64,000 bases of DNA from Flavobacterium sp. (GCF_027483985.1 NZ_JAIXTJ010000043.1:1400-65399); one strand, 5' to 3'; positions 1-64,000 are shown, counted from the stretch's first letter. Numbers and translations: made by a program. Notes: a model not told the origin generated them from the sequence alone.

Positions 1-1
1 T

Positions 2-121
2 TATGAATGGATTACTTGGAATAATGATACTAAATCTGGAACTTTTGTTACTGTTCCGGCTAGACTTCAAATTCCTGAAAACATTAAAGAACAGTTAATC
101 GTAGAGTTGTACAACAAATAA
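2..121 (+). CDS. rpsD: 30S ribosomal protein S4, C-terminal fragment (runs off the window start)
   Basis: Hand translation [39 protein letters not shown] matches the S4 C-terminus; lies directly before rpoA. Confidence 0.93.
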
Positions 122-142
122 TAATTGACACTAGTCTAAATT

Positions 143-1135
143 ATGGCAATATTTAATTTTCAAAAGCCCGATAAAGTTATCATGATCGATTCAACCGATT
201 TTGAAGGTAAGTTTGAGTTCAGACCTTTAGAACCTGGTTACGGATTGACTGTTGGTAATGCACTTAGAAGAGTTTTACTTTCTGCTTTAGAAGGTTATGC
301 TATCACCTCTACAAGAATTGAAGGTGTTGAGCATGAGTTTTCTACTATTTCAGGAGTTGTTGAAGATGTTACTGAAATTATCCTTAGTTTAAAACAAGTT
401 CGTTTTAAACGTCAAATTGAAGATATTGATAACGAATCAGTAACTATATCTATAACGGGTAAAGAGCAAATAACAGCAGGTGATTTTCAAAAGTTTATCT
501 CTGGTTTTCAAGTTTTAAATCCTGAGTTGGTAATCTGTAATCTTGATTCTAAAGTTAATTTCAATATGGAATTGACAATTGAAAAAGGAAGAGGATATGT
601 TCCTGCTGAGGAAAATAAAAAACAAAATGCTGCTATTGGTACAATCTTTACTGATTCTATCTTTACACCAGTTAAAAACGTGAAATATGCTATTGAAAAT
701 TTCCGTGTTGAGCAAAAAACAGATTACGAAAAATTAGTTTTTGAAATCAAAACTGATGGATCTATCAATCCAAAAGACGCTCTTACTGAAGCTGCAAAAG
801 TATTAATTCACCACTTCATGTTATTCTCTGATGAGAGAATCACTCTTGAGGCAGACGAAATCGCTCAAACAGATTCATATGATGAAGAATCATTACATAT
901 GAGACAATTGCTTAAAACTAAGCTTGTTGATATGGATTTATCTGTAAGAGCATTAAATTGCTTAAAAGCAGCTGAAGTTGATACATTAGGAGACCTTGTC
1001 TCTTTTAACAAACACGACTTAATGAAATTCCGTAATTTTGGTAAAAAATCTTTAACTGAGCTAGATGAACTAGTTGCTGTTAAAAATTTAACCTTCGGAA
1101 TGGATTTGTCAAAATATAAATTAGATAAAGACTAG
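143..1135 (+). CDS. rpoA: RNA polymerase alpha subunit
   Basis: [20 protein letters not shown] and [10 protein letters not shown] motifs; rpsD-rpoA-rplQ order. Confidence 0.99.
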
Positions 1136-1166
1136 TTTCTTTATTCAAGTTAAATAGCATTTTAAA

Positions 1167-1658
1167 ATGAGACACGGAAAAAAAATCAATCACTTAAGCA
1201 GACAGACTGGACATAGAAAGTCTATGTTAGCTAATATGGCTTGTTCATTAATTGAGCACAAACGTATTAACACTACTGTTGCTAAAGCAAAAGCGTTAAA
1301 ACAATTTGTTGAACCGCTTATAACAAAATCTAAAGAAGATACTACTCACAATCGTCGTATTGTATTTGCTTACCTAAGAAATAAATATGGTGTAACTGAA
1401 CTTTTTAGAGAAGTTGCAGCTAAAGTTGGTGACCGTCCTGGTGGATACACACGTATCATCAAAGTTGGTAACCGTCTTGGAGATAATGCAGATATGGCAA
1501 TGATCGAATTAGTAGACTTCAATGAAATCTACAACGGTGGTAAAAAAGAAGAGAAAAAAGCTAAAAGCCGTCGTGGTGGAAAAGCTAAAAAATCGGAATC
1601 TCCAGCTACTGAAGCACCAGCTGCTTCAACTGAAGAAACTACTGATAGTGCTGAATAA
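1167..1658 (+). CDS. rplQ: 50S ribosomal protein L17 with low-complexity C-terminal tail
   Basis: [31 protein letters not shown]. Confidence 0.99.
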
Positions 1659-1680
1659 TGAATTAATATTCATAAATATA

Positions 1681-1714
1681 AAAAAGGATAAGCTTTATAG
1701 TTTATCCTTTTTTT
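1681..1714 (+). terminator. Intrinsic terminator after rplQ
   Basis: AAAAAGGATAA...TTATCCTTTTT stem followed by a T run. Confidence 0.85.
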
Positions 1715-1758
1715 ATATACTTTAAATAATTTTATTGTTTATAAAGTTTATAAACAGG

Positions 1759-1790
1759 TTTGAGTTTTAATTACAAATAACATAAATTTG
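1759..1790 (+). promoter_or_regulatory. Bacteroidota primary-sigma promoter for carA
   Basis: TTTG (1759-1762), 20-nt spacer, TAAATTTG (1783-1790): matches the -33/-7 consensus TTTG-N19-21-TAnnTTTG. Confidence 0.75.
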
Positions 1791-1810
1791 CATCACAACA
1801 ACTACTACCA

Positions 1811-2911
1811 ATGAAATACACAACACGACCACGCGCAATTTTACTACTTGCTGATGGAACTATTTTTTACGGAAAATCAATAGGAATAGCAGGAACCACA
1901 TTCGGTGAAGTTTGCTTCAATACTGGAATGACTGGTTATCAGGAAATTTTTACTGATCCATCTTATTTCGGACAAATAATGGTTGCAACTAATCCTCATA
2001 TTGGAAACTATGGGGTTAATGACAATGAAGTCGAATCTGATAGAATTATGATATCTGGTTTGGTTTGTAAAAACTTTAGTTTTAATCATTCTCGTCCTGA
2101 TTCTGAAAGTAATCTGTTTGACTATTTCGAAAAACAAAATTTAATTTGTATATCAGATGTTGATACTAGAGCTTTAGTTAGTTATATTCGTGATAACGGT
2201 GCTCAGAATGCGGTGATTTCTACGGATAATACTTCAATCGAGGATTTAAAAAATCAACTTGCTGCTGTACCAAATATGAAGGGATTAGAATTAGCTTCAA
2301 AAGTATCTGTAACAGAACCTTACTTTTTCGGAGATGAAGCAGCAACTTACAAAGTAGCCGCCTTAGATTTAGGTATCAAAACAAATATTTTGAGAAATTT
2401 AGCTAAAAGAGATTGCTATATCAAAGTTTTCCCATACAATACACCCTTCGGTGAACTTGAAGCTTTTAATCCAAATGGCTATTTTTTGTCAAATGGTCCT
2501 GGTGATCCTGAACCTTTAGTTGATGTGCAAGAAACGGCCAAGAAAATGATAGCTTCAAATAAACCTGTATTTGGTATTTGTTTAGGTCACCAAATTATTG
2601 GTTTGGCTAATGGAATTTCGACCTACAAAATGTTTAATGGTCATAGAGGAATCAACCATCCTGTTATGAATGTCTTGACAGGTAAAGGAGAAATTACGTC
2701 ACAAAATCACGGTTTTGCAGTTAACAGAGAAGAGTTGGAAAATCATAAGGATTTAGAAATAACTCATTTTCACATCAATGACAATACCGTTGCAGGTATG
2801 AGAATGAAATCTAAAGATTGTTTTTCTGTGCAATATCATCCTGAAGCTAGTCCTGGTCCACACGATTCCTCCTATTTATTTGACGAGTTTATAGCTAAGT
2901 TGAACAATTAA
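1811..2911 (+). CDS. carA: Carbamoyl-phosphate synthase small subunit
   Basis: GEVCFNTGMTGYQE, LSNGPGDP, GICLGHQ (catalytic Cys), QYHPEASPGPHD. Confidence 0.98.
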   Translation: MKYTTRPRAILLLADGTIFYGKSIGIAGTTFGEVCFNTGMTGYQEIFTDPSYFGQIMVATNPHIGNYGVNDNEVESDRIMISGLVCKNFSFNHSRPDSESNLFDYFEKQNLICISDVDTRALVSYIRDNGAQNAVISTDNTSIEDLKNQLAAVPNMKGLELASKVSVTEPYFFGDEAATYKVAALDLGIKTNILRNLAKRDCYIKVFPYNTPFGELEAFNPNGYFLSNGPGDPEPLVDVQETAKKMIASNKPVFGICLGHQIIGLANGISTYKMFNGHRGINHPVMNVLTGKGEITSQNHGFAVNREELENHKDLEITHFHINDNTVAGMRMKSKDCFSVQYHPEASPGPHDSSYLFDEFIAKLNN

Positions 2912-2919
2912 TTATATAA

Positions 2920-2956
2920 AAAATGCCCCAAATAGTTTTAACTTTTGGGGCATTTT
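2920..2956. terminator. Bidirectional terminator between convergent genes
   Basis: AAAATGCCCCAAA / TTTGGGGCATTTT arms. Confidence 0.85.
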
Positions 2957-2970
2957 ATTTTATTTATTAT

Positions 2971-4047
2971 TTAGTCGTTATAAGTGTAACTTTCATAAAT
3001 ATCATCTATTTTAATATTGTTTTTCAAGAAAGTTCTATTCACAGCAAACCACTTATCGTACATCACTTTTTTATTAGCTTGAATAGTTTCCATCATATCA
3101 AATAATTTATTCTTTTTTAAATTGTAGGATTTTACAGTTTGGTTGTATAAAGTTATAGATTCATTCGAATTAGAGTCTGTAGTGGTTTTTAGTTTTTTTA
3201 GGATTTTATTTTCATTTGCAAAATCATTAAATAAGGGAATAACTTTCTTTTTCTGAGTAAAAATAAAATTACTATAGTTTACGTTTTCGTTATTCAATGA
3301 ATTATCCTTTACAATTGTTTTATATTGTGTAGTTTTTAACACCACTTCTTTAAAGGTGTTTTCAATTGCTGTGATGGTCTCATTAAAATCATCGTTGTTA
3401 ATGTTGAATATTGTAGCATTTAATTTTTCATCTAAAACATTTATTTTGTAAAACAATATATTCTGAAAAGCATTGTATTCTAAAATATTGGTGCCACTAA
3501 AATTCTTGATGTTGATATTGTTCATTTTGCCAAATTCTTTTTTGCTTTTTTCAAATGCTTTTAATTCATCAAAATAACTCTTTAGATTTAACTCTCGCTG
3601 TTTTAAATTTTTATTTATTTCAGTTACACTCAACTGTGATTGTGAAACATAATCATTCATTATCAAAGTACCATTTGACATACACTCGATAGTTTTTTCA
3701 TTCATTTTTATAAAACTATCTCTAAGTAAGGTATTCTTTTTATACCCTTGATCATTTTTCTTAATAATTGAATTAATGTTTTTTAATTTCTCTATAATTC
3801 TTAAAGCTGTTGATTTTGTTCTATTTTCAAGTTGGTTTTCAACGATAGTATTTGAATACTCAATTAATGCTTTTTTAATATACAATTCGTTTTTAGCAAA
3901 GTCATCGATATAAGCAGTTAACGCTCTGTATTCTGGAGTGTCATTCTTTTGAGCGTAGGCAAACATTTGAAGAAATAAAAAAAACAAAGTAAGGCAAAGA
4001 GCTAATTTTTCATTTCCTTTTTTAGGAGTAGTAGTAGGTTTTTTCAT
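2971..4047 (-). CDS. Secreted all-helical hypothetical protein, paralogue 1 (LIC11966-family-like)
   Basis: Signal peptide ending AYA-Q; aligns by eye along its length with 4285-5352. The family name is from recalled motif resemblance only. Confidence 0.75.
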   Translation of the reverse strand: MKKPTTTPKKGNEKLALCLTLFFLFLQMFAYAQKNDTPEYRALTAYIDDFAKNELYIKKALIEYSNTIVENQLENRTKSTALRIIEKLKNINSIIKKNDQGYKKNTLLRDSFIKMNEKTIECMSNGTLIMNDYVSQSQLSVTEINKNLKQRELNLKSYFDELKAFEKSKKEFGKMNNINIKNFSGTNILEYNAFQNILFYKINVLDEKLNATIFNINNDDFNETITAIENTFKEVVLKTTQYKTIVKDNSLNNENVNYSNFIFTQKKKVIPLFNDFANENKILKKLKTTTDSNSNESITLYNQTVKSYNLKKNKLFDMMETIQANKKVMYDKWFAVNRTFLKNNIKIDDIYESYTYND

Positions 4048-4241
4048 AGCTTAAATTTTTATGTAAAATTATCATCTAAACATTTCAATCTGTTACAGTT
4101 AAAGAGTAAAACGTTATATAATAACAAGGTGTTAGTTTAGTATAAATCTTTGGGGCAAAAGACCAACTAAGTTTAACTTTACATACGATAAATTAAGTGT
4201 TTTGGATCTTGAATTTTAGTAAATTGTACAATATTTTACAT

Positions 4242-4277
4242 AAAAAAAAGAGATTTCTAATAAGGTAGAAATCTCTT
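4242..4277 (-). terminator. Terminator for the 4285-5352 gene
   Basis: AAGAGATTTCTA-ataagg-TAGAAATCTCTT with an A run on the left (U tract on the minus strand). Confidence 0.8.
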
Positions 4278-4284
4278 GATATTT

Positions 4285-5352
4285 TTAATCTAAGTTTGAA
4301 AATTTTTCATAGAGATTTTCAAACTCAATATTGTTCTTTAGAAATAAACTATTGGTCACATACCAACGTTTTAATAGTTCACTTTTTATAATTTGATTTT
4401 CTTGTAGGGCATCAAAAAATTCATTTTTAATTTTGTTGTATCTTTTAACTTCATTGTTATAATCTTCAACTTTTATGGTGTCACCAGCTTCAAAAAATTT
4501 AGCTTTGATTTTCTGAAAATCTTCATGCACTAAAATGTAATTTTGATATAATGGTACAAGTGTTTCATTTTGCTTTATAAAAAAATTAATCAATTCAACA
4601 TTTGCATCGTTTAGCGAAGTGTCAGTGAAATCATCTTTAAAGAGATCTGTTTTTGTTAAGGATTCCATAGTAACATTACTGATGAAATTCACACATTCCA
4701 ATACGTCTTCTACTTTTTTATATTTAAATAATTGTACCAGTTTATCATCTAAGATATTTAGCTTGTAAAAAATTAAATTTTGGTAAGCATTGTATTCAAA
4801 TACATTTCGTTTATTAAAATTTCGAATGTTAATCTTATATTTTAAACCGAAGTCTTTTTTGGCACTTTCATATTTTAATATTTCCGAATAATATTTTGCG
4901 ATCTCCGATTCTTTGTAGGCAAAGTTTTTAAAAATTTCAGAATAATCTAAATTACATTGCGCTTGATAGTCATTTAACTTTAGAGACTTATTTTTAAGTA
5001 AGGTTATAGTTTTGTTGTTTAATTTTATAAAGGCATCTCTTAAATCTGTGTCTCCATAAACTCCTTTATCGTTTTTAGTTAGGTTTTCGTTGACGTCCTC
5101 AAGTTTTTTATAAATGCGTTCTAAGGTTGTTTGAATTCTGTCATCTGGACTAGCGTCAATAATAGCTGTTGAATATTCCATCAAAGATTCTTTTACGAAC
5201 AATTCATTACGCCCAAAGTCTGTTATATAAGCTTTAGCATTTCTGTAGTTTTGACCAGTGATTATTTGAAATGAAAAAAGGAATCCAAAAAGGATTGCTT
5301 TATAAAATACTGATTTTAAGTTAGGGTTACTTAAAAATAAAAACCGTTTCAT
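4285..5352 (-). CDS. Secreted all-helical hypothetical protein, paralogue 2
   Basis: Signal peptide ending ITG-Q; shares AYI.DF..NEL..K..L.EYS, LRD.FIK.N.KTI and EYNA.QN..FYK.N.LD.KL with paralogue 1. Confidence 0.78.
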   Translation of the reverse strand: MKRFLFLSNPNLKSVFYKAILFGFLFSFQIITGQNYRNAKAYITDFGRNELFVKESLMEYSTAIIDASPDDRIQTTLERIYKKLEDVNENLTKNDKGVYGDTDLRDAFIKLNNKTITLLKNKSLKLNDYQAQCNLDYSEIFKNFAYKESEIAKYYSEILKYESAKKDFGLKYKINIRNFNKRNVFEYNAYQNLIFYKLNILDDKLVQLFKYKKVEDVLECVNFISNVTMESLTKTDLFKDDFTDTSLNDANVELINFFIKQNETLVPLYQNYILVHEDFQKIKAKFFEAGDTIKVEDYNNEVKRYNKIKNEFFDALQENQIIKSELLKRWYVTNSLFLKNNIEFENLYEKFSNLD

Positions 5353-5616
5353 AATTTCATTATTTGATTCTTTGACATTATAAAATTAAATAAATATTTG
5401 TAAGTTACCAACGTATTTATCTACAAAATGCAAATTAAAGCGTTAAAATGCGTATTTTCGATTTTATTGTATAAAATTTATTACAAATTTTTCATTAAGT
5501 TTTTTTATGTCTTTTTTAATCCAATTAAAACTTTGATTTTGTCTTTTTTTAGGGTACTAAAACGATTGAGTTTATAAGTTTTTTTAAAAAAAATGGATTA
5601 AGTTTTGACTAATGCT

Positions 5617-5624
5617 TAAATTTG
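5617..5624 (+). promoter_or_regulatory. -7 promoter element upstream of eno
   Basis: TAAATTTG matches TAnnTTTG, 53 nt before the ATG. Confidence 0.55.
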
Positions 5625-5650
5625 TGTGCCTTATTATGGTAAATATGTAA

Positions 5651-6970
<1,320 letters not shown>

Positions 6971-6994
6971 GAACATAAATTTACTTGTTTAAAT

Positions 6995-7030
6995 AAAAAA
7001 CTTGACTACTAAAAATTAGTCAAGTTTTTT
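6995..7030 (+). terminator. Terminator after eno
   Basis: AAAAAACTTGACTA / TAGTCAAGTTTTTT. Confidence 0.88.
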
Positions 7031-7040
7031 TTTGTTTTCA

Positions 7041-7071
7041 ATCGAATTCTCGACCAAACCTATCGAATTCT
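7041..7071 (+). promoter_or_regulatory. Putative LytTR operator: ATCGAATTCT direct repeat with 21-bp period
   Basis: Identical 10-mers at 7041 and 7062, upstream of the TATTTTTG -7 element (7103-7110) of the LytS/LytTR operon. Confidence 0.65.
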
Positions 7072-7102
7072 AATTTATTGTAATTTGTATTAAAGTAAAT
7101 GT

Positions 7103-7110
7103 TATTTTTG
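7103..7110 (+). promoter_or_regulatory. -7 promoter element of the sensor kinase operon
   Basis: TATTTTTG matches TAnnTTTG; implies the ATG at 7120, not 7099, is the start. Confidence 0.6.
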
Positions 7111-7119
7111 TTTACTATT

Positions 7120-9093
7120 ATGATAAAATATTTTTTAACATACTTAATGCTGTTATCAGCGAGCCTTAGTGTTTTTTCGCAAAATACAAAGATAGATAGT
7201 TTGAACAAAGTGTTCAAAAATACTGACAGTGATATACGTAAAGCTGAAATTTTCAACTTGATGGCAGATGAGTATAAAAGTATAGAACCAAATAAAACTA
7301 TATTTTATGCCAAAAAAGCATTAGAGTTAGCAAAGAAAACGGAACATTTTATAGAACAAGGAACATCTTATAATAATTTAGGAAACGCTAATATTATTAT
7401 AGGAAATTATACCGAAGCATTAGATTATTTTACAAAAGCTCAAATCGTTTTTGAAAAAGAGTTAACGGTAGTTAGCCAATCTAATGTTAAAAATGTTAAA
7501 GATGGTTTAGCCAGAGCATATGGTAGCATCGCTTATGTTTTTATGGAGCAAAGTAGTTATGATAAAGCTTTGCAATTTAATTTTAAAGCTTTAAGAATAT
7601 ATGAAGAAACACAAAATTCAATAAAGCTTTTAAGAATTTACAATAATATCGGTGTAATATATAAATCTCAAAATAATTTTGCTAAAGCATTAATTTATTA
7701 CGAAAAATGTTTGTTTTTACAAGAAAAGTTAAAAGATTCTAATATAGGTACTACAATCAATAACATTGGATTAGTTTATTTAATGAAAAAAGAATATTCA
7801 ATGGCGTTTGAATATTTTAAAAAAGCTAATTTTTATTTTGATAAGTTTCCAAACCTTCTTGGAGAAGCAGATTTGAACTACAATTTTGGTAATTATTTTA
7901 TAGAGACAAAAAAATTAGATAAGGCTTCAGAAAATATAAATAAATCCTTGACCGGATATACTAAATTGAATAATAAGTTTGGGATTGCAAAAACTTATGC
8001 ATTGCAAGGGATAGTATATTCAATGCAAGGAAATTATAATGATGCCTTAACTTCAACAGAAAAAGGATTAAAAATTGCTAGAGAATTAAAAATTTTAGAT
8101 CAAGTTCAATCCTTTGAAAAAAACATTAGTGAAATTTATGAAAAACTCAATCAACCTGATTTAGCATTAAAACATTTTAAATTATACAGTGAAGCTAAAG
8201 ATAGTGTTACTAATGCTGAAACAATTAAAAATTCAATTAGAGCCGAGTTGAATTTTGATTTTGAAAGAAAAGAACTTTTAACAAAGAAGGAACAAGAAAA
8301 AAAAGAACTTATTTATCAAGAACAGAAAAAAACAAGTTTAATTAAGTTAACGTTATCCATATTACTAACACTTTTCGCCTCTGGAATGTCCTTTTTAATT
8401 TATAATAGAAATCAATTAAAAAAACGACTTACATTAGAAAAAGAATTAGCTGTTTACGAGCAAAAGGCGTTACACTTGCAAATGAACCCACATTTTATAT
8501 TTAATTGTTTAGGATCAATTTCAAGTTTTATTGTTCAAAATAGTTCGGATGCAGCAATTAAATATTTAGCAAAATTTTCAAAGTTAATGCGTTTGACTTT
8601 AGAGTATTCTAAAGAAACATTTATCCCAATTGATAAAGAAATAGAAAGTTTGCAAAATTATTTAGAATTAGAACAATTGCGTTTTAATAATAAGTTTAGT
8701 TTTACAATTACGAAGGCTAGTGATATTGAAGATGATTTAGTTTTACCGCCACTATTATTGCAACCTTTTATTGAAAATGCTATCATACACGGATTAAATC
8801 CCGATGCAAAAACAGGAACTATTGCAGTCAGTTTTACAATTGTAGAGGAGAGTCTAATTTGTGAAATTACTGATGATGGCATAGGAATAAATAAATCTAA
8901 GGAGCTAAAGAAATCTTTAGTAAAAATGCATAAATCAATGGCGCTAGATATAACAAGAAAAAGATTGGAAATGTTAGGAAATACAAAATCTAATAATACC
9001 GATTTACAAATCGAAGAAATTAATGAAAATGGCATTATAAAAGGAACTAAAGTTACTGTTAAACTACCTTTACAATACCAAGATAAACTATAA
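7120..9093 (+). CDS. TPR-repeat LytS-type sensor histidine kinase
   Basis: Signal peptide (VFS-Q), TPR repeats, one TM helix, LQMNPHFIFNCL (His_kinase), LLQPFIENAIIHG, ITDDGIG. Confidence 0.93.
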   Translation: MIKYFLTYLMLLSASLSVFSQNTKIDSLNKVFKNTDSDIRKAEIFNLMADEYKSIEPNKTIFYAKKALELAKKTEHFIEQGTSYNNLGNANIIIGNYTEALDYFTKAQIVFEKELTVVSQSNVKNVKDGLARAYGSIAYVFMEQSSYDKALQFNFKALRIYEETQNSIKLLRIYNNIGVIYKSQNNFAKALIYYEKCLFLQEKLKDSNIGTTINNIGLVYLMKKEYSMAFEYFKKANFYFDKFPNLLGEADLNYNFGNYFIETKKLDKASENINKSLTGYTKLNNKFGIAKTYALQGIVYSMQGNYNDALTSTEKGLKIARELKILDQVQSFEKNISEIYEKLNQPDLALKHFKLYSEAKDSVTNAETIKNSIRAELNFDFERKELLTKKEQEKKELIYQEQKKTSLIKLTLSILLTLFASGMSFLIYNRNQLKKRLTLEKELAVYEQKALHLQMNPHFIFNCLGSISSFIVQNSSDAAIKYLAKFSKLMRLTLEYSKETFIPIDKEIESLQNYLELEQLRFNNKFSFTITKASDIEDDLVLPPLLLQPFIENAIIHGLNPDAKTGTIAVSFTIVEESLICEITDDGIGINKSKELKKSLVKMHKSMALDITRKRLEMLGNTKSNNTDLQIEEINENGIIKGTKVTVKLPLQYQDKL

Positions 9094-9096
9094 AAT

Positions 9097-9870
9097 ATGA
9101 TTACAGCTGTATTAATTGATGATGATGTAAATTTAAGAAACGGAATGAAAGGCTTGCTGTCTCTTTATGCTCCAGATATTGAAATAATTGACGAAGCAGA
9201 TAGTGTAACTTCTGGACTTGAAGTTTTGTCAAGAGTTACGCCACAAGTAATTTTTCTTGATATTCAAATGAATGATGGTACCGGATTTGATTTGTTAGAA
9301 AAATTAGCCGATTCAAAAGGAAAAGTATCTTCTCATATTATTTTTATTACAGCGTATGAACAATATGCCATTAAGGCTTTCCGATTTAGTGCTTTAGATT
9401 TTTTACTAAAACCCGTTGGGCCAGATGAATTAGAAAAAGTTATTGATAAATTAAAAGGCGTTCTCGAAAAAGACAATGATTATTCGCATATTGATTTGCT
9501 TTTAGAAAACATTCGAAAAAAAGCAGATAATTTTAAAAGAATTGCATTGTCAAATTCAGATGGAATTCATCTTATTGATATTGCAGACATAATTAGATGT
9601 GAAAGTGACGACAATTATACTAAGTTTTATATCAAAAATAAAAAACCAATTCTAATATCTAAAACCTTAAAAGAATATGAAGAATTGCTAAATGAGCACG
9701 ATTTTCTTCGAATTCATCAGTCTCATTTAATTAATATTGCTTTTGTAACCTCTTATCTAAAAAAAGATAGTGGTTTTGTACAAATGGCTGATGACAGTTT
9801 ATTGCCAGTATCACAAAGAAAGAAAGAGCAAATACAAGATAAATTATTTAAAAAATTGAAGTTCCAATAA
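9097..9870 (+). CDS. LytTR-family response regulator
   Basis: REC domain (LIDDD, FLDIQM, FITAY, LLKP) plus LytTR domain (IIRCESDDNYT, FLRIHQSHLIN). Confidence 0.96.
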   Translation: MITAVLIDDDVNLRNGMKGLLSLYAPDIEIIDEADSVTSGLEVLSRVTPQVIFLDIQMNDGTGFDLLEKLADSKGKVSSHIIFITAYEQYAIKAFRFSALDFLLKPVGPDELEKVIDKLKGVLEKDNDYSHIDLLLENIRKKADNFKRIALSNSDGIHLIDIADIIRCESDDNYTKFYIKNKKPILISKTLKEYEELLNEHDFLRIHQSHLINIAFVTSYLKKDSGFVQMADDSLLPVSQRKKEQIQDKLFKKLKFQ

Positions 9871-9905
9871 CTTAAAAAATTAAGCCAACTATAAAAAATT
9901 GCATT

Positions 9906-11981
9906 ATGAAAAAATTAACCTACTTAATTTTGCTTTTATTTTTTGGGTATTCTTATTCACAAGACATCACTTTTTCTGATGAAAATTTACGAATTAGATT
10001 AACTCAGGCAGCTACGAATAATAACATTGCCAAAGATAGCAACGGTAATTCAATTAAAATTGATCTCAATGACAACGGAATCATAACTGTTGCAGAGGCT
10101 TCTCTTGTTTATGAGTTAGATGTTAGTAACGTAACACCAAATGGTATTGTGAGTATTGCAGGTGTGGAGCTTTTTCCGAATTTAAGAATATTAGATTGCA
10201 GTAACAATGATATTACTTCTATAAATTTGACAAATCTTTCGTTGTTGCAAAGTTTAGATTGTAGTAGCAATGATTTGGGAGCAAACGGTATTATACTCAA
10301 TGGTTGCACTGGCTTAACTGATTTAGATGTAAATGGTAATAATCTTTTAAGTACCATTAATTTTTCCACACTTGTTAGTTTGGCAACTATTGATTTATCT
10401 AGTTGTAGTTTTACTACAGTTGATGTTTCCAATTGTGTCCAATTAAATTCCTTAAATTGTAATAATAATGATTTAATTACATTATTTGTAAAAAATGGTC
10501 GTAATGAAACTATTTCATTTTCGGGAGGTTCTAATTCAGGTTTAATTTATATTTGTGCAGATGAATCTCAAATTGCTGCTGTTCAATCCAATCTAACGTC
10601 TAATCCAACCTGTCAAGTGAACTCATTTTGTACCGATGCTCCTGGAGGAAATTCTTCTAGGTTATCTGGTTATTTGGTCTTTGATGCACTCAATGACGGC
10701 GTAACTAGTGCTGATCCTAAATTTCCTTACTTAAAAATGAAAACAATTATAGGTGCTGATGTTTATCAAACAGTAACCGATAATAACGGAGATTTTGAAT
10801 TTTTTACAACTGTAACTACTGGCGCTATTTCTCAATCTTCGGTCTTAGAAAATACGTCTTTATGTTTGCCAATGCCAACTTTAGCAACTTCATTAAACGG
10901 AAATGATTTAGTGAATAATCAAGTAATTTTGCCTATTTCTGCACCACTACCTGATTTAGAAGTTGTTATAGCGCCAAAAACACAAGCACTTCCAAATAAT
11001 TTAGCTACCTATAAAGTGGTCTATAAAAACAAAGGGACAAAGACAACCAATGCGCGACTACTACTAAACTATAATAATTCTCTACTCTCATTTGTAAATG
11101 CATCAAATGGTGCTGTGACTAATTCTCTTAATCAATTGGCTTTAAATGTTAATCAAATAAAACCTTATGAAACTAGAGATTTCGAGGTAACTTTTAATGT
11201 TAGTCCAACTGCAGTATTAGGTAACGAAATGATTTTCAATCTTAGTTTTAATGAGACATTAATTAATACAGAGTTGCCAATAGATTTAGCAGATAACGTT
11301 TTTACTTACAAACAAGTGATTGAAAGTAAACCAGCTGTTTTTATTGAATGTTTAGAAGGAAATAATGTTGATACTTCATTAATTGGCAAGTACCTTCATT
11401 ATGTAATTAGTTTCACCAATACAACTACAGAAACAATCAATGATATCAATATTGTAAATGTAATTGATGCATCAAAATTTGATATGAGTTCACTTCAAAT
11501 TTTATACACGTATCATCCTATGAAAATGGAAGCAAAAAATAATAACGCCAGATATTCTTTTAGAAATGCTGATGTTGGCGGACCTGGCGGAAGTGGTGGA
11601 ATTTTACTTAAAATAAAAACTAACGATAACATTACAACTGATTCTGCAGTCTTAAATGATGCCGATGTATATTTAGATTATGACAATCCGTTAGCGACGA
11701 ATAATGAAGAAACAATTTTTCAAACATTAGGAGTAAATCAAAACAATTTAGATGCTACTGTCTCGATATTTCCTAATCCAACAAATTCATTGATAAATAT
11801 TAAATCAAAAAATGACATTCTTTATTTAGAATTATATGATTTAGGTGGTCGTTTAATTCAGTTTTCCAATGTTAAAGATTTTAATGCTACAATCGACTTA
11901 TCTGAAAGAAGTGCCGGAATATTTTATTTAAAAGTTGTTACTTCAGAAGGTATTAAAGTAGAAAAAGTTATTAGAAAATAA
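9906..11981 (+). CDS. T9SS type A cargo: LRR (internalin-like) plus Ig-like/DUF11-type domains
   Basis: Signal peptide (SYS-Q), LxxLDCSxN repeats, YxIxFxN...ADVYLDY module, C-terminal IFPNPT...IYFLKV...KVIRK sorting domain. Confidence 0.88.
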   Translation: MKKLTYLILLLFFGYSYSQDITFSDENLRIRLTQAATNNNIAKDSNGNSIKIDLNDNGIITVAEASLVYELDVSNVTPNGIVSIAGVELFPNLRILDCSNNDITSINLTNLSLLQSLDCSSNDLGANGIILNGCTGLTDLDVNGNNLLSTINFSTLVSLATIDLSSCSFTTVDVSNCVQLNSLNCNNNDLITLFVKNGRNETISFSGGSNSGLIYICADESQIAAVQSNLTSNPTCQVNSFCTDAPGGNSSRLSGYLVFDALNDGVTSADPKFPYLKMKTIIGADVYQTVTDNNGDFEFFTTVTTGAISQSSVLENTSLCLPMPTLATSLNGNDLVNNQVILPISAPLPDLEVVIAPKTQALPNNLATYKVVYKNKGTKTTNARLLLNYNNSLLSFVNASNGAVTNSLNQLALNVNQIKPYETRDFEVTFNVSPTAVLGNEMIFNLSFNETLINTELPIDLADNVFTYKQVIESKPAVFIECLEGNNVDTSLIGKYLHYVISFTNTTTETINDINIVNVIDASKFDMSSLQILYTYHPMKMEAKNNNARYSFRNADVGGPGGSGGILLKIKTNDNITTDSAVLNDADVYLDYDNPLATNNEETIFQTLGVNQNNLDATVSIFPNPTNSLINIKSKNDILYLELYDLGGRLIQFSNVKDFNATIDLSERSAGIFYLKVVTSEGIKVEKVIRK

Positions 11982-11992
11982 ACTTTGATTTA

Positions 11993-12024
11993 AAAAAGCC
12001 ACTAATTAATTTTAGTGGCTTTTT
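11993..12024. terminator. Bidirectional terminator
   Basis: AAAAAGCCACTAA / TTAGTGGCTTTTT between convergent genes. Confidence 0.85.
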
Positions 12025-14209
12025 ACTTATTTATTAAAACTCTTTTGAGTTTTTCAATTTCTATAGGTTTGAGTAAGAAATCATCAAAATAGATGTTATA
12101 ATCAGCATTATCTTTTGCTGCAATGTCTGCGGTTAAACCATAAATTGGCGTATTTGTGTTCAAGTTTTGAAGTGTTCTAATGTTTTTAGCAGCTTCAAAT
12201 CCGTCTAAAACAGGCATATGAATATCCATTAAAATTAAATCATATTTTTTTTCTTTTGATTTTTCTGTAGCATCTAAACCATTTTTAGCGTGATCTGTTT
12301 TGATGTTCCACTTTGATAATAACTTCATTGCAATCATTGCATTGATTTGATTGTCTTCGGCTAATAAAACAGTTAAACCGTCAATAGTTACTTCAGATGT
12401 TTTTATTTCATCATCTTGTTCTAATTCCGATTTTTTTAAAGTTAATTCAAACGAAAATGTAGTTCCTTTGCCTACAATACTTTCAATATGTATATCACTT
12501 TTATAGAGTTCAATGATTTTTTTTACAATAGACAAACCTAATCCTGCACCATCTTTTTTTCTTGTAATTCCGCTTTTTAATTGTGAAAAACTATCAAATA
12601 CTAGTTTTAAATTCTCTTTTTCAATTCCTATTCCTGTGTCAGAAACTTTAAACAAAATTTTATCATTTTCTGGAGTCTTTGAGGTTACAGCTAGTTCAAG
12701 AGTAATGGTTCCTTTATCTGTAAATTTTACAGCGTTATTAACTAAATTGCCTAACACTTGAGTAAGCTTTGAAGTATCTAGAAAATATGTTTTTGCTAAA
12801 TTAGAATCCGTTATTAATTTAAATTCAATTGATTTTTCTCTTGCTTGAATGTCATAAGTATTGTAAAAATTATTTAGAAATTCTTTTATTTCTGTAGGCT
12901 GAAAATCAAGAGTTATCTTGCCTAAATCAATTTTGGTATAATCAAGAATATCATTTACAATTTGCATTAAATGATTGGAAGAAAAGGTTAAAGTATCAAT
13001 TAAGGAAGTGTCATTTCTATTTTTTTCATCAGTAAGCATCGATGCAATTGTTGTAATGGCATTTAGCGGTGTTCTTATTTCATGACTCATTGTAGATAAA
13101 AACTCTTGTCTTACTTTAGAAAGTTGCTCACTCTTGTTGTTTTTTCTAATTAATAGATTTCGTTCTTTTTGAAATTCAGCATCTTTTTGCATCGACTGCA
13201 TTTTGATCAATAGATCATAGTTTTCGATAACTTTAAAATTCTGAGCATTAAATACTTTATCTTTTTCTTCAATGTAAATTTCTAAAAATTCTAATGATTT
13301 AGTGAGGTTTTTCTCTTTTTTGTAAATGCTATAAATTAAATATAGAATTTTAACTTTTACAATCGAAATATTAAAATAGTTGCATAAATCAAGGCCTGTA
13401 GAAGAATATTTCTTTGCAAGATCATTTTTATTGTCTTCCAAATACAATTTAGCAAGTTTATTGTAGGCCATTGCTAATCCAAATTTTTCATTCATTTCTA
13501 AATGAATTTCGATGGCTTTTAAAAAACATTTTTCCGCTTCAATGTAGTTTCTTTGTTCAAGAAAAATTTTACCCCTTCCATAAATTGAAAAAGCTAATCC
13601 TCTTAAATCATTTGTCTTAGATTTTAAAGAAATTGAATTCTCAATAAATTCTTTAGCCAAATCAATATTGTTGTTTTTTAAATAAATTGAAGATAAATTA
13701 TTCAGCGCATTGGATTCAAGATTTAAATCATTTGCCTTTTTGGCTGCAACAATTGCATTTTTATTTGCAGTGATAGCTTTTTGTTCATTTCCCGTAAATT
13801 CATAAATGCTTCCAAGTGCTTTTTCACATTTTGATATATTTTGGTAATCATTATGTTTTTTAAAAACTACTAAAGAGTCAATCAATAAAACAACACTAGT
13901 TTGAACGTCATTAGTTTTATAATAAATACTAGCCACATTAAATTTAGTTTCTGCGATGCCTCTTTCATCCTTAAGTTTTTCATAAATGCTTAAACTTTTT
14001 TGCGCTAAATTAAATGATTCATCATATTTTCCTGTAATCATATAATATAATGATAATCTAGAAAAAGTTTTTGCTTTTAAAGAATCATATGATGGATCGA
14101 CACACAACAATAAAGCATTGGTCGCTAATTCAATACTCAGGTTCAAATTGTTTATCCTTGATTGATAAGATTCCTCTAGTAATGTTTCTATTTTTAATTT
14201 GGAGTTCAA
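12023..14209 (-). CDS. TPR-repeat hybrid histidine kinase (TPR-HisKA-HATPase-REC)
   Basis: FLSTMSHEIRTPLNAI H-box, NLVNNAVKFT, DTGIGI, GAGLGLSI, REC with LILMDIHMP; TTG start. Confidence 0.92.
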   Translation of the reverse strand: MNSKLKIETLLEESYQSRINNLNLSIELATNALLLCVDPSYDSLKAKTFSRLSLYYMITGKYDESFNLAQKSLSIYEKLKDERGIAETKFNVASIYYKTNDVQTSVVLLIDSLVVFKKHNDYQNISKCEKALGSIYEFTGNEQKAITANKNAIVAAKKANDLNLESNALNNLSSIYLKNNNIDLAKEFIENSISLKSKTNDLRGLAFSIYGRGKIFLEQRNYIEAEKCFLKAIEIHLEMNEKFGLAMAYNKLAKLYLEDNKNDLAKKYSSTGLDLCNYFNISIVKVKILYLIYSIYKKEKNLTKSLEFLEIYIEEKDKVFNAQNFKVIENYDLLIKMQSMQKDAEFQKERNLLIRKNNKSEQLSKVRQEFLSTMSHEIRTPLNAITTIASMLTDEKNRNDTSLIDTLTFSSNHLMQIVNDILDYTKIDLGKITLDFQPTEIKEFLNNFYNTYDIQAREKSIEFKLITDSNLAKTYFLDTSKLTQVLGNLVNNAVKFTDKGTITLELAVTSKTPENDKILFKVSDTGIGIEKENLKLVFDSFSQLKSGITRKKDGAGLGLSIVKKIIELYKSDIHIESIVGKGTTFSFELTLKKSELEQDDEIKTSEVTIDGLTVLLAEDNQINAMIAMKLLSKWNIKTDHAKNGLDATEKSKEKKYDLILMDIHMPVLDGFEAAKNIRTLQNLNTNTPIYGLTADIAAKDNADYNIYFDDFLLKPIEIEKLKRVLINK

Positions 14210-14483
14210 ATATGTCGCAGTAATGGTTATAAATTAGGTAACTAATCTCAAAAATAAGATACTTTATTCACATAAAGATAATTTTAACAATAATATTTGC
14301 TTATTTTCGGTAAATGCGCTTTTAATCGACAATTATTTTTAATTCAATTCTTGATATATATAGCAACCTTGCAATATTTATAATAAAATTAACGAAAACG
14401 TTAACGTATTTGTTTTTTAATTCATTTAGAATTCCATAATTTTGTTAAATTATAAATTATCAAGCTTAATTACCCATTATATT

Positions 14484-15767
14484 ATGTCAAAAACAGCAAT
14501 ATTAGAATACGATGGCAATAAATATGAGTTTCCAATTATTGTAGGAAGCGAAAACGAACCTGCTATCGATATTGAAAAATTACGTGCCCTAACAGGTGCT
14601 ATAACTTTAGATCCAGGTTACAAAAATTCAGGTTCTTGCAAAAGTGATATTACCTTCCTTGATGGTGAAGAAGGAATTTTACGTTACAGAGGTTATGCTA
14701 TTGAAGATTTAGCTGAAAAAGCTGATTTTCTTGAAGTGTCTTATTTAGTTATTTTTGGTGAATTACCAACCAAAGACCAATTAGCGCAATTCGAAAACGA
14801 TATCCGTAAATATACTTTGGTTAACGAAGAGATGAAAAATATCATCGATGGTTTTCCAAAAACGGCGCATCCAATGGGTGTTTTATCATCATTGACCTCT
14901 GCCTTGACCGCTTTTAATCCAAAAGTAGTTAATGTTGAGAACGAAAAAGAAATGTATGAAGCGGTTTGTAAAACAATGGGTAAATTCCTTGTTATCGCCA
15001 CTTGGACCTACAGAAAGATGATGGGTTATCCATTAAATTATTACGACAATACTTTGGGTTATGTTGAGAACTTTATGCAGTTAATGTTTAAATTGCCAAC
15101 AGGACCATATACAGCCAATCCTTCAGTTGTAGCTGCTTTAGATAAATTATTTATTCTTCACGCTGACCACGAGCAAAACTGTTCGACTTCAACAGTAAGA
15201 ATTGTTGGTTCATCTCACGCAGGTTTATTTGCTTCGATTTCTGCTGGTGTTTCTGCACTTTGGGGTCCATTACACGGTGGCGCTAATCAAGCGGTACTTG
15301 AAATGTTAGAAGAAATTCAAAAAAATGGTGGTGACGCCGATAAATATTTAGCCAAAGCTAAAGATAAAGATGATCCGTTCCGTTTAATGGGATTTGGTCA
15401 TAGAGTTTATAAAAACTTTGATCCAAGAGCTAAAATCATTAAGAAAGCTGCCGATGAAGTTTTAGCAACACTAGGAGTTGATGATCCAATTCTTCAAATT
15501 GCTAAGAAGTTAGAAGAATCAGCATTGGTTGACGAATACTTCGTATCAAGAAAATTATATCCAAATGTTGATTTTTACTCAGGTATCATTTACCGTGCCT
15601 TAGGAATTCCAACCGATATGTTTACAGTACTTTTCGCTATCGGACGTTTACCAGGTTGGATTGCACAATGGAAAGAAATGCGTGTAAACAAAGAACCAAT
15701 TGGAAGACCAAGACAGGTATATACAGGTCACCCATTGAGAGATTTTGTGGCAATGGACAAAAGATAA
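14484..15767 (+). CDS. gltA: Citrate synthase
   Basis: HADHEQNCST, GPLHGGAN, GFGHRVYK, YPNVDFYSG. Start moved to MSKTA because the track TTG at 14442 lies in a TAATTTTG promoter element. Confidence 0.97.
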   Translation: MSKTAILEYDGNKYEFPIIVGSENEPAIDIEKLRALTGAITLDPGYKNSGSCKSDITFLDGEEGILRYRGYAIEDLAEKADFLEVSYLVIFGELPTKDQLAQFENDIRKYTLVNEEMKNIIDGFPKTAHPMGVLSSLTSALTAFNPKVVNVENEKEMYEAVCKTMGKFLVIATWTYRKMMGYPLNYYDNTLGYVENFMQLMFKLPTGPYTANPSVVAALDKLFILHADHEQNCSTSTVRIVGSSHAGLFASISAGVSALWGPLHGGANQAVLEMLEEIQKNGGDADKYLAKAKDKDDPFRLMGFGHRVYKNFDPRAKIIKKAADEVLATLGVDDPILQIAKKLEESALVDEYFVSRKLYPNVDFYSGIIYRALGIPTDMFTVLFAIGRLPGWIAQWKEMRVNKEPIGRPRQVYTGHPLRDFVAMDKR

Positions 15768-15787
15768 TTTTCCCTATTATTAGAATT

Positions 15788-15815
15788 AAAACTCCTTTTT
15801 AAGGAGTTTTTTTTT
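15788..15815 (+). terminator. Terminator after gltA
   Basis: AAAACTCCTT / AAGGAGTTTT followed by a T run. Confidence 0.85.
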
Positions 15816-16043
15816 GCTTTTTTTTTAATTTAGAAATATTTAATTACTTTCTTGAAAAAGTAGGAAAAGTTAATCATTTAAATCATAAAACAGGTAAGTT
15901 GTCGAATAATATTGAATTTTAACGATGTTAATGAAAATGTTTTATTTATTTTGATAAAAGAAACAACAACTAATTGTTACTGACCCCAAATCAAGCAATT
16001 AGATGAATTTTAACTATTCATTTACTAACTAAAACCTACTGCT

Positions 16044-18185
16044 ATGAAAATTAAAAACTACTCATTCATTACATTGTTTGCATTATTATCTGTCTTGTTT
16101 AAAAGTAATGCTCAAATTAATAGTACCTTTTTTGGATTTAATGCTGGTTTAAATAATTCGGGAAACTACATCAATGGTTTTGGTTTCAATTCGTTAATCA
16201 ACAATGCTGGTAGTAGTAATAGTGCTTTCGGTAACAATACTTTAATGGAATCTAAAGGTGGCTTTAACAACGCTTTTGGAAATGATGCATTAAGTAGAAA
16301 TTATTCAGGTGAACTTAATTGCGCTTTTGGTACTAGAAGTTTAGAAAATAATTTAACTGGAAGTAGTAATATTGCGATTGGTCATAGAGCAATGGGAGAT
16401 GCTCAAAATCCAGGTTCGAACAACACAGCAATCGGATATGCAACGTTATTAAGGAATCAAGGAAATGGTAATATCGCCATAGGATATTATTCTCCAAGAA
16501 ATTTGTTGTCTGGAAATAATAATGTTTTTATTGGAAATGAAAATGCAATAAATCTTGTAAATGGTAGCGATAATGTTTTTTTAGGAAGAGTTACTGTTAA
16601 TCCTTTGCCTTCAACTCCAATAATCTCTGGAAATAATACTGAAAAAACAATAATATTAGCCGATGGAAGTGGAAATCAAAAAATGTTAATATCGGCCAGA
16701 GGTAATGCAGGATTTGGTTTAGGAAATAATGTAATTCCAGTCAATAAATTAGATATTGGTGGTGGTGTTGTAATTGGACGAAATTTTACTCCAAGAGGAA
16801 TTCCTTTTCCAGTTGCAGGGTCACTCGCACCAGCTAACGGTTTATTGGTTGAAGGTAGAGTAGGTATTGGAACTAGAACTCCTGGTAATAAAGTAGAAAT
16901 TACCCACGGTGTTTTCGGTAATTCAGGTCTACGTTTTTCTAATTTGAATAGTAATTTTATCCCTAATTCAATTAACACTACAAATAGTTTTCTTAGTGTA
17001 AACGCAAATGGAGATGTGGTTTTGCAAAAATTACCAAATTCTACAACAAGTAATTTATTGTCTTCTGCTGGAAATACAATGACTAGTAATGTTAATTCTT
17101 TGATTGCAACCGCTCCAATAGTAAACTCTATAAGTAATTCTATAAGTTCTAGCAATCAATTAATAACTACTGTCAATGGCGTTTCAAGTGCACCAGTAAC
17201 GTTGCCAGTTCCAACATTTACAGAAGTCGACTCAAGTACAACTAATGAACTACAAACGTTATCACAATCAGGAAACACAGTAACATTATCTAATGGTGGT
17301 GGTTCATTTACCTTACCAACCTTTACAGATACAGATGCGCAATCTTTAACTTTAGTCGGAAACAATCTTTCAATTTCTAATGGAAATACAGTAGTGCTTC
17401 CAACTTATTCAGACGCGCAATCACTAACAATTACTGGGAATACCTTATCAATTTCAAACGGAAATACAATTACTTTACCCACTTTTACAGATACTGATAC
17501 AGACGCTCAATCACTTTCATTAGTTGGAAATGCTTTGACGATTTCAAACGGAAATACAATTACTTTACCAACAACTACGGTAATACCAGGAAGTAATGTA
17601 ACTATTACAGGTAACGGTGCGCCATCAACACCATATCAAGTAAGTTCAATTGATACAAGTCTTTATTCTAACAACGGTACAATTAATCAATCTACTACAA
17701 CCAATAACAATAGAGTTGTAAATATGAATGATAGAAATATTTGGTTTAATACTTCAACAAGTCCAAATCACGGAAAAATGTATATTGGTTCTAGTTATAT
17801 CTATCCAAACAACACTGGAAATTATAAATTATTTGTAGAAGGAGGAATCTTAACTGAAAAAATTAAAGTAGCACTTAGAAGCACCAACAATTGGGCTGAT
17901 TATGTATTTGCAGATGATTATAAATTAATGCCATTAAAGCAAGTAGAAGAATTTATAAATAAAAACAATCACTTACCTAATATAGATTCTGCTGAAGATT
18001 TAGCTAAAAATGGATTGGATTTATCAGTAATGCAAGCTAAGCAAATGGAAAAAATCGAAGAGCTTACGCTATACATAATTGAGCAAAACAAAATGCTAGA
18101 AAATCAAAGTAAAGCAATTGAAAATCAGAATAAAGAAATAGAAGAATTAAAAAAACAAATGAAAGCATTAATTCAAAAAAACTAA
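16044..18185 (+). CDS. Secreted fibre-like protein: NxAxG head repeats, beta-fibre repeats, C-terminal WxDYVF / EKIEELTLY chaperone-like coiled coil
   Basis: Signal peptide (SNA-Q); NSAFG/NIAIG/NTAIG repeats; DAQSLTLVGNNLSISNGNT repeats; no T9SS C-terminal domain. Confidence 0.75.
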   Translation: MKIKNYSFITLFALLSVLFKSNAQINSTFFGFNAGLNNSGNYINGFGFNSLINNAGSSNSAFGNNTLMESKGGFNNAFGNDALSRNYSGELNCAFGTRSLENNLTGSSNIAIGHRAMGDAQNPGSNNTAIGYATLLRNQGNGNIAIGYYSPRNLLSGNNNVFIGNENAINLVNGSDNVFLGRVTVNPLPSTPIISGNNTEKTIILADGSGNQKMLISARGNAGFGLGNNVIPVNKLDIGGGVVIGRNFTPRGIPFPVAGSLAPANGLLVEGRVGIGTRTPGNKVEITHGVFGNSGLRFSNLNSNFIPNSINTTNSFLSVNANGDVVLQKLPNSTTSNLLSSAGNTMTSNVNSLIATAPIVNSISNSISSSNQLITTVNGVSSAPVTLPVPTFTEVDSSTTNELQTLSQSGNTVTLSNGGGSFTLPTFTDTDAQSLTLVGNNLSISNGNTVVLPTYSDAQSLTITGNTLSISNGNTITLPTFTDTDTDAQSLSLVGNALTISNGNTITLPTTTVIPGSNVTITGNGAPSTPYQVSSIDTSLYSNNGTINQSTTTNNNRVVNMNDRNIWFNTSTSPNHGKMYIGSSYIYPNNTGNYKLFVEGGILTEKIKVALRSTNNWADYVFADDYKLMPLKQVEEFINKNNHLPNIDSAEDLAKNGLDLSVMQAKQMEKIEELTLYIIEQNKMLENQSKAIENQNKEIEELKKQMKALIQKN
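17244..17574 (+). repeat. Intragenic repeats (about 24-28 aa unit, 4 copies)
   Basis: NELQTLSQSGNTVTLSNG, DAQSLTLVGNNLSISNGNT, DAQSLTITGNTLSISNGNT, DAQSLSLVGNALTISNGNT; ATTTCAAACGGAAATACAATTACTTTACC occurs twice in the DNA. Confidence 0.85.
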
Positions 18186-18191
18186 TGAGTT

Positions 18192-20150
18192 ATGAAAATA
18201 TTAAAAACAATTTTAATAGCTCTTCTTTTTTTGAACAATCTAGATTTGATAGCGCAAACTAAGGATTATATCAATGCAGAAAAAAAGAGAATAGCAAAGA
18301 CAGAACAAACAGAAAAAGATGTTGAACGATTTATCACAGATAATTTCAATAAGTATAAATTAGCTGTTGGAGCGTCAGATGAATTGATAAAAGAACTGAG
18401 AGAACACGAGAATTTTACTGATGCTCAAATAGAAAAAGCACTAATTGATGCTAAACGCAATGAGTTAAGAAAATTATTTTTTTCAAAAAATCGTGAGTTT
18501 GTTTCTGATTATAAAGCTTTAGAACTTCCAGCATCTATCGCTCAAGATTGCGTTAATGGTGACTTTGAAGATGGAACAGCAGGATATACCTTCTGGACTG
18601 ATTTACACCCACAACCAGGTTCAGGAACTTCGTTTTTTCAATCTTGCGCAACGCCAACGGTTTTGACCACTACCAATGTTTTAGCGCCAACAACAAATAA
18701 TTTTAATTCTAGAGCTACAATTATTAATAGTACTGCAGCAGGTTACCAACAATTTGATCCTGTTTTAGCTAGTTTTGGAGTTAATGTTCCAACTTTAAAT
18801 AATAATGGAGGAACTAAAGCTATCAAACTTAATAATACTGGTGGAATGGGTTCTTCCGATTTAACTACTGTTTCTAGATATTTTCCCGTAATAAACCAAT
18901 CTACAATTGATTTCAATTTTTCATTGGTGATGGATAATAAACCAGGTCACGCTCAAGATATTCAGCCTTATTTTAGAGCGAGAGTTTTAGATCAATTCGG
19001 TAATGTAGTTGATGAATTTTGTATCATAGCTAATCCTAATAATTGTTTATTTTCAACGATCAATGTAAATGCAGACAGAAGAGTTCTTTACACGGGTTGG
19101 ATCTGCGCAAGATTAAATGTAGGTGATATCTTAAATCAACCCGGAACTATTGAGTTTTCGGTTAGTGATTGTCAACCTTCAGCTCATTTTGGAACCGTTT
19201 ATATTGATAATATCTGCGGTTTTACTTGTGCTTCGCCGCAATTGGGTGCCATTAATACAAATCCAACAAATCTTAACTGCCCAAGCCCAACGAGTACAGA
19301 ACCAATTGAAGTTTGCGGAACTTATGCGCCTCCAGCTAACGCAGTTTTAAACTCAATTACACTCCAAATTATTCAAGGTGGTGTTGTGATTGCCACAATT
19401 AACACTCCATTACAATTGACCTCAAGTGGATTTTGTTTTAGTTTTTTGCCAAGTCTTTTCGGTGCAAATCCTTCCGGCAATTATGAGTTTCAAGTAAATG
19501 CTGACTTTAATGTAAATTGTACAGCAGGAACATTTTTATACGAGATTTCAGATAATTCCGCTAATGTTGGACCCGATGTAACTTTTATCGATTGTTGTAT
19601 TCCAACATTGATATTGACTTCACCAGCAGATGATAGTAATAATCTGGCACTTCCAGCTGTAAAAAAACGGGAACGATCTGACTGGATTAAAGCAGCCAAC
19701 ATTATTTCAGTAGGAGATAATGTTCAAGGCAATGGTGTTGTTTACCACGCTGAAAATTATGTAGAGTTAAATCCAGGTTTTGAAGCTGTGCTTGGTTCTC
19801 AATTTGCCGCTTATCCTGAAGGATGTTCGAGTACTTTTGTCTACAGAATTGGTCAGGAGCAAAATAATTCAGATGAACAACTTGAAGAAAATATTAATTT
19901 GATAAAACTTAGTAATGGTTTTTCTATTATTCCAAATCCATCAAGTAATTTTATTGAAGTTGTAATGAATGATGGTGATTTTAATAAGGTTAATATTGCA
20001 ACAATTGACGGCAGAATTGTATTTGATAAATTTACTGATGCCATAAATAGAACACAAATAGACGTAAGTAAATTTCCAACTGGAATTTATATTATCAATG
20101 TGACAACTGAAGATGGACAAATTCATTCCGAAAAGTTAATCAAAAATTAA
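18192..20150 (+). CDS. T9SS type A cargo, Cys-rich, with helical N-terminal segment
   Basis: Signal peptide (LIA-Q), CVNGDFEDG domain, YHAENYVELNPGF stack motif, IIPNPS...GIYII...KLIKN sorting domain; 6 bp after the fibre gene. Confidence 0.85.
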   Translation: MKILKTILIALLFLNNLDLIAQTKDYINAEKKRIAKTEQTEKDVERFITDNFNKYKLAVGASDELIKELREHENFTDAQIEKALIDAKRNELRKLFFSKNREFVSDYKALELPASIAQDCVNGDFEDGTAGYTFWTDLHPQPGSGTSFFQSCATPTVLTTTNVLAPTTNNFNSRATIINSTAAGYQQFDPVLASFGVNVPTLNNNGGTKAIKLNNTGGMGSSDLTTVSRYFPVINQSTIDFNFSLVMDNKPGHAQDIQPYFRARVLDQFGNVVDEFCIIANPNNCLFSTINVNADRRVLYTGWICARLNVGDILNQPGTIEFSVSDCQPSAHFGTVYIDNICGFTCASPQLGAINTNPTNLNCPSPTSTEPIEVCGTYAPPANAVLNSITLQIIQGGVVIATINTPLQLTSSGFCFSFLPSLFGANPSGNYEFQVNADFNVNCTAGTFLYEISDNSANVGPDVTFIDCCIPTLILTSPADDSNNLALPAVKKRERSDWIKAANIISVGDNVQGNGVVYHAENYVELNPGFEAVLGSQFAAYPEGCSSTFVYRIGQEQNNSDEQLEENINLIKLSNGFSIIPNPSSNFIEVVMNDGDFNKVNIATIDGRIVFDKFTDAINRTQIDVSKFPTGIYIINVTTEDGQIHSEKLIKN

Positions 20151-20170
20151 AATAGTAAATACTTATAAAC

Positions 20171-20200
20171 AAAAGCTTCGTTAATCAACGGAGCTTTTTT
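20171..20200 (+). terminator. Terminator overlapping the next -7 promoter element
   Basis: AAAAGCTTCGTT / AACGGAGCTTTT, then TATATTTG at 20200-20207. Confidence 0.8.
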
Positions 20201-20231
20201 ATATTTGTACAAATGCCAAAAGCAAAAGTAT

Positions 20232-21146
20232 ATGTTACAATTAAATGTAAAAAACGAAACTTCTAGATTGAGAGCCGTTGTATTAGGTTCGGCCTTAAAT
20301 AATGGTCCAACGCCAACAGCAGACGAAGCTTATGACCCAAAATCTTTAGAACATATTCTTGCAGGAACTTATCCTGTTGAAGAAGATATGGTTAACGAAA
20401 TGGAAGCTTTCAATACTGTTTTTCAAAAGTATGATGTAAAGGTTTTTCGTCCAGAAATGATTGAAAGTTATAATCAAATTTTCACTAGAGATATTGGTTT
20501 TGTGATCGATGATGTTTTTGTTAAAGCCAATATTCTACCTGATAGAAATCGCGAATTAGAAGCTATTAATTATGTTATCGAACAAATAAATCCTGCAAAA
20601 GTGGTTCGTCCGCCAGATGAGGTTCACATTGAAGGTGGCGACGTAATGCTTTGGAACGATTATATTTTTATTGGCACTTACAAAGGTTCTGACTATAAAG
20701 ATTATATCACAGCAAGAACCAATATGCAAGGTGTGCAGTACATCAAAAATTTATTTCCAAACAAGATTGTAAAAGAATTTGATTTAGTAAAATCTAAATT
20801 AGAAGCTCGCGATAACGCACTTCATCTTGATTGCTGCTTTCAACCAGTAGGAAAAAATAAAGGAATCATTTACAAAAGCGGTTTCCGAGAAGAAGCAGAT
20901 TACGTCTTTTTAGTAAAATTATTCGGTAAAGAAAACTTATTTCACATTACGCGTGACGAAATGTATAATATGAATTCTAACGTTTTTTCTATTGCTGACG
21001 ATGTAGTAGTTTCAGAAAAAAACTTTACAAGATTAAACAACTGGTTAAGAGAACAAGGTTTTACAGTAGAAGAAATTCCATACGCCGAAATTGCCAAACA
21101 AGAAGGATTGTTGAGATGCTCAACTTTACCTTTGATAAGAGATTAG
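20232..21146 (+). CDS. Amidinotransferase / arginine deiminase-superfamily protein
   Basis: QIFTRDIGFVI, IEGGDV, LHLDC, GLLRCSTLP; start at MLQLNV after the promoter element. Confidence 0.9.
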   Translation: MLQLNVKNETSRLRAVVLGSALNNGPTPTADEAYDPKSLEHILAGTYPVEEDMVNEMEAFNTVFQKYDVKVFRPEMIESYNQIFTRDIGFVIDDVFVKANILPDRNRELEAINYVIEQINPAKVVRPPDEVHIEGGDVMLWNDYIFIGTYKGSDYKDYITARTNMQGVQYIKNLFPNKIVKEFDLVKSKLEARDNALHLDCCFQPVGKNKGIIYKSGFREEADYVFLVKLFGKENLFHITRDEMYNMNSNVFSIADDVVVSEKNFTRLNNWLREQGFTVEEIPYAEIAKQEGLLRCSTLPLIRD

Positions 21147-21150
21147 AGTA

Positions 21151-21627
21151 GTTGTAAGTTTTATGTTATGAGTTATAAGTTCTGTTTATAATATTGACCT
21201 ATTTAAAGATGAGTAGTTATAGAGATTTAGATATTTATAAAATTGGATTGGAGCTTTTTTACATTGTTCATCCAGCTTCTTTAAAACTTCCTAAATATGA
21301 AATGTACGAATTAGGAAGTCAAATAAGACGTTCATCTGATTCTGTGGTAACTAATATAGTGGAAGGTTACGGAAGAAAAGCTTACAAAGCTGAATTTATT
21401 CGATTTTTGACTTTCTCTTGGTCAAGCTGTTTAGAGACTGTAAATCATTTAGAAAAAATTAATCATCTGTATAGAGGGATAATATCTAATAATGAAGATT
21501 TAATTATTAAGTATAACGAATTAAGTTCCAAAATTTTCAATTTTATAAAATATGTTGAGCAAAATTGGAAGACATAAAACTATCGACAAACAAATTAACC
21601 TACAACCCAAAACCTATAACATACAAC
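21151..21627. mobile_element. Putative intervening element: four-helix-bundle gene between inverted heptamer arms
   Basis: Left arm GTTGTAA GTTTTAT GTTATGA GTTATAA GTTCTGT (21151-21185); right arm AATTAAC CTACAAC CCAAAAC CTATAAC ATACAAC (21593-21627). Mobility is inferred, not shown. Confidence 0.5.
21209..21577 (+). CDS. Four helix bundle protein (23S rRNA intervening-sequence protein family)
   Basis: SYRDLDIYK, LPKYEMYELGSQIRRSSDSVVTNIVEGYGRK, EFIRFL...SCLET. Confidence 0.93.
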   Translation: MSSYRDLDIYKIGLELFYIVHPASLKLPKYEMYELGSQIRRSSDSVVTNIVEGYGRKAYKAEFIRFLTFSWSSCLETVNHLEKINHLYRGIISNNEDLIIKYNELSSKIFNFIKYVEQNWKT

Positions 21628-21637
21628 AAAATTAAAA

Positions 21638-22576
21638 ATGAATCAAACTACAAATTCAATTCTGATGATTCGTCCGGTAGCGTTTAGAATGAACGAGCAA
21701 ACGGCGGTAAACAATTATTATCAAAAAGTCCTTGACGGATTAACTCCAGCAAATGTTAATGAAAAAGCGCAACAAGAGTTTGATACTTTCGTAAACAAAT
21801 TAAGAATGGTAGGTATCGAAGTGACAGTGGTTGACGATACTTTAGATCCAGATACTCCAGACAGTATTTTTCCTAACAATTGGATTTCGTTTCACGAAAA
21901 TGGTGACGTGGTTTTATATCCAATGTTTGCTGAAAATCGTCGTGCCGAAAGACGTGAAGATATTTTAGATGTTCTTGAGGCCAAAGGCTACGAAATCAAT
22001 GACGGAATTATGGATTACACTGCTGCAGAAGAAGATGGTTATTACCTTGAAGGTACGGGAAGTATTGTGCTTGACAGAGAAAACGGAAAAGCTTACTGCG
22101 CATTATCTCCAAGAGCTGACGAAGAATTATTCATAGAATTTTGCGAAGATTTCGATTTAAATCCAATCATTTTTGAAGCGTATCAAACTGTTAACGGCGA
22201 ACGAAAACTAATCTATCACACCAACGTTATGATGTGCATTGCCGATACTTTTGCCGTGATTTGTGCCGATTGTATCGATGATAAAAAAGAACGCAAAATG
22301 GTTCTAGACAGTCTTCGTTCTGACGAAAAAGAAATTATTTTGATTACAGAAGATCAAATGAACAACTTTGCAGGAAACATGTTAGAATTGCAAGGTGCAG
22401 ATGAAAGAAGGTATTTAATTATGAGTTCATCAGCTTATAATGCCTTAACCAAAAAACAAATCGCACAACTTGAAGAACATATCACAATTCTTCATTCCAG
22501 CCTAGATACTATTGAAGCTTGCGGTGGCGGAAGCGCTAGATGCATGATGGCTGAAGTTTTTCTTCCAAGAAAGTAG
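21638..22576 (+). CDS. ctlX: Citrulline utilization hydrolase CtlX-like
   Basis: MIRPVAF, TPDSIFPNNWISFH, LEGTGSIVLDR, YHTNVMM, GGGSARCMMAEVF. Confidence 0.88.
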   Translation: MNQTTNSILMIRPVAFRMNEQTAVNNYYQKVLDGLTPANVNEKAQQEFDTFVNKLRMVGIEVTVVDDTLDPDTPDSIFPNNWISFHENGDVVLYPMFAENRRAERREDILDVLEAKGYEINDGIMDYTAAEEDGYYLEGTGSIVLDRENGKAYCALSPRADEELFIEFCEDFDLNPIIFEAYQTVNGERKLIYHTNVMMCIADTFAVICADCIDDKKERKMVLDSLRSDEKEIILITEDQMNNFAGNMLELQGADERRYLIMSSSAYNALTKKQIAQLEEHITILHSSLDTIEACGGGSARCMMAEVFLPRK

Positions 22577-22580
22577 TTTT

Positions 22581-22604
22581 GTCACATTAAGCGCAGTCAA
22601 AGTG
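22581..22604. repeat. Degenerate REP-like palindromic unit
   Basis: GTCACATTAAGCGCAGTCAAAGT matches 16/23 positions of the 23841 copy; 4 nt after the ctlX stop. Confidence 0.55.
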
Positions 22605-22613
22605 CTTTTTAAC

Positions 22614-22658
22614 TTCCAAATTCCAATATAATTACAATTGGAATTTGGAATTTTTTTT
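22614..22658 (+). terminator. Terminator built from heptamers
   Basis: TTCCAAA TTCCAAT / ATTGGAA TTTGGAA stem followed by T8. Confidence 0.75.
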
Positions 22659-22671
22659 ATTGGAATTTCAC

Positions 22672-23307
22672 TTATATTCCTCTTATAATACTCAAGACTG
22701 CACTAATAATATACTGAATACCAATAGCAACAGTCAAGAATCCTACAATTCTCGAAATTGCTACAATTCCAGAAGCTCCTAAATATTTAGCAAGATAATG
22801 AGCACTTCGCAAAACTAAAAATATTAGAAACGAAACTACCAATATTGAAAGTGTCGACGATAAAATTTCAGGTGTAGTTTTATGATCTTGGTTAAAAGCA
22901 ATCAATAAAGAAATCGATCCTGGGCCAGCCAACATTGGCATAGCAAGCGGCGTTAAAGCAATTGAGGTTCTACTTTGCAAATCTTCTTCCACTTCTTTGC
23001 TGATACCTTTTCTTTTCTTCGGATTTGCATTTAGTAAACCAAAACCCGAACTCGCAATCAAAATTCCACCAGCTATTCGCAAGGCCGAGATTGTAATTCC
23101 AAAAAAGCTTAATACATATTCACCAACAAAAAACGAAATTATTAAAATGATACAAACGTTAATAGCGGCCATTAAAGAAACACGTGAACGTTCGACTTTG
23201 GTATAATCTTGTGTTAAACCCACAAAAAAGGGAATTGCGCCAATAGGATTTAGTACCGAAAATAAAGCACCAAGCAAAACAAAAAAAGTATTCAAGAAGA
23301 TGTCCAT
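22672..23307 (-). CDS. marC: MarC-family integral membrane protein
   Basis: LFSVLNPIGAIP, ALRIAGGIL, PLAMPMLAGPGSI; TATCTTTG -7 element on the minus strand at 23332-23339. Confidence 0.92.
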   Translation of the reverse strand: MDIFLNTFFVLLGALFSVLNPIGAIPFFVGLTQDYTKVERSRVSLMAAINVCIILIISFFVGEYVLSFFGITISALRIAGGILIASSGFGLLNANPKKRKGISKEVEEDLQSRTSIALTPLAMPMLAGPGSISLLIAFNQDHKTTPEILSSTLSILVVSFLIFLVLRSAHYLAKYLGASGIVAISRIVGFLTVAIGIQYIISAVLSIIRGI

Positions 23308-23473
23308 TCTTAAAGAGGTTTAAATTTTCGACAAAGATAAATAAAGAATTATGCCTAAAGTTAAAATAAAGACAATTATCCGTAATTTTGTCAAATGAAA
23401 TCGCCACGAACCTAACTTTTGTTTAAAACAAATTTCAAATACGGTGATGCTATAAAAAACAACTTCTACATTT

Positions 23474-23839
23474 ATGAAAAATAAGAAAACACTAGTTCTT
23501 GGTGCTTCCACCAAACCTGAAAGATATGCTTTTAAAGCCATAACAATGCTGGTTGATAAAGGTCATTCCGTTTTAGCAATTGGTCAAAATCAAGGAGAAG
23601 TTGCCGGAGTTTCCATCCGAACCAAAAATATTCCACTTAACAATATCGATACGGTTACATTGTATTTGAACCCGATACGTCAACGCGATTATTATAATTA
23701 CATTATCGAAACCAAACCTAAACGAGTAGTTTTCAATCCAGGAACCGAAAATCCAGAGTTTTATCAGTTACTTAAAGCCAATTCTATCAAAGTGGAAGAA
23801 GCTTGCACCTTGGTTTTATTGACAACTAATCAATATTAA
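23474..23839 (+). CDS. CoA-binding protein (YccU-like)
   Basis: KTLVLGASTKPERYA, VVFNPGTEN, ACTLVLL. Confidence 0.88.
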   Translation: MKNKKTLVLGASTKPERYAFKAITMLVDKGHSVLAIGQNQGEVAGVSIRTKNIPLNNIDTVTLYLNPIRQRDYYNYIIETKPKRVVFNPGTENPEFYQLLKANSIKVEEACTLVLLTTNQY

Positions 23840-23840
23840 T

Positions 23841-23863
23841 GTCAGACTGAGCTTTGTCGAAGT
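23841..23863 (-). repeat. REP-like unit
   Basis: Reverse complement ACTTCGACAAAGCTCAGTCTGAC matches the 23-bp units at 61759-61845. Confidence 0.7.
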
Positions 23864-23994
23864 TAGGAGCGAGTGGCTCGGGACTTATCAGTGAAGGTAA
23901 TTCCTGCTTTTCGTTCTACTTCGTGCCACTTCAATCAGGGCTAGTGAGGTTTCCATTTTAATTTTTGTTCAAAAATCTACAGCGAGTTCTAGTT

Positions 23995-25512
23995 CTAAAA
24001 CTTCGTTTGGCTAGTGGCAGGTTTGCTAATTGCCAATAATCCAATAAAAGTAATTAATCCGTTAACGATAATTAATTCGTTATCAATAACGTAATCGCCC
24101 AAAAGTGCCGCAGAATTTTGAGAAATCAAAAAACATATTGCAGGAGAAATCAAACAAATTAGTGGAACCAATTTATCGTGAACGGTTTTGGATTTAACAA
24201 ACAAACCAAAAGCATACAATCCTAATAATGGACCGTAAGTGTAAGTAGCAATTTTAAAAACCATTTTCACAACCGAATCGTCATTGATGGCATTGAAAAT
24301 GATAATCACCACAAACATCAAAACAGAAAATCCTACGTGAACCCAATGGCGCGTTTGAACCATTTTTTTATCATCTGATAACTGCTGATTGCTGTCCGTT
24401 GATTGCTTTTTGTCCATTCCAAGAAAATCTACACAAAACGATGTAGTTAATGCGGTTAACGCACTATCAGTAGTTGCAAATGTTGCCGCTGTCAATCCTA
24501 ACAAAAACACTATTGTCGGTATAATACTCAAATGATTTATAGCAATTTCAGGAAAAAGTAAATCAGTTCTAGCCACATCATTCACCATCGGAACTTGTAT
24601 TCCGTTTTTCTGTGCATAGATGTACAATAACGCACCAACACTCAAGAAAAAGATATTTATTAAAACAAAAACACCTGTGAAAGTAAACATATTTTTTTGT
24701 GCTTCACCAATGTTTTTGCAACTCAAATTTTTCTGCATTAAATCTTGATCTAATCCTACTGTGGCAATAGTTACAAAAATTCCACCCAAAATTTGTTTCC
24801 AAAAATAAGTGCCTTTCAAATAATCTTCAAAGAAAAATACTTTAGAATAATTGCTGTTTTTTACCTCTTCAAAAGCTTCGATTATTCCAAAATCTAAACT
24901 TCTACAAACAAAAAATATCGTTAAGAATACCGACGAAATTAAGAAAAAAGTTTGTAGTGTGTCAGTGATAATTATGGTTTTTAATCCACCGCGATAGGTG
25001 TAGGCAAAAATCAATCCGAGCGAGATTAAAACGGTAATTGCAAACGGAATTTCTAATGCGTCGAAAACATATTTTTGTAAAACAAAAACCACTAAATACA
25101 ACCTAAAAGCCGACCCAATTGTTCTTCCAATTAAGAAAATTGTTGCAGCAGTTTTGTAACTCACCACACCAAGTCGCTGCTCGATATAACCATAGATTGA
25201 AGTCAAATTCATTCGATAATACAACGGAAGTAAAACTTTGGCAACAATTATAAATCCGATGGCGCAACCTATTACAAATTGAAAATATTTAAACTGCAGA
25301 TCAGGATTTCCAACCTCGCCAGGAACGGAAATGAAAGTGATTCCAGAAATTGCTGTACCAATCATTCCAAAGGCTACTAAATACCATTTTGAATTTTTGT
25401 TGGCCTTAAAAAAAGTATCATTATCAGTACTTTTTCTACTAACAACATTTGATATAAAAATTAATAATCCGAAGTAAACTACAATTAAAATTAGAATGGC
25501 TATTGGCGACAT
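23995..25512 (-). CDS. Sodium:solute symporter family transporter
   Basis: FGMIGTAISGITFISVPG, GLDQDLMQKNLSC, many TM helices; start placed at MSPIAIL. Confidence 0.9.
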   Translation of the reverse strand: MSPIAILILIVVYFGLLIFISNVVSRKSTDNDTFFKANKNSKWYLVAFGMIGTAISGITFISVPGEVGNPDLQFKYFQFVIGCAIGFIIVAKVLLPLYYRMNLTSIYGYIEQRLGVVSYKTAATIFLIGRTIGSAFRLYLVVFVLQKYVFDALEIPFAITVLISLGLIFAYTYRGGLKTIIITDTLQTFFLISSVFLTIFFVCRSLDFGIIEAFEEVKNSNYSKVFFFEDYLKGTYFWKQILGGIFVTIATVGLDQDLMQKNLSCKNIGEAQKNMFTFTGVFVLINIFFLSVGALLYIYAQKNGIQVPMVNDVARTDLLFPEIAINHLSIIPTIVFLLGLTAATFATTDSALTALTTSFCVDFLGMDKKQSTDSNQQLSDDKKMVQTRHWVHVGFSVLMFVVIIIFNAINDDSVVKMVFKIATYTYGPLLGLYAFGLFVKSKTVHDKLVPLICLISPAICFLISQNSAALLGDYVIDNELIIVNGLITFIGLLAISKPATSQTKF

Positions 25513-25562
25513 AAATGGTTTTTTTGTTTGCGCTAAAATATAAATATTTGAGAACATTGAGT

Positions 25563-25640
25563 ATAGAAAATAGAAAAAAGACATAATATAGAATTCTTAA
25601 TAAACTTTCTATATTCTATGCTCTTTTTTCTATTCTCTTT
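25563..25640. repeat. Imperfect inverted repeat (about 31-bp arms) of ATAGAA-type units between divergent genes
   Basis: ATAGAAAATAGAAAAAAGACATAATATAGAA versus TTCTATATTCTATGCTCTTTTTTCTATTCTCT, 13-nt loop. Confidence 0.75.
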
Positions 25641-25663
25641 TTAAAAAATACTACTTTTGCCAA

Positions 25664-26284
25664 ATGGAATTTTCATCTAAACTTCTCGAAAAAGCGGTTA
25701 ACGAAATGGCGCAATTGCCCGGAATTGGCAAACGAACTGCCTTGCGATTAGTGCTTCATTTGTTGAAACAACCAAGTGAGCAAACTCATTTTTTATCGCA
25801 AGCATTAACCACAATGCGCGATGAGATTAAATTCTGTAAAAATTGCCACAATATTTCCGATGTAGATGTTTGCGAAATTTGCGCAAATGCATCAAGAAAC
25901 CACAAAATAATTTGTGTTGTTGAAGATGTTCGCGATGTAATGGCTATTGAAAACACCAATCAATTTAAGGGAGTTTATCACGTTCTTGGTGGTAAAATAT
26001 CGCCAATTGATGGCGTTGGACCAAGTCAATTGAATATCAATTCGTTAGTTGAAAAAGTAAAATTGGGAGCGATTGAAGAGATTATTTTTGCATTAAGCTC
26101 TACAATGGAAGGCGATACTACCAATTTTTTTATTTTCAAACAGCTTAAAGATTACAATATAAAAACCTCTACAATTGCAAGAGGAATTGCGGTTGGCGAC
26201 GAATTAGAGTATGCCGATGAGGTCACTTTGGGACGAAGTATTCTGCAACGAGTTCCTTTTGAAAATTCACTTAAAAATAATTAG
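25664..26284 (+). CDS. recR: Recombination mediator RecR
   Basis: [18 protein letters not shown]...CEIC zinc finger, Toprim YHVLGG, EGDTT; TACTTTTG -7 element at 25652-25659. Confidence 0.98.
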
Positions 26285-26356
26285 TTAATATTCTATTCTA
26301 ACTTTTTTGTTTTTACATTTGAAAAACTATCTTTGTTTGCTAAATTACTTTTGATA

Positions 26357-27142
26357 ATGAATTGTAGAATTTTATATATATTATTTTTCGTAAGCGTTTT
26401 TCTTACATCTTGTGTACCAACAAAGGATTTAATTTATCTACAAGATAAAGGAAATTCTACTACTGCAAATGTTGTAGAATCTACCAATAAACCTTATCGT
26501 TTGCAAACTAATGACGTGCTTAGCATCACTATAAAAGCACTAGATGAGCGTTTGGTTGAGATGTTTAGTACTACAAGCAAAACGCAATTATCTCCAACAA
26601 TTGAATCTTTATTTTTTAATGGTTACACAGTTGATGATCACGGAAACATCCGAATTCCGGTTTTGGGCGAGGTAAATGTACTTGGCTTTACTGCCGAAGA
26701 AGTGAGAATTAAGGTAGAACAACGATTGTTAGATGAATATTTCAAGGCAACTGCTCAATTGTTTGTGAGTGTTAAACTTGCCGGATTTAGATATACTGTA
26801 AATGGTGAAGTTGGTACTCCTGGTACTAAAGTTTTATATCAAGAAAAGGTAAGCGTATTAGAAGCCATTGCTAATTCAGGTGATATTACAGTTACCGGTG
26901 ATCGAAAAGATGTTGTGGTTATTCGACAATTTCCGCAAGGTGCAGAGACTTTCAAAATTGATTTGACTGATAAGAATGCAATGAAGTCAGCGGTTTATTA
27001 TTTACAGCCTAACGATTATATCTATGTTAAGCCATTGAAACAAAAAACTTGGGGTACAGGAAAAACTGGAATAGAATCTTTGGGTACTATTATTACCATC
27101 TTATCGCTGGCAACCACCACTTTTTTATTACTTAAAAACTAA
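26357..27142 (+). CDS. wza: Polysaccharide export lipoprotein
   Basis: Lipobox LTSC, YRLQTNDVLSI, GNIRIPVLGEV, SLBB domain, LQPNDYIYV. Confidence 0.9.
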   Translation: MNCRILYILFFVSVFLTSCVPTKDLIYLQDKGNSTTANVVESTNKPYRLQTNDVLSITIKALDERLVEMFSTTSKTQLSPTIESLFFNGYTVDDHGNIRIPVLGEVNVLGFTAEEVRIKVEQRLLDEYFKATAQLFVSVKLAGFRYTVNGEVGTPGTKVLYQEKVSVLEAIANSGDITVTGDRKDVVVIRQFPQGAETFKIDLTDKNAMKSAVYYLQPNDYIYVKPLKQKTWGTGKTGIESLGTIITILSLATTTFLLLKN

Positions 27143-27153
27143 AATAACCAATA

Positions 27154-29616
27154 ATGTTAGATATAAAAGATTTTTCTTTTTTTGAAAACCAAAACAGCTT
27201 TGACTTTAAAGGTTTTTTAATAAAAACGGGTAGTTATTGGAAGTGGTTTATATTGGGTTTAGCAATTTCTTTGGGTATTGCTTATCAAATAAATATTAGA
27301 AAACAAAAGATTTATTCTCTTGAAACTACTATTGCTGTTAAAGAACAAGAAAACCCATTATTTACTTCAAATACCAGTTTAGTTTTTAATTGGGGCGGAA
27401 CATCCGATCAAGTTCAAACTATTGCTACGACATTAAAATCGCGTTCGCATAACGAGTTGGTTGTAGATAAACTAGATTTTTTTATTGACTATCAGCAAGA
27501 ACAAAAGTATTATACCAAGGATATTTATGGTGAAACACCGTTTTTAATTAAAATTGACAAAAGTAAAAATCAGTTACTTGGAACACCAATTGAAATAGAT
27601 TTTAAATCGCCTACAGAATACCAAATTAAAATCAATTTCAAGTCTAATTCTGCTGCAGTTATTAATTATAATACCAATACAAGAGACGCACAATCTGTGG
27701 TGAGTGGTGATTTTATAAAACGATTTAAAGTCGGACAACGAGTAGCGCTTCCATTCCTTAATATGGTTCTTGAAATCAAAGAGAATCCAGGTAATTATAC
27801 CAATCAAAAGTTCATTGTTAAAATGAATTCATTTGATGATGTAGTTTCAAATTATAAAAACGTAAAGGTTCTTATTGACGAAAAAGCTGGTTCTATCTTA
27901 AAGTTATCTATGCAAGGAACTAACAAAGCTAGAATAGTTGATTATCTTAACGCTACTGTTAGAATGTTAATGAAAAAGCAATTAGAAAGTAAAAATTTAT
28001 TTGCTGAAAATACCATTAAATACATTGATACTACTTTAGCGTTGATGGAAGGTGATCTGAAAGATTCCAATAATGAATTGAAAGATTTTAGCAGAAATAA
28101 GAATATTGTTGAAATAGAGAAAAGAGGAGAAAATTATCAAACTCAAATTCAAGAGTTAGATATTACCAAAGATGACATTGATAGAAAAATTAATTATTAT
28201 AATTCATTAAATAATTATCTAAGAAACAGTACTGATTATTCTAAACTTCCTGCGCCTTCTGTAGCGGGAATTGAAGAGCCAAATATTTTAAGAAATGTAT
28301 CTGATTTGATTTCGCTTTCAGTTAGAAGGTCTGAAATGGCTTATTCTGTAAAAAGCGAATTAATGTTCAATACTATTGATAACGAGATTTCGGCTGTAAA
28401 AAGAGTTTTATTAGAAAATATTGCTACTGCTAAAGCTGCTATTCAATTTGAATCTAATCAAGTTAGAAGTAAGATAAGTCAGGCCGAAAATAATATTAGA
28501 CTTTTACCCGAAGATAGTCAAAATTATCTCAAAATAATGAGGAAATTTAATCTTAGTAACAGTGTGATTGATGCTTATTTACAAAAACGTAATGAGGCTC
28601 AAATTGTTAAGGCAGCTAACTTATCAGACATTCAATTTATCGATCCTGCAAAAGATATTGGTGGTGGTTTGATTGGTCCAAGAACAGGCGTTAATTATGT
28701 TATTGCTATTTTCACCGGATTGATTATTCCGTTGTTGATTGTGTTCTTAATCTTTTTTATCAACAACGCCATTCAAAATACAGATGATATTAATTCCTTG
28801 ACAAATATTCCTTTAATAGGAGTTGTTGGAATGAAGCATTCTGATACCAATTTAGCCGTTTTTGAAAAACCAAAGTCAGCTTTATCCGAGTCTTTTCGAG
28901 CCATTCGATCGTCGCTCCAATTTTTGTATAAAAAGCAAAAAGTTTCAGGTAGTAAAGTGCTAATGCTTACGTCGTCAGTCAGTGGTGAAGGAAAAACTTT
29001 TTGTTCTATTAATATTGCCACAGTATTTGCTTTAAGCGAAAAGAAAACGGTTATAGTTGGTTTAGATTTAAGAAAACCGAAAATTTTTGACGATTTTAAT
29101 CTTAAAAATAATATTGGTGCCGTAAATTATTTAATCGGTCAATCAACTTTAGAAGAAGTAACCCAAAGTACTAAAATTCCTTATTTAGATGTAATCACAT
29201 CAGGTCCAATTCCACCTAATCCATCCGAATTAATTATGGGTGAAACGATGAGTGAGTTTATGGACGAATTAAAAAACAAATATGATTACGTAATTTTAGA
29301 TACACCTCCAGTTGGACTAGTAACAGATGCAGTAGAACTTTCAAGCTATGTTGATGTTACGCTGTATGTCACTCGTCAAAATTTCACTAAAAAAGAAATG
29401 ATTAACTTATTAAACAATAGAGTTAAGAGAGAAGAATTACACAATGTAAGTATCATCTTAAATGGCTTCCAAAATAAAGCCAAATATGGTGCTGGATATG
29501 GTTATGGATACGGTTATGGATATGGCGCCTATTCTAATGGGTATCACGAAGAAGAGGTTTCTAATAACATTTTGGTTAAGTGGTATAATGCCATCTTTAA
29601 AAAGAAAAACTCATAA
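27154..29616 (+). CDS. wzc: Polysaccharide co-polymerase / tyrosine autokinase
   Basis: Two TM segments, Walker A SVSGEGKT, DLRKP, ILDTPP, C-terminal GY cluster. Confidence 0.93.
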   Translation: MLDIKDFSFFENQNSFDFKGFLIKTGSYWKWFILGLAISLGIAYQINIRKQKIYSLETTIAVKEQENPLFTSNTSLVFNWGGTSDQVQTIATTLKSRSHNELVVDKLDFFIDYQQEQKYYTKDIYGETPFLIKIDKSKNQLLGTPIEIDFKSPTEYQIKINFKSNSAAVINYNTNTRDAQSVVSGDFIKRFKVGQRVALPFLNMVLEIKENPGNYTNQKFIVKMNSFDDVVSNYKNVKVLIDEKAGSILKLSMQGTNKARIVDYLNATVRMLMKKQLESKNLFAENTIKYIDTTLALMEGDLKDSNNELKDFSRNKNIVEIEKRGENYQTQIQELDITKDDIDRKINYYNSLNNYLRNSTDYSKLPAPSVAGIEEPNILRNVSDLISLSVRRSEMAYSVKSELMFNTIDNEISAVKRVLLENIATAKAAIQFESNQVRSKISQAENNIRLLPEDSQNYLKIMRKFNLSNSVIDAYLQKRNEAQIVKAANLSDIQFIDPAKDIGGGLIGPRTGVNYVIAIFTGLIIPLLIVFLIFFINNAIQNTDDINSLTNIPLIGVVGMKHSDTNLAVFEKPKSALSESFRAIRSSLQFLYKKQKVSGSKVLMLTSSVSGEGKTFCSINIATVFALSEKKTVIVGLDLRKPKIFDDFNLKNNIGAVNYLIGQSTLEEVTQSTKIPYLDVITSGPIPPNPSELIMGETMSEFMDELKNKYDYVILDTPPVGLVTDAVELSSYVDVTLYVTRQNFTKKEMINLLNNRVKREELHNVSIILNGFQNKAKYGAGYGYGYGYGYGAYSNGYHEEEVSNNILVKWYNAIFKKKNS

Positions 29617-30594
29617 ATGGAAGTTGTCAAGAAAATACTAATAACAGGTGGTGCTGGTTTTATTGGATCTAATTTATGTGAGTACTTTGTTTCTAAAGAT
29701 TATCACGTAACTTGTTTGGATAACTTTTCTACGGGTCATAAAAAGAATATTGAGCATTTATTACATAAGGATAACTTTTCTTTGATAGAAGGTGATATTA
29801 GAAATTTAGAAACTTGTATGCAAGCCACAAAAGACAAAGATTTTGTGCTTCATCAGGCAGCATTGGGTTCGGTGCCACGTTCTATTCAAGATCCTATTGC
29901 TAGTAATGAAGTTAATGTTTCTGGGTTTTTGAATATGTTGGTTGCTTCACGCGATAATGGAGTTAAACGAATTATTTATGCGGCGAGTTCATCAACTTAT
30001 GGGGATTCTGAGGTGTTGCCTAAAGTGGAAGAGGTGATTGGTAAACCGCTGTCGCCTTATGCTATTACTAAATATGTTAATGAATTGTATGCTGACATTT
30101 TTAGTAAAACTTATGGATTAGAAACTATCGGATTGAGGTATTTTAATGTTTTTGGAAGACGTCAAGATCCTAATGGAGCTTATGCTGCTGTGATTCCTAA
30201 GTTTGTTATGCAGTTGATGAAGAATGAGAGTCCGGTAATTAATGGTGATGGCAGTTATTCTAGAGATTTCACTTATATTGATAATGTGATTCAAATGAAT
30301 GAGTTGGCTATGACTACTGACAATAAAGAGGCTTTAAATACAATATATAATACGGCTTTTGGCGATCGTGTCACTTTGAATGATATGGTTGGTTTGTTGA
30401 AAAAGTATTTATCTAAATATGATGCGTCTATTGCTGAGGTTGCGGTGACTTATGGTCCGGAGCGCGTTGGTGATATTCCTCATTCCTTGGCTAGTGTTGA
30501 AAAAGCAAAACGATTACTAAATTATAATCCAAAATACTCCTTTTCATTGGGCTTAGAGGAAGCGGTGAAATGGTATTGGGAACATTTAAAATAA
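29617..30594 (+). CDS. UDP-GlcNAc(A) 4-epimerase (WbpP/TviC-like SDR)
   Basis: GGAGFIGS, HQAALGSVPRS, YAITK, YFNVFG, GAYAAVIPKF. Confidence 0.88.
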   Translation: MEVVKKILITGGAGFIGSNLCEYFVSKDYHVTCLDNFSTGHKKNIEHLLHKDNFSLIEGDIRNLETCMQATKDKDFVLHQAALGSVPRSIQDPIASNEVNVSGFLNMLVASRDNGVKRIIYAASSSTYGDSEVLPKVEEVIGKPLSPYAITKYVNELYADIFSKTYGLETIGLRYFNVFGRRQDPNGAYAAVIPKFVMQLMKNESPVINGDGSYSRDFTYIDNVIQMNELAMTTDNKEALNTIYNTAFGDRVTLNDMVGLLKKYLSKYDASIAEVAVTYGPERVGDIPHSLASVEKAKRLLNYNPKYSFSLGLEEAVKWYWEHLK

Positions 30595-30600
30595 AATAGA

Positions 30601-31992
30601 ATGAAAATTACAAATATTTGCTGCATCGGAGCAGGTTATGTGGGTGGACCAACTATGGCGGTTATCGCTCAAAAGTGTCCACATATTAAGGTAACTGTAG
30701 TTGATTTGAACGAAGAGCGCATCGCTAGATGGAATGATGACGATGTTGATAACATTCCAGTTTATGAGCCAGGTCTTGGAGCTATTGTTGCGCATTCACG
30801 CGGGAAAAATCTTTTCTTTTCAACTGAAGTAGATAAGGCTATTGACGAAGCTCAAGTTATTTTTATTTCGGTTAATACGCCTACTAAAACTTATGGTTCT
30901 GGAAAGGGTATGGCTGCAGATTTGAAGTATATTGAATTGTGTGCTAGACAAATTGCACGCGTTTCAAAAACGGATAAAATTGTTGTTGAGAAATCAACAT
31001 TGCCTGTTAGAACAGCTGAGGCTATTAAGAGTATTTTAGATAATACTGGTAATGGTGTTCAATTTCAAATATTGTCTAATCCTGAATTTTTGGCAGAAGG
31101 TACAGCTGTAGAAGATTTGCTGGCGCCAGACCGTGTTTTAATTGGTGGTGATACTGATGAAGAAGGTCAAAAAGCTATTCAAGCACTGGTAGATGTTTAT
31201 GCTAATTGGGTTCCGAAGGATCGTATTTTGACTACTAATGTTTGGTCGTCGGAGTTGTCTAAGCTTACGGCTAATGCTTTTTTAGCACAACGTGTTTCGT
31301 CTATTAATGCGATGTCGGAATTATGCGAAAAAACAGGCGCTAATGTAAATGAAGTTGCAAGAGCTATCGGAATGGATAGTAGAATTGGACCTAAATTTTT
31401 AAAAGCCTCTGTAGGTTTTGGAGGGTCTTGTTTTCAAAAAGATATTTTGAATTTAGTTTATATTTCAAAGTCGTTCGGGTTGCATGAAGTTGCTGACTAT
31501 TGGGAGCAAGTAATCATTATGAACGATCACCAAAAAAGAAGGTTTTCTAAAAATATTGTAAGTACGTTGTACAACACTATTGCCGATAAAAAGATTACCT
31601 TTTTAGGTTGGGCATTTAAGAAAGATACTAATGATACAAGAGAATCTGCTGCTATTTATGTGGCTGATGATTTGATAAATGAGCAAGCTAATATTGCTGT
31701 TTATGATCCGAAGGTGGCTTATAAACAAGTGATTTCTGATTTGAATTACCTTGAAACACGTTCAGAAGATCAAAATAAAAAGCACGTAACTTCTTTTAGT
31801 GATGTTTATGAGGCTTGTGCGAATTCGCACGCTATTGCGGTATTAACCGAGTGGGATGAGTTCAAAAATTATGATTGGCAGAAGATTTATGATGGAATGA
31901 AAAAGCCGGCGTTTGTTTTTGACGGAAGAAATTTACTAGATTCAGAAAAAATTAGAGCTATCGGTTTTATTTACCAAGAAATTGGTTCCTAA
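30601..31992 (+). CDS. ugd: UDP-glucose 6-dehydrogenase
   Basis: [33 protein letters not shown]. Confidence 0.92.
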
Positions 31993-32018
31993 ATTTTAAT
32001 AATTAAAACTACTTTTAG

Positions 32019-33296
32019 ATGGAGGTAAAAATCGGTATTATTGGTCTGGGATATGTAGGTTTGCCGTTGGCTAGATTGTTTGCAACAAAATATCCAGTGG
32101 TAGGATTTGATATCAACGAAAGTAGAGTTTCTGAACTTAACAAGGGTAATGATTTTACTCTAGAAGTTTCAAAAGAACTCTTGGAGTCCGTACTTATTGA
32201 TGCACCATTAAGTGGCGTTGGTTTGTTTTGTACAACCGATTTAGAAGCCATTAAAGATTGTAATTATTATATTGTAACCGTACCAACTCCAGTTGATAAA
32301 AATAATCGTCCTGATTTGACTCCTTTGTATAAATCGAGTGAGACGGTTGGTAAGGTACTTAAAAAAGGAGATATTGTTATTTATGAATCCACCGTTTATC
32401 CTGGACTTACAGAGGAAGAATGTGTTCCAGTTTTGGAACGTGTAAGTGGTTTGAAATATAATGTAGATTTCTTTGCAGGCTATTCACCTGAACGCATTAA
32501 TCCGGGTGATAAAGAGCATACGGTAGATAAGATTTTAAAAATCACTGCTGGTTCAACACCTGAGATTGGTTTGAAAGTCAATGAAATTTATAAGTCCGTT
32601 ATTACGGCTGGAACACATTTAGCGCCATCTATAAAAGTAGCGGAAGCTGCCAAAGTAATTGAAAATTCTCAACGAGATATCAATATTGCTTTCGTAAATG
32701 AGTTGGCCAAAATTTTTAATATTTTAGATATTGATACTCAGGCTGTTTTAGAAGCCGCTGGTACTAAATGGAATTTCTTAAACTTCAAACCTGGTTTGGT
32801 TGGCGGACATTGTATTGGTGTTGATCCTTATTACTTGGCTCAAAAAGCTCAAGAAGCAGGTTATCATCCTGAAATTATTTTGGCCGGAAGGCGTCTGAAT
32901 GACAGTATGGGTGAGTATGTGGCTTCTCGAATTGTGAAGTTGATGATAAAAAAGCGTATTCCAGTAAATCATTCAAGATTGTTGTTATTGGGTATCACTT
33001 TTAAAGAGAATTGTCCTGATGTAAGGAATACTAAAATTGTAGATGTTATTAAATCCTTACAAGATTATGGTATAACGGTATCTGTATTTGATCCGTGGGC
33101 TAATCCAAGTGAAGTTATGCATGAGTATGGTTTAGTTACGACTAATATCGTGCCCAAAGAACGCTATGACACCATTGTTTTGGGTGTTGCACATAAAGAA
33201 TTTTTAACTTTAGATTTAGAGCAATTTAAAAATCCGAACTCAGTAGTTTATGATGTTAAAGGAGTTTTAGATTGTTATATAGATGGTAAATTATAA
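32019..33296 (+). CDS. UDP-N-acetylhexosamine 6-dehydrogenase (WbpO/TviB-like)
   Basis: GLGYVGLPLA, YESTVYPG, GYSPERINPG, GGHCIGVDPYYL. Confidence 0.9.
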   Translation: MEVKIGIIGLGYVGLPLARLFATKYPVVGFDINESRVSELNKGNDFTLEVSKELLESVLIDAPLSGVGLFCTTDLEAIKDCNYYIVTVPTPVDKNNRPDLTPLYKSSETVGKVLKKGDIVIYESTVYPGLTEEECVPVLERVSGLKYNVDFFAGYSPERINPGDKEHTVDKILKITAGSTPEIGLKVNEIYKSVITAGTHLAPSIKVAEAAKVIENSQRDINIAFVNELAKIFNILDIDTQAVLEAAGTKWNFLNFKPGLVGGHCIGVDPYYLAQKAQEAGYHPEIILAGRRLNDSMGEYVASRIVKLMIKKRIPVNHSRLLLLGITFKENCPDVRNTKIVDVIKSLQDYGITVSVFDPWANPSEVMHEYGLVTTNIVPKERYDTIVLGVAHKEFLTLDLEQFKNPNSVVYDVKGVLDCYIDGKL

Positions 33297-33342
33297 TACT
33301 TTTATCTGAACCTCATTCAGTAGAAGTAAAATCAGAATAAAA

Positions 33343-34389
33343 ATGAAAAAAATAGTAATCACAGGAGGAGCAGGTTTTATTGGTTCTCACGTAGTTAGAA
33401 GATTTGTAACTAAGTATCCCAATTATCATATTTTTAATTTAGATGCCTTGACTTATGCTGGTAATCTTGAAAATATTGCTGATATAGAAAAAGCGTCTAA
33501 TTATACTTTTATCAAAGGCGATATTGTTGATGCTGATTTTATCAATAATTTATTTGAAGAGCATCAATTTGATGGCGTGTTGCATTTGGCAGCCGAGTCG
33601 CATGTTGACCGTTCGATTACCGATCCGTTGAGTTTTGTTAAAACCAATGTTATCGGTACGATGAACTTATTGAACGCGGCTAAAACTATTTGGAAAGACA
33701 ACTTTGAAGGTAAGCGATTTTATCATATTTCTACCGATGAAGTATATGGTTCGCTTGGTGCTGAAGGTTTGTTTACCGAAACTACTAGTTATGATCCTAA
33801 TTCACCTTATTCGGCTTCCAAAGCTAGCTCTGATCACTTCGTGAGAGCTTATGGTGAAACTTATGGATTGCCTTATGTAATTACCAATTGTTCTAACAAT
33901 TACGGTCCTTATCATTTTCCTGAAAAATTGATTCCGTTGTTTATAAATAATATCATTAATAACAAACCGCTACCTGTTTATGGTGACGGTAAATATACCC
34001 GCGATTGGTTGTTTGTTGAAGACCACGCAGCTGCTATTGACTTGGTTTTTCACGAAGGGAAGAATCACGAAACTTACAATATTGGTGGTTTTAACGAATG
34101 GCAAAATATTGATTTGGTAAAATTACTTTGTGCTCAAATGGATGAGAAGTTGGGAAGAGCTAAAGGCACTTCAGAACAATTGATTGCTTATGTTAAAGAT
34201 CGTCCGGGACACGATTTGCGTTATGCTATTGATGCTTCTAAAATCAATAAAGAATTAGGATGGGAACCTTCTGTTACTTTTGAGCAAGGATTAGAACGCA
34301 CAATTGATTGGTATTTGGCAAATGAAACGTGGCTGAAGAATGTTACTTCGGGTGCGTATCAAAATTATTATGCTGCGCAATATGAATAA
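33343..34389 (+). CDS. rfbB: dTDP-glucose 4,6-dehydratase
   Basis: GGAGFIGS, HLAAESHVDRSI, ISTDEVYG, YSASK, DRPGHDLRYAID. Confidence 0.97.
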   Translation: MKKIVITGGAGFIGSHVVRRFVTKYPNYHIFNLDALTYAGNLENIADIEKASNYTFIKGDIVDADFINNLFEEHQFDGVLHLAAESHVDRSITDPLSFVKTNVIGTMNLLNAAKTIWKDNFEGKRFYHISTDEVYGSLGAEGLFTETTSYDPNSPYSASKASSDHFVRAYGETYGLPYVITNCSNNYGPYHFPEKLIPLFINNIINNKPLPVYGDGKYTRDWLFVEDHAAAIDLVFHEGKNHETYNIGGFNEWQNIDLVKLLCAQMDEKLGRAKGTSEQLIAYVKDRPGHDLRYAIDASKINKELGWEPSVTFEQGLERTIDWYLANETWLKNVTSGAYQNYYAAQYE

Positions 34390-34403
34390 CTATTAGGGCG
34401 ATT

Positions 34404-35342
34404 ATGATTGATATACCGCATGTTTCTTTAGTAAGTCCGGTTTACAGAGCCGAGAAGATTCTCGACCAATTGGTTGCGGAATTAGTAGCGGTAATGCAAC
34501 AGTTGAATTGTACGTATGAAATTATATTGGTAGACGATCGAAGTCCAGATAATTCTTGGAAAGTTATGCAAGAACTTTCACGACAAAATCCTAATGTAAA
34601 AAGTATTCGTTTGAGTCGCAATTTTGGACAACATCCTGCAATTATGGCGGGATTATCTTGTGCGAAAGGTGAGTGGGTTGTTGTTATGGATTGTGATTTG
34701 CAAGACCAACCCAAAGAAATCCTTTCGCTTTATGCCAAAGCCATTGAAGGATTTGATATTGTTTTGGCGAGAAGAATCCATCGACAAGACGGGTTTTTTA
34801 AGCGACTTAGTTCTAAGTTATTTTCTATTGCTTATAGCTATCTTACAGAATCTAAATTTGATAGCACTATTGCTAATTTTGGTATCTTTAATAAAAAAGT
34901 CATTGCTTCGGTTTTGACTATGCAAGATTACATTAAGTCTTTTCCTTTATTTGTGAATTGGGTAGGTTTTAGCTCTACAGCTATTTCAGTAGAACACGCT
35001 CCGAGAGCTTCTGGAACTTCCACTTATACGCTTTCCAAATTGTTGAGTTTGGCTTTTAATACTATTATTTCTTTTTCTAATAAACCGTTGAAGTTATTTG
35101 TAAAATTAGGATTACTTATCTCGATGTTTTCGTTTTTAGTAGGTCTATATACTATTTACAGGTATTTTAACGGAGAAATTTCGGTAATGGGTTATAGTTC
35201 TTTACTTGTGTCTATTTGGTTCTTCTCTGGTATTATAATCACTATTATTGGCATTGTAGGTATCTATATTGGTAAAATATTTGACCAAGCTAAAGACCGA
35301 CCTTCTTTCATTATTGATAAAACTATAAATTATGACCTATAG
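34404..35342 (+). CDS. GT2 glycosyltransferase, GtrB/ArnC-like (polyprenol-phosphate type)
   Basis: ILVDDRSPD, SRNFGQHPAIMAGL, VMDCDLQD, two C-terminal TM helices after FSNKPLK. Confidence 0.85.
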   Translation: MIDIPHVSLVSPVYRAEKILDQLVAELVAVMQQLNCTYEIILVDDRSPDNSWKVMQELSRQNPNVKSIRLSRNFGQHPAIMAGLSCAKGEWVVVMDCDLQDQPKEILSLYAKAIEGFDIVLARRIHRQDGFFKRLSSKLFSIAYSYLTESKFDSTIANFGIFNKKVIASVLTMQDYIKSFPLFVNWVGFSSTAISVEHAPRASGTSTYTLSKLLSLAFNTIISFSNKPLKLFVKLGLLISMFSFLVGLYTIYRYFNGEISVMGYSSLLVSIWFFSGIIITIIGIVGIYIGKIFDQAKDRPSFIIDKTINYDL

Positions 35343-36120
35343 TAACGTAGCTGCAGAAGAATTTTACATCGGAAAAAATACTATAATTGATCCCACTGCT
35401 AGTATTAGAGGTATCAACGGTAAGGCCAAAAAAATTGTTATTGGCGATAATTGCTACATTGGCGCTAATGTTCAAATTATTTGTGACGACTTTTCTTTAG
35501 GAGATTATTCTAAAATACAACACGATACCAACATACACGGTTATTTGCCCTGTCATATTGGACACAACGCGTGGATTGGACAGTTTACCATCATTGATTC
35601 TATTGGTGGTACGACCATTGGAAATAATTGTGGTATTGGTGCGCATTCCCAAATTTGGAGCCATATTAAATTTGGTGATACTCTTGAAGGTTGTCGTTTT
35701 TTGACCGAAAAACCTATGGTTATTGGTAACGATGTTTGGTTTGTAGGACATTGCATTGTGTCTCCGATCACGGCACAAGATAAATCAATGGCTATGGTTG
35801 GATCGGTTGTAACCAAAGATATGGTTTATAATGAAATTTATGCGGGTTCACCAGCAAAATCCATTTCAGATAAAATAGGATTTCAATTTAATGAGGTTTC
35901 TTTGACTACTAAATTAGAAAAGATGCAATCCTATTTGAACGAATGGAATTCAGATTGTAAATCTATCAAAATTATTTCGGATGTTTCTGAAATCGATTGG
36001 AACCAAGAACTAACATATTTTAATGTTGCTGATCGTACTTATACTAAACGAAGTACCGATGAAGAGATGAGTTTTATGAAATTTTTATTACCTGCTAAAG
36101 GTAAATTTATTCCGGTTTAG
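35332..36120 (+). CDS. Hexapeptide-repeat (left-handed beta-helix) acyltransferase
   Basis: IGKN, IGDN, IGHN, IGNN, IGND repeats and YAGSPAK; overlaps the GT2 stop by 11 bp. Confidence 0.82.
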   Translation: MTYSNVAAEEFYIGKNTIIDPTASIRGINGKAKKIVIGDNCYIGANVQIICDDFSLGDYSKIQHDTNIHGYLPCHIGHNAWIGQFTIIDSIGGTTIGNNCGIGAHSQIWSHIKFGDTLEGCRFLTEKPMVIGNDVWFVGHCIVSPITAQDKSMAMVGSVVTKDMVYNEIYAGSPAKSISDKIGFQFNEVSLTTKLEKMQSYLNEWNSDCKSIKIISDVSEIDWNQELTYFNVADRTYTKRSTDEEMSFMKFLLPAKGKFIPV

Positions 36121-36170
36121 CGCTTTTTTGTTTCGTTTAATACTATTTGTTTTCCTCCAAAATACTACCT

Positions 36171-37304
36171 ATGATTCCATTCAACAAACCTTATCTTACG
36201 GGAAAAGAAACCCATTATATTTATGATGCCGTAAACTCGGGTAAAATTTCGGGTAACGGAAAATATACTCAGATGTGTCAAACCTATTTTGAAGAACATT
36301 ATGGCTTCAAGAAAGTTTTGTTGACTACTTCTTGTACGGATGCGCTTGAAATGACCGCGATGTTAGCTAATATTCAGGAAGGCGATGAGGTTATTGTACC
36401 CAGTTATACGTTTGTGTCTACTGCTATAGCGTTTGTTAGGCAAGGTGCAACCATTATTTTTGCTGATTCTTATTCTGATAATCCGAATATTGATGCTACG
36501 AAGTTAGAAGCTTTAATTACTCCAAAAACCAAAGCCATTGTTCCGGTTCATTATGCAGGTGTTGCTTGTGATATGGATACTATAATGGACTTGGCAGATC
36601 GTTATAACTTGCTGGTTTTTGAAGATGCAGCGCAGGCTATTGATAGTTATTACATTTCAAAAGATGGAACCAAAAAAGCTTTGGGAAGTATTGGCCATAT
36701 GGCTGCATTTTCTTTTCACGAAACCAAAAATATCATTTCGGGAGAAGGTGGTATGTTGACTATTAATGACGAACGTTTTATTCCAAGAGCCGAAATTATT
36801 TGGGAAAAAGGAACAAATAGAGCGGAATTTTTTAGAGGTGAAGTCAATAAGTATGGTTGGGTAGATACGGGTTCGTCTTTTTTGCCGTCAGAAGTTATTG
36901 CTGCTTTTTTATGGGCGCAAATTGAAACTATTTCGAGTATTCAAGAAAAGCGTATAGCGTTATGGAATAGGTACTATGATGGGCTTAAAAATAATGCTGC
37001 TGTTGGGTTGCCCAATGTTCCTGATTATGCTACTAATAATGGGCATATGTTTTATATTGTTGCTGCCAATTTGGAGCACCGAACGCAATTGATTGCTACT
37101 TTGAAAGCCCACGGATTTCTTTCCGTTTTTCATTATATTTCTCTTCATTCTAGTGACTATTATACTTCAAAGCACGATGGAAGGGATTTGGTTTGTTCTG
37201 ATAAATTTACTGATTGTTTGTTACGCTTGCCACTGTTTTTTGAATTGGAACCTGCTGCTGTTGAGGCCATTGTTTCTTTGATTATTGCTGCTAGTCCGGT
37301 TTAG
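36171..37304 (+). CDS. rffA: dTDP-4-amino-4,6-dideoxygalactose transaminase (WecE/RffA)
   Basis: MIPFNKP, LLTTSCTDALEM, EDAAQA, FSFHETKN, EKGTNR, GSSFLPSE. Confidence 0.9.
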   Translation: MIPFNKPYLTGKETHYIYDAVNSGKISGNGKYTQMCQTYFEEHYGFKKVLLTTSCTDALEMTAMLANIQEGDEVIVPSYTFVSTAIAFVRQGATIIFADSYSDNPNIDATKLEALITPKTKAIVPVHYAGVACDMDTIMDLADRYNLLVFEDAAQAIDSYYISKDGTKKALGSIGHMAAFSFHETKNIISGEGGMLTINDERFIPRAEIIWEKGTNRAEFFRGEVNKYGWVDTGSSFLPSEVIAAFLWAQIETISSIQEKRIALWNRYYDGLKNNAAVGLPNVPDYATNNGHMFYIVAANLEHRTQLIATLKAHGFLSVFHYISLHSSDYYTSKHDGRDLVCSDKFTDCLLRLPLFFELEPAAVEAIVSLIIAASPV

Positions 37305-37837
37305 TGGGATTCTTTGGTTGTTGGAATGACAAAATGGGGTGGAGTTTCTGGAGGGATTCTTCGTTTTTTGGAATGATAAATTGGGTTGGATGTGTTTTGG
37401 TTGAGTTTCTTTGTGGAGTTTCTTTTTGGAGTTTCTGGTGGGATTCTTCCTGCGTCAGAATGACAAATTGGGGCGGAGTTTCTTTGTGGAGTTTCTAGTG
37501 GGATTCTTTCCTTGTTGGAATGACAAATTGGGGTGGAGTTTCTTTGTGGAGTTTCTGGTGGGATTCTTTCTTCGTCAGAATGACAAATTGGGGTGGAGTT
37601 TCTTTGGTTAGTTTCTAGTGGGATTCTTTCCTTGTTGGAATGACAAATTGGGGTGGAGTTTCGTTGGTTAGTTTCTGGTGGGATTCTTCCTTCGGCAGAA
37701 TGACAAATTGGGGTGGAGTTTCTTTGGTTGGTTTCTGGTGGGATTCTTCCTTCGTCAGAATGACAAATTGGGGTGGAGTTTCTTTGTGGAGTTTCTGGTG
37801 GGATTCTTACTTTGTTGGAATGACAGATTGGGGTGGA
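37305..37837. repeat. Tandem array of 60-bp REP-like units (about 9 copies, 7 in exact 60-bp register)
   Basis: GGATTCTT-N9-GAATGACAAATTGGGGTGGAGTTTCT... starts at 37441, 37501, 37561, 37621, 37681, 37741 and 37801, with degenerate units near 37306 and 37353. Confidence 0.93.
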
Positions 37838-37855
37838 TTTGTTTTTAAGTTGTTG

Positions 37856-38611
37856 CTATTTGCACCAAATTATTGATATGGTGTTGTTTATTCTTTTTAG
37901 TTCTTTGGTGGTTTTTCTGTGTTTTATTGAGAAGCCTATGAATAGGAAGGTTACTTGTAGGTGGTTGCCTTCTGGGATGGCTGTTTTTATTTTTAGATTG
38001 CTTGGTTTTTCTTCTTTTTCAAAAATTATTTCTTCACTATAAATTGTTGTGAATTTATTTTCTACATAATTCCAATTGGTTCTTGCTATTGCTATATGGG
38101 CGAATTCGGCTTCTTCTGGCCAGTCTAGGTGTTTGCTTGGGTGGAATTTTGGTATGGTGCATTCACTGGTTTCTTCGTTCCAGTGCCACTTGGCTTTTAA
38201 AACTTTTTTTAGTGGTCTTGCTTTATTGCCTTCAAAACCAACAAAATAATCTTTGGCATCACTCGATTTCATTCCGATTTCTACGGTTCTTTCGCCTGGT
38301 TGGTTTTCGGTGTCTTCGTTCATTACGTCCAACATTAATCTGTTGGTTCTTCCTGCGAAGCTTCCGTCTTTTGCTCTTTTGAATAGGTACAAGGCAGTAA
38401 ACCTAAAATTTTTTGCTTTTATTGTACATCTTCCAAACTCTTTGCCGTGGTTTCTTGCTTTTGTAAAGACTGGATTTTGCATGAATTCTTTTGATGAAAC
38501 TCCTGTTTTGCCTTTGGCTCTTACATAATTATTTTCTTTTTCTTTATCCATATAAAAGTTCAAATCTCCTATGGTTCCTACAATTTTAAATGGTGCAATT
38601 ACTCTAGCCAT
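37856..38611 (-). CDS. Conserved Bacteroidota hypothetical protein (GTIGDLNFY...R...EFG family)
   Basis: 251-aa ORF with an A-rich upstream region; N-terminal motif recalled from a widespread uncharacterised Bacteroidota family; no signal peptide. Confidence 0.78.
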   Translation of the reverse strand: MARVIAPFKIVGTIGDLNFYMDKEKENNYVRAKGKTGVSSKEFMQNPVFTKARNHGKEFGRCTIKAKNFRFTALYLFKRAKDGSFAGRTNRLMLDVMNEDTENQPGERTVEIGMKSSDAKDYFVGFEGNKARPLKKVLKAKWHWNEETSECTIPKFHPSKHLDWPEEAEFAHIAIARTNWNYVENKFTTIYSEEIIFEKEEKPSNLKIKTAIPEGNHLQVTFLFIGFSIKHRKTTKELKRINNTISIIWCK

Positions 38612-38962
38612 ACCTTAGTTTGTTGTTTATTAATTGAATAAGTTGATTTTTTTTTAACGTAATATGGTTTTAAATATTGTTGCTTTTTTGTTTTTTTTAT
38701 TACACAATGTTGGTGAAATTCCTTACGTATTTTCTAAAGCAAAAAGAGAAAACTTTTTTTGTTATTCGTTTGCTAATTTTGTTTTAATTAATGTATTTCA
38801 TCGGATTTTATTGTTTATAATCGAATAAATTACGAGTTCTATGGGCACTATGTTAAAATATGTTATTTTAGTCGAGTCATACTTCTAACTGTTATTTATT
38901 CAAATAGTTAGGTGTAGTCAAAGTGTTGTTTTTAATGTGTCATTGTAGTCTCGTAAATACTA

Positions 38963-41900
38963 ATGTTGCCAAGAAAAAAAAATACGTTTACTTCTTTTAT
39001 CGTTGCTTTATTGTTGGTTCTATTTGGAACTACTAGTGCTATTGCGCAAGTAAATGCTTATACTTTAACCCAATCTGTTGTTGGTTTTACACCTTTGCCT
39101 GTTACAGCCACAACGGCTATTGCGGCACCTTGGGATAATTCGGGAGCTATTCAAGTGCCTATAGGGTTTACTTTTAATTACGACAGTGTTAATTTTACCC
39201 AATGTTATATTAGTCCGAATGGTTTTATCACTTTTGGAACTGTTGTACCATCGGCCGTTAATTATACTCCACTATCTGATAATACGACTTATAATGGTGC
39301 TATTGGTGGAGGTGTTATTAGTGCTTTAGGAACTGATTTGGTTTCTAGTGTTTCGAATCCGGCAGCTATTGTTTATGCAGTAGAAGGCGTTGCACCTAAC
39401 CGAACTTTTATTGTGCAATGGACGCGTGCTAATAGAAAAGCAGCTGTTGGTGATTTGGATTTTCAAATTCGTTTGTCAGAAACCACTAATGAGATTCTGC
39501 TAGTTTATGGCAATTGTGATACTACTTTATCGACTACTACGGTGAACGTTCAAGTTGGTTTGCGTGGTCAGAATAGTGATTTCAATCAAGGTAATGTCTT
39601 TAATCGATTTCAGGGAAGTAACCAATTATGGAGCGTTACCGGTGCTACTGTTAATGGTACGTTAAATAATCATACCTTGTTAACGAATCCTTCTGCGTTT
39701 CCTCCGTTTGGTTTTCAATATTTGTATGTTCCTGGTCCGCCTTGCGTCACACCGCCTAGTCAAGCTACCGGTTTAATTATTGGAGGCACAGGCATAACAA
39801 GTAATTCCTTTTTAGGAAATACGTTTACTGCGGCTAATCCTGCACCTTCTAAATATTTAATTGTAAGAAGTACTGTCAATACGCCACCAACTTCTGCCAC
39901 TTTTATCAATAGAAACATTTATAATGTAGGTTTTAATTATGGTGCTGCTCCTGTTTATAGAGTGGTTGCTAATTCTAATTTGACTACCTTTAATCAGACC
40001 GGATTAACTTCAGGAACCACCTATTATTATTGGGTGATTTCTTTTAATGAAAAATGTGCAGGAGGTCCGTTTTATAATTTAGTTGATCCGTTATTTGGAT
40101 CGGCAACGACTTGTTTTCAATCGGCTGTAGCCAATGCTGCTGTGGCTGTTGGAGGAAACGAATTTACTGCCAATTGGAATCCAGTAGCAGGTGCAACAGG
40201 TTATGCTCTTGATATCTCAACGAGTTCTGCTTTTACCACTTTTTTACCGGGTTATAATAATTTGATTTTGGGTTCTGGTGTTACCTCTCAAGTGGTATCG
40301 GGATTGTTGCCTTTTACAACTTATTATTATAGAGTGAGAGCTCTTGGTCCGGGTTGTATAATTAATAGTAATACCATCACGGTTGCAACGACCTGTGGTT
40401 TTTATACCATTCCGTATGTTCAAAATTTCGATTTGACGCCAGTTGGCAGCGTTCCTACCTGTTTTTCGGTTTTGAATGCTAATGCCGATACGAATCAATG
40501 GCGTACTCAGTCCTTGAATTTTGCTTCAGCTTCTCGTTCTATTCAAATAGATAAGAATGCTACCGTTGATATGAACGATTGGTTTTTTCTACCTGGTTTG
40601 AGTTTAACCGGAGGAGTTTCTTATCGATTAAAGTTTAGTTATAATACCGGTAATACAGCTTCTAATTCTGAAAATTTATCTGTGTTGTACGGGACTAGTC
40701 AATCAGTAGCAGGAATGACTACTACATTAACTACCTTAACTTCTTTTGATAATAGTTTCTACGAGACTACACAAGTTGATTTTACACCTCTAAACTCTGG
40801 TGTGTTTTATATTGGTTTTAGAGGCAATAGTATTGCTAACCAAACTTACATAGTTATTGACGATATTAGTGTGACGCCATCGCCTTCTTGTATTGAACCT
40901 ACGGAGGTGCTCACAACTGCAATTACATCAACTACAACAAGTTTGAGTTGGATTCCTTCGACTATTCCACCCGCATTAGGTTATGAGTATTTTCTATCTA
41001 CAACTGCAACACCACCTACCGCATTAACGGTACCCACTGGTTCTGTTGGAGCAGGAGTAACTACTTTAAATTTGACCGGTTTGAATCCAAGTACAAGTTA
41101 TTATATTTGGATTCGAGGTAATTGTTCTTCTTCTGATAAGAGTGTTTGGTCGGTTGAAGAAACGTTTAATACGGAGTGTTCTACTCCAATAATAACTTCT
41201 ACAATTGCGGCAACAAGATGTGGTTATGGAACAGTGAATTTGGTTGCGAATCCGAGTTCTGGTTCTTCCATTCGTTGGTTTGATTCGATGACTAGCGGTG
41301 CTCAGGTTGGTTCAGGAACAACTTTTACGACAGCACCATTAAGTGCTACTACCACATATTATGCTGAGGCTAGAGCATTTGGAGCTATAGTAAAGTTAGG
41401 TCCATCCAATCCAACCACTCAATTGGGTGTTAAAGGACTTCAGAATTATCAAGGTTTTGTGAATTTTACCGTTCATACGGTAACTTCTCTACAATCTGTA
41501 GATATCTTTCCCATAGCATCTGGACAGGCAGGAAAATTGGTTATTCGAAATTCTGCCAATATTACTTTAGCTAGTTTTAATTTTACTACGTCTGTTGCAG
41601 GTGGATCTACCTTGCAGCAAATTATAATGAATTATAATTTACTTCCGGGCGTATATAATTTATATTTTGATACGTTACCTGCTTCAGGATTGCGTATGAA
41701 TACTACCAATTCGTCCTATCCTTATGTGTCTTCAGTAGCTAGTATCGAAGGCAATAGTATTGATGGCAATTTTAATTTGGGTGCTTATAATTGGAGGTTT
41801 ACCACAGAATGTTTATCGGGTAGAGTTCCGGTAACAGCTACTGTTTCTGCTCCACCAGCTTTAAGTTTGAGTGCTTCTACTTTGACTATATGTGAAAATG

Positions 41901-44803
41901 AAACTACATCATTAGTTAGCGTATTTGGTGGTTCCTCTTATGATAGTTTGGTTTGGTCGCCTTCTACAGGTGTTTCAGGATCGGTTGCAGCAGGATTTAC
42001 TTTTAATCCAACGGTTACTACTACCTATGTCTTGTTGGCTAATCAAACCACAGGTGCACAGTGTGGTAATTTAGCTACTTTGACCGTGGTAGTTAATCAA
42101 GCGCCGCCGATTGTTTCCATACTTCCTGTTAATCCTTCCATTTGTCAAGGAACGGTGCAGCCTTTATTAGGAAGTACGAGCATCGCTAGTCCAGCAGTAT
42201 TGATTAATGAAAATTTTAATGCTCCGACCAATAATTGGGTTGTAGCAAATAGTTCTACTGGCGGCAATACTTTGGCGTCGCAATGGACTTTGAGGCCAGC
42301 AGGCTATAATTACATTAATGGTTTTGGTTGGAATGTTACTTTCAATAGTAATGATAATTCCCAATTTTATTTAGCCAATTCTGATTCGCAAAGTGGTACC
42401 GCGGGTACGATTACAAGAACTACTTTAACTTCGCCTTCCTTTAATTTGGAAGGATTTACGTCAGCGAATTTGAGTTTTTATCATTATATTAATGCTATTG
42501 CGTTTGATAAATTTGAAGTACAAATCACTTCTGACAATGGCGTTACTTGGACTAATTTACAAAACTATACTGTTTTGCAAGGCGGACCAGGTGCTTTTTC
42601 TAATGTGGTTATAGACTTAGCGGCTTATTTAGGCTTGCCTGATTTAAAGATTCGTTTTAATTATTTTTCAAATTGGGGTTACTGTTGGGCTTTGGATAAT
42701 GTAAGAGTAGCAGGAACTTTGACCGCTGCTTTAACCTGGTCTCCGATTACTGATTTATATTCTGATCCAGCAGGAACAATACCTTATGTTGCCAATACGC
42801 CTGCCACTGTTGTTTATTCAAAACCAACGAATACCATAACTTATACGGCCACTTTAACTGGGTCTAATGGTTGTTTGCGAGTTGTTACTAACACGTTGAC
42901 TGTTTCACCACAAACTGTTGCTGGAGTGCTTTCCAGTGACCAATCCATTTGTACTGGAACACCTGCAAATAATCTTGTTTTGACGGGAAGTGTGGGAAGT
43001 ATTTTGCGATGGGAATATGCTAATGATGCTGCTTTTACCTCTGGAGTAACTACCATTGCTAATACCACAACCATCTTAACTCCAGCGCAAATGGGTGTCT
43101 TTGCAACCATTCGTTATTTTAGAGCAGTTGTTAGAAGTGGTGTGTGTAGTCAACTTTATTCTAATGTGGTTTTTGTAGCTTTTTATTCCACTACTTGGAA
43201 TGGTACCTCTTGGAGTAATGGTGTGCCTAATGCTACTACAAGAGCTATATTTGCTGGTAATTATACATCGACTGGTGATTTATATGCTTGTTCTGTTCGT
43301 GTAAGCGCAGGAACGGTTACTTTTAATGCTAATCATTCGTTGGTAGTCACCAATGATGTTACGGTTGTAGCAGGCGCTTTGATTTTTAATACTACTTCAA
43401 GTTTGGTTCAATTGAATAATGCTGCGGTTAATGCCGGGAATATTACTTACCGACGATCTGCTATGCCTATGACTAAATTTGATTATACTTATTGGTCTTC
43501 TCCTGTAGCGAATCAAGTGTTGTCTACCTTTTCGCCTTTGACTCCATCAGATAAATTTTTTGAATTTAGTCCAGCCCTTGGAAATTGGTCCAATGTAGCT
43601 CCGAGTTCCGGTATGGCTTTGGGTAAAGGATATATTATTCGCGCTCCTAATAATTATAGTTTGGTTACGCCTTCGGTATATAATGCAAGTTTTGTTGGTG
43701 TACCTAATAATGGTATTATTACAACTCCGGTTTCGGTTGCTGCAAGTACTTTTAATTTGTTAGGAAATCCTTATCCAAGTGCTGTGAGTGCTGATTTATT
43801 TTTATCCGATCCTTTAAATGTTGGTGTAGTGGATGCTTCTATTTATTTGTGGACGCACAACACTCCAATTTTGGCGGGTCAGTATACTAATAATGATTAT
43901 GCGATTTATAATTATTTAGGAGGAACAGGAACCAGTTCGGCACCTAATACGGGCATTAATAACACTGTTCCAAATGGCAAAATTGCTTCAGGGCAAGGAT
44001 TTTTTGTTAAAGGATTAGCAAGCGGCGTGGCAACCTTTAGAAATGCTATGCGTTTGGTTGGAGATAACAATCAGTTTTTTAGAATGCAAGCGCCGACTGT
44101 AGGAACAGGTTCGGTATTAACTTCGATTGAAAAACATAGGATTTGGCTTGATATTGTTAATGATCAAGGCAATTACAAGCAGACTTTAGTTGGTTATGCT
44201 ACGAATGCGACTATGGGAATTGATCGTGGTTATGATAGTGATTATCTTAATGTTGGGAATCCTGTTTCTTTATATTCGTTAGCTCCAACGTTGTCTACTT
44301 TATCTATACAAGGACGTTCTTTGCCTTTTTCTGATTTGGATGAGGTGCCTTTAGGATTTTATACCGCTTCTTCGGGAGAATTTACTATTAATCTGTATGA
44401 TTTTGATGGGTTGTTTTTGAATCAATCTATTTATTTGAAGGATAAAGTTACCGATATTATTCACGATTTGAAACAGTCTTCTTATGTGTTTAGATCAAAT
44501 GCAGGAACGTTTAACGAACGTTTTGTTTTAGTGTATCGCAATGGTGCGTTGTCTGTTTCTTCTGCTTCTTTTAATAGCGATGCTATAGTTTTATATAAAC
44601 CTGCGCAAGAGCTTTTTATTGATTCGGGTGCTGCTCTTATGCAGTCGATTAGAGTGTTTGATGTTCGAGGAAGGCTATTGCTTGAAAAGAAGGACATTAA
44701 CGCGACTAGAACTTCTTTTGATGCTGGTACTACCAACCAGGTTTTATTGATTGAGATTACTTCTAGTGACGGATTGAAGGTTACTAAGAAGTACGTTAAT
44801 TAG
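38963..44803 (+). CDS. Giant T9SS surface protein (1946 aa): FN3, adhesin-like beta-sandwich and Ig-like domains, YTYWSSPV module, ChiA-like (type C) sorting domain
   Basis: Signal peptide (AIA-Q), GLTSGTTYYYWV-type FN3 ends, C-terminus VFDVRGRLLLEK...KVTKKYVN. Confidence 0.88.
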   Translation: MLPRKKNTFTSFIVALLLVLFGTTSAIAQVNAYTLTQSVVGFTPLPVTATTAIAAPWDNSGAIQVPIGFTFNYDSVNFTQCYISPNGFITFGTVVPSAVNYTPLSDNTTYNGAIGGGVISALGTDLVSSVSNPAAIVYAVEGVAPNRTFIVQWTRANRKAAVGDLDFQIRLSETTNEILLVYGNCDTTLSTTTVNVQVGLRGQNSDFNQGNVFNRFQGSNQLWSVTGATVNGTLNNHTLLTNPSAFPPFGFQYLYVPGPPCVTPPSQATGLIIGGTGITSNSFLGNTFTAANPAPSKYLIVRSTVNTPPTSATFINRNIYNVGFNYGAAPVYRVVANSNLTTFNQTGLTSGTTYYYWVISFNEKCAGGPFYNLVDPLFGSATTCFQSAVANAAVAVGGNEFTANWNPVAGATGYALDISTSSAFTTFLPGYNNLILGSGVTSQVVSGLLPFTTYYYRVRALGPGCIINSNTITVATTCGFYTIPYVQNFDLTPVGSVPTCFSVLNANADTNQWRTQSLNFASASRSIQIDKNATVDMNDWFFLPGLSLTGGVSYRLKFSYNTGNTASNSENLSVLYGTSQSVAGMTTTLTTLTSFDNSFYETTQVDFTPLNSGVFYIGFRGNSIANQTYIVIDDISVTPSPSCIEPTEVLTTAITSTTTSLSWIPSTIPPALGYEYFLSTTATPPTALTVPTGSVGAGVTTLNLTGLNPSTSYYIWIRGNCSSSDKSVWSVEETFNTECSTPIITSTIAATRCGYGTVNLVANPSSGSSIRWFDSMTSGAQVGSGTTFTTAPLSATTTYYAEARAFGAIVKLGPSNPTTQLGVKGLQNYQGFVNFTVHTVTSLQSVDIFPIASGQAGKLVIRNSANITLASFNFTTSVAGGSTLQQIIMNYNLLPGVYNLYFDTLPASGLRMNTTNSSYPYVSSVASIEGNSIDGNFNLGAYNWRFTTECLSGRVPVTATVSAPPALSLSASTLTICENETTSLVSVFGGSSYDSLVWSPSTGVSGSVAAGFTFNPTVTTTYVLLANQTTGAQCGNLATLTVVVNQAPPIVSILPVNPSICQGTVQPLLGSTSIASPAVLINENFNAPTNNWVVANSSTGGNTLASQWTLRPAGYNYINGFGWNVTFNSNDNSQFYLANSDSQSGTAGTITRTTLTSPSFNLEGFTSANLSFYHYINAIAFDKFEVQITSDNGVTWTNLQNYTVLQGGPGAFSNVVIDLAAYLGLPDLKIRFNYFSNWGYCWALDNVRVAGTLTAALTWSPITDLYSDPAGTIPYVANTPATVVYSKPTNTITYTATLTGSNGCLRVVTNTLTVSPQTVAGVLSSDQSICTGTPANNLVLTGSVGSILRWEYANDAAFTSGVTTIANTTTILTPAQMGVFATIRYFRAVVRSGVCSQLYSNVVFVAFYSTTWNGTSWSNGVPNATTRAIFAGNYTSTGDLYACSVRVSAGTVTFNANHSLVVTNDVTVVAGALIFNTTSSLVQLNNAAVNAGNITYRRSAMPMTKFDYTYWSSPVANQVLSTFSPLTPSDKFFEFSPALGNWSNVAPSSGMALGKGYIIRAPNNYSLVTPSVYNASFVGVPNNGIITTPVSVAASTFNLLGNPYPSAVSADLFLSDPLNVGVVDASIYLWTHNTPILAGQYTNNDYAIYNYLGGTGTSSAPNTGINNTVPNGKIASGQGFFVKGLASGVATFRNAMRLVGDNNQFFRMQAPTVGTGSVLTSIEKHRIWLDIVNDQGNYKQTLVGYATNATMGIDRGYDSDYLNVGNPVSLYSLAPTLSTLSIQGRSLPFSDLDEVPLGFYTASSGEFTINLYDFDGLFLNQSIYLKDKVTDIIHDLKQSSYVFRSNAGTFNERFVLVYRNGALSVSSASFNSDAIVLYKPAQELFIDSGAALMQSIRVFDVRGRLLLEKKDINATRTSFDAGTTNQVLLIEITSSDGLKVTKKYVN

Positions 44804-44876
44804 TGATTAGTCCTTAGTGATTAGTCCTTAGTGATTAGTCCTTAGTGATTGGTTCTTAGTGATTAGTAATTAGTTT
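44800..44876 (+). repeat. Heptamer array (TTAGTGA TTAGTCC)n, 11 units
   Basis: In-phase TTAGTNN units; the first unit contains the TAG stop of the 1946-aa gene. Confidence 0.92.
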
Positions 44877-44894
44877 TCTGTTTCAGTTTTTTTT

Positions 44895-45030
44895 GGAGTT
44901 TCTTTGGTTAGTTTCTTGTGGGATGTTTCCTTTGTCAACATGACAAATTGGGGTGGAGTTTCTTTGTGGAGTTTCTTTGTTGAGTTTTGCTGTTGAGTTT
45001 CGTTGGTTGGTTTCTGGTGGGATGTTTTCT
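44895..45030. repeat. Solo copy of the 60-bp array unit
   Basis: GTGGGATGTTTCCTTTGTCAACATGACAAATTGGGGTGGAGTTTCTTTGTGGAGTTTCT. Confidence 0.85.
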
Positions 45031-45190
45031 TCTTTTTTTGATATTGTTTGGTTGGTTCTAGATTAAATACCTCTTTTATAGACTAATTACCTGCAAGGTG
45101 GGTTATAACGAGTTTTGGTGCTATTCATCGAATATATTTTATTTCTCGTTGTTGCGGCTGTAGTTTTGCTCCAGAAATTAAAACAAAGCA

Positions 45191-45553
45191 ATGAATACAA
45201 CGACTCCATCAACATCATTTATCTCTGAAAACAGAATGTTTTTAGTTATTCTTTTTGTTGTGTTTTTATTATCAAGTGTTCAAACGTTTGGTCAGACTTC
45301 TGTCACTGCTGAGGTTTGTGAGACTACTGCTGTTTCTGTTGTAACTGAATCGGCTGTTGCTTTTGAATCAGATGTTGATTTTGTGAATTGGTTTATGGGT
45401 TCTAAACAAACTCAAAATATTAACAGATCTTCTGAATCTGCTACTAAAATTTCTACAAAAAAACAGATTATTTCTTCGGGTGTTACGCCAAACAAAGTGC
45501 TTTACAGAACTTTTATGAAACGTGTACTTAGTCAAGAAATAGCTATCGCTTGA
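45191..45553 (+). CDS. Small conserved Flavobacterium hypothetical protein (FVNWFMGSKQ...KKQIISSGVTPN)
   Basis: Signal-like N-terminus (TFG-Q), its own terminator; motif recalled from Flavobacterium hypothetical proteins. Confidence 0.75.
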   Translation: MNTTTPSTSFISENRMFLVILFVVFLLSSVQTFGQTSVTAEVCETTAVSVVTESAVAFESDVDFVNWFMGSKQTQNINRSSESATKISTKKQIISSGVTPNKVLYRTFMKRVLSQEIAIA

Positions 45554-45588
45554 GTTAGGTTAGAATCAATATAGTTAGGTTAGTTTAG

Positions 45589-45623
45589 AAAAAAAGCTTC
45601 TCCATTTTTGGGAAGCTTTTTTT
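45589..45623 (+). terminator. Terminator after the 120-aa gene
   Basis: AAAAAGCTTCTCCA / TGGGAAGCTTTTT. Confidence 0.82.
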
Positions 45624-45787
45624 GTATCTTTTACTTTTTTGTGGTACTCTTTATTACTATCTATATAATAGGTGTTAAATTATTGAAAAATTATAATTAT
45701 CAAAATAGACTACCAATTTGTTCCATATTATATTAATGAGCGTATTTCTTACTTTTGAATTGGTGTGTTTTTAAATGTAACGTGTTT

Positions 45788-45820
45788 TTTATCGATTATA
45801 TAATGCATTTTGTCGATTTA
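45788..45820 (+). promoter_or_regulatory. Putative LytTR-type direct repeat
   Basis: TTTATCGATTA (ATCG at 45791) and TTTGTCGATTT (GTCG at 45812), 21-bp period. Confidence 0.45.
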
Positions 45821-45917
45821 TCAGTTAGACAGTTACTTATATCAAAATTTTACAAAAAAATAATGTATTTTTATACACTTAATTAAGTTTATAATTGTAT
45901 CCCAAAATAAAAATGCT

Positions 45918-48900
45918 ATGATAGTATCATTACTTGAAAAACTAACAACTACTTTTTTTAAAACTACTGCGATTAAAACCCTACTTTTAGTTGTATTAGG
46001 TCTTTTTACCACAATTAGTGTAACTGGACAGGTGAGTTCGTATACAGTAACTGCAGTAACAAATGCATATGCCCCGTTGCCCTCTCCTGTTGGAGGTGCT
46101 AATAAGATCGCACTTTCATCAACATCTACGGCAACAGATGATCAGATTATGGCATTGCCATTGCCTTTTAATTTTACCTTTAATGGTGCTACTTATCCTG
46201 CATTGACCAATGTCCAAGTTTCGATGAATGGTTTTATGACTTTCGGAGCTACATTGCCAAGTACCACTAATTATATTCCTTTATCAAGTACTGAAGCTTA
46301 TGCAGGTGCAATTGCTGTTTATGGAAGAGATATGGATTTGTTGGTTCCAAATAATGCAGCCATTAATGTTTCATATATTGTAACTGGAACAAGTCCGAAT
46401 AGAATATTAAAAGTTGATTGGGGTATTAGAAGATCTAATGGTGCCTTAACTGGTTTGGATACAGGCAATATGCAAATGCAAATTTGGCTTTATGAGACAT
46501 CAAATATTGTTGAGTTGCATTACAATAACTTTGCTCCAAATGGTAATGGAACCGGACAGATTGGTTTAAGAGGAAGTAGTAATGCTGATTTTAAAAATTT
46601 TGCTTTTCCCACTCCTACGACTGACTGGCCTACGACAATACTACCTGCGGGTTCAGCTAATGGCGATTTAGTAAGAATTAAACCAACACCTGGTATTATT
46701 GCGATGGGAAGTGCTAGATCTTTCCGTTTTACGCCTGATCCTTGTCCGAGTCCTTCTTCCGTTACTGTTTCTGGTGTAGCTATTACTACAGCTAATGTTA
46801 ACTTTGTGGCACCTTCGGTTGCTCCATCAAATGGTTATGTTTATGAGGTTAGAACTAGTGGTTTGCCAGGAAGTGGTGCAACAGGTTTAGCACAAAGTGG
46901 TACTGTTCCGTCTAATCCTTTTACGATTAGTAGTTTAATAGGTAATACGACATATCGAGTTTATGTTCGTTCTTTTTGCGGTGGAAGTACTTTTGGTTCT
47001 TGGGTTGCCTCAACTCCTTTTACTACTTTTTGTTCTGCTGTGAATACGGCTTATATTGAAGATTTTGATCCTTTTAGTAATCCTTATACTGCTCCGGCTA
47101 TTCCGCCTTGTACTACAAGACAAAATACTTTGGGTAATCAATGGGTTACAACAACAGGTCCTGTGGGTGCGAATTTTTTAAGTGAACATTTGATTTATAA
47201 TTTCCATCCTGTGGAAGCGGCTAATGCTTGGTTTTACACACGAGGAATTAATTTGATTGCTGGAAATGAGTATACTATAGATTATTTGTATGGAGGTTCT
47301 TCTCAAAATACTTTGATAACCAATAAACTTGAGGTAAAATATGGTTTAGCTCCAACGGCTAGTGCTATGGTTTATCCAGTAGATAATCATCCGGTTATTA
47401 AAACTTCAAACTTCAATAATATTGTAAACTTTACTGCACCGACAACAGGTGTATATTATTTTGGTTTCCACGCTTATTCTGATGCCAATAATGGTGAGAT
47501 TTATTTAGATGATATTCAGGTTTATGATTCAAATTGTAAGAAACCAACTGGTTTAACTGTTCCTCCTGCTTTAGTTTCTTTTAATAGTGCTTTAGTTTCG
47601 TGGACAGCTCCTTCGCCAGCTCCAGGAGGAGGTTATACTTACTTTTTAAGTACTACCAATCCTGTTAAAACAGCTGGTTCATTTGTGATTGGAGCTACTT
47701 ATGTGATTACCGCTGTGAATACTACCAATTTTACATTAATAGGAGCTAGTTCGAATACTGTTGGTACAGCTTTTATCGCTACTGGTGTAGGAACTGGAAC
47801 TGGAACTGCTACTGAGCAATTATCTAATAATGCCGCAGGAACAGGTACTGTTGGGGCAGGTGCTACTGTAGCCAACTTGTCTGGTTTAACTCCGTCAACC
47901 ACTTATTATTTTTGGGTAAGAGGCAACTGTTCAGCAGGATATAACAGTCAGTGGTCTGATTATGTAACTTTTACTACAGCAATTGCTCCGCCTACTTATT
48001 GTTCGCCATCAGGTGGAGGAAATACTCAAGATCCGAATGGTATTACTAATGTAACTATGGGTACGATTAATAATACTACAGGTATTGAGGCAAATAATTA
48101 TGGAAACTATTCTAGTTTGAGTACGAATGTGGCTCAAGGTGCTACTATTCCTGTGAATATAACTTTTGGAACAGGATTTACTTATGATACTAACATTTGG
48201 GTGGATTGGAATAATGATGGTGATTTTGATGATGCTGGCGAATCGGTTTACACCGGAGTTTCAGCTGCTCCGAATCCATCGACTTTAAATGCTAGTTTTA
48301 CTGTTCCTTTGGCTCAGCCACTTGGACCGAGACGTATGCGTATTGGAGGTATTGACGCCCCAACTTTTACAGGAGGACCTTTAACGCCTTGTAGAGTGGG
48401 TGCATATCAAGCCTATGAAGATTATTCTATTAATGTTGTTGTTGCACCGCCAGCTTTAACATTAAGTTCTAACACTAGTACCCAATGCGCTAATATTGCA
48501 TCGCCTTTAGTAACAATTACTGCGGGTCTTGCAGATTATGACACATTTTCTTGGAGTCCACCAGGTGGTGTTACGGGTACACCAGCATCAGGATATACCT
48601 TTAGAAATACTTCAAATACTACTTATACTTTAACAGCGAATCAAACAAGCGGTGCTTTTAGTACGAATTCTGTTTCTTTTGTTTATGTTGCTAATGATGT
48701 TCCTACACCGATAACAATTACTGCACCATCTGGTACGGTATCTTGTGCTGGTGGCGCGGGAATTCCATTAACAGCTTCTGGAGGAGTAGTTTCAAATATT
48801 ACCATTTTCAATGAAGATTTTAACTCTGGATTAGGAGCTTGGACTACTTCAAATACTTCGTCAGGAGGAGCAAATGCTGCTGCACCAGCTTGGACTGTAC

Positions 48901-51386
48901 GTCCAAATGGTTCTGCGGTTTCGTTTTCTACTCTATTTAGTAATGATAATTCTCAGTTTGTGGTTTCTAATTCCGATGCACAAGGAGGAACACCTTCGCC
49001 GAGTGTTACGCGTACTTCAATGGTATCGCCAGCGATTAATTTAACTGGATACCAAACGGCTTCTTTAAGTTTTTATCACTTTTTTAATTGGTTTGCAGCG
49101 AGTGATATTGCTACTGTAGATGTTTCGACTTCAGCAACAGGACCTTGGACTTCTTTAAATAGTTATACTGCTGATCAAGGAACTGCTTCTAACTTTGCTT
49201 TGGCCATTGTTAATTTGAATGCTTACGTCGGTCAGACTATCTATATTCGTTTTAATTATCAATCCAACTGGGGTTGGTGGTGGGCACTTGACAATGTAAA
49301 AGTTGCTGGTAGTGCTACCTCTTCAATTGTTTGGACGCCAGTGACTGGACTGTTTAATGATGCAGCAGCTACTTCGCCCTATGTAGCAGGTACTGGTGCT
49401 AATACTGTTTATGCTAGTACAGCCGTGCCGACTACTTATACTGCTTCTGCTAGCACACCTGGTCCAACAATTTGTTCTGCTACAAATACAGTGTCTGTGA
49501 CAGTAGCTTCGGTTACTGCAGGAACGGCTTCAAGTAATCAAACTATTTGTTCGGGAGCTCCTGCTAATTTAACCGTAAGTGGTGCTGTTGGAACGGTTTT
49601 AAGATGGCAGTATTCTAACACCTTAGCTTTTACTACTCCAATTGATATTCCTACAAGTGCTTCTACGACCTTAACTTCTGCACAAATGGGTTCATTGAAT
49701 GCTACAAGATATTACAGAGCAGTAGTTTCTAATGGTGGTTGTACAGGATTTTCAAATGTAGTTACGATTACCTTACTTGATACCACTTGGGATGGTTCGG
49801 GTTGGAGTAATGGTACGCCAAGTGCCAGTGTGGCAGCTGTTTTTGATGGCGATTACACTTCAACAGGAGATTTGACGGCTTGTTCGGTATTTATTTCTAG
49901 TGGTGATGTTATTTTTATGCCAGGACATTCTTTGATTGTTCAAAACGCAGTTAATACTTCTGGAGGTACTTTGACATTTGAAAATAATGCTAGTTTGGTA
50001 CAAGTGGTAAATGGTGTTTCTAATACGGGACCAATTACTTATAAACGTAATACTACACCTGTTAGAAAATTTGATTATACTTATTGGTCTTCGCCAGTTG
50101 CGCCACAAACTATGGTTGCATTTTCACCTTTGACTCAATATGATAAATATTATTCTTTTAACCCAGCTATTAATCAATATGTGAGCGAGCCGAGTACTAA
50201 TTTAATGATCGCCGGTAAAGGTTACATTATCCGTGCTCCAAATACCCACGATCCGATTACCCCATCTATCTTTAATGGAGTTTTTGCTGGTGTACCTAAT
50301 AATGGTGTTATTAATGCACCAATTGTACTAGGTGCTACAGATGTGAACTTGATTGGTAATCCTTATCCGAGTGCTATTGATATTGACTTATTCTTTGATT
50401 TCAATGGAATCACAACAGGTACAGGAGTAGTTGATAAAACTATCTACTTGTGGACACATAATACTATTATTACTAACAACAATTATACTAATAGTGACTA
50501 TGCAGTATATAATTATATGGGAGGTGTTGGTACGTCTGGTGCTCCGGGAGCTAACAATGCTGTACCAAATGGTAATGTTGCTGCTGGTCAAGGGTTCTTT
50601 ATAAAAGGTTTCTTGAATGGAAATGCTGTGTTCAATAATTCAATGCGTATAACAGGAAATAACAATCAGTTTTTTAGATATAACAATTCGGCTACTTCAG
50701 TTAATGCGGGTAATAAGAGTCGCGTTTGGTTAGAATTGTTTAATAATCAAGGTGCTTACAAGCAAACGCTTGTTGGTTATGCTGCTGGTGCTACAGATGC
50801 TTATGATAGTGGTTATGATGGTGATGTTGTGAATGCAGGAAACGCTGTAAATTTCTATTCTACTTTAGGAACTCAAAATTTAGCTATACAAGGTCGTGGT
50901 TTACCTTTTAATGAAAATGACGTTGTGCCTTTAGGTTATAGCAGTACTGCTGCTGGTTCGTTTGAAATTAAATTGTCTAATTTTGATGGTATTTTTGATA
51001 CTCAAAAAGTGTTTTTAGAAGATAAGTTATTAAATGTGATGCACAATTTAAAACTTAGTAATTATGCTTTTACTACTAATGCTGGTACTTTTAACGATCG
51101 TTTTGTTTTACGATTTACTTCAAGTGCTTTAGCTGTTGTAGATCAAACTTTTACCGAGGAGAGTTTGTTAGTTGTAAAAGAAAATCAAACTATCCATTTG
51201 AATTCTTCTTTAACTCCGATGAAGTCGATTCAAGTTTATGATATCAGAGGCAGTTTATTGTATTCTAACAATGCTGTTAATGCTACTGATTTTAAAATTA
51301 CTTCTCTTCATTCTTCGCAACAAGTATTGTTGGTGAATGTTGTTTCTACTGATGGGATATTAGTAACAAAGAAGTTAATTTTTTAA
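45918..51386 (+). CDS. Giant T9SS surface protein (1822 aa), paralogue of 38963-44803, with a GEVED domain
   Basis: FN3 domains, WVDWNNDGDFDDAGE...AYEDY, YTYWSSPV module, C-terminus VYDIRGSLLY...LVTKKLIF. Confidence 0.88.
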   Translation: MIVSLLEKLTTTFFKTTAIKTLLLVVLGLFTTISVTGQVSSYTVTAVTNAYAPLPSPVGGANKIALSSTSTATDDQIMALPLPFNFTFNGATYPALTNVQVSMNGFMTFGATLPSTTNYIPLSSTEAYAGAIAVYGRDMDLLVPNNAAINVSYIVTGTSPNRILKVDWGIRRSNGALTGLDTGNMQMQIWLYETSNIVELHYNNFAPNGNGTGQIGLRGSSNADFKNFAFPTPTTDWPTTILPAGSANGDLVRIKPTPGIIAMGSARSFRFTPDPCPSPSSVTVSGVAITTANVNFVAPSVAPSNGYVYEVRTSGLPGSGATGLAQSGTVPSNPFTISSLIGNTTYRVYVRSFCGGSTFGSWVASTPFTTFCSAVNTAYIEDFDPFSNPYTAPAIPPCTTRQNTLGNQWVTTTGPVGANFLSEHLIYNFHPVEAANAWFYTRGINLIAGNEYTIDYLYGGSSQNTLITNKLEVKYGLAPTASAMVYPVDNHPVIKTSNFNNIVNFTAPTTGVYYFGFHAYSDANNGEIYLDDIQVYDSNCKKPTGLTVPPALVSFNSALVSWTAPSPAPGGGYTYFLSTTNPVKTAGSFVIGATYVITAVNTTNFTLIGASSNTVGTAFIATGVGTGTGTATEQLSNNAAGTGTVGAGATVANLSGLTPSTTYYFWVRGNCSAGYNSQWSDYVTFTTAIAPPTYCSPSGGGNTQDPNGITNVTMGTINNTTGIEANNYGNYSSLSTNVAQGATIPVNITFGTGFTYDTNIWVDWNNDGDFDDAGESVYTGVSAAPNPSTLNASFTVPLAQPLGPRRMRIGGIDAPTFTGGPLTPCRVGAYQAYEDYSINVVVAPPALTLSSNTSTQCANIASPLVTITAGLADYDTFSWSPPGGVTGTPASGYTFRNTSNTTYTLTANQTSGAFSTNSVSFVYVANDVPTPITITAPSGTVSCAGGAGIPLTASGGVVSNITIFNEDFNSGLGAWTTSNTSSGGANAAAPAWTVRPNGSAVSFSTLFSNDNSQFVVSNSDAQGGTPSPSVTRTSMVSPAINLTGYQTASLSFYHFFNWFAASDIATVDVSTSATGPWTSLNSYTADQGTASNFALAIVNLNAYVGQTIYIRFNYQSNWGWWWALDNVKVAGSATSSIVWTPVTGLFNDAAATSPYVAGTGANTVYASTAVPTTYTASASTPGPTICSATNTVSVTVASVTAGTASSNQTICSGAPANLTVSGAVGTVLRWQYSNTLAFTTPIDIPTSASTTLTSAQMGSLNATRYYRAVVSNGGCTGFSNVVTITLLDTTWDGSGWSNGTPSASVAAVFDGDYTSTGDLTACSVFISSGDVIFMPGHSLIVQNAVNTSGGTLTFENNASLVQVVNGVSNTGPITYKRNTTPVRKFDYTYWSSPVAPQTMVAFSPLTQYDKYYSFNPAINQYVSEPSTNLMIAGKGYIIRAPNTHDPITPSIFNGVFAGVPNNGVINAPIVLGATDVNLIGNPYPSAIDIDLFFDFNGITTGTGVVDKTIYLWTHNTIITNNNYTNSDYAVYNYMGGVGTSGAPGANNAVPNGNVAAGQGFFIKGFLNGNAVFNNSMRITGNNNQFFRYNNSATSVNAGNKSRVWLELFNNQGAYKQTLVGYAAGATDAYDSGYDGDVVNAGNAVNFYSTLGTQNLAIQGRGLPFNENDVVPLGYSSTAAGSFEIKLSNFDGIFDTQKVFLEDKLLNVMHNLKLSNYAFTTNAGTFNDRFVLRFTSSALAVVDQTFTEESLLVVKENQTIHLNSSLTPMKSIQVYDIRGSLLYSNNAVNATDFKITSLHSSQQVLLVNVVSTDGILVTKKLIF

Positions 51387-51398
51387 AAATATCTTTTT

Positions 51399-51435
51399 AA
51401 AAAGCCCATACAAATTGCATTTGTATGGGCTTTTT
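51399..51435 (+). terminator. Terminator after the 1822-aa gene
   Basis: AAAAAGCCCATACAA / TTGTATGGGCTTTTT. Confidence 0.9.
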
Positions 51436-51483
51436 TTGTTTTTTCCTATTTGTATTACAAAATGCGACAGCTAAGTATGTACT

Positions 51484-51514
51484 TTATCGATTTTTTTGGT
51501 AAATACATCGGTTT
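51484..51514 (+). promoter_or_regulatory. Putative LytTR-type direct repeat
   Basis: TTATCGATTTT (ATCG at 51486) and ACATCGGTTTT (ATCG at 51507), 21-bp period. Confidence 0.45.
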
Positions 51515-51588
51515 TGCATTTCAAGTGTTAAATTATTATTAATATTATTTATATCTTAACCCATTAATTAACCCAATTTTTTTAAATT

Positions 51589-54500
51589 ATGATGAATAAC
51601 TACAATTCTCTGAGTTATCGAATGTTTTCGAAACTCAGCTCGCAGGAGCCGGAAGTAGTTGGGAACTCTCCCAATACTCGAGGTAAAACGCGAACGTCGT
51701 GGTTTGTGAATTTGATTATGTTTATTGCCGTACTTTTAGTAGGTAATACCATTTACTCGCAAACTACTTTAATTAGTCCAGCTGGTGACGGAGGATTTAA
51801 TAATGGTGCAACATTTGCTGCAAATGGTTGGACTGTTTCGAATTCGGCTTCTGTAAATCAGTTTGTGGTAGGTACAGCTGTTTCAAGCGGTGCTATTACC
51901 GGTAATTCCGCATTCATTAGTAATACGGGAGGTACATCGAATGGTTATAGCAATGTGGACAATACATTAAACTATTTTTATAGAGATGTAACTGTACCAG
52001 CAGGTGAAAATGTTATCAATTTAACATTTAATTGGATTAGTAATGGTGAATCGACATGGGATGCTATCCAAGTTTTTGCAGCTCCAACTACTATTACGCC
52101 TGTAGGTACAACAACTTATCCTGGTAATGGTTTGGCGGTTGTGCCAGCAGGAATAGCAGGAGCTACTTTCGTAGGTTCTTGTAATCTAGCTACAACCACT
52201 CAATCGTCTACTTTCTACATTCCAGGATCTTTTTCGGGCACAACCTTTAGGTTAATTTTTGCGTGGAAAAACGATAATAGTACAGGTACTAATCCTGCAG
52301 GAACGATTGATAATATATCTCTTGTTTCAAGAACTGCAGCTACATTTGTTTCAGCTGCGACTGGAAACTGGTCTGCTGGCGCTACTTGGGTCGGTGGTAT
52401 TGCCCCAACACCAATTGATAGTGCTATTATTTCTAATGGTCATACAGTTACTATTGATGCTACTGGATTGTCTATCAATAATTTAACAATTGGAGGTGGA
52501 GCATCTGGTATCTTGACATACGGTACAACTCCAACAGCTTTTAGTGTTAATGGTAGTCTTACGGTTTCTACAGGAGGATTATTTAACGTATTTAATGGTA
52601 CCACTGGTAAAACACTAAATGTAGCTGGTAATATAGTAAATGATGGAAGGATCGATGTTTCTGTGGGGACAACAACTGCTGGGCAATTGGTTCTTAATGG
52701 TAGTACTGTTCAAAGTGTTACCGGTTCTGGTGCTTTTGGTGGTACAGTTACTGCAACAGGCACAACCAATACAGCAGGTGTTATTAGAAATTTAGTTTTT
52801 TCTAATACAAACATTGCTACTCCAAATGTTAATTGGTCTTTTAATAACATACGCGTTGCGTATAATTTAACGTTAACTGCTGCTAGAATTAATTTAGGAA
52901 CTAATAAATTAGTTTTTGGTAATTATGCTGCTGGAAATACATTAACAGCTGCTGTCGGCACAGGTTTCTTGCCTGGTGCTAGATTTGCTCGATGGTGGAC
53001 AACATCTGCTGTAGGAACTACCGTTACTGCAGGGAGTGATCCTACAGGAACAACTAGTAGGTATCCATTTTTAACGGCTTCTGGTGCTACTAGAGCGATG
53101 TATATTTCAAGATCTTCTGCTACTGTAACAGGTAATACTGCTGGAGAATTGACTGTTGCATATGCTGATGCTACTACTGTAACTTCTGGTTTGTCAGTAG
53201 TTGACGGTACTTATACTATTACTGACCGTTATGATGGTAATTGGACTGTAACGGCTGAAGCTGGTTATGTTTATGCTTCTGGAACACATACTGCTGTAGC
53301 TTTAGCTAATGGTTCATATGTTGGGTCAAATGGAAATTCTCGCATTATGTTGGCTTCTGGTCCTTTTGGTGGAACACATCAAAACGGTACAGTTACCCCA
53401 GGTGCTCAACGAATAGGTTTAACTACTGCACAATTAACAGCTGGTGCTTTATACGTTGGAGCTAATACTGCTGATATTTCTCAACCATGTGCCGGAACTC
53501 CATCTGGAGGAACAGTGTCTGCTTCGAACATTTCTGCATGTAATGGCATTGTTCCATCTCCAGTTACTGTTTCTGGATTTTCAACAGGAGTTACAGGTAT
53601 TACTTTGCAATGGGAAGAGTCTGATGATAATGGTGTTGCAGATGCTTGGGCAAATGCCGTAGGAGGTTCTGGGGCTCTAACTGCTACTTATACCCCACCT
53701 ATTTTAACTGGTACGCGTTATTATAGATTGAAAGTTACTTGTTCAAATTCAGGTTTATCAGGATTTTCTAATGTTGTAACGTATTCACTAGTAGGTTGTG
53801 ATTTCAATGTAGCAAGAAGCACTGGAATTACCTTCAATTCAATTCAAAGTTCGGGTACTGCTTTAACAGGCTTTAGTTCTTTAGATGATAGTAGTTCATC
53901 TGCCACGAATATTGGATTTAATTTCTTTTATAAAGGAACAAATTATACACAATTTGTTGCTAATACCAATGGTTTTATTGGACTAGGTTCTTCAACAAGT
54001 TCATCATTTACAAATAGCTTATCTACTGGTGTTAATATCATAGCTCCGTTTTGGGATGATTTATTTGTTACTGGTGGAGTTCCTGTTGCACAGATAGGTA
54101 CTTTTATTAAATATCAATTAGATGGTGTTGCACCGAATAGAGTGCTTACTGTTGAATGGATTGGAATGGAGCGATTTTCTTATCCTGGTCCTAACTTGAA
54201 TTTTCAGGCAAAATTGTATGAAACTTCAAATAAAATTGAGTTATTATATGGTTCGATGGAATCTCAAAATGGTACTACACCTAATTCAAATGTTACACCT
54301 TATACCTATTCCGTTGGTTTAGCTGGTCCATCTGGGACTGGTACTTTCAGAACGTTAGCGTTGTTAGGTGAAAACTCTGTTGCTTTTGGAGCAACTGATC
54401 CAACATCATTAGCAGTTGATACAGAGTGTAATTCAAAATATACGTTTGAAGCAGCGACAGCTTTTTCAGGAACATCGACTTTTGCTTACACAGCTCCTGT

Positions 54501-57500
54501 CAATGATAATGTAGCTGGTGCAATTTTACTACCAGTAAATTCATCACCATGTGTTAATTTATGTGGTACTTATTATACTACCGGCAGTGCAACTGCATCA
54601 CCACAGCCCTCTACGTGCACCACTGCACCGGATGATGACGTTTGGTTTAGCTTTGTTGCACCTGCTTCAGGTCAAGTTACAATTTCTGTAAAAGGCGCTA
54701 CTGGTTTTGATGCCGTAGTTTCATTGACAGACAATTTATTTGCAAATCTTGCTGGTTTTGGTTGCGTTAATGCAACTACAGGAGCCACTAATTTTGGTCA
54801 AACTGAAACCTTAGATCCGGTTGGATTAACTCCAGGAGCTACTTACTACCTTAGAGTTTCTCATAATGGAAGTGGATTTGGAACAAGATCAGGTTTTTCT
54901 ATATGTGTGAGTGATTCACTTATTGCTAATCCATTGAATGATAATCCTTGTGGTGCTGTTGTTATAACACCTGGGGCTTTATCAACCTGTAATGCTTATG
55001 TTGATACAACAGCTCCTTCATCGTCTGTAAGTAGCACAACAAGTTTAATTGGTGCTACCTTCACTACAACAAATGGTGTTGTTGCTCCAGCTTGTACAGG
55101 TGCTAGTTCTCCAATAAGAGATGTTTGGTTCAAGTTTACAGCTTCTTCTACAACGCATGGTGTAACAGTTACTGCTGTTCCTGGATTTGACGTTGCAGTT
55201 GAAGGATTCAGTGCAGCTTCAGGTACTTGCGGTACTTCTGACCTACTATTGACGCCACTAGGTTGTGTTAATGGAGTAGGTACAGGAGGTACAGAACAAG
55301 TTATCTTTACAACTGTTGCTGGTACAGATTATTATTTAAGAGTTTACCGTCATCCAGCAGGATTTTCAGGTGCTCCTGTTAATAATAGTCAGTTTTCAAT
55401 TTGTGTTTTCAGTCCTGCGCCAGTTTGTACGACTAATTCTTCACCAGCAAATGCTGCAACAGGTGTGAGTATTACTCCAACATTAACTTGGGCTGCAGCT
55501 ACCTATGCAACAAGTTATGATATTTATTTAGGTACTGTTTCAGGACCAACCACATTATTAGCTAATTCTACAACTACATCTTATACTGTAACTCCTGCTC
55601 AAGCATTATTAGGTTTGACGCAGTACTTCTGGTATGTTGTTCCTAAAAATGCTAACGGTGCTCCAACTTGTGGTGCTTTAAATCAAACTAGCTTTACAAC
55701 ACAAACTGCATGTACTGTTCCGTCAGGATTGACAGCTACAGGATATTCAACTGCTTCGAATACGGTAAATTTAGCTTGGTTAGCTCCAACTATCGGTTCT
55801 TCACCACTTGGTTATGAATATGCAGTTACCAATTCTGCCACTCCACCAACTTCTGGAACTTTTACTACTGATTTAAATTTATCAGGATTTAGTGTTATGC
55901 CAGATTTGACTTATTATTTACACGTAAGGACTGCTTGTACACTTGGTTCAGATTACAGTTCTTGGGCTTCTATATCTTTCATAACAGGATATTGTCCATC
56001 TACAGGTGGTGCTTCCGCGTCTTACTACATTAATAATTTTTCAACGACTGGTGGTATCGCTAATATTTCTAATTTGAATACAGGCTTAGCGGCTAATGGT
56101 TATCAAAATGCTACTGCACAATTTGTTTCTCAAGTTGCTGGAGGTACTGTTAATTTTGCTATCACATCAGATACAGGTCTATCAGATTATGGTTATGCGA
56201 TTTTTATTGATTGGAATAATGATTTAGATTTCACTGATGCAGGTGAAACAGTTTATAATTCTGGTGAGTATTTATTTGGTACGTCTGGAAATTTTGTTGT
56301 TCCAGCGGGTCAGGCTTTAGGAAACTATCGCATGAGAGTTGTATCTAACTTTTTAGCTACTTCGCCATCTTCTTGTAATACGGCTATTTCAGGTGAGACA
56401 GAAGATTATACTTTTAGAGTTGTGCCACAACCTATTGTAATAGCTAGTTTTACTCCAATTGATACTTGCGAATATGACTTAAGTACAACAGTTGTAACTT
56501 TAACAGGTTCAAACTTTACTAATGCAACTTCGGTTACATTAAATGGTACTTCTGTAGCTTATACAGTTGTTAATAATACTACAATTACAGTTACGTTAAG
56601 TTCTGGTTTAACTACTGGCACTTTTACGGTTACTAATGCTCTAACATCAGGTACAAGTTCAGCTGTTTTCACAGTTAAAACTGCTCCTGTAATCAATCCT
56701 ATTACTGGAGGAGATTCTTTATGTATGCCGGAAACTTTGACGCTTGCAACTACTACACCAGGAGCCATCTGGTCTTCTGCTAATCCATCAATCGCTACTG
56801 TTGTTGGTGGTGTTGTAACAGGTGTTTCAGCTGGTCAAGCTACAATTAATTTAAGTTTAACTATAGATGGTTGTACAACTACAATTTCTAAAGTTATTAC
56901 TGTTAATGAGCCGATAGCTAATTTAACTTCGCCTCAAAATGTTAGTACTTTAACGGGAACAAATGCTGTCTTTAGTAGTTCTGCTACTGGTACAGGTGTT
57001 TCCTTTGTATGGCAAGAATCAACAGATGGAGGTTCTACTTTTGCTGATATTGTTATTTCTGCACCTTACAGTGTAGCTACAACTACTGCTTCTGGTGTAG
57101 TAACTTCGACTTTGACCATTACTGCTGTTCCAGGTGGTGATGCACCAGCTGGATATAATGGAAGATATTACAGAGCTAGAGTTTTAGCTACCGCACCTTG
57201 TTTAGATGTGTTGGAAGAAAACTTAGTTGCTGCTATGTTATCTGTAGGAAATACAGGTATCGTTCAAGGTCCAGTTTCCAATTCTCCAGCAATATGTAAC
57301 ACAGGTTCTACAAGTTTTTCAGTTCAAGCATCGGGTGATGTAGATGGTTACCAATGGTACTTGGATAGAAATGATGGAAATGGAGCTGTTTTAATTACTA
57401 ATGGTTTAGTAGCTAACGGCATTACTTATTCTATTTCTGCTTTTGATGTTACTCCGGGTTCACCAAGTAATTTAAATTCAACTTTATCCTTATCAGGTGT

Positions 57501-60500
57501 TGATTTTAACAATGGTGTTAATGGATATTTATATTATGTAGTAGTACAAGGTCCTGCTCAGAGTCCTAATACTATGTTAAATCCTGCAACTTTAAATGTT
57601 GGTGAAGGCGTTTCTATAAGCGAAATGAATCAACCAGTTAGTCTGACTAAGTGTAGACCTTTTGGTTCTGCTACTGATACCGCTCAATTTACTGTTACAC
57701 CATCTGGTTCAGTAGGAGTTATTCAATGGCAAGTGTACAATGGTACTGCTTGGGTAAATACAGGAGCTCCTGGAGCTACTTTAACTGTTAATTTAACTAG
57801 TGCTAATCAAGCTGGAGTTACTACTTATAGAGCTATGGTGAATGGTCAAGGATCTTGTCCAGAAATCTACTCAAATGAGGTTACTTTGACTTTATCGCAA
57901 CCTACAATTACTGTTACGCCAAGTTCTGCTAGCTACTGTGTTCCAGGTTCACCAGTAAGTTTGACTGCCTCTGGAGCATCAACTTATACTTGGTCTCCTG
58001 CTGCAGGTTTATCTGCAACGACAGGAGCTACAGTAACTGCTTCGCCTTCAGTTAATACTACTTATACCGTAGTTGGTACTGATGCTTCAGGTTGTATTAA
58101 TTCTACTACTGTAAATATTGTAGTAGGTGCTGCTGTTGGTGCGCAAGCAATAGCTTCTAATAACACAGTTTGTGCTGATGCCTCAGTTCAATTAACTGCA
58201 AATGGAAGTCAGTTATTTACAACACCAAGTGTTACTAATTATAATTTTACAGCTACTACTGGTGCATATACGCAAGTAAGCGCTGCAGCAACTCGATTAA
58301 CTACAGTAGAAGCTGATGCAGTAATCAGTGCTACTCAAAATATTGGATTTACATTCAATTATGGCGGAGTTAACTATACACAGTTTAAAATGTCTTCAGA
58401 TGGTTATATTTCTTTAAATCCATCTGCAACTAATACAGCTACAAATAATTTATCTACAGCGAATGCTGCTTTACGTCCAATTATTGCTCCGTTATGGGAT
58501 GATTTAGATGGTAAAGCCACAGGTGGTTCTTATGCTGGTTTCGAAGTAACAGGTATTGCTCCAAATAGAGTATTAACTGTTGAATGGAGAAACTGGGAGT
58601 GGAATTGGTTATCTTCTACACCAGTAATAAGCTTTCAAGCTAAGTTATATGAATCTAGTAATAGAATTGAATTTGCTTACCGCTCAGAAACTGGGGCAGT
58701 AAGTTCTGGTTCTGCTACGATTGGGATTGGTGCGCCAACGGGTAATGGTGCTAATAGTTACTTAAACTTGACTAGTGTAACAACACCAGCTGTTAGTAGT
58801 ACTACTTCAACTACAAGTTTAGCGGCAAAACCTGCAACAGGTACTGTTTATAGTTTTGTGCCAAATAACACGCCAACTTTCACTTATGCTTGGTCTTCAG
58901 TTCCAGCTGGATTTACTTCTACTGCAGCAAATCCAACAGTGAATCCAAACACAACTACAACTTATACAGTTGTTGTCTCTTCACCAAGTGGATGTTCTGC
59001 AATGGCCTCTACAACTGTAAATGTTGTTGATGGTGCAACAATTGCAACTCAACCTACAGCTTTGAGTCAATGTGCGGGAACACCAGCTACTTTCTCAGTA
59101 GTTGCTACAGGTCCGAGTTTGACCTACCAATGGCGTAAAAATGGTTTGAATATTTCAGGAGCGACTGCTGCTACTTATTCAATTCCATCTATTGTTGAAG
59201 CTGATGAAGCTTCTTATGATGTTGTTATTACTCCATTATGTGGTGCTGTAGTAATTTCTAATGCTGTTGCATTAGTTGTGAATGAAGTTCCAACTGCAGT
59301 AGCAACTGCGGGTAGTTTAACATGTGAGGGTACTACTTTAACTTTAACAGGTACTACAACAAACGGAACTATTTTCTCTTGGACTGGTCCAAATGGATTT
59401 ACTTCATCATTACAAAACCCAAGCATTTCTAATGTTACATTAGCGGCATCTGGAGTTTATAGCTTTACTGCTAGTACAGTTGATGGATGTTCTGCAACGG
59501 GTACAACTACTGTTACTGTAAGTGTAAACCCAGCACCAGTTGTAACTAACTCTGGTAGTTTAACAACTGCTTGTGTGGGTGAGATTAAAACTCTAACAGC
59601 CTCTGTTGCGCCTGCACCAGCCTCTACTAGTTTGTCTTTTGGTACGAACTTAGTATCATCAGGTACGGGAACTGCATCATTTCCAGTGACTTTGTCAGGT
59701 ATACCTGCTGGAGCTGTAATTACAGGTGCTCAGTTGGTATTGAATAATGTTGCTGCGATTGGTGCATCATGGAGAAGTGAAATTAGAGTAGCTTTATCAG
59801 GTGCTTATACCTTAGCTCCAACGCAAATATCAACTTTAGGATCTGGTGGTACCATTACACCTAATCCGGTTATTAATTTAGCTGGATTTAATGCTACGTC
59901 TGGTGTCGTAAATTTATTATTGACTGAAACCCTTGATGATAGTGGTGATGATGCAACTTTTGGATCTGTTCAATTAGTTGTTAATTATCAAATTGTTTCA
60001 GGAATTGTTTGGTCTCCAACAGCTGGATTGTATACTGATATTGAAGCTACTGTACCTTATACAGGAACTCCAACAAATACTGTATACTCTAAAATTGATG
60101 CGCCTGTTACTTATACAGCAACAGCTTCTACACCAGCAGGTTGTAGTAGAGGCACTGCGAAATCATTTACCATTGCTACTTCTGGATGTCCAGCGACAAC
60201 TACTCTTGCTCCAGCAAGTTGTGGTGTTACTTTAGCAGGCTGGTATTCAACAGTTACTGCTACTTGGTATAATTTTGCTCAAGGGTATAAATTTAGAATT
60301 ACTAAAGTTGATAATGTAACTAATGTGCCACTTGCAAATCCAATTGTAATTGAGCGTCCAGTTAATAATATTTCGTTATCTAACGTACCGAATACTACTT
60401 ATAATTCTCGCTATATGTTTGAAGTTTCTGTTAAATTAAATGGTGCTTATCAGCCTTTCTATGGCGCACCATGTTATGTAAACACACCTAATCCAGTATC

Positions 60501-61365
60501 TACTATTGGAGCACAGTGTGGTACTACATTGACTACAATGAACCAGTTTATTTCAGCTACAGCTATACCAAACGTTACGGCTTATAGATTTAGAGTGACT
60601 AGAGTAGTAGGTGGTGTTCCAACAGGAGCTTCGCAAGAAACTACTCAACCGTCTAATAAATTTAATATGACCCAATTGAGCGGTATTTTATTTGCAAGTA
60701 CTTATAGAGTAGAGGTTTCGTTAAGAAACACTGATGGTACTTTCTTACCATATAACGTACCTTGTGATATCAATACACCAGCTTATCCTACTACACAAGT
60801 AAGAACGGTTCAGTGTAATAACTATCAAGTAGTAAGTAACTCTGAGTTAATTATTGCAGATGGTGTAGCAGGTGCTACTCAGTACCGTTTCAGAGTTTAC
60901 GATGGAGCAGGATATGATACGTTCTATGATAATACGATTAACCGTTTTACATTGAATAATTTCCCTGGATTAATTCCAAATGGTGAACTTTATTCTGTAC
61001 AAGTTGCGGTTAGATTACCAAACGAACCAGACTTTGGTCCTTTTAGCAAAGTGTGTACTTTTAGAACACCAATGCAAGCAAGAACTATTAGAGATGATGT
61101 ACAATTAGAAGTGGCAAATACTTTTGAGGCTTTGGCTTATCCAAACCCATTTGCAGCTAACTTCAAGTTGGATGTTAAAACTAACAGCGAAGCAAGTATC
61201 CAAGTTAGAGTTTATGACATGATTGGAAAATTAGTAGAAGATCGAATGATAAATGCTTCTGACATTCAAGAATTTGAATTAGGAAACCAATATCCTTCAG
61301 GAGTTTACAACGTGATTGTATCTCAAGATGCTAATACTAAAACATTACGTGTTATTAAACGATAG
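51589..61365 (+). CDS. Giant T9SS type A surface protein (3258 aa): beta-helix-like segment, two DVWFxF domains, FN3, GEVED, IPT, Ig domains, three CGxTL...YRFRV repeats
   Basis: [20 protein letters not shown] and [19 protein letters not shown]...GETEDY, C-terminal AYPNPF...GVYNV...RVIKR. Confidence 0.88.
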
Positions 61366-61376
61366 TTTATAAGTCT

Positions 61377-61411
61377 TTAGTGATTAGTCCTTAGTGATTA
61401 GTCCTTAATTA
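61377..61411 (+). repeat. (TTAGTGA TTAGTCC)2 heptamer array after the 3258-aa gene
   Basis: 28 bp identical to part of the 44800 array. Confidence 0.88.
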
Positions 61412-61447
61412 GATTAACTTGTCCTTTGGACTCGAGGATTAAATAGA

Positions 61448-61478
61448 AAGCCCTTCCGGAAACGGAAGGGTTTTTTTT
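61448..61478 (+). terminator. Terminator with GAAA tetraloop
   Basis: CCCTTCCG-GAAA-CGGAAGGG followed by T8. Confidence 0.92.
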
Positions 61479-61695
61479 GTATTAAGATTGGAGTATTAAG
61501 TAGTAAGACTTTGGATTGTTGATTGAGGATTGAGGATTGAGGATTGAGGATTGTTGATTGAGGATTAAGGATTAAGGATTGAGGATTGAGGATTAAGGAT
61601 TGAGGATTAAGGATTGAGGATTAAGGATTGAGGATTGAGGATTGAGGATTGTTGATTGAGGATTGAGGATTGAGGATTGAGGATTGTTAATTGTT
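61479..61695 (+). repeat. Heptamer array GATT(GAG/AAG/GTT): 25 core units at 61514-61688 plus in-phase degenerate flanks
   Basis: Units counted by hand in an uninterrupted 7-bp register. Confidence 0.95.
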
Positions 61696-61758
61696 TTACT
61701 CGTCCTTTGGACTTGAAATGTTAGAAGAAGCTTTTTCGGAAATGGAAGGGCTTTATTT

Positions 61759-61845
61759 CACTTCGACAAGCTCAGTGACCGCACTTCTGCAAGCTCAGTG
61801 ACCGCACTTCGACAAGCTCTGTGGCCGCACTTTGGTAGGCTCAGT
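61759..61845 (+). repeat. Four tandem 23-bp REP-like units
   Basis: CACTTCGACAAGCTCAGTGACCG at 61759, with variants at 61782, 61805 and 61828. Confidence 0.88.
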
Positions 61846-61903
61846 TTAAATGTTTTGATGGGAGTTTTTTTGTTGTTACTTGTTTTTTTCTTTTTCATTG
61901 GTT

Positions 61904-61930
61904 AAAATCCCTATTTGTAGGGATTTTTTT
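61904..61930 (+). terminator. Terminator-like hairpin
   Basis: AAAATCCCTA-TTTG-TAGGGATTTT followed by a T run. Confidence 0.75.
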
Positions 61931-61977
61931 TGGCATTTAAAAAGTGAATTTTGTTATAACATTTAAATCCTATAACT

Positions 61978-64000
61978 ATGAAAAACATTATCCCAATGAA
62001 ATGGTTCGTCCATCTTCTTAAAATTTTAAACCTTAAGAGTAAATTGCTATTTGATGAGTTTGAGTTTTTAATGTATTTCGGCTCAAGGTCTAAATTTACT
62101 TTTAGGTCGTTTTCTTCTTTAAAAGTGTTGTTATTTTTTATGGTTTTTTTAATTTCAAATTTTTGTATTGGTCAAATTAATTTTACTAATTCACAAAGTG
62201 CTGCTTTGGTTGTTGGTCAAGCTAATTTTACTTCAAATGTTGCTAGTTGTACGCAAAGTGGACTTTATGCACCTTCTTATACCGCTATAAGTTCAAAAGG
62301 AGTTTTGGCTGTTAGTGAGCAAACTGGAGGTCGTGTGAAATTATGGAATCCCACTCCAACGGCTAATGGTGTGAACGCAACTGTAGTTGTTGGAAAAACT
62401 AGTTTTACGGATTGTACTAATGCTGGAGCCAATCAAGCAAGTATTAGTAACTCCAATGGTGTTGCTTTTTCACCTGATGGGAATAAATTAATTGTAACTG
62501 ATTTTAGTAATAATAGAGTGTTGATTTGGAATACTATACCTACCGTAAATGGACAGAATGCCGATGTGGTTCTGGGTCAACCTAATTTCACATCAGGTTT
62601 TGGCGGTGTTTCAGCTACCGCAATGAATGGTCCAACTGGTGCTTATGTAAGTAGTGATGGCCGCTTGTTAATTGCTGATCGAGGAAATCATCGAATTTTG
62701 ATTTGGAATAGCATTCCAACTACCAATAATAAGCCTGCTGATGTAGTTGTTGGTCAGACGATTTTTACTTCTCCTGGTGGCGGAAGTTCTGCTACAACAA
62801 TGGTTAATCCTTGGGGTGTTTGTGTTTCTCCCGACGGAAAGTTACTTGTAGCTGATTCTGCTAATAATAGAGTATTGGTTTGGAATACGATTCCGACTGT
62901 CAATGGCGCTGCGGCTAATGTTGTAATTGGTCAGGCTATTATGGGAACTAATGGTGCTGGTACTACTTCGAGCAACTTGAATGCTCCCATTGGTGTGACT
63001 GTTTCACCCTCAGGTAAAGTAGCTATTGGTGAATTTGGAAACAGTAGAGTGCTTGTATACAATTCTATTCCTACTACTAATGGTGTTGCTGCTGATGTTG
63101 TTTTGGGTCAACCTAATTTTACCTCTTCTACAGCTTTATACCCTTCAGGTTCGCCAACCAATAATAATATGTTCAGCGTATATAATGCCTCTTTTGACTT
63201 GTATGGACGGTTGTATGTTGCTGGAAGAGAAATGAATCGTGTTTTGGTTTTTGGTGCTGCACCTGCAGTGCAAGCCAATTTAGGTATCGGAATTACATCC
63301 AATATTTCAACGGCTTGTTTGGGAACGAGTAATACTGTAACTATAACCATAACTAATGCCACTGCGACTGCCGCTTCTGGTGTAATTGCAACGGCAAGTT
63401 TGCCAGCAGGTTTTACTTATTCTTCTCACGCCGCTTCGGCAGGAACCTACAATCCTTCTTCTGGTTATTGGAACGTTGGAACTGTTCCTGCAAGTGGCTC
63501 AAGAACATTAACTATTAATGGAATCGCAACTGTTTCAGGAAGTTTATCTGCTTATGCTTCTATTATTCAATCGAATCAATTGGATCCAGTTTTGTCCAAT
63601 AATGGCGCAAGTGTTTCTTATTCTATTCTTAGCGAGATTCCTGTACCAGCCGGAAGTACGACTCAAACTTTTTGTAATGCTGCAACTGTTTCCAGTTTAG
63701 TGGCTTCTGGTTCTACTATTAAATGGTATGCTACTCCGGTATTGGGTACTCCATTGGCAGCTGGTGTTTCTCTAGTTAATGGAGTAACTTATTATGCTTC
63801 TCAAACCATTAGTTCGTGTGAAGGTATCACTCGTTTGCCGGTGACTGTTAACATACAATCCCTTTTAAATTATTATCAGGATTCAGATAGCGATGGTTTT
63901 GGTAATCCGTTGGTATCGACAACTTCATGTGTCCCTGTTTTGGGTTATGTATCAAATAATTTAGATTGTAATGATTCGCAACTTCAATATGCTGATTTTG
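61978..64000 (+). CDS. Large secreted protein, partial: NHL-repeat propeller, DUF11, Ig-like domain, DxDxDGFG metal-binding motif (runs off the window end)
   Basis: Hand translation found no stop from ATG 61978: ADVVLGQPNFTS and NNRVLIWNTIPT repeats, YYASQT, YYQDSDSDGFGNP...DCND. Not listed in the ORF track. Confidence 0.88.
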   Translation, partial: MKNIIPMKWFVHLLKILNLKSKLLFDEFEFLMYFGSRSKFTFRSFSSLKVLLFFMVFLISNFCIGQINFTNSQSAALVVGQANFTSNVASCTQSGLYAPSYTAISSKGVLAVSEQTGGRVKLWNPTPTANGVNATVVVGKTSFTDCTNAGANQASISNSNGVAFSPDGNKLIVTDFSNNRVLIWNTIPTVNGQNADVVLGQPNFTSGFGGVSATAMNGPTGAYVSSDGRLLIADRGNHRILIWNSIPTTNNKPADVVVGQTIFTSPGGGSSATTMVNPWGVCVSPDGKLLVADSANNRVLVWNTIPTVNGAAANVVIGQAIMGTNGAGTTSSNLNAPIGVTVSPSGKVAIGEFGNSRVLVYNSIPTTNGVAADVVLGQPNFTSSTALYPSGSPTNNNMFSVYNASFDLYGRLYVAGREMNRVLVFGAAPAVQANLGIGITSNISTACLGTSNTVTITITNATATAASGVIATASLPAGFTYSSHAASAGTYNPSSGYWNVGTVPASGSRTLTINGIATVSGSLSAYASIIQSNQLDPVLSNNGASVSYSILSEIPVPAGSTTQTFCNAATVSSLVASGSTIKWYATPVLGTPLAAGVSLVNGVTYYASQTISSCEGITRLPVTVNIQSLLNYYQDSDSDGFGNPLVSTTSCVPVLGYVSNNLDCNDSQLQYADF

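What the first reader, a model, noticed from the sequence alone, without database searches (positions are those of the whole stretch)
21151..21627. Four-helix-bundle gene bracketed by inverted heptamer arms inside an operon: candidate mRNA-level intervening element
Seen: 4 nt after the amidinotransferase stop are five GTTnnnn heptamers. After the four-helix-bundle stop are five nnnnAAC heptamers that end 10 nt before the ctlX ATG. The outer four unit pairs can base-pair at about 5-6 of 7 positions, forming a periodic bulged stem that loops out the ORF. Established: this protein family is encoded in 23S rRNA intervening sequences, which have paired ends and are excised by RNase III, and it is structurally related to DGR Avd. 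Inference: a compact 477-bp element that is either mobile as DNA or processed at the RNA level, unrelated in function to the arginine/citrulline genes it splits.
Basis: partly seen in the sequence, partly recalled or inferred. Interest (0 to 1): 0.75.

Follow-up and report, generated by a model that had tools for sequence, protein, structure and literature searches.

The report
Four-helix-bundle gene cassette with cognate repeats
A small gene of the "rRNA intervening-sequence protein" family, framed by two mirror-image runs of a 7-base repeat, sits as a movable insert between two arginine/citrulline genes of a Flavobacterium. Each branch of this protein family keeps its own repeat unit, which is a first clue to what these proteins act on.

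Summary
Five GTTnnnn units (21151-21185) and five nnnnAAC units (21593-21627) frame a PF05635/TIGR02436 gene (21209-21577) between an amidinotransferase-fold gene and ctlX. This pattern occurs only at these two places in the window (0.01 expected).

DNA-level mobility is supported.
- The site is filled in some Flavobacterium species and empty in close relatives, needing at least 10 changes on the host-gene tree.
- The cassette tree conflicts with the host tree (p-AU 2e-30 and 2e-6).
- The whole intergenic cassette is 82-95% identical to that of F. croceum, against 70-81% for the flanking genes.
- A sister lineage sits in a different operon.

The proposed RNA stem is weak here: -17 kcal/mol, rank 1236 of 2813 gene flank pairs.

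New here: four protein subfamilies each keep their own arm unit across many sites (GTTGTnr, AGTrAwT, GATTTTA, and the octamer GTTTAAAA). The genome's roughly 250 gene-less arrays belong mostly to these same classes. I infer that the protein recognises its own repeat, much as REP and RAYT are paired.

This scan has noted the same cassette type many times on other DNA.

The parts
20171..20198 (+). Terminator-like hairpin before the operon. Context only, not part of the cassette.
   Evidence: 12-pair stem followed by a T run. It lies after the stop of the preceding gene at 20150.
20205..21146 (+). Upstream host gene of the amidinotransferase / arginine-deiminase fold (flank).
   Evidence: PF02274 and PF19420 hits; NCBIfam arginine deiminase/dihydrolase-like, below cut-offs. 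Orthologues are 72-92% identical in relatives whether or not the cassette is present.
21147..21150 (+). 4-nt outer spacer (AGTA) between the host stop codon and the first repeat unit.
   Evidence: High identity to the F. croceum cassette begins right after the stop codon.
21151..21185 (+). Upstream arm: five heptamers, GTTGTAA GTTTTAT GTTATGA GTTATAA GTTCTGT.
   Evidence: Tandem Repeats Finder: period 7, 4.6 copies. The GTT core at 7-nt spacing is the hallmark of this protein subfamily, present in 52 of 75 relatives.
21186..21208 (+). Inner spacer between the upstream arm and the start codon.
   Evidence: Conserved with F. croceum. The median arm-to-ATG gap in the subfamily is 35 nt.
21209..21577 (+). 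Four-helix-bundle protein gene (122 aa; PF05635 / TIGR02436, the '23S rRNA intervening sequence protein' family).
   Evidence: The nearest solved relative is 2GSC, XCC0516. Under purifying selection: dN/dS 0.04-0.17 among site orthologues.
21578..21592 (+). Inner spacer between the stop codon and the downstream arm.
   Evidence: The median stop-to-arm gap in the subfamily is 15 nt.
21593..21627 (+). Downstream arm: five heptamers, AATTAAC CTACAAC CCAAAAC CTATAAC ATACAAC. These are GTTnnnn units on the minus strand.
   Evidence: The AAC core at 7-nt spacing is present in 44 of 75 relatives.
21628..21637 (+). 10-nt A-rich outer spacer before the ctlX start codon.
   Evidence: High identity to F. 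croceum ends at the ATG.
21638..22576 (+). Downstream host gene ctlX, citrulline utilization hydrolase (flank).
   Evidence: NF046062 at 451 bits, above the 334-bit cut-off; PF19420.
22589..22607 (+). Terminator-like hairpin after ctlX. Context only.
   Evidence: No terminator-like site lies in either spacer of the cassette; the only one between the two bracketing hairpins is a 6-pair hairpin at 21110-21124, inside the upstream gene. This suggests one transcription unit (inferred).

Best explanation
The 477-bp stretch is one copy of a small mobile gene cassette. It consists of a PF05635 four-helix-bundle gene between two inverted arrays of a short repeat, and it fills the whole spacer between the amidinotransferase-fold gene and ctlX. 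It is probably co-transcribed with them.

Shown:
- The cassette is gained, lost and exchanged between Flavobacterium lineages as a discrete unit. Its edges coincide with the host stop and start codons.
- Related cassettes sit in other operons.
- The protein is under purifying selection.
- Each protein subfamily keeps its own repeat unit, and even its own period, across many insertion sites.
- The genome's many gene-less arrays are mostly of the same few unit types.

Inferred:
- The arms are arrays of binding sites for the cassette's own protein. The protein is a pentamer in the solved relatives. Arms typically have 4-5 units.
- Protein and repeat therefore form a cognate pair, like RAYT and REP. 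The gene-less arrays would be solo or derived arms on which the protein can act in trans.
- Pairing of the two arms is a by-product of their inverted arrangement. It may still matter in RNA or in single-stranded DNA.

The enzyme that moves the cassette is unknown. The protein has no known catalytic motif, so a host nuclease, recombinase or reverse transcriptase would have to be recruited.
For: Presence and absence.
- The site is filled in G000, G014, G030, G009 and G027 and empty in 22 other genus members. These include the sister taxon G023, which has a 40-nt spacer.
- On a 55-taxon host tree, the filled/empty state needs at least 10 changes.

Horizontal movement.
- Window against F. croceum: arms are 82-85% and the gene 86-95% identical, against 70-81% in both flanking genes. 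The switch falls exactly at the host stop and start codons.
- Synonymous difference is 0.35 [0.22-0.49] in the cassette gene, against 0.76 and 0.74 in the flanks.
- Host genes reject a clade of the carriers of this cassette type (p-AU 2e-30). The cassette protein rejects the host clade (p-AU 2e-6).

A second site. Cassettes between ugd and a second sugar dehydrogenase gene (L050, L053, L072) group with the amid-ctlX copy of F. anseongense. Support is 96, protein identity is 86-91%, and the arm type is the same.

Cognate repeats.
- Window subfamily: GTT/AAC chains in 52 and 44 of 75 loci, from about 24 sites.
- C38 paralogue subfamily: AGT/ACT in 59 and 57 of 76 loci.
- C56 paralogue subfamily: GAT/ATC in 16 and 42 of 77 loci.
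- Off-diagonal counts are 0-2.
- C25 paralogue subfamily: period-8 GTTTAAAA arms in 33 and 36 of 46 close relatives. More distant relatives have period 7.

Genome-wide arrays.
- There are 210 strong period-7 arrays, against 2-38 for other periods.
- Their commonest invariant triplets are AGT (42), GTT (40) and GAT (31).
- About 30 of 38 period-8 arrays are of the GTTTAAAA type.
- 8 of 22 empty amid-ctlX sites carry gene-less GTT or AAC chains of at least 4 units.

Protein. dN/dS is 0.04-0.17.

Pairing is secondary..
Against: - No binding was measured. The link between protein and repeat is correlation across loci. Loci within a subfamily share ancestry, and only 4 distinct sites back subfamily B.
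- Among the 11 paralogues of this genome, protein similarity does not predict arm-unit similarity (Mantel r 0.10, p about 0.2).
- Heptamer arrays exist in some genomes where no PF05635 gene was found: 13 of 210 genomes, for example G283 with 23 pattern matches.
- No transposase, target-site duplication or conserved terminal sequence is present. No movement was seen among near-identical strains.
- The arrays have a strong polarity relative to transcription: GT-rich after stop codons, AC-rich just before start codons (57 against 3). This is not predicted by a purely double-stranded-DNA binding model and points to a role or constraint at the RNA level.
- The AU test for the single pair window + F. 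croceum on host genes is only borderline (p 0.058).
- The groups for the AU tests were named after the trees had been seen.
Confidence: 0.55

Rival explanations
1. mRNA-level intervening element. In the operon transcript the GU-rich and AC-rich arms pair. RNase III cuts the stem, as in 23S rRNA intervening sequences. This releases or separates the four-helix-bundle mRNA and sets the amidinotransferase:ctlX expression ratio. The repeats exist to build that stem.
For: - The same protein family lies inside RNase III-excised rRNA intervening sequences. In Coxiella the stem region carries tandem heptamers (PMC4990558, read).
- The minimum-free-energy fold does pair the arms.
- In some orthologues the arms pair well: G014 z -6.2, G030 z -5.5. 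23 of 75 relatives have z <= -3.
- Arrays are polar with respect to transcription.
- Terminator-like hairpins bracket the three genes, with none in the two spacers of the cassette.
Against: - Here the duplex is -17 kcal/mol, z -1.6, rank 1236 of 2813. The centroid structure lacks it, and the fold z is -0.71.
- G027 and this copy pair weakly although their arrays are intact.
- Unit numbers of the two arms are uncorrelated, r 0.04-0.2.
- Within-locus complementarity at the variable positions is only slightly above that of arms taken from different loci: 0.63 against 0.51.
- A stem requirement does not explain subfamily-specific units or an 8-nt period.
- It does not explain the DNA-level turnover either.
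Confidence: 0.2
2. Coincidence of two independent features. Heptamer arrays are a general, slippage-prone filler of operon spacers in this genome, like the Xanthomonas/Nostoc heptamer repeats. The four-helix-bundle gene merely tends to be captured or retained between them, for example because the arrays are recombination hot spots. There is no specific protein-repeat relation.
For: - 210 arrays, of which only about 20 flank PF05635 genes.
- Ordinary genes also lie between arrays.
- Many empty sites in relatives already carry array hairpins.
- Arrays occur in a few genomes where no PF05635 gene was found.
- The same positional bias was published for GGGAATC repeats without reference to this gene (PMC4692102).
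Against: - 10 of 11 PF05635 genes here, and 61 of 75, 67 of 76 and 69 of 77 relatives, have period-7 arrays on both sides. Only 2.9% of all genes reach a comparable score on both sides.
- Unit type and period follow the protein subfamily within one and the same genome, so host mutation bias cannot explain it.
- The arms travel with the gene.
Confidence: 0.15
3. Retro-mobile variant. As Avd does in diversity-generating retroelements, the protein binds the cassette RNA (the arms) and a reverse transcriptase. The cDNA then replaces or fills array hairpins by homing.
For: - Established knowledge: Avd is a structural homologue and is essential for retrohoming (PMC10053308).
- Exchange is limited exactly to the transcribed spacer.
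- Array polarity follows transcription.
Against: - No reverse transcriptase lies next to any copy examined.
- Whether the genome has one was not checked.
- No adenine-biased variation was looked for.
Confidence: 0.07

Closest known systems
ORF-bearing intervening sequences (IVS) of 23S rRNA genes (Coxiella burnetii, Leptospira; S23p ORF)
   Same: - Same protein family (PF05635).
- Similar size, about 430-480 nt.
- The ORF lies between inverted terminal repeats.
- Tandem heptamers lie next to the ORF in Coxiella (GACAGAT; PMC4990558).
- Suspected but unproven mobility.
   Different: - It sits in a protein-coding operon, not in helix 25 or 45 of 23S rRNA.
- The arms here are arrays of 5 degenerate units that pair weakly, not a 28-bp near-perfect stem.
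- The protein here is under purifying selection, whereas in Coxiella it is reported as decaying and probably untranslated.
- RNase III processing was not tested here.
Intergenic heptameric repeats of Xanthomonas (GGGAATC) and Nostoc (GGGGAYT), Rehm et al. 2015 (PMC4692102); cyanobacterial STRR heptamers
   Same: - Period 7.
- Located between co-directional genes.
- G-rich strand after stop codons and C-rich strand before start codons.
- Frequent inverted pairs.
- Preference for about 4 units.
- Fast change of unit number.
   Different: - The units here (GTTGTAA, AGTGATT, GATTTTA) cannot form G-quadruplexes, so the published explanation does not apply.
- That paper's text has no match for 'S23', so it does not appear to link the repeats to a protein family.
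REP / RAYT (REPIN) systems
   Same: - A single small gene is flanked by inverted repeats of a type that also occurs many times without a gene in the same genome.
- Different gene clades have different cognate repeats.
   Different: - RAYT is a Y1 (HUH) transposase with known catalysis. PF05635 is a four-helix bundle with no known catalytic site.
- REPs are single palindromes, not tandem arrays with a fixed period.
- The relation here is inferred from co-variation only.
Avd of diversity-generating retroelements
   Same: Homologous four-helix-bundle fold. It is a pentamer and a nucleic-acid and reverse-transcriptase partner (established knowledge; PMC10053308; 2GSC hit).
   Different: No reverse transcriptase, template repeat or variable repeat lies next to this gene. 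It is flanked by heptamer arrays instead.

Membership tests
PF05635 / TIGR02436 four-helix-bundle proteins | Match to the family profile above the curated cut-off | tested here: met
   PF05635 at 73.2 bits (cut-off 33.8). TIGR02436 at 78.4 bits (cut-off 24).
23S rRNA intervening sequence (IVS) | Inserted in a 23S rRNA gene (helix 25 or 45) | tested here: not met
   It lies between two protein-coding genes. There is no rRNA match in 19000-24000.
23S rRNA intervening sequence (IVS) | Ends form a long stable stem | tested here: inconclusive
   The arms pair in the minimum-free-energy fold but not in the centroid. The duplex is -17 kcal/mol, z -1.6, at the median of all genes. Some orthologues pair well.
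23S rRNA intervening sequence (IVS) | Excised from the transcript by RNase III | not testable with these tools
23S rRNA intervening sequence (IVS) | Carries an S23p / PF05635 ORF in the loop | tested here: met
DGR accessory protein Avd | Encoded next to a reverse transcriptase with template and variable repeats | tested here: not met
   The neighbours are the amidinotransferase-fold gene and ctlX. No large ORF of another kind lies within the unit.
Transposon / MITE-type insertion | Conserved terminal inverted repeats, target-site duplication, transposase | tested here: not met
   No direct repeat lies outside the arms. Arm sequences differ between copies. No transposase ORF is present.
Intergenic heptamer repeats of the Rehm et al. 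type | Tandem 7-nt units in spacers of co-directional genes, with the G-rich strand after the stop and the C-rich strand before the start | tested here: met
Intergenic heptamer repeats of the Rehm et al. type | G-tracts able to form a G-quadruplex | tested here: not met
   The units GTTGTAA and similar have no GGG run.
REP/RAYT-like cognate gene-repeat system (analogy) | Repeat type co-varies with the clade of the flanked gene, and the same repeats occur gene-less in the genome | tested here: met
REP/RAYT-like cognate gene-repeat system (analogy) | The gene encodes a Y1/HUH transposase | tested here: not met
   PF05635 is the only Pfam match of the cassette protein, and it is not a transposase family.

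The most novel reading that the evidence does not exclude
PF05635 four-helix-bundle proteins are sequence-specific binders of short periodic repeats. Each subfamily reads its own 7- or 8-nt unit. Together with these repeats they form a widespread, so far undescribed class of mobile cassette. The abundant gene-less heptamer arrays of bacterial genomes (STRR, GGGAATC-type repeats, and the roughly 250 arrays here) and the ORF-bearing rRNA intervening sequences would then be products or targets of this one system.
Probability: 0.35. Interest if true: 0.9.

Novelty: new variant of a known kind. Interest (0 to 1): 0.72.

Why it matters
PF05635 is a very large family with solved structures but no known function outside DGR Avd. 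Two other puzzles have stood for decades: the excess of heptamer repeats in bacterial intergenic DNA, and the origin of rRNA intervening sequences.

If each subfamily recognises its own repeat unit, all three puzzles share one explanation. That explanation can be tested with four proteins and four oligonucleotides taken from a single Flavobacterium genome. It would also define a compact protein/repeat recognition pair with programmable unit and period.

For annotation, it explains why these small genes split otherwise tightly coupled operons, and why the spacers around them evolve so fast.

Tried and rejected
- **Rfam.** The permissive scan of 19000-24000 found nothing at the arms.
- **Fold of the whole element.** No significant structure, z -0.71.
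- **The genome search.** It closed. A genus-wide search with the cassette protein, and a per-subfamily comparison of genes against array classes across genomes, could not be run. The search for related loci was used instead.
- **Order-wide co-occurrence.** PF05635 genes and GTTN4x5 arrays co-occur: 115 genomes with both, 62 with neither, 20 with the gene only and 13 with arrays only (OR 27; genus-level Spearman 0.76). I do not lean on this. Small genomes lack both, kin are not independent, and among genomes of at least 2.5 Mb almost all have both.
- **Mantel test.** Among the 11 paralogues, protein similarity against arm-unit similarity was not significant: r 0.10, 1068 of 5000 permutations as high.
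- **AU test for the single pair.** Window + F. croceum on host genes gave p 0.058. It was replaced by the four-taxon test and by the synonymous-site comparison.
- **Target-site duplication or conserved termini.** None seen.
- **A role in arginine/citrulline metabolism.** Rejected because the gene is absent from most relatives with the same operon, and close relatives of it sit in a polysaccharide locus.
- **G-quadruplex explanation of the heptamers.** Rejected because the units lack G runs.

Full report
**1. What is there.** The window comes from a 3.36-Mb, 32% G+C Flavobacterium genome (the genus is taken from the record titles of the nearest loci).

Between an amidinotransferase/arginine-deiminase-fold gene (20205-21146) and ctlX (21638-22576; NF046062 at 451 bits) lies a 122-aa PF05635/TIGR02436 gene, 21209-21577. 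Its nearest solved relative is the pentameric XCC0516, 2GSC.

The spacer before the gene starts, 4 nt after the host stop codon, with five GTTnnnn units (21151-21185). The spacer after it ends, 10 nt before the ctlX ATG, with five nnnnAAC units (21593-21627). The five-fold GTT pattern occurs in the 64-kb window only at these two places, on opposite strands, against 0.01 expected. Terminator-like hairpins lie before the first gene (20171-20198) and after ctlX (22589-22607). None lies in either spacer of the cassette. The only other one is a 6-pair hairpin at 21110-21124, inside the upstream gene. The three genes are therefore probably one transcript (inferred).

**2. Is the stem real?** The arms can be written as a helix with 6, 5, 5, 5 and 4 of 7 matches, but it is weak.
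- The arm duplex is -17.0 kcal/mol, against -12.3 +/- 3.0 for shuffles.
- The 497-nt fold has z -0.71, and the centroid structure lacks the arm helix.
- Among 2813 crude gene calls of this genome, this gene's flank duplex ranks 1236th. Seven of the other nine PF05635 genes scored rank in the top 156.
- Among site orthologues, two pair strongly (z -6.2 and -5.5) and three weakly.

**3. The whole family in this genome.** All 11 PF05635 genes have short-period arrays on both sides. In 10 the period is 7, and in one (C25) it is 8. The unit differs from copy to copy.

The genome holds 210 strong period-7 arrays, against 2-38 for periods 5, 6 and 8-11. Most arrays therefore have no such gene beside them.

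In spacers of co-directional genes the arrays are polar. 44 of 60 arrays that are AC-rich on the sense strand end within 25 nt of the next start codon, against 4 of 32 GT-rich ones. This is the positional pattern published for the GGGAATC/GGGGAYT heptamers of Xanthomonas and Nostoc (PMC4692102). There it was ascribed to G-quadruplexes, which the units here cannot form.

**4. Empty sites.** Among 27 genus members with both flanking genes on one contig, the site is filled in 5 and empty in 22.
- The sister of the window's genome, G023 (93% protein identity over the two flanking genes combined), has a 40-nt spacer.
- The next relative, G014, is filled.
- On a 55-taxon host-gene tree the filled/empty state needs at least 10 changes. 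The filled taxa were enriched by the way they were found.
- Eight of the 22 empty sites hold gene-less chains of at least 4 GTT or AAC units, often as a hairpin. Others hold ordinary hairpins.

**5. Movement as DNA.**
- The window's cassette is 82-95% identical in DNA to that of F. croceum. The flanking genes are 70-81% identical. The change falls exactly at the host stop and start codons.
- Raw synonymous difference is 0.35 [0.22-0.49] in the cassette gene, against 0.76 and 0.74 in the flanking genes.
- G014 is a close relative by host genes (about 91-92% protein identity) but carries a cassette protein only 73% identical, with another arm variant.
- Host genes reject a clade of the four carriers of the window's cassette type (p-AU 2e-30). 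The cassette protein rejects the host clade (p-AU 2e-6). These groups were named after the trees had been seen.
- Cassettes between ugd and a second sugar dehydrogenase gene (L050, L053, L072) group with the amid-ctlX copy of F. anseongense. Support is 96, protein identity is 86-91%, and the arm type is the same.
- The protein evolves 2-4 times faster than its neighbours but under purifying selection, dN/dS 0.04-0.17.
- One orthologue (G009) has an in-frame stop.

**6. Cognate repeats, the new result.** I fetched relatives of four G000 paralogues.
- **Window subfamily.** 75 loci from about 24 distinct sites in several Bacteroidota families. Period 7 is the best period on both sides in 61. The arms are GT-rich upstream and AC-rich downstream in 57, and reversed in 3. 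Uninterrupted chains of at least 4 GTT at 7-nt spacing occur in 52 upstream arms and 44 reverse-complemented downstream arms.
- **C38 subfamily.** 76 loci. AGT chains in 59 and 57.
- **C56 subfamily.** 77 loci. GAT chains in 16 and 42.
- **Cross-checks.** Off-diagonal counts are 0-2, and counts inside the ORFs are 0. By site cluster, the diagonal is 17 of 24, 4 of 4 and 8 of 14. The unit consensuses are GTTGTnr, AGTrAwT and GATTTTA.
- **C25 subfamily.** The arms have period 8 (GTTTAAAA) in 33 and 36 of 46 loci at 58-97% identity. More distant relatives have period 7.
- **Same genome.** All four subfamilies coexist in G000, so host mutation bias cannot explain the differences.
- **Gene-less arrays mirror the paralogues.** The commonest invariant triplets of the 210 heptamer arrays are AGT (42), GTT (40) and GAT (31). 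About 30 of the 38 period-8 arrays are of the GTTTAAAA type.
- **Arm size.** Arms have a modal 4-5 units. Unit numbers of the two arms are uncorrelated.
- **Arm-to-arm match.** At the variable positions the two arms of one locus match only slightly better than arms from different loci: 0.63 against 0.51, 0.75 against 0.67, and 0.83 against 0.75.

**7. Reading.** The simplest account is a cassette whose protein recognises its own repeat unit. The arms would be inverted arrays of binding sites rather than primarily a stem. The gene-less arrays would be solo arms or targets. The closest analogy is REP/RAYT, and the closest relatives are the ORF-bearing rRNA intervening sequences.

What moves the cassette is unknown. 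The polarity of the arrays relative to transcription shows that RNA-level constraints also act. One candidate is an unstructured AC-rich leader before the next start codon, which would suit Bacteroidota translation initiation (my knowledge, not tested). RNase III processing remains possible and untested.

**8. Limits.**
- No binding or RNA data exist.
- Subfamily B rests on few sites.
- The Mantel test within the genome is not significant.

**9. Earlier notes of this scan.** Notes describe the same cassette type on many other genomes. They pointed me to PMC4990558 and PMC4692102, both of which I read. A look-up for notes on subfamily-specific units and periods returned none.

Noticed in passing
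window 23896-23946 (-): Match to the Flavo-1 RNA motif (RF01705) at 42.2 bits, just over the gathering score of 42. It lies between the 121-aa ORF (23474-23839) and the transporter gene that ends at 23995.
   Followed up: no
window 44799-44874, 61372-61407, 61513-61686: Further heptamer arrays without a four-helix-bundle gene: TTAGTGA/TTAGTCC x11 and again x5, and GGATTGA x25.
   Followed up: partly
window 37413-37844 and 44953-45005: A 60-nt tandem repeat, 7.2 copies at 87% match, containing GTGGAGTTTC sub-repeats. The related 13-nt unit GTGGAGTTTCGTT occurs 7 kb away. Nature not examined.
   Followed up: no
G000 contigs C22 (518-5328), C46 (3540-9463), C52 (5927-6931), C48 (116932-117521): Islands of many consecutive heptamer arrays of different unit types, all in one orientation, separated by 15-400 nt and containing no ORF above about 60 aa. 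C22 repeats the same block twice, about 3.9 kb apart.
   Followed up: no
L017 (G009), amid-ctlX cassette: The orthologous four-helix-bundle gene has one in-frame stop (LLLPK*EFYELG). Its upstream arm is a composite of two unit variants: GTTGTGT/GTTATAT/GTTGTAA on the outside and GTTATCG/GTTATCA inside. Several PF05635 matches in other genomes also show exactly one in-frame stop (G217, G229, G281, G117, G171).
   Followed up: partly
L057, L071 (titled Bifidobacterium breve MAG), L067, L137 (Limnohabitans MAG), L065 (Sphingobacterium MAG): L057, L071 and L065 carry a Flavobacterium-type amid-IVP-ctlX locus, partly cut at the contig end in L057 and L071. L067 and L137 carry Flavobacterium-type four-helix-bundle genes in other contexts. 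Flanking genes, where present, are 82-96% identical to the window's. These contigs are probably mis-binned in their public assemblies.
   Followed up: no
L050 2501-2869 and the Riemerella capsule locus in PMC13688083: A close relative of the window's cassette sits between ugd and a second nucleotide-sugar dehydrogenase gene in a polysaccharide locus. A published Riemerella capsule gene table likewise lists a PF05635-type gene between an epimerase gene and ugd.
   Followed up: partly
G000 genome-wide and subfamilies A-C: The modal arm length is 4-5 units. This matches the 'clear preference for four units' reported for Xanthomonas GGGAATC repeats, where it was read as a G-quadruplex requirement. 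The units here cannot form quadruplexes.
   Followed up: partly
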